Part shown: piece by piece, positions 1 through 64,000 of the stretch
Numbering within the stretch: the stretch's first letter is position 1
How the letters are laid out: the number at the start of each line of letters is the position of its first letter
Source of the DNA: Hyaloraphidium curvatum SAG 235-1
Lineage: Eukaryota > Fungi > Monoblepharomycota
NCBI GenBank assembly: GCA_025558095.1
Contig: JAIVFI010000027.1
Location: 434,001-498,000 of the forward strand
Direction of reading: 5' to 3'
DNA: 64,000 bases
The notes under the pieces: generated by a model
Databases searched by the model: none
Told to the model about the DNA's origin: nothing
The model's input: the letters and a program-made list of their open reading frames with translations, nothing else
Position numbers and translations under genes: made by a program

Positions 1-189
1 GCCCTGCACATCCTCGCCGAGAACAGGATGCTGGCGGACCTGCGGCACTTCATGGACGGGAACCGCGGGCTGGACGGGCTGGTCGACTTCCTGGGGAAGC
101 ACAGGTGCAACGAGTTCTGCGCGGACCTGGGGCTGCCCGCGCTGCCGGCCGTTGACGAGCTCGTGGGACGGTACTCGGGACGGAAGTGA
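1..189 (+). CDS. Alpha-kinase (eEF2K/MHCK family), C-terminal end; gene starts before the window
   Basis: Frame 1 from base 1 reads ALHILAE...FMDGNRGLDGLVDFLGKHRCNEFCADLGLP...RK* (TGA 187-189). This matches the alpha-kinase C-terminal GNxGxxG and HxCNxxC zinc-binding motifs. Confidence 0.8.
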   Translation, partial: ALHILAENRMLADLRHFMDGNRGLDGLVDFLGKHRCNEFCADLGLPALPAVDELVGRYSGRK

Positions 190-232
190 TCGCCGTGGAT
201 GTACTGCTCCTTGCAACAATGCCATCGTGGTG

Positions 233-1647
233 TTAGAACCCCGCGCTGCGCATGGACGACCGCGTCGCCGTCATGATCTTTTCCAGGAACTCGGCCTTGT
301 CGTCCGAATCCAGCGAGAGCACGTCGAACCTGCACGAGGGAAAGTGCCGCCGGAAGATGTTGTCGCGGACCTCCTTCTCGAACATCTCGGTGCACGGGTG
401 GCACTGTGTGTGGGGCGTGTTGCGGCCTGCGGTGAGGCGTCCCGGTGCCCCGGCCAGCGCCCGGCTGCCACCCACCCGCAGGAAATAAACGTCGATCTGC
501 TTGTTGACGATCTGGCGCACCACACCCTCCCAATCCTCGGGCCTGCGCCCGTTGGGATCCGCCTTGTCCGCGAACCGGTCCGTGTACTTCCCCCCGTGGA
601 ACCTCCTCCCGTGCGGCGGCGCGTCCGCGATGACCAGCATCACCCTGGCCCTGGCCTGCCAATCCAGCCCCGGCACCCTGCACAGCCCCCCCAGCATGTC
701 CTCCGCGACGTCGTCCCCGCCGGACGCCCTGACGGAGAGGATGCGCTCGCGCAGGTACTCGGGCGCCATGAACTCGACCACCTCGTACGAGGACTGGTCG
801 GCGTCCTTGGGCTCGAAGTCGCGGTAGCCCACGAAGGCGGTGCGGAGCTGCGTGTCGGGGTAGAGCGCGCGGATGCGGTCGAGGATCTCGGTGACGGTCT
901 CCTTGACCCTGTCAACTTGGGGGTGGCAGGGGATCAGCACGGGAGGTAGGGGCGGGTGTGGGGGGGACGCACTCCAGTGCTGCATGGAGCCGGTGCAGTC
1001 GATCACGAAGCAGATGTCGACGCTCTGCACGCGCTTGCGGGCCTGCTCGATGCCGGACATGTTGCCGCGGACTGCCCGGAGCAAATCGTTGGCGCGGTTG
1101 CTTTTCCTGGCGGTCAGCACGGGCGAGCGGGGGCGGGAAAAAGAGCCCACTTGATCTCTGCGGGCTTCTCGGGCATGGCGTACGCGGGGGCGGCCGGATG
1201 GACGTTGCCGTAGGCGGCTCCGGCGGGGAAGGCCGGCACGGCGACGTCGCGGTACTGCGGGGCGGGCTGGTATGCCGCGGCCGGGGCCGGGTTGAACGAC
1301 GGCGGGAGGGGGGCAGCGGGAGCGTAGGCGGCCGGCGACGGCACGGGTGCGGGCTGGGGTGCCGGGCGGGCGTAGGCGTCGGGCGGGGGGACCGCGGTGT
1401 TTGCGGGGTAGCTCGTCGGGTAGGCCGCGGTGTACTCGTACGACGGCGGCGGTGAGATGGGCGGCTGTGGGTCGGCAGCGGGGCTGCGTCCGCGGGGCAC
1501 GTCCATCGTGGGGAAGGCGAGCGTGGCGGCCGAGTCGGGCATCGCGGGCGGCGTCGCGGCGATGTCGCCCGTCGCCGATCGCTGTGCGGCGCGCGCCTTG
1601 AGCGCGGCCAGCTTGGCGGCGAGGGCGTCGGACGGCTGCCGCTCCAT
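233..1647 (-). CDS. vWA-domain protein (VwkA-type vWA) with Pro/Ala/Tyr-rich N-terminus, 3 introns
   Basis: MIDAS-type motif VDICFVIDCTGSM, then AFVGYRD, GGDDVAED, LIADAPPHG. ATG at 1647 (MERQPSD...). GT-AG introns at about 1104-1151, 916-972 and 405-476. Confidence 0.85.
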
Positions 1648-1742
1648 CGCGGGAGGGGGTTGCGTTGAGAGGGGTGTCGCAGAGCGGGTGCCTGGTGGCG
1701 GCTGGAGCGCGTGATGACTGCGACGCCCCCGTTGCGGCCTTG

Positions 1743-3687
1743 ATGGCCAGCTGTGCGTTCTGCGCGGGCGGGCGGTCGGCCGCGCGGTACCTGGAGGATC
1801 GGCGCGCGGCGCTGGGCGCGGCGGGGCGCGCGGTGGCCGCGCCGGGCGGGCGGGAGGCCGACGCCGACGGCCCCACGCTGCTGCCCTTCGGGAACGCGGA
1901 CGACCGCGGCGCGTTCGCGGCGGCGCTCTCTCAGCTGCTGCCGGCGGGGGCGGCTGGGGCGGGCCCGCCCGACGCGGGGTCCGCCGTCGACGCGGCCCTG
2001 CGCGCCGTCCACGCCGTGCGCGACTGGCTGCCCGCCGGCGACGCCGCCGCGGTCGGCCTGCGCCTCCGACTGTGGGCCGCCGCGGAGTTCTACCCCGTCT
2101 ACGACGTGCCCGACGTGGCAAGCACCTTCCACACGCCGCTGTGGGCAAAGGACGTGGCAGACGACGCATTCGTGGCCCGCTGCCGCCGCGCCCGCGTGTG
2201 GGACGAGCGCACCTACGCCCGCGTCGCCGCCGCGTTCCCGCACGCCGCACCGGATCCCGCGGAGGAGCTGCGCCGCGAGGCTTCGACGGCCGCGGCCGAG
2301 GCCAAGGGCCGCGCAGTGCCCCGCGGCCATCCGCTGCGCACGGCCCTGGATGCCGTCGCGAGCCTGCCGCCCGCGGACCGCGTCGCATCGTGCCTGGTCG
2401 GCAGGCTGGTCTCTCTCTTGCAAGGTGCGTTGCCTGGTGCCATTGCTTCTGTTGGGCCACGGTGCCCCCGCCATCACATGATGCACAAGCTCATATTGAT
2501 CCCTGCCTTCGCCCCTGAAACTTGCAGAGTCGCGGATGCCGTCGCTCGAGGAGCAGCAGCGCGAGGCACACGCCGATGCCCGCACGCTCAGCAATGACAA
2601 GGCACCGGCCCAGAACGGCTTTGCCCAGCGCGGCCTGCCCGCCGAGGCCGCGCAGAGGCTCGCCTCGGTCTGCTGCGCCGTCACCCGCGCAATCGCCGCC
2701 TGCATCGCGCGCAACCGGGCCGCCCCCGCCGCCCTGTACGACGGGCTGGGCACCGCGGCCACGCTGCTGCGCACCTTCCCCTCGTACCCGCTCTGTGCCG
2801 GCTTCGTCGCCGCCCTCGCCGACCCCGACTTTGTCTCTGCCCTGGCCGCCTCGGCATGCGACGAATCGGCCCCCGCACCGCATGCCCTCGCGGCGCTCGA
2901 CCTCCTGGCCAAGCTCGTCCCGGACCTGTGCAAGCTCGACGGGATCACACTCCCCGACTTTTCCACCGTCCGCTCCGCCACCGAGCGCGCCGTCCGCGCC
3001 GCCCTCCTCCCCCGCGCCTGCGCCCTCGCCTCCCGCGCCGCCTCCCTCGGCCCCGGCGCAGCCCGCACGGCCGCCGCGGACCTCGCTGCCGTCCTCACGG
3101 CGATCGGCGCAGCCGACGTCGCCTGGGACGCCGCCGAATCCCTCCGCTCCTCCCCCCTCCTCCCCCCCTCGGACGCCGCCCTGGCCGCCCGCCCCCTCGA
3201 AGGCCGCGACGCCTCCCCCGCGCTCCTTGCCCCCCGAGCCTCCCGCATCGGCCGCGCCGGCGCACCCTGCGCCTGCGCATCCGCCGCCCGCGACCCCCGC
3301 CGATCGGCCGTCTGCCACGCGTGCGCGGATCCCCGCCCCCCGATCGGACCCAAGGGCGGCCCGCGCCGCGCGCTGGGGATGCTCGTCGCCCCCGGCCCGC
3401 CCCGCTCCTGGCGCGCCGTCCACGATCCCGCCGAAGCCTCCCGCCTCTGGCTCGCGGAGCTCTCGGCCTCCGTCCCCGGCGACGACCCCGCGATCGAGCG
3501 CGCGTGGCGGGACTGCATGCGCCGCCTGGCCGAGGACGACGCGTTCAGGGCCGCGCCGGGGGTGCCGCGGGCCGTGAGGGAGGCGGCGGAGGGCAAGGGG
3601 GGGCAGGGGGACGCGGTGGTGGAGGAGGAGACCGCGGTGGCGATCGGGAGGCTGATCGGGAACGTGGAGATCGCGGAGGGGGCGTAG
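1743..3687 (+). CDS. Hypothetical Ala/Leu-rich helical protein, 2 exons
   Basis: Strong GC3 codon bias in frames 1743-2423 and about 2529-3687, joined by a GTGCGT...TTGCAG intron. No family recognised. Confidence 0.6.
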
Positions 3688-3866
3688 CGGGAGGCGGCTT
3701 GTTATCCGCGCGGACGGACCGTACAAGCACCACAACCAACACACACGGTTCCTCTAGGAGTGCGCATCGCGTTTCCCTCGAAGTGGATTGTGCGCGCTGA
3801 AGAGTTAAATTGTGGATTGCTGCGTGATAGGCGGACGGTGAAAAGTTGTGTTCCGCGGGAAGACTG

Positions 3867-3956
3867 GCTGGCCACCATGATGTTTTGGTTCACTAATCCA
3901 GTGAAGATGAGGAATTCTCCCATAAAGTTAGCGGTTCCAGGGAAAGCGACGTTAGC
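3867..3956 (-). other. nad4: NUMT: about 90-bp fragment of mitochondrial nad4
   Basis: Minus strand reads ANVAFPGTANFMGEFLIFTGLVNQNIMVAS, matching the ND4 motif ANxxxPGTxxFxGEF. A/T-ending codons (gct, cct, gga, tta) contrast with the surrounding nuclear genes. No start, stop or flanking ND4 sequence. Confidence 0.8.
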
Positions 3957-4449
3957 CGTGGGCTGTGACTGCCTAGTAGGCACTTCGCATGGTGCGAGTG
4001 CAAGTCGTGCCGATCCCCCCGCACGTGGGACGACGGGCAGCCGGCCTCGCCGCCGCCGCTGGATGCCATCAGGCAGAAGGGCGAGGTGCACGCTCGTACC
4101 GTACCGCAGTCGTCGAAGCCACCACGCGCCAGCCTTGACACCGCGCCGCAGAACCGAAAAAAGCTCACCTGAGGAGGCGGGTTCCCCGCAGGAGGGCCAA
4201 AACCGTTAGTAGGCCCGCCGAAGGGCCGTTGCCGAGAGGGATCATGAGGAGGAAGGCGGCGGCGCGGTGAGTAAAGTGCTTGAGGCGGGGCTGGCGCGAG
4301 GCGGCGGCGACGACGGCGGCAGGTAGAGTGGATGGATCGAGGGAGCGAGCGTCGCCACTGACGTCATTCAGGCTTGCTGTGCGCTTCTATGGAAGGGCGG
4401 GTGCTTCCACGGAACGGCCGACTGCCCGCACACCCTCTCCCGCCCCGCG

Positions 4450-5785
4450 ATGCCACCGGCCAAGGACATTGCCGTCGCGGAGCACACCTTCACGGGACCT
4501 CCGCGCGATGGACACGGCGGGCACACGACCTACTACCTCGCCTCCGGCCCCGAAAGGGGCACCCCCGTTATCATGGTCCACGGCTGGCCCGAGAGGGCCG
4601 TCTCGTGGCGGCACGTCATGCCCGTCCTCGCCGGGCTGGGATTCCGCTGCTACGCGCCCGACATGCGCGGGTACGGGAGGAGCTCGGTGTACGCGGGGCA
4701 GGAAGACTACCGCATGGAACTGGTCGTGAAGGACCTGCTGGAGCTTGCGGACCACGTCGGAGCGAGGAAGGCCGTTTGGAGTGGGTCTGTTTATTGTCTC
4801 GGCGCGCGACCAAAGGTTCACATCGGCCATCGAGCAGTCGGTCACGATTTTGGGTCGCCTGCGGTTGGTGCCCTCGTCCAGCACCACCCCGAGAGAGTCC
4901 ATGGAGCTGTTTTCTTGTGTGTGCCCTACTATGCCAAAGGTCGGGTGCCTTCACCCGCTCTTGGCCTACTTCGATATCTTTCTGACTTTGGAACAGGATT
5001 CATTCCCCAGAACTTCCTGCCTTTTGTGGACCGCAGCATGTATCCGGAGAACAAGTTCCCGTGGGGCCAATGGGACTACATCAAGTTCTACCAGATTGAT
5101 TCCGGCTCCAGCGAGCGGCTTTTCGACAAGGACGTGGAGCGGACCTTCAAGATTCTTTTCCGAGCCGGCGACCCGACGGCAAAGGGCAAACGCTCGGGGA
5201 CAGCTACCATCTGCAACGACGGAGGATGGTTTGGCGGCGCATCTGAGGTGCCAAACGTCCCGATTGACAAGAGGGTAATCACCGAGGATGATCTGAAGGT
5301 CTACGTGGACGGCATGCGCAAGAACGGCTTCTTCGGGGCCAACAGTTGGTACGTTTGCTCGGCCGTAATCCAACCCTTATATTCATCTGCCTCACCGCGC
5401 ATCGGCCGGTAGGTACAGGAACTTTGACCACTGCGGGGAGTACGCAGCAAAGGCGCCCAACAACGGTACCCTCGAGTTCCCCGTGATGTTCATCCATGCC
5501 CGCTACGATTGGGCCTGCGAAGCGATCGAGAGCCACTTGGCCGATCCCATGCGCGAGAGTTGCAAGGATCTCACAGAGTTCGTCGTGGATGCGGGGCACT
5601 GGTGGGCTCCGCTCCATGCCGAGCGGGCCACGACGCGCGAGGCTGATCGCCCGCTGCTTGCTTGCAGGGTGGCCCAGGAGAAGCCGGCGCAGACGGCGGC
5701 TGCGATTGCGCAGTGGCTCGCGAGGAAGCTACCCACGGTGTGGAACAGGGACGGCCTGGAGGAAATCACAAGGAGTAAGCTGTAG
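4450..5785 (+). CDS. Epoxide hydrolase (alpha/beta hydrolase), 4 introns
   Basis: HGWPE oxyanion motif, APDMRGYG, spliced W-I-GHDFG nucleophile-Asp motif, lid Tyr (WDY...FY), and AGHW...QEKP catalytic His. Confidence 0.9.
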
Positions 5786-6249
5786 CACGGTGCTGAATGC
5801 GATAAAGTCCCGGCCGCCGCACACCGAGCTTGGAAAGCGTGGCCCGCCTTGTGCACCACGGCACCGCGCACCGCGCTTACATGATGGCGACATACATCGC
5901 TGGACTCTCCTTTCGCAATCGGCTAGCAGAGCAAGCTCTTTTGAAAGGGTGGCGTCATCTGGCGGTCAAGGAAGGGGTAAGTAACACGCGAGTAGGCATG
6001 AGCGCGACAAGGGGTTCGAGTCGAAAGATCGATCTGCATCAACTCGGTGGCCTTGTACCAGCCGGCCCGTGGCTCATAGACGTGGCTTGGCTCTGTTAGG
6101 GGACACCGACGAGGGACGCCGCAATTCAAGGGACCGATCCCCCAAACCTCGTTCGCCTGGGTGCGCTGTTCCAGCGTACGCGGACGAGCGGCGACTGCAC
6201 CAAACCTCATTGCTTCGTTCCCCGCCCCCGCCCCCCCCCTTAACGAGCG

Positions 6250-6672
6250 ATGGGCCTCCGCCGCGCCCTTCTCGCCGCGCTGCTCGGCCTCGCGCTGTGC
6301 GCTGCCCCGTCGGCCGCGCAGGACTCGGTGGCCGCGGTGCGCGGCGCCCTCGGCGACGCCACCTATTCGCTGGTGTGGCTACAGCTCGCAACCTACGCCT
6401 ACGTCAACCAAAGCAAGTCGGGCATTTCGGACGTCTCCAAGGTGCTGCCGCAGAAGGTGCGACTCCGGATCCCGCAGCAGACGCCTTTCCTGACTCCCGT
6501 GGACAGCTCGCGACTCTCCCCGCCATCCCCCTGCCGTCGGCCAAAGGTCCTCTGCCGTTGCCACTGCCCGCGGATCAGACCCTCCCTGGCGTGTTCCAGC
6601 TCGAGTGGGGTCCCGCCTATTCGGGCGCCAACCTCATCTACGCGGTTTCGTACAAGACGAAGGAAGCCGGAT
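6250..6672 (+). pseudogene. 5' fragment of a secreted protein, possibly a class 3 lipase, truncated at about 6672
   Basis: Signal peptide MGLRRALLAALLGLALCAAPSAA, intron at about 6457-6507, then ...LEWGPAYSGANLIYAVSY. Coding bias collapses after about 6672 and no GxSxG motif follows. Confidence 0.4.
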
Positions 6673-6851
6673 TGACGGCCACAACGGAGGGCAGAGCAGC
6701 CGCCATCGGGATCAGCACTTTCTCAACGCGGCACTCCGCTTCGGGGCGTCGGAGATTAGGCGTCCACGTCGCAATATGCGGCCGCGCTGTGGAGCACTTC
6801 GCTCCGCCCCAATGCGCTGAACTTCATGCCCGTCGATGTTTATCGAGTGCT

Positions 6852-7516
6852 TCAACGAGAATCACATTTGTAGTATCGCTCTACAAACACCTTGTTGGTC
6901 GTGTCCCACCAGTAACCCTCGCCGCGCATCCTGCACCTCTCACAGCATCCATCCCTCATCACCCTGCCCCAGTGCGCCTTCTGCATCACCCACTTGTTGT
7001 TAAAGAGGATAGTGATGGCCCTGAAGGCCCCACGAGGAGCATGCAGCGGCTCGGATCCGTGGACAACGTCCTGGAACGGGCCGCCGACGATTGTGCGAGA
7101 AGCCAGATCGGCCACGACTCCGTACTCGGCAAGAATCAGCCCGCAGCCCTGGGGGGCCAAGCCTTCCGGAGACCTTTTGTGCATGTTGAGGTATGAAGAG
7201 AGGTGATCAGCGTAGTTGTCGTCGTCCAAGTGATAGTAGACGTGCGAAGGTACAGGACGTCTGACATTCGGACAAGGGTATTTTCATTTTCGGTTCGGAG
7301 GCGTGGAGGCGTCGGTCCTCGCGATCGACTTTCGTCGGAAAAGATGCCGCGCTCGCGCGCTCTTGCAGCCAGAGTGTGGCATTCGACAAGGTGCAGCTCG
7401 CCGCCCGTGAGCAGGTTGCGGAACTGGTCCTCGGACAAGACATCCAGGACGTCCGGGCCGCCGGCGGGGAGCGGCGCCCCATCCAAATCTTCCCGAGGCC
7501 TAGCACGCTTCGGCAT
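6852..7516 (-). pseudogene. Orphan coding-like region with a frameshift near 7230
   Basis: Two overlapping ORFs (7136-7546 and 6852-7229) read as one protein-like sequence (MPKRARPREDLD... / ...GCCERCRMRG...YYKCD). No family recognised. Confidence 0.3.
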
Positions 7517-8217
7517 GCCCGGGTTCAGCGCATGGCGCTGTCCCAATTCGAGGGCTCAGAGGGTTCCATTGTGATCGCCGACTCCGTGCGATCGATCAGA
7601 GGTGACAGCTTCAGCAGTCTTCCCTACAGAACAACGCCATAGATTCCGAAAACGATCCAGCGTCCACCGCGGGCGCGAGATGTGAGGTTGCCGCATGCAA
7701 GCGGGGGGTCAGCGCCCCTGCTGATGCGACTGCACGCACTTCCCAGGCAGAGTCCGCCGGCCAAACACCTACGGGAGCTTCTACGGGTTACTTTGAGCCG
7801 TGTGCGGCCGTCGGACCCGTCTTTGGATGTGCATGACGCCGCCAGAATCATTGGCTTCGGGACTGCGTTCCTAGGGACGTTGAGGACGCTCGGGGACTTT
7901 TGGCTGGCGGACCATTTCCGGCGTGCAACGGCCGTCCCGGAGGCAATGAGGCATCGCGGGGCCATGGAACCGCTTCAGACAAACTATGAGTTGCCATAGG
8001 AAGCGCGGAATGGCCAGGAGATAGCCGAGCGGCGAGTTGACGATGCCACCAGGTGTCAGATACGGGAGCCACATCGCCGGTCGTTCCGTTCTAGCTTCAT
8101 CCATTCTGACCATGGATATCGGCTTTTCTGACGCTACAGGCTATCTCTGGCCCGCCGGAGAGCGCGAAACCAATCCGTGACCTCCGTCCGACCCCTAGCA
8201 GGCTGGAAGCTCCGTCG

Positions 8218-8340
8218 CCATCCCTCACCTACAAGGATGCTCCGGTTCAGTGCAGGGCTCCAGCTGCCGGCCAATTGGAGCACCGCACAGCACAAGCAGC
8301 GCATCGCCGACGTGCTCGAGGTCATGGGCCTCGGCTACTG
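8218..8340 (+). pseudogene. ABCG transporter NBD fragment, 5' part (interrupted by the LTR element)
   Basis: PSLTYK/MLRFSAGLQLP...RIADVLEVMGLGYC. It continues in frame as CAD... at 16810 once the element and one TSD are removed (ggc tac tgc gcc gac). Confidence 0.85.
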
Positions 8341-8804
8341 TGTGGAGGTCCGGGCCATCTTTCTTACATATTTTTCGTACTTTGTTGGGGAAATAGTCGT
8401 TTGTCGTAACCCGCAGAGGACCTGATCCCGATCTGATCCCGATCTGATCCCGGCGAGATCCCGGAAAGATCCCGGTCTGATCCCGATCTAATCCCGAGCG
8501 CGGGTATAAAAGGCCCATCGAATGTACTGCCAAAGTGTGTGTGTGCGCGACCACTACAGTTCGTCAGTGTTTTCATTCGTCCTCGCCGTGCGGAATTCCT
8601 CCCTCGCCGAGGTCCGAGTCCGTCAAGTCCGACCCTTCTGAGACGTCCCTCGGGAGACAAGTCTCCCTCAAGCGAATCTCTATCGAAGCTAAGTCAAACC
8701 CCGGCTGCTACTAACTCTACATCGGGCCTTTCGAGACGTGTGAGATTGAACCGTTTGTGCGGCGGGTTAAAGCGCTAGGCCCGGCTTTGACCCGGTCCGT
8801 CACA
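8341..8804 (+). repeat. 5' LTR (464 bp)
   Basis: TGTGGAGG...GTCACA, a direct repeat of 16342-16805. I found 3 substitutions by eye (about 99.4% identical). TATAAAA at 8505-8511. Confidence 0.98.
8423..8498 (+). repeat. About 7 tandem 11-bp units (TGATCCCGATC-like) in U3, just upstream of the TATA box
   Basis: tgatcccgatc tgatcccgatc tgatcccggcg agatcccgga aagatcccggtc tgatcccgatc taatcccgag. Also present in the 3' LTR at about 16424-16499. Confidence 0.9.
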
Positions 8805-8805
8805 C

Positions 8806-8823
8806 TGGTCCGACCTCCGTGAT
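8806..8823 (+). promoter_or_regulatory. Primer-binding site, tRNA-Tyr type (18 nt)
   Basis: TGGTCCGACCTCCGTGAT, 1 nt after the LTR. Its complement maps to tRNA positions 59-76 with invariant C61, pyrimidine 60, G72 and A73. C1:G72 plus A73 is the eukaryotic tRNA-Tyr identity. Confidence 0.75.
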
Positions 8824-9021
8824 CTTCCTTACAGGTCTCACACTTGGAATCACAGGTAACGTTCTTAGGTCCAGTCCACTTCATTGGCCATCGACGGCCA
8901 TCCTCAAGTCAACGCCTGTCGCCTACACAAGCGACAGCGAAGTCAACCGACGCCCTTCTTCGGCCGTCCGTGAAAGTACAATCCCAGGTCGTCCGTCCGT
9001 TCCCCAGGCAAGCAACGTATA

Positions 9022-10551
9022 ATGGAGGGAGCCCAAGCCGCGCCCGAAGCTAACCAGCCGCAGCAAATCCAGCAGGGGGAAGTCCCGCAGGGTGACCCCC
9101 CGCTCGTCGGACCCGCGGACCCGAATCCCGCTCCTGGCCAGCCGGCAATCCAGGCCGCTCAGGCTTTCATCCAGGAAATAGGTCAGGCCGCCAACGAAGT
9201 CGCACAGATGGCTTTGCAGGTAGCGGCCCAGCAGGCCCAGCAGCAGCAGCCTCAGGCGCCTGCCGGTCCGGGCATGCTGCCGCCTCAGCAGTTCGTCGAA
9301 GCCGTCCGCGCTATCGTTGGCGTGCCCCACGAAGAAGCTGTTCTCCCGGCGGATCGCCAGGGATCGGCTAGGCTGCCCGCTCAGCTCCTTCCGGCCCAGA
9401 TCCAGCCCTTCGATCAGGAAAGGCAGGACCCGGAGGACTTCTTCCGCGACCTCACTACCGTGCTCACCGCTTTCGGCGCCATCAACAACTTGGTCAGGGT
9501 CTTCCCGGTCTTCCTTGGTCCGCTCCCGCGGGCCATGTGGCAGAATATGATGACCCATCACACGGCCGAGCATCGTCCGCCCGACTACCCAGCAGCAAGC
9601 AACTATCCCCCGCAGAATCAAGCTGACGTGCTCACGTGGCTTCGCTACAACTTCGAGCCACGTGACGCTCCGGTCCACTACCGCCGGCACTTCTACACGA
9701 TCTCGATGAACGAGGACGAAACCCTCGACGCCTTCTTGGCGCGCGTGTCGCTCGCCGAGGCACGCTTCCTCTCGCATGCCGGTGACCAAGCTCCCATTAG
9801 GGAGGTGCAGGATTCTGTCTTCGGGCAGAACCTGTTGTTCGGGTTGCGTCCGGATCTCCGGGGCAAGGCTCTCGAGCTCCTCGGAGAATCGCCGATCAAC
9901 CGTTCTACGGTCACCAAAGTCATCGAGAAGATGAAGTCCGTCCTGCAGGCTTCCAAGCCTACGGTCTCGCACGACATCCGCTTCCTGGGTCAGCACTCAA
10001 TCGCCGAGATCCCGCAGCTGGTCGGTCAGAAATCGAGCAGCTCGTCAAAGGCCACCGACAAGGTCATCACGACCGAGGCGCTCATGGTAACGACCCAGGC
10101 CCTCGCCAAGCTTCTGGAACCGAAGGCTAAGCAGATTGAAGGCAAATCGCCTGACAAAGATGGGTTCCGTCCTCCGCCTCGCCGTTTCACCCCGTATGTT
10201 CCGCCCCGCAGGTTCCCTCCGGCTCCGACCCCTTCGACGGAGCTCGCCGAAATCAAGGAGCTCATCACTCGGATGGCACCCGGGCCCACGCAGAACGGCC
10301 TATGGCCCGATCCGCCGAGGCCCAGCGGCCCCATCCGGCGTGGTCCTCCCGAGCAGGATCGCCCGCAGCAAGATCGGCGTCCCTTTGCCTCCGGCTACCG
10401 CGATCTGAAGCGCCAGGTGCCTCGTCACTGCCACCTCTGTGGCATGGACGGGCACGTGCAGGACGATTGCTGGGAGCTAGAGAAGAATGCGAATCGGCGA
10501 CCGATCGGCTGGCGCTCGCGCCTCGGCACCTCCAACGGTTCAAAAAACTAG
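9022..10551 (+). CDS. gag: Gag (509 aa) with Q/P-rich N-terminus and CCHC zinc knuckle
   Basis: Follows the PBS. Major-homology-region-like MNEDETLDAFLARV and knuckle CHLCGMDGHVQDDC. Confidence 0.92.
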   Translation: MEGAQAAPEANQPQQIQQGEVPQGDPPLVGPADPNPAPGQPAIQAAQAFIQEIGQAANEVAQMALQVAAQQAQQQQPQAPAGPGMLPPQQFVEAVRAIVGVPHEEAVLPADRQGSARLPAQLLPAQIQPFDQERQDPEDFFRDLTTVLTAFGAINNLVRVFPVFLGPLPRAMWQNMMTHHTAEHRPPDYPAASNYPPQNQADVLTWLRYNFEPRDAPVHYRRHFYTISMNEDETLDAFLARVSLAEARFLSHAGDQAPIREVQDSVFGQNLLFGLRPDLRGKALELLGESPINRSTVTKVIEKMKSVLQASKPTVSHDIRFLGQHSIAEIPQLVGQKSSSSSKATDKVITTEALMVTTQALAKLLEPKAKQIEGKSPDKDGFRPPPRRFTPYVPPRRFPPAPTPSTELAEIKELITRMAPGPTQNGLWPDPPRPSGPIRRGPPEQDRPQQDRRPFASGYRDLKRQVPRHCHLCGMDGHVQDDCWELEKNANRRPIGWRSRLGTSNGSKN

Positions 10552-10590
10552 CTTTGCCCTCAACAGCCAATGGCTATAGGGGGGCGGAGT
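10542..10590 (+). promoter_or_regulatory. -1 programmed ribosomal frameshift signal (A_AAA_AAC plus 3' stem-loop)
   Basis: TCA AAA AAC TAG ends gag, and the protease ORF is in the -1 frame. Downstream CTTTGCCCT pairs with GGGGCGGAG around an AGCC-AAT-GGCT hairpin. Confidence 0.8.
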
Positions 10591-11549
10591 TTAAGTCCTT
10601 AGAAGCCAAAGGAGATGATGCCTACGCGCAGCTCACCAAGGCCTTCGCGGCACTCCCTGGAATCGTCACCTCCATCGAGGATGCGATGGGTAGCCCGTCC
10701 CAGCCGACGCGGATCGTCCGCGCATGCCGGAACAGCGCACCCGCTGGTCCTGCCTCCCGGGAAGAGCTCCTGACAGAAATGCCGGAGTTTCCACCGACGG
10801 GTACTCCCGACTCGCAAGAACAAGAAGAAATCGACGCCGCCTTTGATGAACGAGCCGGATGGTCCGAACCGGGGCCGATTGACGGCCCCAATGGATTGGC
10901 GGAGGTGAACGCGGTGCCAGGCCCTTTGGAGGTAGAAATACTTTCGGAAGTCTATCCGCAACCGCCTCCCCGTCCAGACGGCGCGCCTCGTTCTCGTCCT
11001 CGTCCTGCCAATCGTCCACTTCAACCAGTGGAAGCTTGGACTTGGGCTTCGCACCGCCAACTTATTTATCAAGCGGCACGCATTTCTGCCATGGTTAACA
11101 ACATTCCAACCATGAATGCGATCGTCGATTCCGGCGCCTCAATCGTCGCCATCAAGACCGCCTTCTTTGTCCGCCTTAATCCATCACCACCAATCCGTCC
11201 GTGGACGCTTGGAACCATCAATACGGCAGCCTCTGGAGGAAGTATATCGGTCAAGGGAGTGGTGGAGCTCGACATTTTTGTCGGCAATCAGCACCTCCTC
11301 ACCGATGCTGTCCTTATGGATGGCATCGAGGATGAACTGATCCTCGGCACGCCTTGGCTGCACGCGCTGAAGGTACAGATGGCCTGGGATATTCCGGCCC
11401 TGTCCTTCAGAGATGATCCGTCCCAGCTGAAGGTCCCAATCCGCACTGTCTCCCGACCGCTATTCTCCTCACATCTGGTTTCTCCCCTGACGGTCACCAC
11501 CGGCTGCGCAATCCCGCCTGGAGAGGACCGCTGGTCACCGTCGCATTGA
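10548..11549 (+). CDS. pol: Pol N-terminal part: aspartic protease
   Basis: AIVDSGAS catalytic motif and LILGTPWL motif, in the -1 frame relative to gag. Confidence 0.9.
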   Translation, partial: LALPSTANGYRGAEFKSLEAKGDDAYAQLTKAFAALPGIVTSIEDAMGSPSQPTRIVRACRNSAPAGPASREELLTEMPEFPPTGTPDSQEQEEIDAAFDERAGWSEPGPIDGPNGLAEVNAVPGPLEVEILSEVYPQPPPRPDGAPRSRPRPANRPLQPVEAWTWASHRQLIYQAARISAMVNNIPTMNAIVDSGASIVAIKTAFFVRLNPSPPIRPWTLGTINTAASGGSISVKGVVELDIFVGNQHLLTDAVLMDGIEDELILGTPWLHALKVQMAWDIPALSFRDDPSQLKVPIRTVSRPLFSSHLVSPLTVTTGCAIPPGEDRWSPSH

Positions 11550-14500
11550 TGGAATCAACGCCACTGGCAACAGTGGTCGGGATGGCTTTGCCTGGCGTGA
11601 TTGAAACTCCGAATGGACCTCCTTACGACCAGCTCTTGATAGTCCCGTACTTCCCACCGGATGTGAGCAACAGCATGTTTGCTTTCATTCGAAACTACGG
11701 CACTACCGAGGTGGAGCTCTTCGAAGGTTTCCATGCCGGACGTTTCCGCGCCAGGATCCCGCACCAACTTGCGCCCCCGCCACCGCTGCCAGAGCTCAAA
11801 ACGCTCGAGGTCAGGGAATCGGCGCTGGCGCAGGAAGAACTGCCCCACGAGGAACCAACTGTAATCGTGGAGCCAACCGAGGAGGATGCGGCCGGGTTGT
11901 TCTCTGTCCCTCCTGCTTCCTCACTTGGACCGGCCAAACCGCCGAATGCAGTTGCGCCCCCGGTCGAAGCACTCGAGCTGAAACTGGACCAGACCATCCT
12001 CAATGAGGAGCAAAAAGTCCGGTTTCATGCCCTGTGCGATCGCTACCGTGATGTGTTTGCCCCGTGGATTGGGAAGCTCCGCAATCACCGCTTCAAAATC
12101 GACACTGGCGATACCAAGCCCATCCATCAAATTCCCTACCGGACGCCCTTTCGGCTTCGTGCCGAGATGGATGCCGTGATTGACGATCTGCTTGCTCAGG
12201 GCGTTGTTGTCCCCTCGCGCAGCCCTTACGCCGCCCCGGCCCTGATGGTCCCTAAAGGCCACGGATCTGGGGAATGGCGGCTCGTCATTGACTACCGCAA
12301 GCTGAATGCACACACCAAGCGGGACGTCTATCCGACGAAAAACCCGACCGACACCCTCGCGCTATTGCGCACGGCGAAGGTCTGGAGCATCTGCGACATC
12401 CGCTCGGGCTTTTGGCATGTGGAGGTCGCTGACGAGGATAAGGAGAAGACAGCGTTCACGACCCATCGGGGGCTATACCAATGGGAGCGCATGGCTATGG
12501 GATTTACCAATTTGCCGGCTACTTTTGCTCGAATGATGGATGAACTCCTCGCGGGCTTGCAGTGGTGGTGTCTTGTCGTCTTTATCGATGACATCATTAT
12601 CTTCTCGCAGTCCGTCGAAGAGCACTTCCTCCATCTCGAGCTTCTCTTTCAACGGCTTAAGGAGGCCGGCATGACTCTCAAGCTGGCCAAATGCAAGTTT
12701 TTCAGGAATGAAGTTAAGTATCTCGGGCACCTCGTCACGAGCAACGGCCTTCGGGTCGACCCCGAGAAAACTCGCGCAATTGATAATTTCCCGCGCCCTA
12801 CGTCGAAGAAGGAAGTCCAGTCCTTCCTCGGCCTTGCTAACTACTACAGGCCTTTTATCGCCGGGTACGCGAATATTGCGCACCCGCTCACCCGCTTGAC
12901 GCAAGACGGCGCCTCGGTCACCCGCGACTGGGACGATTCCTGCGAGACCGCCTTCAAAACTTTGAAGGGACGGCTTACGACCGCCCCCGTCCTCCGCAGG
13001 CCCGATATGACTAAACCGTTCGTGCTCATTACCGACGCGAGCGACGTGGGCCTCGGCGCCGTCCTGAGTCAGCGCGATGAAACCGGCCGCGACTACGCCG
13101 TGCGCTACGGCAGCCGTGCCCTCCTCCCGAACGAACGCAAATGGGATACGCGCGAGCGCGAAGCCCTGGCTGTCGTCTGGGCGTGCGAGCACTTCCGCCC
13201 GTATCTGATTGGCGCTGAGTTCGAGGTCGTAACCGATCAAAGCGCCCTCAAGTGGTTGCTGGAGACTTCCAAGCCCGGCAGGCTGCAGCGATGGATACTG
13301 CGACTGTCGGAGTTCAAGTTCAAGGTTATCCACCGTGCAGGTAAGGAGAATTCTAACGCTGATTTTCTTTCGCGTCAGATCCCTCCGATGGACCCGGCCG
13401 GCGAAGAGCCGCCTGAGGACCCGGAGGAGATTTTCGACATCCCACAGTTTCGTCCCCTCCCCTGCGACCCACCCTTGTCTTCTAAGGGGGGGAGGGGGCC
13501 CGGACCCTTGTCCGGGAGTGATCCCGGAGGGACCCCGATTTTCCTTAGGATCCCCGCCACCGGCACGTCCGGAAGAGCCACAAACGGATCCATCGGCGAC
13601 CAGGAAAGTTCCGGAGCCGCAAGTATCAAAGGAAACGAGGCCGAAGGGGCTGGAATGGAGATCGAGGCCGCGGAGGAGGCCCCGGTGAGTGATCCCGAAC
13701 GACCCCCTGCGTCCTCGAATCCCCAGATCCTCCTTCCCATTCCATCGATTAATGCATCGGCCGATCCGGACGACGTTCCGGAGCGTGACAAGGCCTACGT
13801 GCACCCGATGCTCTTTAACGCGCTGCCCGAAATCCCGGCCATTAGCGCGATCGACCTGGCTGACGTCATGACCCGAGAATCCCTGCGCAAAGTCCAGGAG
13901 GCTGACGTCGAGACCAGTGCATTAATCCGCTTCGTGCGAGATAATCAGCTCCCTGAGCGGAGCAAGAAACATCCAGAACACGCCCGCTTGAGGAAGTTCT
14001 GCGAGAAATATGGTAATCAGTATTTTCTGGCCAAGGATGGCGTGCTGTGCCGGCGCGATGAAATCACGACCGGAACCCGCCGCATCCCTGTGATCCAGCT
14101 CGTCATTCCGCATGAACTGCGGGAGGCGTACCTTTACCGTGCACACGGAGACCCGCTTAGCGGGCACGTGGGCCGACATAAGGCCTATAATAATCTCCGA
14201 CGGCGAGTCTACTGGGTAGGCATGGCCCACGACGTCCGCAAATGGACGCGCGGATGCCACACGTGCCAATCCAGAAAGCTCCCGTCCGTCGCAAATCAGG
14301 GTCTACTTAAATCCGTCCCCCTCACAGGTCCCAACGAGGACATCTATATCGATTATATTGGCGAGATTAAGCCGGCGACGCCCCGGGGCAACAAGTACCT
14401 CCTCGTGGTTTATGATCCGTTCACGAAATGGGTGGCGGCATATCCAACGAAGGATTGCACCGGGCCGACAACAGCCGAGCTCCTCTATTCTCGCTGGATT

Positions 14501-15577
14501 CTCGAGCATGGTGTGCCAAGACGAATTCACCACGACAACGCACGCAATCTCGACAGCAGCTATCTACAGCACCTACTCAAGCTTCTCAACATTAACCGCG
14601 GCCTCGTTACCGTCGGCCATCCTCAGTCGTCATTGGCGGAGCGCCCAAATCGGTGGATCATGGACGCCCTGAGCGCCGCTGTCGATCAGAGTCAGAGGAC
14701 CTGGGACAGGGACATCACGGGTGTCATCTTCGCCTTCCGGACCTCCATCCACGCTACCACTGGGGAAACTCCCTTCTTCCTCATGCACGGCCGCGACGCC
14801 CGGCTACCTCTCGATCTTCTGTACGATGAAACGGAGATCGAAGAGCCGATAAAACTGCGACCGAGAGATGAGGCAAAGAAGAAGTCGGAGGCCGAACGCC
14901 GCTACACCGACGTGGTGGAAATGCTCTCGCAGCTACGCACGGCGTACGACCTCGTGGCAAGGAAAATGGCGGAGGCGGCCGAGACTCGCAATGCGAGGGA
15001 AAACAGGGCTCGCCTCCCAGTCACCTTCCGCCCGGGCGACATCGTCATGGTCTGGAGTCCCGAGAGAGCCCAAAAGGGCGAATCAGGCAAGTTCGTTTCG
15101 CGGCACATTGGTCCTTACCGCGTCATCCAGCAGGGAAATACGGAGCTGACTTGGCAGCTCCAGCATCTCGATCAAGACACCCACAAAATCACCGTCCACG
15201 TCGATCGAATGCAGCGGTTCAAGCCCTGGGAGGCTGCGGCCTTCAACGCCCGCTCATGGAATGCCAGAGCACCTGAGCTCGCGCCCCAGGACGCCCTCGA
15301 TCTGACGAACCCCATGGATGAGCTCGAGGAGCAGATCGAAATCGAGAATGAGATCGCCCGAGAACGAGAGGACATAGTCGAGGCTATCCTTTCGCACGAG
15401 GGGCAGGGGGACAGGCTCAAGTTCGTCGTGAAATGGTTCGGGCATGCCCGCACGACGAAGGAACCCCTGGATGCGCTGGCGACCGCGATGGACAAGGTCC
15501 ACGGGTACGCCGCCCGCGTCGGTCTCAAACTGCCGTCGTCCGCTCCCGGCCGCCGGCGTAATTATCGTAAACGGTAA
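11531..15577 (+). CDS. pol: Pol: RT, RNase H, integrase and chromodomain; separated from the protease by a 1-nt frameshift at about 11530
   Basis: RT: LVIDYRKLN, DIRSGFWHV, FIDDIIIFS. RH: TDASDVGLGAVL, EREALAVVW. IN: HGDPLSGH...CHTC, IDYIG, HDNA, LAER, GPY. C-terminal IVEAILSH...KFVVKWFGH...KEP is chromodomain-like. Confidence 0.95.
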   Translation: MVTVALMESTPLATVVGMALPGVIETPNGPPYDQLLIVPYFPPDVSNSMFAFIRNYGTTEVELFEGFHAGRFRARIPHQLAPPPPLPELKTLEVRESALAQEELPHEEPTVIVEPTEEDAAGLFSVPPASSLGPAKPPNAVAPPVEALELKLDQTILNEEQKVRFHALCDRYRDVFAPWIGKLRNHRFKIDTGDTKPIHQIPYRTPFRLRAEMDAVIDDLLAQGVVVPSRSPYAAPALMVPKGHGSGEWRLVIDYRKLNAHTKRDVYPTKNPTDTLALLRTAKVWSICDIRSGFWHVEVADEDKEKTAFTTHRGLYQWERMAMGFTNLPATFARMMDELLAGLQWWCLVVFIDDIIIFSQSVEEHFLHLELLFQRLKEAGMTLKLAKCKFFRNEVKYLGHLVTSNGLRVDPEKTRAIDNFPRPTSKKEVQSFLGLANYYRPFIAGYANIAHPLTRLTQDGASVTRDWDDSCETAFKTLKGRLTTAPVLRRPDMTKPFVLITDASDVGLGAVLSQRDETGRDYAVRYGSRALLPNERKWDTREREALAVVWACEHFRPYLIGAEFEVVTDQSALKWLLETSKPGRLQRWILRLSEFKFKVIHRAGKENSNADFLSRQIPPMDPAGEEPPEDPEEIFDIPQFRPLPCDPPLSSKGGRGPGPLSGSDPGGTPIFLRIPATGTSGRATNGSIGDQESSGAASIKGNEAEGAGMEIEAAEEAPVSDPERPPASSNPQILLPIPSINASADPDDVPERDKAYVHPMLFNALPEIPAISAIDLADVMTRESLRKVQEADVETSALIRFVRDNQLPERSKKHPEHARLRKFCEKYGNQYFLAKDGVLCRRDEITTGTRRIPVIQLVIPHELREAYLYRAHGDPLSGHVGRHKAYNNLRRRVYWVGMAHDVRKWTRGCHTCQSRKLPSVANQGLLKSVPLTGPNEDIYIDYIGEIKPATPRGNKYLLVVYDPFTKWVAAYPTKDCTGPTTAELLYSRWILEHGVPRRIHHDNARNLDSSYLQHLLKLLNINRGLVTVGHPQSSLAERPNRWIMDALSAAVDQSQRTWDRDITGVIFAFRTSIHATTGETPFFLMHGRDARLPLDLLYDETEIEEPIKLRPRDEAKKKSEAERRYTDVVEMLSQLRTAYDLVARKMAEAAETRNARENRARLPVTFRPGDIVMVWSPERAQKGESGKFVSRHIGPYRVIQQGNTELTWQLQHLDQDTHKITVHVDRMQRFKPWEAAAFNARSWNARAPELAPQDALDLTNPMDELEEQIEIENEIAREREDIVEAILSHEGQGDRLKFVVKWFGHARTTKEPLDALATAMDKVHGYAARVGLKLPSSAPGRRRNYRKR

Positions 15578-15652
15578 GCACTTTCGATTTGACGTTAACT
15601 ATCCACAGACAGCACAACTTCGACTCAACAACAACGACTCGCTCAACAATAA

Positions 15653-16009
15653 CTATCCATAAACGATAACAACCGACCAGAGCGGATCAAAGATGAAAGA
15701 CGTGCTTTCAAACGGCACTTCCTCCGCGTGCTGGTGGCGCACGTGCTTGATAAAGTTGCTCTTCGTTGACGCAAACGTCTTCGAATGGATCACACCTTTC
15801 CCCCGGCATGACCCCAGCATGCACTGCACAGCACAATACTCGTCATCAGCCCGCTTGCCAACCGCGTAGGTCGCGATGGTCCCGTCGGACCAAAGGACCC
15901 ACCACCGCAGCTCTTTATCCCGGATCCTTTCGTCTTGCCGCCGCACCTTCCAGTGCAGCAGCGCGGCGGGGACATCCGGCTGCAAGGGCGGAAAGTTGCG
16001 TCGCAACAT
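15653..16009 (-). CDS. Antisense extra ORF of the retroelement (118 aa) with a BED-type zinc finger
   Basis: YCAVQCMLGSCRGKG...STKSNFIKHVRHQH fits the BED finger pattern Cx(2-4)C...SNFxxHxxxxH. ATG start, and a GT-rich tract after the stop on the minus strand. Confidence 0.65.
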   Translation of the reverse strand: MLRRNFPPLQPDVPAALLHWKVRRQDERIRDKELRWWVLWSDGTIATYAVGKRADDEYCAVQCMLGSCRGKGVIHSKTFASTKSNFIKHVRHQHAEEVPFESTSFIFDPLWSVVIVYG

Positions 16010-16307
16010 GGAGCATATTCATCAGTTCGCCGAGCGCACGGTTGCCGAGTACAACACGATTCGCGGCGACCTCGCTTCCATCCAGACCCGCTACGCTGGG
16101 CTCGACTTCCTCGCCTGGGTGGCGGAGCAGCAGGCCGAGCAGGCCGCCGCGGCTCCCGAGTACAACTTCCCGACTCCTCCCTACAACTCCCCACAGCCTA
16201 ACGACCTTTTCAACGAGCTTTTCCCCGACGTCCCCGACATCCCGTCGCCCGCCTACTCGCCCGGGCCCTACATCGGGTACGATGACGGGGAAGTGGCGAT
16301 GGACTGA
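16008..16307 (+). CDS. Sense extra ORF of the retroelement (99 aa), acidic/Pro/Tyr-rich C-terminus
   Basis: MEHIHQFAERT...PAYSPGPYIGYDDGEVAMD*. Strong GC3 bias; ends 24 nt before the PPT. Confidence 0.5.
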   Translation: MEHIHQFAERTVAEYNTIRGDLASIQTRYAGLDFLAWVAEQQAEQAAAAPEYNFPTPPYNSPQPNDLFNELFPDVPDIPSPAYSPGPYIGYDDGEVAMD

Positions 16308-16330
16308 ACGCGCCGGGGCGGCGCTTCTCT

Positions 16331-16341
16331 GGGTGGGGGAG
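16331..16341 (+). promoter_or_regulatory. Polypurine tract
   Basis: GGGTGGGGGAG immediately before the 3' LTR. Confidence 0.85.
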
Positions 16342-16805
16342 TGTGGAGGTCCGGGCCATCTTTCTTACATATTTTTCGTACTTTGTTGGGGAAATAGTCG
16401 TTTGTCGTAACCCGCAGAGGACCTGATCCCGATCTGATCCCGATCTGATCCCGGCGAGATCCCGGAAAGATCCCGGTCTGATCCCGATCTAATCCCGAGC
16501 GCGGGCATAAAAGGCCCATCGAATGTACTGCCAAAGTGCGTGTGTGCGCGACCACTACAGTTCGTCAGTGTTTTCATTCGTCCTCGCCGTGCGGAATTCC
16601 TCCCTCGCCGAGGTCCGAGTCCGTCAAGTCCGACCCTTCTGAGACGTCCCTCGGGAGACAAGTCTCCCTCAAGCGAATCTCTATCGAAGCTAAGTCAAAC
16701 CCCGGCTGCTACTAACTCTACATCGGGCCTTTCGAGACGTGTGAGATTGAACCGTTTGTGCGGCGGGTTAAAGCGCTAGGCCCGGCTTTTACCCGGTCCG
16801 TCACA
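16342..16805 (+). repeat. 3' LTR (464 bp)
   Basis: Direct repeat of 8341-8804, followed by the TSD ACTG. Confidence 0.98.
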
Positions 16806-17162
16806 ACTGCGCCGACCGCCGCATCGGGATCCAGCTCGTCCGCGGTCTCTCGACCGGCGAGCACAAGCGCATGAACGTCGCCATGGAGCTGCTTCCCGTC
16901 GCCTCTGTGCTCTCCCTCGACGAGCCCACGACAGGCCTCGACTCCAACACCGGCCGCGAGATCATCGCCAACGTCGTCGAGGTCAAGCGCCTGCGCAAGC
17001 TGGCCTCCGTCGCCACGATCCACCAGCCTTCATACACCATCCTCTCGCCGTTGACTACCTCCTGCTACTCGCCAAGGGCAAGCTCTGCTACTTTGGCCGC
17101 GTCACACGACGCCATGCTTTACTTCGATTTCCTCGGCATTCCGATCATTGGCAACGCAGCCG
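16806..17162 (+). pseudogene. ABCG transporter NBD fragment, 3' part, frameshifted
   Basis: GLSTGEHKR (degenerate signature), LSLDEPTTGLDS (Walker B/D-loop), TIHQPS, then DYLLLLAKGKLCYFG and AMLYF in shifted frames. No transmembrane domain follows. Confidence 0.85.
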
Positions 17163-17294
17163 CGTATTCTCCGCTTTGGCGTTCATTGGGCATCGCGTGG
17201 ATGTCGAACAAAGATGGTGGTATCTTCCCTCCCCGCCCCCCTCCCCCCCGCCCCGACTCTGTGCCAAGCCCCCCTCCCTTCCTTCCCGCCTTGT

Positions 17295-18434
17295 TCACCC
17301 CTGGTCGTCCTCCTCCTCCCTCTGGCGCTCCAGCGCCCTCTGCGCCGCGGCGGCCGCCGGCGACATCGAAAGGTCCGAACGCTCGCTCCGGACATCCATC
17401 TCCTCGTCATCGTCCTCCTCATCCATCTCCTCGTCATCGTCCTCCTCGCCCTCAGGAACCGGGTCCCGCTCGCCGGAGAAGATGGCCTCCAGCTCCGCCG
17501 GCGCGATCCGGGCCGCACGGCGAAGGGCGCGGGGAAGGAGCGACTGGTCCAGGGCCACCGGGGTCAAGTCCGGGAGGCCGGGGAAGATGGGGCGCGGCAG
17601 CGTCGCCAGGTTGTTGTGGCGGCAACGGAACGAATGCAACCCGTAGCCCCGGTAGCACGTGCACCTGCAGTCCGTGTTGCCGCCGCAGTGGCACTCGCCA
17701 GTGAGCGGGTCGCAGTCGCCCATGTACTTGTGCCGGGAGTCGCAATACGGGCAGTCACCTGGGATGCAGGAGTCGTTGGAGGTGTGGCGGCCGGCGATCT
17801 CGCACGGGCACTTCGGCCGCTGGCCCCGCCTGGCTCGGCCCGATATCCGACGAGGCCGCGAGAGCATGATGTTGACCTTGGCGTGGGGCGCGACCGCACC
17901 GATGTGCTCGCCCAGGGCTTCAGCCTTCTGCTCGGGGATGCGATCCGCCCCGATCCCGGGCTCAATGTCATGCGGCGCCTTGCCCATCTGATCCATCCAC
18001 TTGCCGAAGTCCTCAATGCGGTACTTGTCGGGGACAATGGCATCGAGATTGAACAACTCCTCGAAAATCCGCTGAGCGATGTCGCAGTGCTCCGAGTCCG
18101 TCTCCAGGCCGGCGGCAACGGAGGGAAAGAGCATCATCTGGTCCGACTCCGCAGCTTCCACCATCCAGAGGCCCACGAGTTGGCGAACGTGCATCATTTC
18201 TTCCGGGCACAGGTTGAGCAGCCGCCCATACAGCCTCGGGCCCCACAGCTGGCGCAGGGCATCGTCGGCATCTTGGAACTGGAGCAGGATCTTGAGCGGC
18301 AACATCAGGAACACGAGAGCGCTGTTCGACGGGCCCATTCGATGGTGCGCCCGGCGGAGGGTCTCGCGCCCGAGGCGCGTAAAGCGAGAACTGTCGAACG
18401 AGACCACCAGCGTGCTCTTGCCGATCGTCGCCAT
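17295..18434 (-). CDS. Orphan 379-aa protein with a weak serine-resolvase-like motif, a Cys/His-rich cluster and an acidic tail
   Basis: Intronless ORF. TLVVSFDSSRFTRLGRE; CPC...H...C...CPYC...H...C...CHC...CRCTC...H...C; a 27-bp tandem duplication encoding EEDDDEEMD. Confidence 0.55.
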   Translation of the reverse strand: MATIGKSTLVVSFDSSRFTRLGRETLRRAHHRMGPSNSALVFLMLPLKILLQFQDADDALRQLWGPRLYGRLLNLCPEEMMHVRQLVGLWMVEAAESDQMMLFPSVAAGLETDSEHCDIAQRIFEELFNLDAIVPDKYRIEDFGKWMDQMGKAPHDIEPGIGADRIPEQKAEALGEHIGAVAPHAKVNIMLSRPRRISGRARRGQRPKCPCEIAGRHTSNDSCIPGDCPYCDSRHKYMGDCDPLTGECHCGGNTDCRCTCYRGYGLHSFRCRHNNLATLPRPIFPGLPDLTPVALDQSLLPRALRRAARIAPAELEAIFSGERDPVPEGEEDDDEEMDEEDDDEEMDVRSERSDLSMSPAAAAAQRALERQREEEDDQG

Positions 18435-18895
18435 CTCGTCCCAGAATAACCCGTCCGCCTCCTCGTCGCCCGACAGATCGGGATGCCGCGAGCTGGAAGT
18501 CGCGCGTGCGGGATCATTTCATTCAGCGACTCGGGGACTAGGACCGCGCGGATTCTCCGGCGCGCAGTGCGCGACGCGTTGCAGAGCACGCCGCGGGACA
18601 CGTCGGGAGCCGGTGATTCATCTTCAGAACCATCTGACGCTCCGACGGTACCGCATTTCGCCGTGAGAGTGTCGGAGAGAAACCCCTCCCCCCTCAACTG
18701 GGCGACCGAGAACACGATCGTCGAGGGGTCTTGGACCCTGGAGGAATAATGGACGGGGAGGCAGGAGGAGGATCGATGGACTTTGGATCTCGTCGGAATT
18801 GCGTAACGGACCGCAATTGCTGTGGATACACGGTCACGGTCGTATGCATTCGAATCACACGCCCGTCAAACACGTCCAGGCGGCCGCCAGGTGCG

Positions 18896-21360
18896 TCAAG
18901 GCGGCCCGCCCCACGACTCCATGACCGCGCACACCTGCGGGAACGCCGGCCTCTCCCCCGGCTCCTGCCTCCAGCACGCCTCCACCAGCTCCCAGGCGCG
19001 GTCCGGCACCCCTTCCGGCCTCTTTGGCCTTTCCCGTTTGTCGCAGACCTTGCGGATGATTGCGTGCGGGTTGCTGCCCTCGAACGGCCAACCCCCCTTG
19101 GAATACACCTCGAACGAGAGCATGGCGAACGCGTAGACGTCGGCCGGCGGGGCGAGCGGCCGCTCCTCGAAGAGCTCAGGCGCCATGAACCCGATCGTGC
19201 CGCGCAGCCCGCCCGCGGCGGTGCCCGAGGTCCGCGAGACCTCCTCGCGGAACTTGGCCAGGCCGAAGTCGGTGATCTTGGCCGTGTCCCTGTCGACGAG
19301 CACGTTGAGGCTCTTGAGGTCGCCGTGCAGGACGCGGAAGCTGTGCAGGTAGGCCATGCCGTCCGCCACGTCGCGCAGGAAGCGGGCACCGGCGGCGAGG
19401 TCCCAGTCCAGCTTCTCCATCCGCCGGCGCAGGTTGCCGTCCGTGACGAGCTCGCTGATCATGAGCGGAGGGTCCTCGACGAACGCGAGGAGGGGGAGGA
19501 TGTTGCGCTGGTTGAGGCCGGTCCAGACGGTGACCTCCTTGAGGAAGAGCTGCATCGTCCTGTGGTTGACCTCGCCCTTGATGGACTTGACGGCGACCTT
19601 GGTCGCGCCCCTGAGCACTCCCTGTCGCAACACGATTATCGATAAGCCGGCCTCGCACGCGGAAAAAGACCCACCTCATACACGATCCCGAACCCGCCCT
19701 CGCCCAGCTTGCGTCCGTAGTTGATCTCCACCTCGGACGCCTCCACCTTGAGCCTCGAGATCGCATCGGCCGCCCCGGGGCCCAGCACCGGCGTCCCCGG
19801 CACGGAACCCTTGGAACCCGAGCCGCCGGCCGCGGGGGTGGACGGGGGCCCGCTCCCCCAGGGGAACCCGCTGCGCTCGATGCCGCCGGCGGGATCGGTG
19901 GCAGCCGTTCTGAGTCCGGGGGTGGGGAGGGAAAAGGGGGCCGGTTCGGCCGCCGGGAAGGGGGCGGAAAACACCTCGGCGGGCCGCGCGGGGCGCTCCG
20001 GTCCCGGGGCCGCGCGGGGGCGCTCGGGTGCGGCGGTCGATCTGGTTTCCCCCCCGCGGCCACCGTGGGAGGACCCCGAATCGGACCCGATCCAGCGCCT
20101 CAGGGCGGTGTACCTTGCCGTGGCTTCCACGTCGAGCTCGCGCTGCCGCTTTTCCTCCTCCACGGCGTCCTCGATCTCGTCCGCCTCGGCCATCTTGTGC
20201 TCCGCGGCTTCGCTGACGCGGGCGACGGCCTGCTTGCGCCTGTTTAGCTTCTCCGTGGCCTGGGCGATGGCCTCCCCCACGATCCGGCGGTCCCTGTCGA
20301 TGGCCTCGTAGCGGGCCAGGATCTCGTTGGCCAGCGCGTCGAGCTCGGCGCGGTAGCCCTGCCCCGTCGCAATCTCCCCCTGCAGCCTGGCCATGTCCGC
20401 GCGGAAGGACGCCTGCGAGACGTCCTCCTGCTCCTTGCCGATCGTCTCTGCGCGCCGCTCCAGCACCTCGAGCCTGTCCGCCTGGTGGCCCTTTGCCTCG
20501 GCCTGGTACTCTGCGTCCAGCACGGCGTGCCGCTGCCGCGAGACGAGGTAACGCAGCTTGAGCAGCGCGCCCAGGTTGTCGTACGCCTCGCCGCGCAGCC
20601 GCTTGAGCTCCTGCGAAACCGGGGCTTCGGTCGGCGCCAGCGCGCGGAGCCGCTCGTTCCGCGGGCCCAGCTCGGCGAGCAGCCGCGCGAGCTCCCGCTT
20701 GCTCCCCTGTATGTCGTGCTCCAGAGCGGCGACCTCGGCGTCGAGCGCGGCCGACTGCGCGACCGCCTCGGGCACGGCCGCGAGCTTGCCGGCGACAAAG
20801 GCCCTGCGGTCCTCGAGCATCCGCAGCCGCTCCAGCATCGTGCGCCGCGTGTTGTCCCGCAGCCGCGCGAGCTCCGCGTCGCGGCGGAGCTCCTCCTCGA
20901 GCCGCGCGCGCTCGGCCGCCTCGCGCCGCAGCCGCTCCTGCACTTCCGCGGCCCGCAGGCGTTCCTCGTCCTCCCTGCGGGCCCGGTCCGCCGCCAGCAT
21001 CTGCCTCTCGAGGTCCGACGGGTCGGGGAAGGCGCCCGGGGCGCGATCGGGGCCGGGGCGGGGGGGCCGGGCGATCGATGCCGCGGGCAGCGTGCCGAAC
21101 GAGTGCGCCTGCGGGTACAGGGCGCCCGCGGCCGGTGCGGGGCCGGCAGCTGGTGCGACGCCGGGGTGGACCGGAGCATGCTGCTGCGCGGGAGGCGGAG
21201 GCTGGCCGGCCGCGCCCGAGACCGAGGCCGCGGGAGGGGCAGCTGCCTGCGCGGTGCCCACGGTCGATGCCGCCGCGGGGACGCTGCCGGGGCCCGGGAG
21301 GGAGCTGCCCGGCTTCACGGCTCCGGATTCCCGCGGTGGTTGGCCCGGCGGCGCGGACAT
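18896..21360 (-). CDS. Tyrosine-kinase-like (TKL) protein kinase with long coiled-coil N-terminal region, 1 intron
   Basis: GEGGFG, VAVK, HGDLKSLN, DFG, APE, DVYAF, RPAF. Intron at about 19623-19674. Confidence 0.92.
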
Positions 21361-21902
21361 CGCGGCGGCAGGTGTCCAAGTCGCCGAGAGGGGCTACGCC
21401 GCTGGACCCGTGATCGCGACTGACACCGTCACGGACTCTTCGCACGAACCGTCGTCAGCAGGCTGCTCTTCTTGTCTGCACGGTACCAGTTAGGGCTTTG
21501 GCTAGACCATCCTATTCGTGGGGCCGCAATTCGCTTCTCTGCTCGTTGCCCGCAGGTCGTGGGGGGAACGAGGGCCGGAGAGACGCCCTTGGCCGCATCC
21601 CGCTTGCCGGCACGCAGACGATGGCCAATCGCAATCGTTCCTCGTCTATGAGCACTTTTGAGCTCGTTCCCGTTGGATGCTTTCGGCGATCAGTCCTGGA
21701 CGAGCGAATGTCTGCCCAAGACCGTGCCATTCCTGTCCTGGATGCTCACGACGGCATTCCGCCGGCGGACCGCTCAGGACCATCTTCAATCTGCTTCTAG
21801 AGTACGCTGCAGCCGGCTCGGGGCCCGGAAGGCGTGATCGGGGTGTCATCAATCCCAAGGGGACCCGGCGCCACCCTCGCCGCTTGCTGTCGGAGCGGGG
21901 CG

Positions 21903-23720
21903 ATGCCGCCGCCGACGCCGCCGCTGCTCGACGGGCTAGCAATATCGCGGACGCCGTCGCCGTTCCGGCGCAACTCGCTGTGGACGGTGCCCGAGCCGCC
22001 GGACGCGGCGGGCGGAGTGTCCCCCGACGGCCCGCCGCCCGAGGTGCTCGAGGTGCCCGCGGCCGCGCTGTCGCTCGTGCTGTCTTCTGAGAGCGACGAC
22101 GCGGTGGTATTGCCCGCGGAGGACGACTCGCCGCCCGACGATGCGCCGCGCGGCATGCTGCCTGCCCTGCCGCGGGACGCCCTGCCCGCCCCGACGGCGC
22201 CGCTGCCCCTGCCGGACCCCGACCACTCCTCGCACGCGCAGATCATCACGCCTAACACGTCGCCCGGGCGGGACGCCCCGCGGCAGCGCAAGCTCACGCG
22301 CCCGATCGTGTCGTTCGCCGCCGCCGCGCAGCAGGGCTTCCGCCTGGTCGGCCAGCGGCGGGCGAGGCTGCACGACCAGATGGAGGACGTCGAGTGGGCC
22401 GCCGAGCCGTTTGCGCACCCGGTCTCGGGCCTGCCGGTGTGGCTGCTCGTGCTGGCCGACGGACACGGCGGCGTGGGCGCGCCGACCTTCTTCGTCGGCA
22501 GGCTGCGCGAGCTCGTCGTGCCCGTGCTCACGGGACGCGACTGGGACTTCGACGAGGTCGCGGACCGCAACGAGTTTTCCAACTTGGTGCGGGGGCTGTA
22601 CGCGTCCATGGACGACGAGTACGTGAACCTCAAGAAACTCGAGTACCTCGCGTGGCGCGAGGCCGGCGCGACCGACGCCAACGGCGCGAAAAAGCCCGTG
22701 GACGACGGATGCACGCTGATCCTGAACTGCGTCTACAACGGGTACCTGGTGAACGTCAATGTGGTGGGTAGCTCTCGCACTTGGATTCCAGTTTGCCCGC
22801 TAAGGCGCTTCCAGGGCGACTCGCGGACCGTCCTCGGCCGCCAGGCCCGCCCCCTGCTCGAGCACGCGGGCCTCCCCGCCGCCTCCCCAGCCGCCTCGCT
22901 CTCCTCCTCCTCCTCCTCGACGGCCTCCAACATCTCGGCGCCGCGGCAGCGCTGGTCCCTCTATTTTTCCTCGGTCGACCACTCGCCCTCTCACCCCGAA
23001 AAGGCGCTCTGGGTCTCGCGCCACGGGGGAATCTTCATCAACGACAACGGCACGCGGCGCAACGTCAAGATCGACGAGAAGCGCAAGAAGCCGTACCAGG
23101 ACCTCGTGGGCGCGCGGATCCTGCGCCCGCTGGACGACAACGTCAAGGTCCCGCCGCCCGGAAACCCACGTCCAACCCGCTCTGACCGCCGATCCCGTTC
23201 CCCGCAGGCCATCGGCGTCTCCCACCTCCGCACCCTCAACCTGGCCTCCACCATGGGCGACCTCCTCTACAAGATCCCCCCCGCCGTGCTGTCCCCCCTC
23301 CCGGACGTCTCCTTCGTCCGGCTGACCCCGCAGTACGACTACCTCCTCGTCGCCGCCACGGACGGCCTCTGGGACCATCTGAAGACGTCGGCGGCGCCGG
23401 AGGGGCAGGCGAGGAGCGTGGTGGCGTGGGCGGGGGACGAGTGGGACCGGATCGGGGAGGCCGAGTTCGCGGCCGACGGGCAGGGGGTGCCGGCTGCCGC
23501 GAGGCACGCTCCGGGGTCCGGTGGTCCGGATGGGGAGGAGGAGGAGGAGGACGGGCCGACGGCGGTGCGGACGCGATGCGGGGGGACCAACGGCCGGCTT
23601 TTGGAGAAGCTGGCAAGGCGGTTGGCGGACCGGGAGCGCAACTCGGAGCTGTTCTTCGGGGGGTGGATCCGCGTGGACGACGCGATGGTGGTCGTGGCGC
23701 ACGTGAGGGGGCTGGAATGA
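21903..23720 (+). CDS. PP2C-family protein phosphatase, 2 introns
   Basis: ADGHGG, DGCT, spliced NV-GDSR, STMGD, ATDGLWD, DDAMVVV. In-frame introns at about 22764-22814 and 23147-23206. Confidence 0.9.
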   Translation: MPPPTPPLLDGLAISRTPSPFRRNSLWTVPEPPDAAGGVSPDGPPPEVLEVPAAALSLVLSSESDDAVVLPAEDDSPPDDAPRGMLPALPRDALPAPTAPLPLPDPDHSSHAQIITPNTSPGRDAPRQRKLTRPIVSFAAAAQQGFRLVGQRRARLHDQMEDVEWAAEPFAHPVSGLPVWLLVLADGHGGVGAPTFFVGRLRELVVPVLTGRDWDFDEVADRNEFSNLVRGLYASMDDEYVNLKKLEYLAWREAGATDANGAKKPVDDGCTLILNCVYNGYLVNVNVVGSSRTWIPVCPLRRFQGDSRTVLGRQARPLLEHAGLPAASPAASLSSSSSSTASNISAPRQRWSLYFSSVDHSPSHPEKALWVSRHGGIFINDNGTRRNVKIDEKRKKPYQDLVGARILRPLDDNVKVPPPGNPRPTRSDRRSRSPQAIGVSHLRTLNLASTMGDLLYKIPPAVLSPLPDVSFVRLTPQYDYLLVAATDGLWDHLKTSAAPEGQARSVVAWAGDEWDRIGEAEFAADGQGVPAAARHAPGSGGPDGEEEEEDGPTAVRTRCGGTNGRLLEKLARRLADRERNSELFFGGWIRVDDAMVVVAHVRGLE

Positions 23721-23832
23721 TACCTGCGCGGGCGAACGGTCCAACAGGAAGCATGTAAAGCACTGTATGGTGAATCACGAATAACCGGCGCGGCTCCGCG
23801 CCAAAATGTGCCCGAGGCGGCCTTCCCGTCCC

Positions 23833-24887
23833 CTACTTCGACTCGGACGTTGGTGCCCCCGCCCACTTTGCCCTGAACCCGTCGTACAGCCCCCCAAAAG
23901 CGACCTTGAACCTGTCTGCCACGGCCCCCGCCGAATCCAGCGCCGGCCGCACGTCCACGCTGAAGGTGGGCTGCCCGGGTGCCTCGTCCGGGCCGGCGTA
24001 GTAGTCGATCACGTAGCGGACCGTCTTTTTGCCGCAGCGGTCGACGAACCAGTCGTGGCGGTCGAAGGGCTTCGGGGAGCTGGACGCGAGGGCGATCAGA
24101 CGACACCTGGCCAAAAAGGGAGGCCACACGCACCCGAAAAAGGTGGTCATCATCCGCGCACGCGGCGAAAGATCGCTGGGCCGGCCCTGGAACCGCAGCA
24201 GGGTGGGGTTGGCGCAGTCGCTGGATCACGCCGGATCAGCGGATCAGATCCGTGCCCGCCGATGCCCGCCGTCCGCCGGCAAAAGATCCAACCCACCACT
24301 CGTGCATCTTTTCCCATTTGAGAATCTCCTGCCAGCATGCCTCGTTCAGGAAGTTGTGGATGTCCACCATCACGGGGACCTCCTCCTCGGGCGTCTCCCA
24401 GCCCTTGCGCTTCAGGGCGTTCTAAATCCCGTGGAAACAGCGCGCGGTAACACGTGAGCTTCCGAATAAACGGCAACCGAAAGGCAACCGACGCCCGGTG
24501 TACCCGGGGCGGCGGTCGGCTACCCACGTAGAACTGCTGCGGGCTCGGGTAGACCCAGACCTTGTCGTCCTTGGCCCCGTACCGCTCCTCGTCCATGTCC
24601 GTCGCCGCCGACTTGGGGATCGTCGAAAAGGAGCGCTCCGTCGGCAGCGCGGCCTTCTGCTCCGGGTGAGGCGCCTGCGAGAGCTCCGGCATCATGTTGC
24701 GGGGGTTGATCTTCTCCTCCGCCGCGGGCGGGGCGGTGACCGCCTGGGCCTGCTGCATTTTGGCCACGTGGGCGTAGAATGGGTGGGAGGGGTCGATTTT
24801 GGAGAGGTCGAGGTTCTTGTGGTCGACGGGGCACTTTGCCGCGGCGTCGCCCTCGGATGGCCGCGAGGCGGGCGAGGCGGAGGCCAT
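23833..24887 (-). CDS. CYC3: Holocytochrome c synthase (cytochrome c heme lyase), 3 introns
   Basis: CPV heme-regulatory motif, NPxNxMP, STIPK, WVYPSPQQFY-NALKRKG, IHNFLNEACW, PFDRHDW, RYVIDYY. Confidence 0.95.
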
Positions 24888-25333
24888 CGCGGCGGGGCGA
24901 GGGAAGACCGGAAGAGTAGGAAGGTGCGGAGCGGGACGAGCTCGGCGGAACGAAATAGGTTTGGTGGCGTTGGAGAGAAAGAATCGGCGGGGACCGGGAA
25001 GGCCCGCCTGAGACCCTAACTTGCGCGATGACGCGGCAGATGCGGATTCCACCTTTGAAGCGTCTGCATAGGACAAAAGCATCTGCTTTTACTGGTTTCT
25101 CGTTCGTCGAACCTGCCTACGTCTGGCCCGGGCGGACAGCTTGAAGCTACTTGGCCGGTTGCGACGGGGACGGACTGTGGTGTGATCGGCTCCTCTCCAA
25201 CAAGCGCATTGCAGATGTATCTTAGGACGAAGCAGAGAATGGCCTTTATCGGAATGGGGTCTGACTTTAGGAGTGTTCGGAGGCCGCCTTCTATTCTGTC
25301 TCCCGCATTGCACCCGGCAGGCGACCGCCAAAC

Positions 25334-26884
25334 ATGTGGGGAATCCGCGCTCCGACGCAGAAAGAGCTACGCGACGAGCTCCCGCGCGTCGCCGAGGGTT
25401 GGCGCAACGCCGACCCGCTGGAGGTCCCGGAGCTCACGGAGCTCAGGGTCGAAGGCACTGTTCCCCCCGGCCTCCGCGGGACCTTCTTCCGCAATGGACC
25501 GGGTTTCAACGTGGTCTACGGTCAGCAGCTCAAGCACCCCATCGACGGGGACGGGCTCGTGGCCGGGGTTTCGTTCGCGGACGGGCGCGTCTTCTTCCGT
25601 TCGCGCTTCGTAAACACCAAGACCCACGAGGAGGAGAAGGCCGCCGGCAGGATGCTTTACGATGGCCAAATGGGCTCCCGCGCCCCAAAGGACGGCAAAA
25701 AGCCAGGGTGGCGCGACCCAGCACACACCAACGTTGCCCTGATGGGCACCAGGCTCATTGCGATGCACGAATACGCCCTACCTCACGCCCTGGACCCGAA
25801 CACACTCGAAACGATAGGGCAGGACACTTTCGGTGGCGCGCTGGAGCTGCGCACCATGTCGGCTCACTTCCGCAACGACCCCGACATGGACCGCGTCGTC
25901 ACGGTCGCGTTCAAGCCCGGCGTACCGCTGCTCAAGCGCCCGCCCTTTGTGAGCTTCTACGAGTTCGACATGTCCTGCACGAAGCTCCTGCATGCGGCAC
26001 GCCACTCGCTCAAGGACGTCAACTACGCTCACGACTTTGGCCTCAGCCCGAGCTGGTACCTGGTGCACGTCTCGCCCTTCATCGACACGACCGACGACAC
26101 CCTCAAGGCCATCCAGGCCGGCAAACTCACCGCCGGCGAAACCACGAAATACGTCCCCGGTGCGGCGTCGCAGTTCGTGCTCATCCAGCGCGGCGTGGAC
26201 GCCAAGAAAGCCCAGGTCGTGCGCGTGGACGTGGAGCCGTTCCACATCTACCACTATGCCAACGTGCGCGAGGATCCCGCCACCGGCGCGGTCACGTTCC
26301 AGGCCTGCTGCCTTCCTCCAAACTTCAACATGGACTGGCAGCACCGCGCGTTCCTCTCCAACTCGGCCGATGCCCCCGGCATCATGCGCGAGTTCACCAT
26401 CGACCCCCGCGACGGCGGCAGCCTGTCGGCCAGGCCGTTGCCGGGGCTCGAGACCACCGGCTGCGAGTTCCCGACGACCAACCCCTGGCGCAGCTGCGTC
26501 CGCGACCCCGCCGTCTCCACCCGCTTCTTCTACCTCATGGCTTCCCGCCCCGGCGTCGCCCTGCCCTTCTCCGACGTCGTCAAGTACAACACCGCCACGG
26601 GAAAGGTCCAGAGGTGGCACTCGGGCGGCGTCGTCGGGGAGCCCTGCTTCGTCCCCAGGCTGGGCCGCGCGTCGGCCAAGTCCGGGGACGAGGACGACGG
26701 CTGGGTGGTGGTGCAGGTGCGCGAGGGCGAACAGGTCTCGTTCTGCGTGCTCGACGCCAGGCGGATCGCGGCCGGGCCGGTTTGCAGGGCCGTCCTGCCG
26801 TTCCACCTGCCGTACGCGTTCCACGGGACGTGGGCGGACGGCGTGGTGCCGGAGGTTGCCGGGGCTGCAAAGGCGAAGCTGTGA
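25334..26884 (+). CDS. Carotenoid/apocarotenoid oxygenase (RPE65/CCD family), intronless
   Basis: GTVPPGLRGTFFRNGPG, HPIDGDG, four Fe-ligand histidines (SAH, AHDF, YHYAN, FHGTW), EFP, GEPCFVPR, EDDGW. Confidence 0.93.
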   Translation: MWGIRAPTQKELRDELPRVAEGWRNADPLEVPELTELRVEGTVPPGLRGTFFRNGPGFNVVYGQQLKHPIDGDGLVAGVSFADGRVFFRSRFVNTKTHEEEKAAGRMLYDGQMGSRAPKDGKKPGWRDPAHTNVALMGTRLIAMHEYALPHALDPNTLETIGQDTFGGALELRTMSAHFRNDPDMDRVVTVAFKPGVPLLKRPPFVSFYEFDMSCTKLLHAARHSLKDVNYAHDFGLSPSWYLVHVSPFIDTTDDTLKAIQAGKLTAGETTKYVPGAASQFVLIQRGVDAKKAQVVRVDVEPFHIYHYANVREDPATGAVTFQACCLPPNFNMDWQHRAFLSNSADAPGIMREFTIDPRDGGSLSARPLPGLETTGCEFPTTNPWRSCVRDPAVSTRFFYLMASRPGVALPFSDVVKYNTATGKVQRWHSGGVVGEPCFVPRLGRASAKSGDEDDGWVVVQVREGEQVSFCVLDARRIAAGPVCRAVLPFHLPYAFHGTWADGVVPEVAGAAKAKL

Positions 26885-28297
26885 AGGGGTGGATCGGTTG
26901 AGGGGAAAGATCCTGCGGAGTCAGCTGTAATACATCAATATTCTCTGCAAGGCTGCGATAGACTTCGCGGAGGAACTCCGTCCCCGCACCTTTAAGCTTC
27001 GCATGGCTCGTAGAGCAACAATGGAAGGGATCCCGGTGTCGCAATCCGTGCAGGGGTCGCCTCGAACCGGCCCAAAGTTGGACAGTTGCGAGGCCGAGAT
27101 CTCGTCTGATCCAACTTAGAACGGGAACTCGGCCCCGTGCCGCCTTCGACGCCCATAGCAGCGGAGACCAAATGCAATGGTTGCTTGTGCCGAAATCCGT
27201 CCAGAAAACGCCTCGACCCTGCCGGAATGTAGCCCGGGCGGCAACACTCCGGGGAAACCTAAAGAAGCAAGCTCCTACGTGCCACGGCTCCCGCGACGAA
27301 TATTGAGCGAGCTAAACGGCTCGATCGTCAGTAGACATCCATTTTCTGCAGCCAATCTGTGAGTGAGGGCCGTCGGGGAGCGAAGGGAAAGGGGCGTCAC
27401 ATGCCGTTTCCGCTCACCCCTTCGGTTCTTCGCCACGGGCGGCCCCCACCTCATCTCTCATCCGCGGGGCACATCCCGCCTGAGGGGAAGGCTGCTTCGT
27501 TCCGGCCTTTCTGAGCACCCGGCTCTTGCTCCATCGCGGCCCGGTTTGCCTCGGGTTGCCGCAAAGGTCGGAAAGCGGAAGCTAGCCGAGCGGCCCGACT
27601 TGGCTTCCCCGGGTCACTCCCCTCGCCGGCTGGGTGCCCCTGCGGCGCAGCCTGCATCTTTACACGGTGCGACTCTGCTGACTCTGTCCTCTGCGCGATG
27701 GGCGCCGGTGGGGGACGCGGGGGGGCCCCGTCGGGTGACTCGTCGCCGGCTGCTTCCGGCACCGGCTCTACGTCCCGCGGGGTCTACAACGCCGCTGATT
27801 CGGCGACGCTCGAAGGACACTGCGGCTCCAGGTCCGGCCGGGACCTCTCTAGGGGCAAGCGGGGCCTCACCCGCGCCGCCGACGGCACCGACACGCCAGG
27901 GGTGCGGCGTTTCGCTCCAAGGGACCGAATCGCCGTGCACCCTGCACGCCAGCCTGCCAACCTGATGGACAGTACTGTCTGCACCACAAGGGGGGCACGT
28001 GGGGCTCCCGGGGGCCGCAGCTCCGCGGAGACGGGCGATCGATCAACGTTTGGGCTGCCCTCCATTGGTTCCCTGCTGGCTCCCTCGCTGGGCTCGCCGT
28101 CGCACTTTGGCGCCGCAGCCTTGCTACTAGGCGTCTTTGATTTCGCCGGCCGGCCGAGCTCCTCCCTCTTCCCGGCCCTGGCGGCAGCCGGCCCCGTGGC
28201 ACACTCGGCTTCGGCCGGTGCCATGGTCCTCCCGCAGCCCGTGGCCGTCGCCTCATCCTCCCCTGCCCGTTCTCCCGCCGAATCGCACCCTTCGAGC

Positions 28298-29279
28298 ATG
28301 GACGCCGTCAACGCGGTGCTCAAATCGGACTCGTTCATCCAGCTCGTGGCCGGTGGCGCCGCCGGCGCTGCCTCACGCACGGCCGTGAGCCCGTTCGAGC
28401 GGACCAAGATCCTGTTCCAGATACAGAGCGCGAGCCCGATGGGCTACCATCACAAGGGCACCTTCGATACGCTCAGGTGGATCTACAGGACTGAGGGGCT
28501 TGCCGGCTACTTCAAAGGCAATGGGACCAACGTCGTCCGGATGGTGCCTTACTCGGCCGTGCAGGTGGGTTCTGGTCCCAGCTTGGGCGATCATCGATGG
28601 TCTGATCGGCCTCTTTCCTCAGTTCGCTTCGTACGAGTATTACAAGAAGGCGATCCGATATCTGAGCGATGAAGAGGAGATGGACACGCCCAAGCGCCTT
28701 TTGGCAGGCGCCCTGGCCGGCATCACCTCGGTCACCGCCACCTACCCCCTGGACCTTGTCCGAACGCGCCTGTCGATGGAGTCGGCGCGGGGCGGGCCGA
28801 AAAAGGGCATATGGCCGGTGCTCAAGGAGGTCTACCGCAACGAGGGCGGCTTCCCTGCGCTCTACCGCGGCCTGGTGCCCACCGCCGGCGGCGTGGCGCC
28901 CTACGTCGCCCTCAACTTCGCTTCGTACGAGCTCCTGCGGCAGTACCTCTCCTCCTCGGACCCCGCATCCGCGGGCCCGACCAACCTGCAGAAGCTCTCT
29001 GCCGGCGCCCTCGCCGGCGGCCTCTCGCAGACCATCACCTACCCGCTGGACCTCCTCCGCCGCCGCATGCAGGTGGCCTCGCTGCCGGGGTACCCGACGC
29101 CGTACCGCAACACGTGGGACTGCGTCAAGTCCATCTGGCGCACCGAGGGGCCGAGGGGGTTCTACAAGGGGATGGTGGCAAACTACCTCAAGATCGTGCC
29201 GGCGAACGCGGTGGCGTTCGTGACGTACGAGATCGTCAAGACGGGGATGGGCGGCGCGCACACCAAGGGAGAAATGTAG
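28298..29279 (+). CDS. Mitochondrial carrier (SLC25; CoA/adenine-nucleotide carrier, YPR011C/SLC25A42-like), 1 intron
   Basis: Three Px[DE]xx[KR] repeats (PFERTK, PLDLVR, PLDLLR) and KGNGTNVVRMVPYSAVQ. Intron at 28565-28622. The frame is also open upstream of this ATG. Confidence 0.92.
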
Positions 29280-29525
29280 GCACGGAACGGTCTTTGAACC
29301 CGGAAAAGGCAAGGGCGACGAGGTGGAAGCAGAAACGAGAACGGAAGAAGCGAAACGAATCTTGATGTATAGACGATCGCAAAAGGACGAATAAGTTGCG
29401 CTGCAAAAAGAAACAGGAACCACTTTGAACTGGACTCTTCTCATGAGTGTTAAGCACTGGACTTGTCCAGGACGGCAACCAGCCAAGCTGTCCCAATGGG
29501 TATCCATTCCAAGCACAGAGGCCGA

Positions 29526-30854
29526 TTACGATTCCATTCCGTCCCCGCCGCTGCCGGCCTCCACGGGCTTTCCCGAGCCCAGACCGGGGTGCGCCTGCTG
29601 TTCCGAGAAGTACGAGGCCGGGATGTGCTCCGTAAGGACGCGGAGGATGTCGGTGAGCGAGATGACGAAGGAAGGCTTGCCCGCTGGGTGAAGAACGCCC
29701 GTTCGGTCAGCAAATGCCCGCGCCACCCGGCAAAAATGGACCCACCCTCGTCAACGCCCCACACCCTGTGCCCGCCCGTGGCCACGCACAGCCCCCACAC
29801 CCTCTGCAGCGTCTCCCCGCCCCGCACCGTCCAGACGGGGAACCTGTCCCCCGCGTCGGGCCGCTCCAGCGCCGCCGCCTGCGCGATGGCGTGTATGAAG
29901 GGGAGCAGGGGCTGGGAGAGGAGGTGGATGTGGCTGGGCTGGCTGGACTGCCCGCGGCCGGTGGTGGGGGGGTGGAGCACGTGCTTGACTGTTGGACGAG
30001 GCAGGCTCGGTCAGAAAAGGCGTCCACGGGGAAAGGAGCCAACCCACCGTCGCTCATGCTGACGTTGCCCACGACCCTGCCCATCTCGACGACGGGCAAG
30101 GCCTGGACGTTGTGCTCGGCCATCATCTCGAGGGCGTCGAGCACCTTTTTCCGGGAGTCGATGAAGACGACGTGGTGGTGGCGGGTGAGGCCGAGCGAGG
30201 CGATCGGGGTCTTGAGGAGGGGAGCGAGGCTCTCGTAGGGGGGTTTGTGGTTCAGGAGGTACTTGAGGATGTGGCTGCGGGGCCACGGAACGCGTCAGTT
30301 GGGCCCCGGCGCTCCTTCGGCCGCTTGTACTGGCCCACCTCTGGGTGAGGACGCCGACGAGCCCGCCCGTGGCATCCCCTTTCCCGATGACTCCGACTCT
30401 CCGCATGCCGCCCCCGAGCGCGCCGACGACGGCGCCGAGCTCCTCGTCCTCGGTCACGGTTGCCCAGGGATTCGAGAGCGACGCGTCGGTGAGGGTCGCC
30501 ACGGGGGTCGGCAGCGAGGCCAGGTGCGAGGCCACGGTCTTTGAAATCGAAGTCGGCGACGTCGGCGTGGGCGGCGGCGTCGACGGCGGGGCCTTGACGA
30601 TCTGCACGATCCAGCTGACGAGGTCCGCGTAGTCGAAGGATCCCACCCAGCTCGCGGTGGCCGGGTCCCAGCTAACACGGGGGCCAGTCAGGGCGCGCCT
30701 TTCTGGCTGGAGAGCGCACGTACACGGGCACCGACGACACGCGGCTGCGGATGAGCATCTCGACGGCCTTCTCGACGGGGTCGTCCGCGAGCGCGACGAT
30801 GGGCCGCTGGCCGGCCACGATGTCGCCCACGCGCACGCGGAACCAGTCGGCCAT
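29526..30854 (-). CDS. Tandem CBS-domain protein (AMPK-gamma/SDS23-like), several introns
   Basis: Four CBS-like repeats: SSVPVY-D...VGSFDYADL, RRVGV...VGVLTQ, QALPVV...VGNVSMSD, HRVWGVD...VISLTDILR. Confidence 0.85.
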
Positions 30855-31248
30855 CGCGGCGGACGCGGCGGTTCGCCGGCGGGCTGTAAGGGGTGTGGGC
30901 AGGGAGGGGATGTGCTTCTTAAAACCAGGCGTCCTGTCCCCAACAACCGTCGCGGACGGTGACCAATGGCCGGAGCACCGAATCGGCCAGCAAGACAAGA
31001 GTTCCTTCAGAAATGGATACAATGCTCCGTCGAATGCTGACCGCATTCGATCTCGTGTTCTCTCATCTGGAAGAAGGCCGATCTCGACGTTGCCGTGTCG
31101 TGAATCATCACTGCTACTCGCCAAGTGGAGCGGATCCATGTTCCCTCTAGCAATCGTTCAATGGAAATAGCGAAGTTACAGTTACGAGATCTTTCAAGAT
31201 TCGCACTTTTCGGCGTCCATCACCACATTTGCCCGTCGTCGCGAGAGA

Positions 31249-32106
31249 TCAGCAAAGCCACTCAACAAGGGCCGTGACCAGCGGGGAATCAGGGCTCGTC
31301 ATCTTCAGCGTCACGTTGAAGTGGTTGGTGCCCGGCATGTCAATCTTCCGGACCGAGCCCCCGCTCTGTTGCCAGAGCTCCCCGAGCTCGTCCGACTGCC
31401 GCTTGAATTCCTTCGTGTCCGTCTCGCCGTACGTGATGATCAGTCGCGCCCGCGAAGGTAAAAGGCGCAGCGGCGAAAGGTTTTCCACGTCAGACTCGGA
31501 GAGGTTGAGCCACTCTTGCGGCGCGCCGAGCCTGATGGGCTCGAGGTCAAATATGCCGCTGATGTGCAGCGCGGTCCCGACGACGCCTTCGGGAAGACCA
31601 AACTCGGATTCCCAGCCCGAACATACGAGCATTCCACCAAGATGGCCCCCGGCCGAGTGCCCGATCACAGCCATGCGCGTTTTATCGAAACCGAGTTCGT
31701 CGGCGCGGCCGTAGAGAAAGGCAACGGCGGCGCGGCATCGCCGAACCATCTCGGCCAAAGGAACGCTCGGAGCAAGACCATAGGAAAGACTGGCGACAGA
31801 AACGCCGTGCGGAGCCAGGCCGAGGGCAGGATAGGAAAAGTAGTCCTTCGAGAGCCGCCTGAAGTAGCCTCCGTGAATCGTGATCGCGAGCGCCGACCCC
31901 GGGCCCGCCGAGAGAAAGTCCAGCACCTCCCCTTCGCCGGGTCCGTAGCGAACGTCGGCACGCGTGGGCAGCTCGGCTTTGGCCTTCGCGCTGAGGTCCC
32001 CGTACACCTGCATCGCCTCGCCCAGCTCCTCCGGCGTTACAGTCGTCGTCGGTGACACTTCGGCATCGAGGGTCGCCTGATCCAGGCCGCGCCAGACCGC
32101 AGCCAT
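31249..32106 (-). CDS. Arylformamidase/kynurenine formamidase-like alpha/beta hydrolase, intronless
   Basis: DVRYG...LD, IHGGYF, GHSAGGHL, ISGIFDLEP, E.KRQS, NHF. Confidence 0.88.
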   Translation of the reverse strand: MAAVWRGLDQATLDAEVSPTTTVTPEELGEAMQVYGDLSAKAKAELPTRADVRYGPGEGEVLDFLSAGPGSALAITIHGGYFRRLSKDYFSYPALGLAPHGVSVASLSYGLAPSVPLAEMVRRCRAAVAFLYGRADELGFDKTRMAVIGHSAGGHLGGMLVCSGWESEFGLPEGVVGTALHISGIFDLEPIRLGAPQEWLNLSESDVENLSPLRLLPSRARLIITYGETDTKEFKRQSDELGELWQQSGGSVRKIDMPGTNHFNVTLKMTSPDSPLVTALVEWLC

Positions 32107-32401
32107 CGTCTCGATGTGTTGCGGGAGACACGGAAGACCTCGTTAGTCGACGCGTCGCGAAACAAACCAATCTCGGTCTTTGATCTCGGTCCCTCCCGCG
32201 TTTACAGGGGCATCGAGCTCTTTTTGAACTTTGCTGAAAGCGCATCGCGTCTCGGAGAACGCGCTGCCGCGGTCGTGGAGCCTCGCACCCTCTTTCGTGA
32301 CCTCCGTCCCCTCGTCGAAGTTGGATCTTTGGTCACCTGCATTCGCAAAGGGTCGATGGTGCCGGGGATCCCGCAACGGACATCTGGCAGCGAGTGTTGC
32401 C

Positions 32402-35400
32402 ATGGAGGCGATGGCTAGGCTGCTGTCTCGGCCTTGTGCCGCGGTCCCGGCCTGCGAAGCGCATCTCCACCAACGGGTCGGGGTCCGCAGGTTTGCCACC
32501 GCAGCCAGGAGCCCCGTTCGGACGCCTGCGCCGCGCTTGTCGGCCGCCCAGCTCAAAGTAGTCGAACATCCGGCCTCGCATCGCGTCGTTTGGGCGGTTG
32601 CTGGAAGCGGAAAGACGGAGGTCCTCGTCAAGGCCGGCTTGCGTGCAGCTGCTGGAGGATCCAACGTGCTCGTACTGACAAAGATCTCGTCCGTGACGGA
32701 GGAGATCCGGAGCCGGCTGCGCCGCGACGCTCCGCATCTAAACTTTCAAAGGAAGGGCAAGTCGCACTGGATCGCTCGGAACGGAAAGTCGTCAGTCGAA
32801 GTGGCCAATTTTGATGCCGCGGTACACTACAGCCTCGCGGCTGGTGCGAATCAATGGGGTCTGGCCCGCTTCCGTGGAGACAGTTTCCGTCACAAGACGG
32901 AGCGGCTCCTATCCGCTGTGCTCGATGGGACTGGACCGCCGGCACCATTGCTGTGCGACGGCAGTCGAGCCGATCTACTGCTTGTGGACGAAGCACAGGA
33001 CCTGGAGCCGCCGCAGGTTGCTTTGCTGGCCGCCTTTGCGGCCCAGAGCATGATCGCTGGCCATGATTTTAGGACGGTGCTGGTCGGGGATCCGCTGCAG
33101 ACTGTCTTTGACCGCTCCATCGTCGAGATCCCGGAAAGCGATGGTTTTCAACACGGGCTCGTGCCACGGCCCGGGAACAGGCCGCAGGTCATTCAGCCCC
33201 GCGGACTGCACGCGCTGGACGCCTGGACCAAGTCACTGGAGAAGCTGGGATCCTCCGCGACCCGGTTCGACTTGAATGTGTGCCATCGGTGTCCGGACAC
33301 CCATCTGAAGCTGGTGAACGCGGTGATGAAGCCGATACAGACCCTGTATGGGGCTGCTGCCCTTGAGCCCGGGCCGAAGCAGCGACGGGCGGATCCAGAC
33401 ACGATGCCGTTCTTTTTTGTTCACCCCGTCGCCAGGGACAACACTACCTCTCACATCGTGGCGGCACAGGCTGTTGCCATCATCGCGTCTCTCATGGATC
33501 ATGACCCGTCGCTCCAGCCAGAACATATCGCTGTCCTTGCGACGACGACGAACGCCAACGCGGCCTTTTCGCAGCTTCAGCCCCTTCTGTCGCGACTCTA
33601 CGAGCAGCGTGGATTCCCGGTGGCCGATGCGGCCCTCCACTTTAGGACACGGGACGAAGTTGGGATCCTGGCCATCAATTGGGTGCGTTGGCTCCTTTGA
33701 GGAGACCTCTCTTCAATCTTGCTAACGACTTCACCCTCCAGGACGCAGCCGACGGCAGGACCCCGATGGTGTCCATACACGGCGAAAAGGGCAAGGAACA
33801 TCGCGCCGTTGTCCTCTTGGATGCCTCGGGCGGGGTTCTGCCCGCGCTACACCGTGCCGGGCGGGCGATCGCCCTTGTGGACGCCTCTCTGCTCAACGTC
33901 GGTCTCACGCGGTCTACCCGCTACCTTGCAATCGGGTACCGAGACGGCCACCCCTCGGCCTATCTCGCCTCGCACTTGCATCTGGACAGCGAGAGGCCCG
34001 ACGTTGCCGGATTCACCGTGGACGACGGTGTCAGCCTCCCGCACCGCGTTGCGTACTGCAGCTGGGCCTTGCCTTCGCATTCGCCCGAGCTGCATCGGAA
34101 GCTGGCAGCAGCGGTCTCGTCTGTGCCCGGGGCGCCGCGCCGCTTTACTCCTCCCGTCACCAAGAGCCCCATGCGGACAGATCATCCGATCAAGAACATC
34201 GTCACCGTGAGCATCGATGCTTCACAGGCCACAGAGTTTGGTGGGGCCGCGGAAAATCACTCGGTCGCGATTTTGCTCATTGGTTGTGATCCGCACAGAA
34301 CACCCGTCAAATCTGGTTCCTGGTTGGTCTCCTGGCGCTCCGGGACGGGACCCTGGAAGCGCGCTTGCTCCCACATTCGAACGCGCCTTCCCCTTCGACC
34401 AGCATCTGGCTTTGGCAAAAGCTCTGCAGTCTCAAGATGCGAGCTCAGGCGATCCGGACACCGACGGGGCGCAATTCCCCCCAGACGGCCCATCTTCTGT
34501 TCCTGTGCGCGAGGTTCGCTTCGGCCAGCCATTTGCGCTTTTCCGGGACCAAGAGTCTCGCACGCGCCATGCGGAGCTTGCGCCCGTGACGGGCAGCCTG
34601 GCAGAGCTCCTTTTCGAGCGCATCGTCAAGCACGATCGGCGGTCTTCTCGGCGTGATGATAAGGACCAGCAGGAGCTGGCACCGGAAAGCACTCTTGCGG
34701 CGTCCTACTCGTATCTCCTGGAAACCAAGAGCCACTGCTACTCGGACGACGACACGCTGCTCAATCTTGCTGCAGACGCACAGCTCAATCGGTTGGCGCT
34801 CGTCGCGAACCAGAAGCTGGATCGGCGAAAGTCAGCCGGCTCCGCCCGTGCGCGTTGGCTGGAAGCACTGGAGTCGGCCGAGGCACGCGTTCGCGACATG
34901 TTCCATGTTAGAGGCGCTGGGAGAAGGCCTCCCAGCGACGAAGCTCGTAGGCAGAACTTGCTTGCCTCGCTCAAGAGGCTCCGTGAGCACGGCTCTGCGG
35001 CAGGATCGCGGAAGGCTTCGTCTCGGGTGCCCTATCTTTTGCCTTCTTTGGTGAAGCAGGAGAGGTTCCGCACGGCTCTGACTAGCTACCTGTCGCCGGA
35101 CACGCCGACGCGGGACCTGCGGCCAGATCATCTGTGGTCGCTTGCACTCGGAATCGCCATGCTGCACGGCGAAGTTCGGCGTCCCCAGTTGCTGCGATAC
35201 TGGGGCGCCGGCCCCAAGGGCAAAGGTCGCGGGGCTTCGTCGGACGCGCACACTCCGGTGAGGCCAGAGGCTTACACGCAGCTTCTCGCCAATGTGGAGG
35301 GAATGGCGGCGCTGCTGGCGCGGGAACATCACCGAACAAATGGGGACCTGGGCTTGCGGAAGAATCGGCGCGGGAAGAGCAAAGACAAGCTGCCCGTCGT

Positions 35401-36037
35401 GCTGTCGTTCGAAGACGAGCACAGCTTGAGCTACAGGTGCGCCGAGCTGGACGGAGCTTTCGTCGGCGTCGGTGCGCGCTCGGACGTGATCGTCGAGGAC
35501 CACGCGGCAGCAGCACTTGCCGGATCAGGGCCATCCTTGGCGAAACCTGTTGCCGGACCGGCCCCGCTTCGTCGGTTGATCGAAATCAAGTGCCCCGCCG
35601 TTCCTTCGACGGAGATTGAGGGCCGTTTGGCGACTTGCTCGAACGTTTGGTGGAACCAGGCTCTCCTCTATGCGGTGCTTTCCAAGAGGCCGATCCACGC
35701 CGTATCCGTGGCGGACGTGGCCGCCGGTGTTCTGTACACGGCCCCGGTGGTGCTGACGGCAGACCAGCGGGTCGCTGCTTTGCGGAGAGTCTTTGAAGCT
35801 TTCAGATTCCCCGCGGTGGCCTCTGACACCCTTTCGGGACTGCTCCGGTCGCGGATTGAGGCCGGGGAAGAGGACGACCGGGCTCCGGTCGCCGAGGCGG
35901 GGCAAATGCGGCCAATCGAGGTACCTGCTGCCAGTATTGTGAACGTGGTGCCGAAGGGCTTACCGAAGCTGTCGGGCATGGGGCCTGGACGTGGGTGGAT
36001 GCTCGTGGAGGAGCTGGGACTCGGGCGCGCGGGCTAG
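32402..36037 (+). CDS. UvrD/REP-like SF1 helicase fused to a C-terminal PD-(D/E)XK nuclease; N-terminal mitochondrial-presequence-like peptide; 2 introns
   Basis: LSAAQ (Q motif), AVAGSGKT, LVDEAQDL, VGDPLQTVF, HRCP, SIHGEKGKE, NVGLTRS. C-terminal ARSDV...LIEIKC...NQALLY. Introns at about 33683-33740 and 34241-34298 join the three ORFs in frame. Confidence 0.8.
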
Positions 36038-36114
36038 ATGGTTGGCATTGTCAGTCTCGTTGGCATGAACCACAGTATAACAAGTGAAGCAATTTTGCAA
36101 TTTTGCAATGATCA

Positions 36115-39100
36115 TCACATTCCGTGACCGTCAATGAGCATCTTCCAGCCCCGGATGTTGAGAGAGGTGGCGGACTCGGTGGGAGGAACGAGAGCGCGGT
36201 ATGCCACCACGTTCTCGTCGATGGTGTTGGCAGCGAGCACGTTGATGGTGATCGGCTGGCGCGTCTGGCCGTCGCGATCCACGCGGTTGGCGGCCTGCGC
36301 CGCGATCGCGGCCGCCAGAGGAGGCTCCATGAGGTAGACCAGGTTGCAACACGTGAGCGTGAGTCCAGCCACGACGCGCTCGCGCATCGGCATGAGGAGC
36401 ACCCGCACGTTCCCATCGTGGCGGATGCTCTGCAAGGCAACCGCCGCAGCGTGACCGGATCCGTACAGGACTGATTGAATGCCCATCAGCTCGAGCGCAT
36501 CCTTCATGTCCGCGAGCACCTCGGGGAAGTGACTGAAGACGATGGCCTGTAGGGCGCATGAGCTGCAGAGAAAGCTCTTCAGCGATCGATCGCACCTTGG
36601 CCGAGGCATCCGCGTTGAACCTGGATGCCATGTCGCGGACCGTTCCGAGGATCTTGCTCCCGAACCTGACCACGAGCTCGTCGTCTTCCTCGGGAGCGTT
36701 GCCGTGGACGGACCCCAGGCCTTCGAGCGCCTCGTCGTGGATGAGGATCGCAGCCCGGTCTTTGCCGGCCGGGGCACGGCACAGCGGGCACTTTTTCTGC
36801 TCTCCTTGCTCCTTGAGGCACTTGACGTAGCACGGTGCGCAGTTGCGGGCGTTGAGGCAGCAGAAAGTGACGACCATGGCATCACTTTCGGTTTGGCAGT
36901 CGTCGCACTTTTCGGGCACCTCGATCCCGTTCTTCTTGACTTCCGTGAGACGGCCGGACCTGGCGTAGGGAACAGCATTCTCGAGAATGTTGGCTTCCGT
37001 CATGCTGCGACGAACAGCATGAGACATAGTCACAGTTAGGCGCGCAACTCAACGTACGTCTGAAAGATGTCGTCCTCCGGTATGCGGATGCGCGGGCGTC
37101 CTGCTGCGGTAACCGAGACTGCCACGAGTCCGATTAGCCAAGTCGACATGGTATCGAGCAGTTCACTCACGCGACGCATGTTTCTTTAGATCCTGGACAG
37201 CGTTCCTCACGGTCATGCCCGGCTTTCGAGGAAGCCTCGTGGCCCCGTTCGCCTTTGCCTCGGCACGGGCCAAGAACTCGCTGAGGGCCCTCCGAAGGCG
37301 GTCGTAGCACCACCGCTCGCGGGCCCTGAGCTCAATCATCAGATTCTCCGAGGCCATCGGGGGCGTCGCGAGCTCGGCCTTGACGTCGTCCTTGGTGTAC
37401 CGGCGCATGATCTTGGAAAGCAGGCCGCGCACGCGCTCGAGGCCCTCGTCGTCTCCCTCGCCCGCCTTCCTGAACCGCTGCAGGATGCAATCGTTGAACA
37501 CCGTGCCGTCCATGAACGGGTGCAGTCCGAGGAAGGTACAGTAACCCAGGAGGTCCGCGACCCCCGTTACCAGGGGCGTGCCGGTCACGATCCACGAGCT
37601 CCAGCTGCCGATGCCCTGGATCCTGAGGGTGGTGGCGCTCTCCTTGCGGACTTCGTGCGCCTCGTCGGTCACAAGCCTCAGGAACTGCACGGAACACAGC
37701 TCGGCCGAGTCGGTGTTCTTGAACTGCGCCACGACAACGTCGTACGTGGCGAGCTCCTGTAGGTACTTCTTCTTGTGTTCGATCGTCCACGCCTTGCCAA
37801 TCGCGGTGATCTTCTTGTCGTGGCGCTTGACGCGGAGCTGCGGCGCGTGTTTGGCAAATTCGCCGAGCCACTGGTCCAGCAGCTGCTCGTTGGGCACGAC
37901 CACGAGCGTCGTCTTCACCGCAGGGACGTAGCTCGCATCCGAGAGCCGGTCCAAGTCGATCTTCCGGTCCTCGCAGTCCGGGTTCGAGAGGATCAGGGCG
38001 ATGACGAGCAGCGTCTTGCCGAGCCCCATCTCGTCCGCCAGGATGCCGCCCCTCTCGGGCCTGAAGGCCGTAAACCGCTTGGTCGTGACGGTGCCCGTGA
38101 CCTCGTGGATGTACAGCGTGGTCTCGCCCTCGGGCATGGGCACGGCCGCCTTGTCCGAGTGCAGGCCCGCTGCCCACTTGGCGTTCGACACGTTGAGCGG
38201 GAGCCACGCCGGGTGCAGCACGTCCGCGTCCGGGTGGTTGTCGTAGTCCTCCATGTCGACCATCCACTTGAGCGTCTTGAGCTGGTGCGGCCGCAGCTTG
38301 GTCGACGGCACCAGACCTGCCGGCTGGGAGGCCTGGGGCGAATCCGCGGGGGGCAGGACGGACTCGAGGATGTTGAACTTGTCCCGAGAGAGCTGCCACC
38401 TCTTGTGCGGATCGGCTTCCTTGGCGAGGATGTTCTCGAGCTTGGCGGACTTGCGGAACGGCGTCGAGGTGTAGTATGCGTCGGCCTCGTCTCCGGCGGC
38501 AAGGGACCCGAAGGGATCGTTGTGCAGGATTTCCTCCGCGAGGACGAGCATTTGCTGCAACGCGACGAGGACGTCAGTGATTTGCGGCGAAGCTGATGCA
38601 GGATCGACCCACGTGCTCGCCGTCAGGGACCATCTTGAGCGTGAGGTTGCCATCGTCCTCTTTATCGTCGCCGTAAATGAACGCCTTCTCCGTGACCACG
38701 ACCCCAACATCGAGCACCAGGTCGCCGTCCAGGGTCCTCAGCACCCCCGCGAGTCTGACGTACCCCGCCTCGTGACGCGCACGCAGGGTCTGCCCCACGT
38801 TGTGGCCCTCCAGCCTGTCCACGGAGCACCTGGCTAGGGCCTCGGAGTCCGTGTCGAGCAGCTGGTACGCCGACGGCTTCCCGTCCGTCTGGGGGGCGCG
38901 CACGACGACGAGCTCCCAGACCCGCTGGGAAGTGCGGCGGACGGCCGGCGGGAGGTGCCAGGCGAGCGAGACGGGCAGGGACTTTGTTTTCGCCGTGGGC
39001 TTGTCGTTCCCTTTGCGGTCCGCGAGGCCGAGATCCTTGAGGAGGTCCCAGTCCACCCTGAAAAGGAACGTCAGCACCGGCGTGCGAGAAAGTGCGAAGA

Positions 39101-39944
39101 AACCTACTGGGCGCCGGCGGCAGCGTCGGAAAGGTTGAACCTCATCCAGCCGAGCGGAACGCTCATGGAACCCTTGGGAACCCGACCCTTGATGGTCTTT
39201 CCCGGTTCTTCGGATTCGAATGGGTCCGGGGGAGGCGCCGCGGCACGGGTGCGCCTGGTCGACGAGGGTGCCGCGGAAATGGGTGCGGCGCGGCGGCGCT
39301 TGGCGGGGCTCCCGTCGCCGGGGCCGGAATCGGTGGGGACCGAGCGCTGGGAAGGCGTGAGCTTGTCTTCTGGTCCAGGCGAGGAGACGGTGTCCCACCT
39401 TGGCGCCGATCTTGGCGGGCGGCGAGCTGCTTACCGCTGCAGGCGGACCCGCAGCAGGCGCAGCGGGCTCCTGCCGAGCGGGACTCGGAGCAATCGGGGC
39501 CGCCATCTCGAAGTCGGGGACATCGGGCGCTTCCCCGTTGACGAGCGGCTCCTCGGGGCCCGACGCGACCGGCTGCTGCAGCGCCTCGGGCGCCGGGAGG
39601 GTCGGCTGCCGCTGCTGCTCCGGCTGCCCCGCGCCCTGCATGCGCTCGCCCCGCAGGAACGCCCCGAGGCGGGCCTGGACGGCGTCCCATCCCCCCTGCG
39701 CCGGCGCATCCCGCGTCCCCGTCCCGAGCCACCACTGGAGCACGTCCTCGCGCAGCTCCTGCTCATCCGCGGGGCCCTCGCTCTGCGCGGCCAGCAGGAA
39801 GCCCTTGATCTTCCCGCGCAGCTCGGCCCACTGCGGGAGGAGCGGGGGAGCGCCGGCAAAGAGCGGGAGGACCGCGGAGCAGTACGCGGCCATCCCGGCC
39901 ACCGCGGGGCCGCGGTCGGCCGCATGGAATGCGACGTGGTCCAT
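36115..39944 (-). CDS. SNF2-family RAD5/RAD16-like ATPase with an inserted RING-like finger, multiple introns
   Basis: LRPHQ, GGILADEMGLGKT, TLVVVP, TDEAH, TGTP, CDDC...CAPC...CPLCR, GSKI, IVFSHF, GLTLT, QAANRVDRDGQ. Confidence 0.9.
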
Positions 39945-40226
39945 GGCGCTCAGAGTCGGGAGCGCATCGGGAGTGTACGACGAGAGGTGCGCTGGCGATT
40001 TGAGAGGGCGACTCGTCGTTGCCGCGTTGAGAGGCGCTCCCGACCAGTTCGGCTCCCCACATGCGGGTCGTCCAAAGACCCGATAACAACGATGGATAGC
40101 GGAATGAATTGGAAAGAGAAGTTTGGGCAGATTATCATCGGGGCCCTATTCGCTCGCCCCGACTACCTTTGCGGACGGCTTCAGCATCGGAAGACCGGCT
40201 AGTCCGTCAGCAACGCTCCCGACCAT

Positions 40227-41030
40227 TCAGATCTGCTTGTCCGACCCGCCGAACGCCGCCGGCATGTCGACAAACTTGGGCAATCCGTCGTTGATGTCCT
40301 TGGGGTTGAGGTAGGGCGCGGCATTCTCGCAATAGATGTGCTGCATCCTGTCAAGAGGGGATCCATACTTTGGCGCGGCGTGGTCACCCACCATCGACGG
40401 CTTGAACCAGCTGGCACCGTTGTCCTCGCAGGTGATCGGGTAGCTGCGTTGCAGGTCCGCAGACATCAGCATCTCGACCACGCACGCCGGAAGCAGGTCC
40501 CGACACCCACACCGAGCGCAGCGGGGCGTTGTTCTTGGGCTTGGAGCTTATCCTCGTGTGGCACTTGGAGCACGAGATGCGGATCGCCCCGGCCTCCATG
40601 TCCGTGACCTTCATCTCCGAGGTCGGCCCCTCGATCTTGACGTTGTCCGCCGGGAACAGGCCGATGGCCGCGAAGGTGGCCGAGTTGGCCTTGCAGCACG
40701 AGGTGCAGTGGCTGCCGTGCGGCACGAGGTGTCAGAACCGAGGCAAGTCGGGGAAACAGCCGGCCCGCCGGCGTCGGGCCAAGGGCGGTGCGGGGGGCCC
40801 ACCAGTAGAGGCAGGCGGCCGGAGCGCCCTCGGCGGTCAAAGTCACGCTATGGGAGCGCGATTGAACGCCGACATCGGCACGGCGCGGCATTCCGAGGTT
40901 CCGGGAGACGGTTTCCGAGACGGTCGACCGAGGGGTGCAGCGGCGGGTCCGGATCGTCAGTCCCGCCGCAATGCGGGCCGGGTGGTCGGCCGACCCACGC
41001 TTTGCACGGGCAGGTGGCGACGACGGTCAT
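40227..41030 (-). CDS. GFA/Mss4-like (glutathione-dependent formaldehyde-activating) protein, multiple introns
   Basis: Spliced reading MTVVATCPCKAVTL...CLYCHCTSCCK...RISCSKC...HIYC...DGLPKF. Confidence 0.85.
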
Positions 41031-41436
41031 GGCGGCTGCGGTGGTGCGGCAACGGGGAAGAGTGTTCGGGGTTCTCGCGCGGCCCGACGCCGAGCCGCCG
41101 ACGCCTTGGGATTCGACGGCTCGCGCCCGCACATATTGTTTGAACGGGAACTCCATTCCCGCACTTTCGAGCATCAAAAGACTCCTGTAGCAACGGTGTA
41201 TTGGATGACGGCTCCGAAATCAGTGCAAGGGGTGCCTCAAACGAGCCTGGACACCGTGGAGGCACGACTTCACCTCGAGACCACCATTATACGAGCGGGA
41301 ACTCCGTCCCCGCGCGCTTGAGCTTCAGTGCAACGCTGCAAGGAAGATTGGATGGATGGAAAGGTCGGAATCCGTGCAGGGAACGCCTCGCTGGCCAGGT
41401 CAATCAACCGCATCAACCAAATTCCTCCACACGAAA

Positions 41437-42453
41437 ATGGCCACCCCGCCGGGCACCCCGCCGCCCTCCGCGCCCGGCGACGCGCTCGCCACGCCCTCCA
41501 ACCCCGCCCCCCCGTCGTCCGCGTCGCCGACGCCGCGCACGCCCGACAGTGTGGGCCGCCGCCGCGCGGCGCTCCTCGAGCGCGGCGACGTGTTCCGCGC
41601 GTACCGCACCGCGCTCGAGCTGAGACGGCTGCGCGGCGCGCTGCTCGCGGGGTTCTACGCGCTGCCGGCGGGCGGCGGCGAGCGGTGGCACGCGCTGCTG
41701 TTCGTGCCGCCCGCCGCGGAGGCGCCGTCGCCCTACGCCGGCGCCGTGTTCAGGCTGCTGTTTGCGCTGCCCGACGAGGGGCCGATCGCGGCGTCGGTGC
41801 TCAGCATGCCGTTCTTCCACCCGCTGGCGGACCCGGGCTCGGGGCGGGTGCACGTGCCGCCGCGGCTGCTGCCAGAGGGAGCGGCGCACCTGGACGATCT
41901 GGGGCGGGTGCTCCGCCGCGCGTTTTCGGACGACTTTCTGGAGCAGCTGGAGGAGGGGGATCTGCCCGAGGGGGAGGGCAACCCTGACGCGCTGCGGATG
42001 TGGAAGGAGGACAGGGAGACCTTCAGGCTGCTGGCGAGGCAGACGGCGGACCAGTCGGGGTCGGAGGAGGCGCTGTACGACTCCGAGTTTGCCGAGGGCG
42101 AGCTGCGGATCAGGAGGGTGCGGTGGACGGACAGGGAGGTCGGCGAGGCGATGGACAGGTTGCGGTTGGCTTTCCTGGTGGGGCATGACCTGCTTTCCCC
42201 GTTTCCCCGTTCCCGGTTCGCCTGACCATGGATCCCCCCGTTCGGGCAGCGCGACGCGCCTCCCCAGACCTCCCCCGCGCGCACCCGCACCATCCTCTCC
42301 TCGATCCAGCCCAAGTTCGGCCGCCGCGCCGGCTCCAAGATCGTCCTCGAGGACGAGGACGACTCGCTGGCGGGGGACATCATCGAGGCCGGCCGGCAGA
42401 TGACGCGGATGGGGCAGCAGGTGGGGAGGGAGGTGATGCGGTTCTTTTCCTAG
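41437..42453 (+). CDS. AKTIP/Fused-toes-like UBC (E2 variant) protein, 1 intron
   Basis: GFYALP...WHALLFV...PYAGAVFR...FFHPLADP.SG with no catalytic Cys. Intron at about 42178-42249; last exon ends with TAG at 42451-42453. Confidence 0.8.
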
Positions 42454-42746
42454 GCCGCGGCAGGGGTGCGACAGGGGTGCGGCAGGAGCCCGTTGGTGGA
42501 CGTCGGGACTGGTTGCTCGTTCGGCAGGCTTTCCGGACCAGGCTCGTGAATCGAGTGAAGCCAAAGGGCCAAACACTACAGAGCTATACAGGCCCACCAT
42601 CCTGTCCATTCCGATTCCGCTTTCAGTCCGGGAGAATGCGGCCCGCCCTGCCGCCCGGGCACATTAGTCCACCACGCCCCCGGCAAGCCGCGCAGACCGA
42701 GACCGCCCTTTAAGTGGTGTAGAAGGCCCAGCGCCTCGTCCGGGAA

Positions 42747-43448
42747 TCAAGTTCCGCCCGTGCAGCAGCCCGCTGCGTAGCCGATCACCGGAGTTTCCTC
42801 GCACACTCCAGCTTCCCCGGCGCCGATGCAGCCGGTGACCGCGTTGCACTTGAGCGGGTCGGTGTTGGTGAACAGGGCAATATCGCTCTGCGTCGTCGTG
42901 CACAGGGTGCAAGCCTTCAAACCGGTCAAGAAATCCTTGTCGATGCAGCACGGGTCTCCGTTATCGTCGGGCACGCAGATGCCCAAAGCCCCCGCCGCCC
43001 CGGCGGTGGAAGAGACGCCGTTGCCCGTGTCGCAGCCCGTGCCCGTATAGGCGCATCGCACTGCACAAACCCCGCGTAGGACGCCCCTGTGCAGGCCTGC
43101 CCGAGGTAACGGCGGTACAGCCCGTGCCGGTTGCCCTGGGCGTAGCTCACGCACGCGACCTGGCCTTCGGGCGTCCCGGGGTAGGAGATTTCGCTGTCCG
43201 GGCGGCGGGTCAGCGGGGACCGGGATCGAAGAGCCAGGTACACGCACCAAAAATCCTCCGGACTGCACGCTTTGCAATCCTTAACGAAGGTGGGCACGCC
43301 CCCGACCGGCATGGGGGGCCTGCGCGGATGGGTCAGAGAGTGAGAGTGAGGATGTTGCGGTCCGCGCGCCGTCCCACATCGCGCTCGCCCGGCTTGCGGC
43401 CACCAACGCGACCACGGCGGAGACACAGACGATCCAAGTGCCGTGCAT
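42747..43448 (-). CDS. Small secreted Cys-rich protein, with an apparent frameshift near 43055
   Basis: Signal peptide MHGTWIVCVSAVVALVAASRASA, two GT-AG introns and many Cys. The coding-like frame switches near 43055. Confidence 0.5.
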
Positions 43449-43701
43449 CGTGCGGCGCGGGTGTCACCTGTGGGCGTTGGGGGCGGGTGGGGGGGAGGTC
43501 GGCTCCCGCCACGATCCTCACACGGCGTTTCGGCCGCAGTCATCACTTCCCACTCTGCGTCTCCTGCTGGTTCTCACTCGCGCGGCTACCCACAGTCCCA
43601 CGTTGTGCCACCAGGTACCACTTCGCCGCCTTGGGCATAATTGTTGTCAAGACGACGACTACATGAAAGCATCCTTGATTCCTCCCGGAACCACGCCGGA
43701 G

Positions 43702-44526
43702 CTAGAGCAGCTTCCAAACGAGCGCAGCACCGACCGCCAGCGCCGGCGCCACGGCCTCGAACGCCTCCCCCGGGCTCTCGACCTTGAACCCCGCAAAGAC
43801 GGCGTTGAGCGACGCGTGCGAGAGGAGCGCCGGCCACAGCGACCCCGGCATCCCCCCCTCCACGCTCTGCCCGCCGTACGCAAACTGCAGGCCCGTCATT
43901 ATCGCCGACTGCGCCGCCAGCGTCGCGACGTAGGCCACCACCCGCCTCGGCAACTGGTCCCACGAGTCCGAGGCGAGCAGGTGCGCGGGCCTCTCCTCGG
44001 CCGCCGGCCGCGCGGCGGGGATCAGCAGCGGGAGGTGCCACAGCCCCCACGCGGCGCCGACGAGCAGCGAGGTCAGGAGGGGGCGCCAGCCGGATGTCAG
44101 GAGAGTGGGGAGGAGGAAGCCGCGCCAGCCGAGCTCCTCGAGGGCGAGGAAGGGGGCCTGAAGAAGGGCGGCGAGGTAGAGTACCGGGCCGGGCCAATCC
44201 GGGAACACGCTCGGTCGCTTGTTGGCCTTGTCGCCGGTTCCGGCGCGCGAGAGGTGGAGCGCGAGGCCGGCGCCGGCAAACGCGAGCGGCACCCCCAGCG
44301 AAACCGCCACCGCCCGCACGGGATCCGGCGCCGGAAGCCTTTTCAGCGAATCCAGTAGCTCGCCGCGCCGCCCGGGGCCGAGCAGGATCAGCGCCGCCGC
44401 CGCGGGGCCGATGCCGCCGATGAAAGTCAGGAAAGGCCGCAGCGGGTCGCCCTCGCGCTGCGAACGCGCGAGGAGCCACGGCGGGTAGGTGACGGCGTAC
44501 GCGATGGCATTGAACGGGAGCGCCAT
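43702..44526 (-). CDS. CPBP (Abi/CAAX type II) intramembrane metalloprotease, intronless
   Basis: EELGWRGF, WGLWH and HASLN motifs, with multiple hydrophobic segments. Confidence 0.9.
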   Translation of the reverse strand: MALPFNAIAYAVTYPPWLLARSQREGDPLRPFLTFIGGIGPAAAALILLGPGRRGELLDSLKRLPAPDPVRAVAVSLGVPLAFAGAGLALHLSRAGTGDKANKRPSVFPDWPGPVLYLAALLQAPFLALEELGWRGFLLPTLLTSGWRPLLTSLLVGAAWGLWHLPLLIPAARPAAEERPAHLLASDSWDQLPRRVVAYVATLAAQSAIMTGLQFAYGGQSVEGGMPGSLWPALLSHASLNAVFAGFKVESPGEAFEAVAPALAVGAALVWKLL

Positions 44527-44824
44527 CCCTTCCGAGCGCGGGCAGAGTGGGTCGGAGTTCCGGTGTTTGGGCCCTGAGAACGGAGAACGTCCCTGAGGCC
44601 AAGATCGAACAAAGCCGCCCGCATTTCCCGGCGGCAGCCGGTCCATAGAGCGAATCGGATTTTCCCCGCCGTGCCATTGACGCCATTTATTCTGCGACGG
44701 GGCCGGACAGCGGGTGACTCCGGGGCGCCTCGTGTCTCTCACTCGGTGCCCGATCGCAAGCCGCCACAGCGCTTGCTTCCGGAGGCCTTCAATTAGACCT
44801 CAGCCGATGCATCCCGTGCCCGTG

Positions 44825-46937
44825 CTACAGCACCGCAGCCATCGCCAGCACCGCGCCAAGAGCCCATGCCCGCCTGCTCCATTTCCCGGCAGCACAGGAT
44901 GCGCTCGGCGTAGCGGTCTGCATCGTCCCCGCGGCGGTGCACGTCGGCATCACCCCGTCGAACAGGGCGCGTTGCGCCGCCTTGCACCAACCCCCGTCGA
45001 CGCTCGCGCATACCATCCCCTTCTGCCGCGAAGGATCCGGCGCGGGCAGGCTCGCCGGGGGCGAGCTTCGCGCAGTCCGCGTCCAGGAACCACGAGCAGC
45101 GCTGGGCGTCCGGGCCGACGCAGCGGACGCCCGCGGCTCCTGATCGGAGCACTGGGACAAAGTGCCCGGCGTCGTCGCAAGATCGGAGGCAGACGGGGAT
45201 GGGCGCGGGGAAGGTCGCGTTCGCGGCCCCGAACTCCTTCCACGCAGAGGCGCACCAACCGTCCAAGCAGGGGCAGACGCACCCCCCCGCCGTCGAAGTG
45301 AGCTGCGGCTGCGAGCACACCACGGGCGGCTTGAAGGACGTCATCAGCACCGAATCCGCCGACGCCGGCTCGGTGCACGCCGAATCAGCGTAGAAGGTGC
45401 AGTTGCCCGGCGACGCCTCGCGGCACTGGAGCGTCCTTCCCGACCTGGAGCTCCACACCGCGCGGGCTGCGACAAACCAGCAACCCGCCTTGGCGCACCG
45501 CCAGTCTCCCATGGGTCGAACGTCCTCGGGAGTGCCGTCGCCGCACCAGACCATCTGTTCCCTGCACCGCGGGGAGGAGAACATGGCGTCGCGGGTCCAG
45601 CAAGCCTTTCCCCCGGCCTGCCTGACGGCGTAGCAGTACGGGCCCTCCTTCAGGTTCAAGGGTTCGAAAGGACCGAGGCGGTTGTCGTTCAGGTCCAGCT
45701 CCTCGAGCCCTTCCAGCTGGCCCAGCGCCAGCACAAGGCCGGTGAGGTTGTTGCCGCGCAGGCTGAGGAACGCGAGGTCGCGGAAGCCGAGGATCCAGGC
45801 CGGAAAATCGCCCGTCAGGCTGATGTTGACCAGTTCGAGCTGGCCCATCAGCTTCAGCTCCGAGAGCGTGTTTGCGGGGAGGCTGATGTCCATGGGGACA
45901 AACGCCGGAAGGAGCTTGGAGCCCCACCAATCCACGTTTACGCGTAACCCCGAGATGTGGCCGCGGAAGGTCTCGATCCTAACGGTGCACGGCCAATGCA
46001 GACCATCCTTGAAGACCAGCTCGGTCTTGGACATCCCCTTCGGTGGCACCTTGATCCCGGTGATCACGCTGCGGTCCGGCACCAAGAACGCGTGCCCGCG
46101 GGCCACGAGCCAATCCGCCAGGAGCTCCAGCTCCCGCGACACGGGGAGCAGCCCGTGCTCCTCGAGCGGATCGGGGACGTCGCCCCAGTGCGGCCGCACG
46201 GGGGTGGCGACGAAGGTGGCGCTATGCGGCGGCGGCGGCAGCATTTCGCCCGCGCAAACAGGCAGGCCCTCGGTGCACATTCCCGGGACGAGGTTCGCCC
46301 AGGGCGCCGTAGGGTGGTAGCACATTGTCGGAGGCATCCTGCAGACCTTTAGGTTGCGGGGCATGGGGGGGAGGTAGCCCGAGACGTTGGTTCGGGAGAA
46401 ATCCAGCTCCTCGAGGTTTGGCAGGATGGCGTCCAGGCGGGCAGCTGCTCGGTTTTGAGACCCGTATTCGACATGTTGAGCCGGGTCAGGCTGCCGCCGA
46501 AGTAGGCCATGTTGCCCTGAAAGCGATCCCACGGCAGGTAGGTGACGTTGGTGTTTCCGGAAAAGTCCATCTCCCACCAGGTCCTGTAGTCCACCATCGC
46601 GGACACCACATAGATGACGAAGTTCAGGCCAAGCCCCTGCCAGACCATGGAGCAGTGCCCGACTTCGGGACACGACACCAGGCGCGTGGCCCCGCCCGAC
46701 GAGTAGTCCACGTTGAGGCATTCGGCGGTCGGGCCGTCGCCGTCGACCGAGCCGAGCTCCTTTGATCCGCCTCGCTGGAGGCCCGAGCAGATGATGTACG
46801 GGTTCGGCGGCGGCGGCTGCCGGGGGCCGAGGTGCGGCACCGGCGTCGCCGCGGTGCCCGGCGCGAGCGCAGAACCGAGAGCGGCACCGAGCGCGGCACC
46901 GACGGCGGCGGTCGTTAGTGGTCAAGGAATGTCTCAT
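44825..46937 (-). pseudogene. Secreted/GPI-like LRR protein with two Cys-rich repeats and three apparent frameshifts
   Basis: LRRs (LEELDFSRTNVSG, LAFLSLRGNNLTG, LEELDLNDNRLG) and repeats WRC...G..QC...CTFY.D..C and CL...G.VRC...CSWF.D..C. Signal peptide and hydrophobic C-terminal tail lie in other frames (shifts at about 46915, 46431 and 45030). Confidence 0.7.
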
Positions 46938-47387
46938 GGGTTGTTTTCCGTCGGTTCAAAGCCGTGCGTAGGATCGTATTCTCAACAGCAGCAGGTCGGG
47001 CCGGGAACGTCTCCACTCCGCCACGTTGGCAGCGCGCCGGCACCTGCTTTTCACGATGCAGGTTGGTGTGAATTGAGTGCTGGGCAGTTTGTTTGCCTCA
47101 TGATTCGTGCAGCGCGCCAACCGGTCTGCGCGGGCTGAAACAGTCCGCCCCAACAGCAGACGGTGCCACGCCGTTACGCCGGCGTCGACTAGGGGGAGAT
47201 CCGCAAACTCCCAGGAGCAGGGGAACGTACCGGCGTGATTCGGCCCGATGACTTCTTCCTTGGGACGCACTCACTCACTTGTCCGCCACACACTCCCGCC
47301 CGCCATGGATCCAGGGACTTGACCTGTACGTCCCAACCCAGGAGCGACATGTCGCGAAGAAGAAGGACGCTCCGGACCCATCATTGT

Positions 47388-47803
47388 TTATTCGGCACCT
47401 TCTGGCTGGGCATCCTGCACCTCGTGCTCATTCTCCGGCAAACCATCAGCAGGCGCTTCCGCAGGCGCTTCAGCGAGCACTTCAGCAGGTGCTTCAGCAG
47501 GCGCCGGTGCGGACTCGAAACCATCCCCTGACGCTGGCGGGGCCTGCCGGGCGGTTCTTAGCGCCGGAACAAACCGCATCTAGCCCGCAGCCAACCCACG
47601 GGGAACGTGTCGAACATGCGGAACGAAGGAACGGTGTCCAAGACGGTCTCCCCGGTCGCCGTCTTCCCGACTACGTTCGTCTTCTCGAGGCCGCTCTGTG
47701 GTTTGCCCGTCCGCGATCCCGAGACGGACGCGACGATGCATTCGCGTCCTTTCAACACGATGCGGTCGCCGACTCGCAGCTGGGACGCTTGGATCTGCGA
47801 CAT
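47388..47803 (-). CDS. eIF5A N-terminal-domain-like protein (119 aa) with an acidic Ala/Pro/Glu tail, 1 intron
   Basis: Exon 1 (47803-47600) MSQIQASQLRVGDRIVLKGRECIVASVSGSRTGK...VVG...TGE..LDTVPS aligns by eye to the eIF5A N-domain. Intron 47599-47544 (GTGGGT...GCTAAG...CAG). Exon 2 encodes PAEA repeats. Confidence 0.75.
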
Positions 47804-48090
47804 ATTGGGGCGCGATTGCAACGGAGAAGCTTCCGCCCGTTTGCGAATTGGGCGGGGTCGAGCGCGTCCTCCGTGTTTCGTGGCGGACGCAAGGCCGGCT
47901 AATCGACTTCGTCACTCGGGCACTCGGGACCGGGAATCTGACTCCGAGGCAAGCACTACTGTCCGCCACACTCGATTCGATTCGACCATGAAATAGGAAC
48001 GCACACCAAAACAACTTATCCCGCAGCGAAGACCCGCCCCGGCCCGCTGACCGCCCAACGACCGACCCAGAGCCCGCCCTCCAAAAGGCT

Positions 48091-51000
48091 TCACTTCCCC
48101 GCCTTCGATCCGCCCGCGCCCTGCATCATCCTCAGCAGGTGCTCCCTCTGCTGCCTGAACATGGCCGCGTTGTACCTCGCCCTCGCATCGCCCTCCCCCG
48201 GCGCGCCCAGGACCTCGGCCAGCAGGTCCCGGTCGGGCGTCGGCGGCGCGTTGGCGGCCACGGCGGGGAGCACCCTCGCCACCTGCGGGTTCGAGCGCTG
48301 CAGGAAGGGCGAGGCGAGGGGCTCGGGCGCGGGGGCGGGCGCGGGAGGGGGCTGCGCCCAGGCCGGCTGAGCCGCCGGAGCCGGAGCCGGTGCGGCCGGC
48401 TGCTGCGGGTAGCCTCCGCCGTACGCGGGCTGCTGCCGCGATCCGCCTCCCTGGTGCTGCTGCTGCCCCCCGCCGCCGAACCCGAACGACGGGCCAGATC
48501 CCGACGCCTGCGAGCTGGCGGGGCTCGGGTGGTTCGACGGGGTCTTTTTCGGCGCGGGAGGCTGGTCCAGCTGAACATCCGCGACGAGGTCGAGCTCCTC
48601 CTGCAGGTACGGGTCAGCAAAATGTCTTTTCCCCAATCGCAACGGGCGACCCACCATGCGGCCGATCAGCGCGTCCACCTTCTCCTTGCCCGGGTCTGAG
48701 ATCACGCCCACGGTGGTAAACACCCCGTCCACGTCGTCCTGCATGTTGCCCTCGAGAGCGCGCTGCACGATGTGCTTGGTGAGGATGAAGGCCACCATGG
48801 CCGCCGGCCACCGCTTGGAGAGCTTCTCCATGAGCGCCAGGTGCAGGTTGATGTCGCCCATCATGGCCGCCACCGCCGCGGGCAGGGTCATCTCGGCGCC
48901 GCGGAGCAGCGAGCCGTTGATCTCCTTGACGATGGTGAAGGAGTGCAGCAGGAGGCGGTAGATGACGGCCTGGGCCGATGACCACAGGCAAAAGGCCGGG
49001 ATCGACACGAGCCCCTCGTCCAGCATCATGATGGTGCGCTGCAGCTCCGTCACCTTGCAGCAGTGGTAGTGGCACACGGTCGCCGGCGAGGGCGGCCAGT
49101 TCGCCAGCCCGCCGAAATCGTGCGGCAGCGAGCCGTCCGCCATGCGCATCATGTACGGGCCCTGGGTCATGCCCTGGAACGGGAACCACCTTAGCACCTC
49201 CGCCGCGCCGTCGGGCCCCGCGGCCATCCGCATGATGGGCCGCGTGGGCGGCGTGGGGATGCCCAGGACGGGCTGGTGCCGCTGCCAGTTCTTGGTCGAG
49301 GGCAGCGCCGGGTGCGGGTTCTTGGGCGCGTGCAGCATCGCGTACGCGTTGTGCACGATCAGCAGGAGGTACAGCGCCTCCAGAACAGAGTGCCGGTCGG
49401 GGGGAGGGCCGCCGTGCGGGACCACGGGGCGGTGCTTCTCGCTGCGGAAGGTGCGCAGCCGGTCCCAGTGCGCCACGGCGTAGCCGATGGGGTCCGCGTC
49501 GATGTCGTGGAAAAAGGGCGGCAGCCGGTCGTACGTCCTGTCCAGCAGGTCCCGCACCGCCTCGAAGCGGCGGAGCACCTCCTCCTGCCGCTGCGTGAGC
49601 CGGTGCTGCACCCCGGGCTCGCTCCGGCGGCGGACCTCGGCGGGGTCCGCGTACGGGTCCGTCTTTTTGATCTTGCAGAACTGGGCTGCGCGTTAGCCGA
49701 TGGCGCCGAAACCCGACTGACGGGAAACCCACCTGGTGGTACTGCCCAAAAACCTCCCCCACGGCCCTGAAAATGATGATCCACACCCCCACTTCGCTCC
49801 ACACCGTCCCCGTCTCCTCCTCCAGCAGCCTCCCCGCCTCCCACCCCACCCTGTCCTCGGGCTCGCCGTACTCGCCCCCCGCATCCGCCTCCTTCAGCCA
49901 GAGGTAGTTGCTGCACGGCACCCTCGCCATGCACTCGGCCTCGGCGATCGCCGACGGGCGGTCCGAGACGGCCATCGAGAGGCGGTCGAGGATGTAGAGC
50001 TGCCACCAGATGCGGCGGCGCTCCTCGTCCACGATCCACCGGGGTAGCCCGTAGCTCCGCTCGAACGGCGCGCTGGGCGGCGCCGGCCGTCCCGAGGCGC
50101 CGCCGCGCTTGGCAGAGATGCTGTCGAGGGGGGTCTGCACGTCCACGTCGCCCGGCTCGAGGTTCAGCCCGAGCTCGCGGGCTACTGCGACGGCAAGGGA
50201 GGAAAAGGTCGAGGTGACCTTGGCGTACTCCTTTTGCCAGCTGCGCGAGGCGGCGAGGGAGGCGTAGAACATGGCGATCACCATGTCGCACGTCTTGGGG
50301 CCGGCGCCGGTGGCGGCGGGGAGGAGGAGGCGGCGGCAGCGCTCGAGGAGGTTGAGGGAGAGGGAGAGGCGGTTGGGGATGTGGGAGCAGTAGGGCGCCG
50401 TGATGGAGCCGAGCGCGTACAGGAGGTACGGCGGGCGGAGGTACAGCGTCTTGAGGAAGGACGGCTTGTGCAGGATCGGCGACTGCGGGCCGGGGCAAGG
50501 ACGTCAGCAGATGCCCCTCGATGCCGCGCGCGTCCACCCACCGCCACAAACAGGTCCTCGAAGAACCTCGCCACCAGCTCCGTCATGATCCCCTGCTCCG
50601 GGAGCGGCGGCAGATCGTCCATCAGCCCCGGCTCCCTGACGACCACCACCCCGCCCCCCCCGACGCCGACCCCCGCCGGAAAGACCATCGGCCCCGCGCC
50701 AAACAGCGCATCCAGCTGCGCCCGCAGCGCGGGGGGCAGCCTGTCCCGCGGGTCCTCCTCGCGGCGGCGCTTGGACGCGCCGGCGGGGAGCAGCTGCAGC
50801 AGCCCGGGGTCGGCGGCGGCGGCGGCGGCGAGCTGGTCCGCGAACGAGGCCGAGACGGCGTTCGGGGGGGAGGGAACGGGGGCCAGACCGCCGGAGGGGT
50901 GCCGCGGGACGGAAGGCAGGGGGGCGGGGCGCGCCGAGGGGGCAGATTTGGCGCGCGCGACGGCGGCGGGTTGCTGGTGCTGCTGGGGTACCGAGACGTT

Positions 51001-52115
51001 GGCGTTCTGCAGCGTTTGTGCAGAGAGAAGGAGGCCCATCTGCGCGGTGAGGGGGACCTTGGGCGAGGAGGAGGGCTGCGGCGGCGGCGGGGCGGTGGAG
51101 ACGAAGAGGTGAAGCTGGTCCTGCGCCGGGTTCGGCCGCGCGCCCAGCGGGGCGGCAACCGAAGGGCCCGGAAGCGGCCCACCCGTGCCCGCATTGGCGC
51201 CGGGATGCCCGAATCCGTCGAAAAAGTCGGGCACGCCCGGGTCCTGCGCGCCCAGCTGCGCGAGCAGCGCGTCCAGCGCCGGATCGTTGACCGGCGGGCC
51301 CTGGTCCGGCATCAGGTCCAGAAAGTTCATCATGGCCTCTGCGTCGGGCATCCCGCCTGCGTCCGGAGGGAGCAGCGACGGGTCCCAGGCCGTGCCGAAG
51401 AGCGCGGCGGGGTCGCCCAGGCTGTCTGCCGAGGCGTCGAAGCCGCCCACGGCGTCGACTGCGCCGGGCACCACGCCGAGGATCGAGAAGGCTGCATTGT
51501 CCAGCGGCGCGCCTAATTGGCCGAACGAGCCGCCGCCGTAGCCGCCGTCGAGGTTGTCGAACGAGCCGTTGTTGGCGAACGAGCCGTTGTTGAACGAGCC
51601 GTTGCCGAACGAGTCGAACGAGTCCGCGCGGCCGTCGTCGTCGCCGTCGTCCCCGGCCGTGTTGGATTTGCGCGGGCCGCGCTTTGCGGGCGGTTTCTCG
51701 TAGGTGCAAGCGCGGTTGGTGCGCACGCACAGCGCGCACGGCTGCAGCCCGTCGCACCGCCGCCGCCGCTGCGAGCACGAGTCGCTGGCACGCGGGAACA
51801 ATAATGGCGGGGCGGGGTGCGTCCGGCGCGGTTTAAGCCGTTAATGGTCGGGGTGCGGGGCGGGTTCGGGGACATTGACAGAACCCCGCAGACGCGGTCG
51901 GAGGGTCGGCGCAGGTCAGAGGAGTTTAAGGAGGGAGTTAGCGACGTTTAAGGAGTGCCGCGGAGGACGCACCAGGCGCGCGTCACGCGCCGCCGCTCCT
52001 TGCCCTGCGCGGTCGTCCCCAGCGAGGGCGCCGCGCCGCCGCCGTCCAGCGCGCCCGACGGCGCCCGCGCGGGCACGCCGCCGCCGCCCGACGCGCCGCC
52101 GCCCGCCGGCTGCAT
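48091..52115 (-). CDS. Zn2Cys6 transcription factor with fungal-specific TF (MHR) domain, several introns
   Basis: Spliced RRRVTRAC-DSCSQRRRRCDGLQPCALCVRTNRAC (intron at about 51786-51973), AVARELGLN, EERRRIWWQLYILDR. Confidence 0.92.
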
Positions 52116-52861
52116 CGTCCGGCGTGCCGCAGAGGGCGGGGCCAAAGTGGGAGCGCGTGGGCAGGCTGGTGGAGACCGAAGGGCCGCGTTTCGAAGGCGG
52201 CCCTTTTCCGGGCCTTCCAACGCCCGAAGTTCGATGCCGCCCGACCACAACCGTCCACGGCAAGCCCAGCGACGCCTGCGGTCGCGGATGCACTTATCCC
52301 GCAGGCTCCGCGGCACCTCCGGGCACCCGGTCCGTCGCGGCGGGAACCTCCCCCGGCAACGTCGGCCACGGCCGCCGACCCACCACGGGCCGGAAGACGG
52401 ACGAGGATTCGCGGGTGAACGGAGCACCGAGCCTAGAATTGCACGCATCCGCGGTCGGCGGGATGGCAGCTCGAGGGCGGGCTTCCCGTCCACGTCTGGC
52501 GCCTCCTTGCCCCATCATCGTACTTGTAACCCTGGCACATCCTCCAACTCCAGCTCGCGAAGCACTCCTGTCCTGCCATTGTCTCTGACCCATCCGAACC
52601 TGGGGGTGAATTTGTGAAACGGTCGCGTCGGCGACAAGGAGGCTTCTGGGGTGCCGCGGAGCCGGCGATCCACCACGAAAAGGAGGCGGACGTCGGCAAC
52701 GCTCGGGCCCGGACGATGATCGGAGAAGGCATCGGGATCACGACCACGCATCCTCGAACCTTGGGGTCCGATCAGGGGTCCCCGTCCGACGTGGCCGCCG
52801 CCGCGCGCCCAACTGGCCCTCCCTGAAGTCCCCCCCGCTCCAACCACCCCGCGGCACCACA

Positions 52862-53739
52862 ATGCCCAACCCGCGCGTGTTCTTCGACGTCACCATCGGC
52901 GGCCAGCCTGCCGGCCGCATCGTGATGGAGGTGCGCGCCGCTGCCGCCGCGCCGACGCGCCTCCCTCTCTGACCGGGGCCGCCCATTCATTCCCCGCGAA
53001 TCGCGCGTCCCGGCCTCGCAACGCCGCCTCTCGACGTCGGACGATAGCTCGCCGCCGACGTGGTCCCCAAGTGAGCCCTCCCGTTGCCCCCCTCGCCCAC
53101 TCCGCCTCACCCGAACCGGAAAAAGGACCGCCGAAAACTTCCGAGCCCTCTGCACGGGCGAAAAGGGCAAGGGCACGCTGGGCAAGCCGCTGAGCTTCAA
53201 GGGGTGCGCGTTCCACCGCGTCATCAAGGACTTTGTGGGGCCGGACGGCCGTTTGCGGGGCGCGGGGTGCTGACCGCGTTCTTGCCGTCGTCGGGCGTGC
53301 TCGTCGGCAGATGATCCAGGGTGGCGATTTCACGGCCGGCGATGGAACGGGCGGGGAGTCGATCTACGGGGAGACCTTCCCGGTACCTTCGCGGTCCTTA
53401 CTCTTATTCGCCTGGCGGTGCTGACTATTGTCGCCGCGCAGGACGAGAACTTCAAGCTCAAGCACACCGGCCCCGGCATCCTGTCCATGGCCAACGCCGG
53501 GAAAAACACCAACGGGAGCCAGGTACTTGCCCCCCCTCCCGCCTCCTTGCTTCGCTCTGACCGTTCGGCTTCAGTTCTTCCTCTGCACCGTCAAGACCGC
53601 CTGGCTCGACAACGCCCACGTGGTCTTCGGCAAGGTCGTCGAGGGGATGGAAGTCGTCCGCGCGATCGAGGGGCAGAGGGTGGACGGGGACGACAGGCCC
53701 CTGAAGCCGTGCGTGATCGCGGACTGCGGGCAGCTGTGA
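52862..53739 (+). CDS. Cyclophilin-type PPIase (divergent-loop type), 5 introns
   Basis: [63 protein letters not shown]. Confidence 0.97.
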
Positions 53740-53857
53740 GCTGTATCCACGCCGCGGAATCGACGGTCCCTCCTGCCGGCTCCATATTCCAGAGGCGAGG
53801 CTCATCCGGATTACATTACAGCCCTCTTGATATCCCGCCCCGCGATACCCTAAGTGA

Positions 53858-56800
53858 CTAGGCCACCGGGGCCGGCGACTCCGCCGGCAGCCCGCAATAT
53901 TTCTCCAGCAGCCCCTCCACCACCCCCCTCCCGAACGGCTTGGCGATCGCCGCGTCTGCCCCCGCCAACTCGAGCTCCCCCGCGGCGTCGAACTGGTTCG
54001 CGGACGCGATCACCAGCGCCGGCCTGCCGCCGCGGCCGGCGTGGAGCTCCCGGATCTGGCGGATGGCCTCGAAGCCGTCCATCACCGGCATCACCTGCCC
54101 GTTCCCCGCGGTCAGCCCCCGCGCCGTCGTGCTGCCCGCGGCAAGGAACCCACCAGGTCCATGAACACCAGCTTCAGCGCCCCCGACCCCGCGCACCTCT
54201 CCGCCGCTCGCACGGCCTCCGCCCCATCCTGCGCCTCGTCCACCTCCCACCCGCCCAGCGCGTCGCGCCGCGCGAGGATCTGCCGGACCATGCGGACGAG
54301 GATGCGGCGGTTGATGGCCGAGTCGTCGGTGACGAGGATCCTCGGATGGGGGTGCGGGTCGGGAAGGGGGTCGGTCGCGGGGAGGGGGTCGGTGGCGGGG
54401 ATGCTCGACGTGCCGAGGAGGTTGGGATGTGCGGAGGTAGCTGTATGGCTTGCGGGGGATGGGGGGAGGCTTGCAGGTCCGTTGCTGAGGTCGTCGACCG
54501 GGGCGGCCAGCTCGGCGAGCTCGATCCCGGTCTCGTCGGCCAGCTCTTCCACGACGGTGGTGACCTTTTCCGCGGCAGCAGCGACGCGCACCGCCGCCTT
54601 AACCTTGGCCGCCGGTTCCGAGACCTTCCTGGCCGGATCGGCCGCACCGGCCTGTGCCCCGGCCAATGTGCCCACCGTCTCACCCCCCTTGCGGCCCGCC
54701 GGCGGCCCGCACTCCCTCACCGGCACCTCGAACCAGAACTCGGTCCCCCCGGCGTCGGGACACGCCGCCCCGATCTTGCCCCCCATCAGCCCGACGATCT
54801 GCGCTGCGATCGACAGGCCCAGCCCCGAACCGCCGTACTCCTTGGCCGTCGAGGGCGCCTGGCTCCACGGCTGGAACAGCGTCGCGAGGGTCGACGGGTC
54901 GATCCCGATGCCGGTGTCGAGGCAGCGCACGCGGAGGCGCTGCGTCGGCGGGGGGGGGGAGGTGCTCGGGCGGGGCGCGGGGTCGTCGGGGATGGGGATG
55001 GAAACGGCGTCGCGGTACGCCGGGAGGGCGAAGTCCTCGGGGTTGCGGAACGAGCCCCGGGGGACGGTGTCGACGATGAGGGAGACGGTGCCGCCGGGGG
55101 GCGTGAACTTGAAGCTGGTGGAAACGGCGTGAGCCGATCCGGGGCTGCATACCGCCGCCGCCTACTGACCTGTTGCTGAGAAGGTTGTTGATCACCTGCT
55201 GCAGCCTGAGAGGATCGGAGAGGATGTACCGCGGCACTTCGGGCGCGATCTGTCGAGTCGGATCAGCCTTGCCTGGACCGTTCCTGCGATTGCGGAAGCC
55301 CACCTCCTGGACAAAGTTGATCTTTCGCCCCCGCGCGCGCGCCCTCGCCATCATCCCCAGCTCCCCCAGCAGCCCGTGCAGGTCGGTGGTGGCCGAATCC
55401 AGCCTCACCGCGCCGTTCTGGAACCGGGCCGCGTCGAGCACGTCCGACAGCAGGGCGAGCATGTACGAGGTGCACAGGTGGATCGCGTGGACGGGGTCCG
55501 AGTCCATCGATTTGTCGGTCGCCTCGGTGCTTGCGCCCGAAACGACTTTCGAGAGGTTGCTCAAGGTGCGCGAGTGTCCCTGAGGAGATGACATTGTCAG
55601 CGAGCGCGGGCACACGATCGGCCAACAACCCACCAAGAACTCCGACCTTTCGGACTCCGGGGTCAAGCCCGTGCTTGTAGGGAGCCCGAGAGCCTCACGC
55701 TCTTCGATCATGGTCTCAACGAGGTTGCTCAGGGCGTGGAGCGGGTTCCTCTGGAACAGAAGGGCATCAGCACGGCGGTCGATTGGAGCCCAGCACAATC
55801 CCACCAGCTCGTGACACAGGAATTTGATAAAGTGCGACTTGTTGTTGTCTGCCTCCTCGGCCTTGTTCCGCGCCACTCGCAGCTCCTCGGTCCGGATCGC
55901 CACCTGCTCCTCCACGTTGTGCAGGGCCCGATCCTTCAGGACAAGAGCGGCGTTGAAGATTAGGGCGGAAAAGGACATGATGAAGATGCAGATCTGGGCC
56001 CAAAAAACGCGGCTGGTCGACTTGACGTGAGTTGATCGGCAGCGCGCCGACCAGACACAGACTCACTCGGGAACGAGGTTCGGTACCAAGCCAGCTATCG
56101 GAGAAGCCACGCTCGTGAAGGGGATAGCCAGCAGCGTGGCCATCGCAGCGACGCTGGAGCAGAAGGTGACTCCCACGAGGCCGGTCATCGGGGCGGCGAT
56201 CGAGATCAACGGCCAGGCCAGGAAAAGCCCCGACATCGTGGCCCCCATCGTGTAAGCTGCGTCACGAAGACGGTGAAGGAAGTATAGGAACGAGGCATCC
56301 AGAAACCCACTCGTCAGGAGCGCCGGGAGCACGACAGGCACGGCGACGAGCGCGATCGTGATGACGGCCATGCCGGACACCTTCCAAGGGCTCAGAAAGA
56401 ACATCCGTGGGTTCAACGGCGTCCGAATCATGGCGATGATGAACGGCGCCAAGACCGAAACGGGGCCGACGTCGAGCCATTGGAAGACAAGGGCTGGAAC
56501 AACAATGAGAAGCCGCGAGGAATGTGAAGCGGGCAACCGACCAGACAGGGACGTTCCCGTAGGTACGCCGATCAAATCTCTGACGAGCACAGCTCCAATG
56601 GGCGCGAAGACGAAGCACCAAGCGACTCCGATCCCGAAGGCAAGCACGTGCCACGCGCCGGTCAGATCCAGCTCGACTCCGGGCCTTCGAGACGCAAGTG
56701 AAGCAACAAAGAGCGTCGTGCTGGTTACAAGAAAGCATTGAACGACGTTCAGGGCCGATATGGCAAAGATTGAGGCGTCGATGTTGGGCGAGTGCCGGAC

Positions 56801-57339
56801 GGTACGGGCGACGATGTTCTGCAGCGTGTCAGGGACAGGTCAGGGCGACGCACAGCCGCTTGCCATGCCAAACGAACCCCGACAATGTTTGCGACAAAAG
56901 TCGAAGGGAGTGCGAGAAGCCGGGTCCGAGAGTCCACGCCGACGAGAAACCCGATGGCTACGGCGTTGGGGATCCAAAGCGACGAGAACTCAAGGCGATA
57001 ATAGATGGTAAAGGAGACGACCATGGCAGCGCAGTAGACGAAGAGAATTCCGGCGAGCCATAGGACCTGCATGAGCCCGTCGCGCTCAATGAGATCGAAG
57101 AGGCGCTCGCTCCGCAGACGACCAACCGAGGTTCCCCAGGGCGAGCAGCGACCAGTCCCGGTAGCGACGTCCGCAGAGGGCGGCAAGAGTCCCACACAGC
57201 GGAGAACTGTGCCACAAATCTCGGTCTTCGTGCCCGAGAAGAGCTTCGCGATGTCCGACGTCCATGAGGAGCCAGGCGACGCAGCGCTTCCGCCCGACCC
57301 TCCAGACGACGGGCTCGACGCGCTTTCGAGAGGCTCCAT
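53858..57339 (-). CDS. Hybrid histidine kinase: MASE1-like membrane sensor, HisKA, HATPase and receiver; multiple introns
   Basis: Transmembrane region with LWIPNAVA. H-box FLCHEL-RNPL; N-box [15 protein letters not shown]; DTGIGI; GGSGLGLSI. Receiver TDD...FMDL-VMPVMDG...KPF. Confidence 0.92.
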
Positions 57340-57689
57340 GGCCCGTGCCTGAGCGTCTCCGACCGGGAGGGGGACTGTCGCGTGGGGGGAGAAAGGGCGA
57401 CCGAGTCGGAAAGCACACAATCCCCGCCAGGATCGATCGAAAAGCCCGCGGCCACCGCAACTTGCACAATGTTGCATCATCGAGGCCAAATTCATGCATA
57501 GTCGGTGCAGGAAGAGTCAACCGAATGGTCGGACCGCACCTGATGGTCACCCATAAATGGATCGTGTCGGCGAAGGTGCCTCACATCTGCCGGACATCAT
57601 AAAGTGCAATGTCCGCCGGACGGTGGTGTCCATGACAAAGAAGTGCATTTCGCAAGGCATTATCTACACGTGAGCGGCGCACCGGTGGG

Positions 57690-60216
57690 CTACAACTTCG
57701 CCTTCCCCGCAATGATCGTCCGATACAGATTCGCCGTCAGCGGCACGTAGCCCGTTCCTTCCTCGTAGAAGTAGAGAGGCTCGGAAAGCGTCGTTGGGTC
57801 GAAGCCTGACCGGATTCCGTTACTCTCGGTCTCGTGGTGGCCGGGGAGCGGATCACCCACCTTCTTTTTGCGCCTGCGCCTTCGTGTACTTGAACGTCAC
57901 CGTGCTCGTCGCCTCGAAAGTCTCAAAGATCCTCATGAAGCGAGGCACGGCGTATGCCGGCAATTCCTTGCCGCAGTACTTTCCGAGTTCGACCATGGCC
58001 TCGTCCCTCCGCGACCGCTCCTCGGGCTTGAGGATCAGCGCCGCCATGCCCGCGCGGCCGTCTTCGCGGCCGGGGACGGTGACTCCGTAGACGTTGCAGT
58101 CCTGAACCACGGGGCAGCTGAGGATGACGTCGCGGACCTCCCTGCCGGGACAAGGAAGTCAGCGACAGGAGCACGACTGGAATGGCGAGCTTACTGACAT
58201 CGTGCTCACGTTCTCCCCCTTCCACCTGAAGGTATCGCCAAGTCTGTCGACGAACCAAAAGAAGTTGTCGTTGTCCCTCATGAGCAGATCGCCAGTCCGG
58301 ACCCAGATGTCATTCGGCTCGAACGCATCGCGCAGGAACTTCTTGTTGGTCGCTGAAAGAAGGAAGAACGTCAACGAGGGCAACGTTGTAGGGTTTGCAG
58401 TCCCGTACCTTCCTCGTTCTTATAGTAGCTGAGGCGGCGGCGATCAGCCTTGATGCAGATGTAGCCGACCGACTCACCCAAGGAAGTTGTCGTTGATCAG
58501 CCGCCCGACGCACTCGCCCGGCTCTCCCGGTTTGCACTCGATGCAGAATCCGGTCTTGGGATCCCGGACGATTTGCTCCGTGTTGGGGTCGATCCGGATG
58601 AGTCTCGGGTATGCGGCCTTGTTGATCCAGCGCATCAGAGGTCCTTGGAAGCCCACGGCGCCCGGCTTGTTCCAAAAGCTGCGAAGAGCGGTCAGCGGTG
58701 CAGAGCGGCCCTCAAACGCAGGCACGCACTTGAACATGGAGACGTTGCCCTCGCTGGCCCCGAAAAGCTCAATGACCCTGACGCCAAAACGGTCCTGGAA
58801 GGCGGTCCATATGTCCGGTCGGACGCCGTTGCCCGTGCATACCCGGACTTGATGAGCCCGGTCGTACTTCGAAGGAGGCGAGAGGCAGAGGAAGCGGATG
58901 AACTCGCCTACCTGTGGAGCCGGTCGTTAGCAGGCGGCAAAAGCACAGGAAACGGAAGAACCCGTACGCACGTAAGGAAACGAGTTCACCCCAGCTGGAC
59001 TCGGAGTGAGTATGAAAGCCTCCTGGTACCGAGGCCAAACTCACTTTGCGCGCAGAAAGCAAAGAAGTTGGACGCCGAGAAGCGTCTGGTGATGCAGAGT
59101 GTGGTTCCGAGCATGTAGGAGAGGTGAAGGACAATTCCTCTGTCGAACACCGGCCTGTGAGCCTGCCTCTTGCGTTGTCAGGCGAAGCGCTTACCCGTTG
59201 GAGTGGAACAGCGGTCCAACGGCGTACATGCGGTCCGTCTCCCGGAAGATGTCCATGTAGTGCATGCCGATGAGGGTCGAAAGCCGTCCGTGGCTTTGCG
59301 TCGCCGCCTTTGGCAGCCCGGTAGTGCCCGAAGTGTAAACCAGCTCGGCCACGGAGCCCCATTCGATGCCCTTGCGCATCTCGCGGGGGATCTCGGCCGC
59401 AGCCAGATCGGGGTACCTCGTTCGGAGGTCCGCGTCGGTCACGTACGAGCACGGAAAGGAGAACCGGGAGGCGACGGGGGGATCCGAGTAGCACACGAGC
59501 TTGGTGCCGCGCTCCGCGAAGAAGTCGGCGACGTCCGCGACCCGCGATTGGAGCACGGGTTCGAAAACGAGGATGTTGGCACCGGAGACGTTGATCGAAT
59601 GGGTGAATACGCGACCTAGAACCCAGGCAGTGAGAAGCTTTCAGTCGAAACTCTGAGGAGAGCTCACCGGCCTGCTGGTAGTTCTGGAAAGCGACCCCGC
59701 ACCCAATGAGCCAAGCTGCCAGCATCACCAGGACGAACTGGGGCGTGTTCTCGTTCAGCGACGCGATCATGTCGCCCGGCTTGGCCCCGTGCTCGTCAAT
59801 GAGGTAGCGCGCTAGGCGGTTAGACGCCTCGAACGCCTGCCGGTAGGTGACGACCACGTTCTGTCCGTTCCCCGGCTGCTCCTGGAAGATGATGAAGGGA
59901 TGCTCGGGCTTCCGCTTTGCCGACAAAAGGAAGTCTTCCACGCGGCTGAACCGTCCTTCGGCCACGAGCGCGGCCACGCTGGGAGAGCCCGCGTCAGATG
60001 GTGGCTATCGAGAGGTGGAAAAAGCGCACTAGTCCTGGGTCTTCTTGCCGACGCGGAGCTGGAACAGATCCTTCGACAGGCCAACGCGCTCTGCGAGAAA
60101 GTGTCAACAATGGCGGCCTCGGAACGCGTTCAGCGACGTGACCGACGGTCCAAAGCGAGCATGCCTAAGCCCGCCGCGGCACCGGCGAGCCCGGCCATCG
60201 CCGCGGCGGACGGCAT
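57690..60216 (-). CDS. FAT1: Very-long-chain acyl-CoA synthetase / fatty acid transport protein, many introns
   Basis: [72 protein letters not shown]. Confidence 0.93.
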
Positions 60217-60695
60217 CGTGTGCGTTTAGCTCCGGAAGTTTGGGAGACGTGGTTCGCGCTTTGCCACCTGGCACTGCCACGAACTCGTGCTCCTCATCCA
60301 AGGCTACGACGGCGCGATCAGCTCCATCCGTCCTTTTTTCGTCGTTAAAGCTTCCTTATGCTTCGCGGCATAGTGTTCGGGGCTCAATAGCTGCCAGCTC
60401 TTGTTGTCCGCCTCTCCCTGCGATCCTCGTCACCATTGGTCGATCTGCAGTGTGATCGCGGAGAGGCACTTCATGATGCTATAGTGACATCGGCCCTGAT
60501 TCCGTCTACGGTCATTTCCGGGGTATTCGCAGCGCAACGCCAAGGATTTGAGGAGGCGGGTCAGCGGGGCCTGCGGTTTTTGGGCCTCGCCGAACCCTCC
60601 ACAACCTGACCTTTCTTGCCCGCGGTCACAGCGGTCTCTGCGGCCGCAGCACCGGAAACCGCAGCGTCTCGTACCACGCACCCCGAGCCGGCGGA

Positions 60696-61884
60696 ATGGG
60701 CAGCCGCGGGGCGCCGCCGGCCGCGCCGCCGCCGACGGCCGCCACCCCGCACCACGGCGCGTACCACCGGCCGGACCTCTCCGACGCGGAAATCTACGAA
60801 CACGGACGCCACCGCCGGAAGCATTACACCGACAGAAAGATCCTCGGCAGCGGCGCCGAGGGCACCGTCAAGATCGCGCTCGCGGCGTCGGGGGAGAAGG
60901 TGGCAGTGAAGAGCATGGTCAAGCCGCCGCTGCCCAAGGGCGTCGACAAGGTGTTTGGGCGGCTCACCGGGGCGGCCAAGAAAGCGGCCGACGCGAGGGC
61001 CGAGTTCGAGCGGGGGCTCCGGCAGCGCATCAGCGCGATGAAGCAGCACAACAACCATCCCCATCTTCCCGTCTATCTGGAGTTTTTCGAAACAGAGGAC
61101 AAGTTCTACATCGTCTCGCAAGTCTGCCGGGGCGGCGACCTGGGCAAGTACATCAAGGACCGCGGCGGGTACCTCCCCGAGGACGAAGCTCTCTACATCA
61201 CGACCACGCTCTTGAGGACGCTGGCATATCTCCACGACCACGGAATTACCCACCGGGACCTGAAGCCGTCCAATATCTTCTTCTACCGCAAGAACGACCT
61301 CGATTCCATCCGTATAGCGGACTTTACGGGGGCGTTCATTGACGAGACCGTTTCGGCAGCGGTGTCGTACGACGACGGGCCCCTGGATCCGGCGGCGTTT
61401 GCCAAGCCGTCGGGGAAGATGATGATCGCGCTGACCGGGACGCCTTTCGTGAGTTACAATTGCCTTTTGCGAGTCGCACTGCCCTAATCGGCTGCCACTT
61501 TAGTACCTCGCGCCCGACGTGATCCGCGGCACCGGCTACACCTCCAAGGTGGACGTCTGGTCCCTCGGCTGCGTGGCCTACGAGATGCTCTTTGGCGAGA
61601 CCCCCTTCGCCTTCTCCCCGGACGTCGCCGCCCTCTTCCGGCGCGTCCTCGCTGGGGACTACCACATCCCCGCCGGACACCCGAACGCCATCTCCGAAGA
61701 AGCCGTCTCGTTTGTGAGGGGGCTGCTTCAGGTCGATCCCGCGAGGAGGCCGTCGGCGGGGGAGGCGCTGCGGCATCCGTGGATCGTGGGGGCGCAGGAC
61801 CCGCAGAAGCACATGAAGAGGGTGTTTTCGGGCGTGGAGGTGTTCATCCGCGCCGACTCGGGGGAGCTGACGACGGCGTGGTGA
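60696..61884 (+). CDS. CAMK-like Ser/Thr kinase, 1 intron
   Basis: GSGAEG, VAVK, HRDLKPSN, DFT(G), GTPF-YLAPD, DVWSLG, RRPSAGEALRHPW. Intron at 61449-61503. Confidence 0.9.
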
Positions 61885-62021
61885 TGAAGGTGTTTGGGCA
61901 TGAGCTGGATCGTCGAACTTCGTCTCTGTCGGAATGTCTAGTATGTGCATGTGCCAACGCGGCCAAAGGAGAATGGAACGCCTCGAAAACAACACATCCA
62001 TCCATTGCCCGAACGGAACGA

Positions 62022-62793
62022 TTACACCTTTGCCTTGACATCTGCCCCGCGCTCGCTGATGAAGGCGCTGTCCATCCCCATGCCGACCTTTTCCTTGTCC
62101 AGCGGGAAGATGTGCCCGCCCTGCACCGCCTTGCGGAGCTTGCGCGCGGCCCCGACCTTGGAGAGGTGGGCGTGCGACGCCATGACGTCCGAGACTGAGA
62201 AGGTGATCCCCCAAAGGCGGGGAATGGGGGATTGGGGCTTGACCTTGGGATCCGAGCCGTCCGGGCCGACGACTGGAAGGAGCGTGGCGATCTTGAGAAG
62301 CAGAAAAGATCCAAAAGAAGGCAGACAGCCCACCTTCGATGATGCAGCCGTCGTCCAGGCGGAAGAAGGCAAACTCCAGCCCCGGCCTGTTCCGAACTGC
62401 GCCCCTCCGCCTCGGCTTCAACCCCAGCTCCTTCGAAAAGGCATCGACGACCGTGCCGACGTGGGGCGTCTGGACGACGGCGTGGTCCACCCCCGTGGCA
62501 TAGTTGGGGTGCTTCTCCGGGGCACGCGTGGGCATGGTTCCGGTGACGCGGACGTCCAGTCCTGCCACGTCGTGCCGCGTCTCGCCCGGTGGCGCGCCCT
62601 CGCGGTACATCAGCCAGCGCAGCACGGGGTACGACGCGTCCGGGGCGGCAGAACGGCCCGCAAGGACAAAGTCCGTGTCGCCCACGCGGCACACGCCGTC
62701 GGGCGAAACGGAGAAGCCGGCCGCGCGCCATGCCGACGCGTCGTCGGCGACGGCGATCGCGAGGAGCCGCGATGCGGGCGCCGTGCGGGGCAT
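62022..62793 (-). CDS. VOC/glyoxalase-family protein, 1 intron
   Basis: HPN...VDHAVV, FAFFRL...IIEVVG, LWGITFSVSD, RKAVQ.G, AFISE. Confidence 0.75.
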
Positions 62794-62874
62794 TATGGTT
62801 GGATCGATGCGAGCCAGGTGCCGACGCGCGGCGGCGACGCCCGTCCCCACCCTTTCAACCTCACTCTTGCTGCG

Positions 62875-64000
62875 ATGTCGGACAACATGACCGGGTCGCC
62901 GGGTGCTGCAGGCGTTGGCGCTGCTGCCGAAGAAGCCGCGCCTTTGCCGCCGACCGTCGCTGCGGACGCGGAGGCTCCGCTCGAAGACTCTTCCCCCGAC
63001 GACCTGGTCGTGAACGTTCCCCCGCTCCCCAACGAGCTCATTTCTTCGGTTATGGAGATCCTCGGCCGCCGCAACTGGAAGCACAGCCTGCTGGAGTTCA
63101 TGCTGGCTAGCAAGCGGTGCTACGTCCTCGGGCTGCGGGAGCTCGCGGGCGACCTCGTCCTCGGCCCGCGCGAAGGTTTCGGACCGGAAAAGCTCGAGCT
63201 GCTGGCCCGCGGATACGAGTACGCCGGCGAGCCTGTGCCGCGCCTCGTCAAGAAGCTCAAGATCGCGCCTGGGATCACCTGGTCGGCCAAGAGGCTGAAG
63301 GTGCTGCGAAAGATCCTCGTCGGTGTGGAGCGTTTCGAGTACGAGTCGCACGGGGCCAAGATCATGAAGACGATTTGGAATCTGTTGGAGGGTGCCCGGG
63401 AGCTCACATGGGTGAAGCTGGCCCTCTACCAGGACGCCGCAGAAGGTTTCGACGGCACTTCGCGGTTCCCACCATCCGTTCGCGACCTCGTGCTTTCCCT
63501 TTCTGACTTTTGGAACAAGGCGGCCCGGCAAAGGCGCTATGCTGACACGTCTGCGCTGCGGAATATGATCATGGAGCGGGCGCCGAACCTCCAGAGGCTC
63601 CACTTTGCGGGGGTTGAGCTGCTCAAAGATTGCGACTGGATCTCGTGCCCTGGTATCCGCAACAAGCTGTTTACGATCAAGAGCGGCTTCGACGATGTCG
63701 TACCATTCGCAAACGTACCAGGTTTCCGCATTCCTCATCTCCGTCTGGATTCCTGGTCAAACGTGCTCTTCAACTGGGACCTCGTCTTTCGCCTGGGAGT
63801 CGAGCATCTGGAGACCGCATCCTTATGGCAGCACGATTTTCAGAGCCTCATCTTTGCGCCTGGAACACCTCGTGCCGTGAAACGCTTCGTGATACGGCGC
63901 AACGAGTCCAGCACCCCACTTGGACTCGACGACATCTTTGCGCGGATCAGGACCCGTCTGGCAGCGGCGGACATTGGAGAGCTCATCGTAGTCTTCCGCA
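62875..64000 (+). CDS. F-box-like protein (runs off the window end)
   Basis: ATG at 62875 with a frame that appears open to the end. PPLPNELISSVMEIL...LLEFMLASKRCY is F-box-like, followed by degenerate LRR-like segments (APNLQRL). Confidence 0.7.
   Translation, partial: MSDNMTGSPGAAGVGAAAEEAAPLPPTVAADAEAPLEDSSPDDLVVNVPPLPNELISSVMEILGRRNWKHSLLEFMLASKRCYVLGLRELAGDLVLGPREGFGPEKLELLARGYEYAGEPVPRLVKKLKIAPGITWSAKRLKVLRKILVGVERFEYESHGAKIMKTIWNLLEGARELTWVKLALYQDAAEGFDGTSRFPPSVRDLVLSLSDFWNKAARQRRYADTSALRNMIMERAPNLQRLHFAGVELLKDCDWISCPGIRNKLFTIKSGFDDVVPFANVPGFRIPHLRLDSWSNVLFNWDLVFRLGVEHLETASLWQHDFQSLIFAPGTPRAVKRFVIRRNESSTPLGLDDIFARIRTRLAAADIGELIVVFR

Follow-up and report, generated by a model that had tools for sequence, protein, structure and literature searches.

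A probable deletion remnant of a larger accessory module behind pol in a Ty3/Gypsy retrotransposon of the fungus Hyaloraphidium curvatum

Foamy viruses have a second, internal promoter that drives their accessory genes, and the DNA binder Tas acts on this promoter as well as on U3. HBZ of HTLV-1 is a bZIP protein of a vertebrate retrovirus. It arises from a spliced antisense transcript of the 3' part of the provirus, and is a nuclear regulator of the DNA-binding type (cited in PMC7264820). The accessory genes of LTR retrotransposons are poorly understood, and no function has been assigned to the antisense examples that we found, which are those of plants (PMC7264820, PMC11963269). The plant elements Retand, Grande and RIRE2 have antisense ORFs behind pol, with tandem arrays in the interval and a promoter of their own (PMC7264820, PMC11963269). 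The antisense ORF of Retand carries a TRP28 domain; in Grande, a separate promoter serves the antisense gene, the product of which is nuclear, and a DNA-binding role has been predicted (PMC7264820, PMC11963269). No fungal or BED-type antisense accessory gene of this kind was found in the literature that we searched.

The elements described here come from Hyaloraphidium curvatum, which belongs to the Monoblepharomycota and is indeed a fungus, as a preliminary description of this DNA had supposed. In this early-diverging fungus, a Gypsy family that has recently amplified, with at least 12 copies of about 99.9% mutual identity, contains an antisense gene that is spliced, ends in a putative zinc finger and lies beside a second promoter built from the repeat unit of U3. 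Like the plant Ty3/Gypsy elements of the Tat/Retand type (Retand with its TRP28 ORFs, maize Grande with gene23, rice RIRE2), the H. curvatum elements combine an antisense coding region with short tandem arrays in a long interval between pol and the 3' LTR. Unlike the plant elements, they reside in a monoblepharid fungus, and have a CCHH finger at the end of the antisense product, two spliceosomal introns confirmed in transcript contigs, and a divergent sense ORF (ORF3). Pfam gave no match to TRP28/Transposase_28 (PF04195) in any exon. The likeness to HBZ, and to similar antisense genes of deltaretroviruses, lies in the spliced antisense transcript, and a transcript contig that reaches the LTR edge makes a start in or near the 3' LTR possible; however, the protein would be a zinc-finger protein instead of a bZIP protein, and there is no sequence relationship. 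The likeness to the foamy-virus system is that each family has the same unit of about 11 bp in U3 and in the internal promoter. In contrast to that system, the internal promoter is located between divergent genes, the binding of the finger to the arrays is putative, and there is no homology to Tas.

The stretch of DNA that we analyzed, the window, is 64,000 nucleotides long and contains one complete, young Ty3/Gypsy LTR retrotransposon on the plus strand. The 5' LTR (8341-8804) and the 3' LTR (16342-16805) are bounded by TG..CA and are identical at 461 of 464 nt, leaving three differences. The target-site duplication ACTG is found at 8337-8340 before the 5' LTR and at 16806-16809 after the 3' LTR. 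The internal region comprises a gag ORF (9022-10551, 509 aa, with a CCHC knuckle near the end), a protease frame (10302-11549; Pfam Asp_protease_2, E 3.7e-06), a pol ORF (11546-15577; Pfam RVT_1, RT_RNaseH, Integrase_H2C2 and rve) and the polypurine tract GGGTGGGGGAG (16331-16341), which abuts the 3' LTR. The succession Asp_protease_2, RVT_1, RT_RNaseH, Integrase_H2C2, rve corresponds to the Ty3/Gypsy domain order gag - PR - RT - RNase H - IN. One of the three LTR differences, at LTR position 165 (window 8505 and 16506), affects the TATA box: the 5' LTR has GTATAAAAGG, and the 3' LTR has GCATAAAAGG.

In the window copy, the protease frame is offset from that of RT. Around 11520-11550, it ends with ..PPGEDRWSPSH and a stop codon, and pol goes on in another frame with ..VTVALMESTPLATVV. 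At the equivalent place in the recently amplified family introduced above (the sister family), a single ORF of 1681 aa reads through, whereas the window copy requires a frameshift; the offset is probably a disabling frameshift of this copy. The insertion has split a fragment of an ABC-transporter-like gene, parts of which flank the element at 8100-8340 and 16806-17100 of the window. With an E-value of 5e-4, which is below the Pfam cut-off, the flank on the downstream side resembles the end of ABC_tran, and it appears to be frameshifted too. The most fitting description of the window copy is that of a defective derivative that inserted recently. Its family is represented in the 31.9-Mb genome by this one full copy and by one partial copy on C2, and no intact copy that would show the undeleted accessory region is present in the genome.

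Behind the pol stop at 15577, two ORFs with the peptides quoted in the preliminary description are present, a minus-strand ORF at 15653-16009 (118 aa) and a plus-strand ORF at 16008-16307 (99 aa). Their start codons overlap in the palindrome CATG at 16007-16010. These ORFs had been interpreted as complete, co-evolved head-to-head genes that share one CATG and encode a DNA binder and an activation peptide. Both frames are open and start with ATG, the plus ATG has a good context (AACATGG), and both the finger-like motif and the acidic tail can be confirmed in the sequence. However, the plus ORF is not a complete gene. The only other match to the region in the genome, at C2:663734-665317 on the minus strand, is 94% identical to the plus ORF in nucleotides and 95-99% in amino acids, and there the 99 residues form the end of an open frame of 360 aa, that of ORF3. 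Its start, at 16008, is an internal Met codon of this longer frame. The nucleotide homology between the window and C2 begins at 15997, eleven bases before the plus ATG, and upstream of this position the two loci are unrelated. The segment 15997-16307 on the plus strand is the C-terminal remnant of ORF3 and corresponds to residues 254-360 in C2.

The same boundary bears on the minus ORF. Because the homology to the longer ORF3 of C2 begins at 15997, the CATG sits in ORF3-derived sequence, and the minus ORF owes its ATG and first four codons to ORF3 codons read in reverse complement; the six codons that follow would be the leftover end of an intron, TTTCCGCCCTTGCAG. The context of the minus ATG is poor (CTCCATGT). 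By this comparison of sequences, the first ten codons of the 118-aa ORF do not appear to be original coding sequence, and the CATG overlap is most readily explained as a junction accident of a deletion rather than as a designed arrangement. Start codons that overlap neatly can be the product of a deletion, which becomes visible only when other copies are compared.

The C2 locus (L047, G000:C2:660000-669000) holds, at reverse-complement coordinates 3061-5268, a mini-element of the window family. Its parts are, in this order, the initial 137 nt of the LTR, the window-family 11-bp unit in an expanded array, a TATA box, ORF3, the polypurine tract and a full 3' LTR, and it has no gag, pol or antisense gene. 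The 360-aa frame of ORF3 is overlapped by a frame of 223 aa that starts at the promoter, which likely reflects a frameshift or an intron. About 2.3 kb upstream of the mini-element lies the end of an oppositely oriented sister-family element.

The full accessory module is present in two related families. The pol sequences of the sister family and the window element are 71% identical. Sister-family elements are approximately 10.7 kb long, with 2.8 kb between pol and the LTR. In the representative locus L048, the pol stop is at 202, and is followed by an antisense finger ORF (273-578, minus strand), the end of which is about 70 nt from the pol stop. An antisense frame of 295 codons (579-1466, minus strand) has the same phase as the finger ORF, and a single TGA separates the two. 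Further downstream lie an 11-bp array (1389-1530), a TATA box at about 1553, the sense ORF3 of 421 aa (1627-2892, plus strand) and the polypurine tract, with the LTR starting at about 3037. A third family, C1 (locus L050), has its parts in the same order, with a finger ORF at 558-932 on the minus strand (tblastn E 2e-15, 43-45% identity to the sister family), an array with a period of about 11 bp at 1697-1791, and a sense ORF3 of 430 aa at 1854-3146 on the plus strand. As expected of LTR retrotransposons of the aORF-3R type, the antisense coding region is thus kept between pol and the 3' LTR across at least 12 sister copies and in C1, and the window has, in our interpretation, only its last exon. 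The start codons of the antisense and sense genes are 368 bp apart in the sister family and about 330 bp apart in C1, with the repeat array in between, and in the sister family also the TATA box.

The interpretation of the two ORFs as a complete head-to-head pair is hard to reconcile with these relatives. The window keeps no promoter between the ORFs, as opposed to the array-containing spacer of 330-368 bp, the minus ATG with its poor context lies in ORF3-derived sequence, and in the relatives the finger ORF is exon 3 of a spliced gene. This model is largely refuted, and we give it a very small chance of being correct. What stands of the proposed regulatory pair is that, behind pol, the element group has a zinc-finger gene in antisense orientation together with a sense gene, the product of which has an acidic, Pro/Tyr-rich tail; what does not stand is its presence in the window, where the plus ORF is a fragment, the minus ORF is probably one as well, and no internal promoter is left between them.

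We therefore favor the reading that an internal deletion of about 2 kb collapsed a larger accessory module, of which the segment 15578-16330 is what remains, and consider this probable. In intact relatives, the module comprises a three-exon antisense gene with a CCHH (BED-like) finger in its last exon, a region of about 370 bp with an 11-bp array of the U3 unit and a TATA box, and a sense ORF3 of 421-430 aa, followed by the polypurine tract and the 3' LTR. In the window copy, the deletion would have brought approximately codon 254 of ORF3 next to the final 17 nt of antisense intron 2, with the junction at 15996/15997. Antisense exons 1 and 2, the internal promoter and the first three quarters of ORF3 would have been lost. 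By chance, the junction would have created in-frame ATGs on both strands, and hence the CATG. The remnant in the window is presumably no longer a working gene pair.

Deletions are also seen in the sister family. At G000:C11:503097-541448 (L013-L015, L026 and L028), sister-family copies follow one another head to tail at intervals of about 11,078 bp. They are without the pol end, the finger exon and most of exon 2, and have kept ORF3; therefore, deletions around the accessory module recur.

The antisense gene of the sister family is transcribed and spliced. Two introns were predicted from the sequence on the minus strand, one of 50 nt (GTAAGA..CAG) and one of 57 nt (GTGAAC..GCTGAT..CCAG), and introns of 54 nt and 51 nt were predicted at the equivalent places in C1. 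In both families, each predicted intron holds the in-frame stop or a frameshift, and removal of the introns from the sister gene gives one continuous three-exon frame of 29 + 165 + 98 codons. Contigs of sequencing run X1 contain both joints on L048. The joint 569 to 627 skips 57 nt (570-626), and the joint 1120 to 1171 skips 50 nt (at 1121/1122-1170/1171); both have CT..AC ends, corresponding to GT..AG on the minus strand, exactly as predicted. X1 is the only public run with sister-family sequence, its type is only guessed as RNA, and its contigs give neither strand nor transcript ends. Because all genomic copies contain the introns, the contigs must derive from RNA. This evidence applies to the sister family and not to the window copy. 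One contig of 1,974 nt (L048:1039-3062) extends from spliced exons 2 and 1 through the internal promoter and the complete ORF3 to just inside the 3' LTR. As with HBZ, the start of the antisense RNA may be located in the 3' LTR or close to it. The reported depth on L048 falls sharply after about 3216, ahead of the TATA box of the LTR.

We hypothesize that the window minus ORF is the remnant of the terminal exon of this antisense gene. The exon would span 15653-15979 on the minus strand, with 108 codons and a stop, and the pattern W..LRWW..C59-x3-C63-x4-C68..SNFIKH89-x4-H94. It would be preceded by the last 17 nt of the former intron 2 (15980-15996, minus strand), containing a pyrimidine tract and a CAG acceptor, with the branch point and everything upstream deleted. 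The antisense strand at 15994-15974 reads TTTCCGCCCTTGCAG followed directly by CCG GAT, which would place the acceptor in phase 0. The spacing from acceptor to first Trp is 10 residues in the window, 8 in the sister family and 10 in C1. The window ORF and its relatives have the pattern LRW..GT.A..Y..C..C..N-h-x-x-H..H..A.E.V in common; about 20 residues after the Cys pair, the window has S-N-F-I-K-H-x4-H-A-E-E-V, and the relatives have G-N-[LM]-N-x-H-x5-H-K-x-A-F-E-G-V. The motif C-x(2-4)-C-x(10-27)-N-[LFMI]-x-x-H-x(3-5)-H, which was defined after viewing the three ORFs, occurs only in the window minus ORF and in the sister and C1 antisense ORFs among approximately 960 open frames (615 frames of at least 60 aa in the window and 349 frames of at least 50 aa in five loci). 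The GC content by codon position of the minus ORF (0.57/0.43/0.72) is of the coding type and resembles that of pol (0.63/0.44/0.70). It is because acceptor, spacing, Cys/His pattern, motif rarity and coding GC all fit that we read 15653-15979 as a last exon.

Alternatively, the minus ORF could be a chance open frame in a GC-rich non-coding spacer, unrelated to the sister antisense gene, so that only the plus ORF would have a history as a gene. Its length would allow this: the window contains 302 stop-to-stop frames of at least 118 aa, and by length alone the minus ORF is no more than the chance expectation. Neither BLASTP (E 2.3) nor hhalign (probability 0.06%) detected significant similarity between the window ORF and the sister and C1 finger exons, and a custom HMM of the sister and C1 exons gave the window ORF 1.0 bit, no higher than random frames. 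No homologues were found among 5.8 billion or 1.84 billion proteins beyond repeat artefacts, and a word-index protein search returned no matches for the window ORF or for the alignment of the sister and C1 exons. Low AlphaFold confidence (pLDDT 37-45) is likewise consistent with a chance frame. Three HMMER matches of the window ORF to the 1.84 billion representatives, with E-values of 2e-6 to 9e-4, were rejected as artefacts, being summed weak matches to tandem-repeat proteins (cadherin-like and others).

A lack of detectable similarity is expected, however, at the distance of the window from the sister family, if the finger exon has evolved as fast here as between the sister family and C1. 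Between the sister family and C1, the pol C-terminus is 91% identical in amino acids with a dS of 0.54, whereas the finger exon is only 43% identical with a dS of 1.44, and ORF3 is 24-31% identical; the pol C-terminus of the window is 58% identical to that of the sister family. The dN/dS comparison that had been proposed for both ORFs could be made for the finger exon between the sister family and C1, where it gives about 0.5, a value that is weak on its own since dS is saturated (1.4). The motif common to both relatives and otherwise absent from the frames scanned, the same position, strand and acceptor-to-Trp spacing, the gene-like codon-position GC and the language-model result described below, a score reached by about 1 in 100 shuffled proteins, all speak against a chance frame, which we consider unlikely. 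At best, then, the window minus ORF would be the last exon of a three-exon gene, and we infer its homology to the finger exon from these features rather than from significant sequence similarity.

A different origin of the segment 15578-15996 would be the capture of a fragment of a host BED or C2H2 gene, which replaced the accessory region by recombination or template switching. In line with such a capture, the segment is unique in the genome and has no nucleotide-level similarity to the sister accessory regions. However, a six-frame search of the 31.9-Mb genome revealed no host paralogue of the minus ORF (best other match E 0.1) and no zf-BED gene from which a fragment could have been taken, and the orientation and register are exactly those of exon 3 of the relatives, including the intron acceptor. 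We regard capture as highly improbable, and retain the remnant exon as the preferred reading.

The finger itself had been assigned to the BED type. The zf-BED family (PF02892; found in hAT transposases, ZBED, BEAF and DREF) resembles the finger in the aromatic residues upstream of the Cys pair (W36 and W37 in the window) and in the helix [ST]-N-h-x-x-H-x4/5-H about 20 residues further on, with fitting His spacing in the window (H89-x4-H94) and in the sister family (H-x5-H). It differs in the Cys spacing, which is 2 in zf-BED and 3 or 4 here (C59-x3-C63-x4-C68 in the window, C-x4-C in the sister family). A profile search did not bear out the assignment. There was no Pfam zf-BED match (threshold 20.6 bits) in the minus ORF, its core, or the sister or C1 exons at E-values up to 1 or 10, and a six-frame search of the whole genome with zf-BED also gave no match. 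Pfam searches with both ORFs, the finger cores and the sister and C1 exons yielded only weak matches, to Ribosomal_S20p (E 0.07-0.14) and, for C1, to zf-C2H2_14 (E 0.05). No relevant sequence match to the finger was found in the PDB, and the AlphaFold2 models (pLDDT 37.1 for the 118-aa ORF and 45.2 for the 71-aa core) are too low in confidence for a fold search. All searches and folds took the exons of the antisense gene singly. In ESM-Atlas features, the window ORF scores 0.95 to BED-bearing clusters, with 199 of 256 features shared, and exon 3 of the sister family scores 0.92, with 170 shared, to one of the zf-BED-bearing clusters of the window ORF. As about 1 in 100 shuffled proteins reach the score of 0.95 to BED clusters, the neighborhood suggests a relationship to BED as a lead, not as proof. 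Judged by its residue pattern, the finger appears to be a CCHH finger of the C2H2 kind that is BED-like, and its membership in zf-BED proper is possible but somewhat doubtful. Nothing supports the chromo-like nature that had been suggested for the Trp-containing segment of the minus ORF.

The 11-bp repeats were found in U3 as previously described, at 16423-16498 in the 3' LTR and at 8422-8497 in the 5' LTR, both on the plus strand. The array in the 5' LTR consists of 6.9 copies of CTGATCCCGAT just upstream of the TATA box. The window family has the unit CTGATCCCGAT, the sister family a GACTCGCGATC-like unit and C1 the unit ACGGCGTCGCA, each of about 11 bp. Within each family, U3 and the internal promoter have the same repeat unit, and the units differ between families. 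The proposal that the repeats are targets of the finger is plausible in so far as the arrays are family-specific and occur in two promoters; the DNA binding itself is putative. The combination of a fast-diverging finger protein with family-specific arrays in two promoters suggests, by analogy, a self-encoded regulator. We speculate that, in a circuit of the Tas or HBZ type, the BED-like finger made from the spliced antisense mRNA could recognize the 11-bp arrays of its family in U3 and in the internal promoter, that finger and unit could co-evolve by family, and that deleted copies with a U3 array could be driven or repressed in trans. In this extended form the idea is more likely wrong than right by a wide measure. 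If true, it would mean that a retrotransposon, like complex retroviruses, encodes its own transcription factor, in a system that is small and testable.

The ORF3 proteins are helical or coiled-coil, with an acidic, Pro/Tyr-rich tail, and have only weak Pfam matches of the coiled-coil type. The C2 and sister ORF3 have only the architecture in common (BLASTP E 0.08), and no ORF3 homologue was found outside the H. curvatum genome; the sister-family ORF3 is identical to the NCBI entry hypothetical protein DFJ74DRAFT_747442 of Hyaloraphidium curvatum. PPxY motifs are of the kind bound by the WW domains of Nedd4/Rsp5. Canonical motifs, PPVY and PPTY (in MPPVYTP and LPPTYTP), are present in the ORF3 tails of the sister family (L048:2740-2790) and C1 (L050), and in their place the window and C2 tails have TPPY and SPAY.
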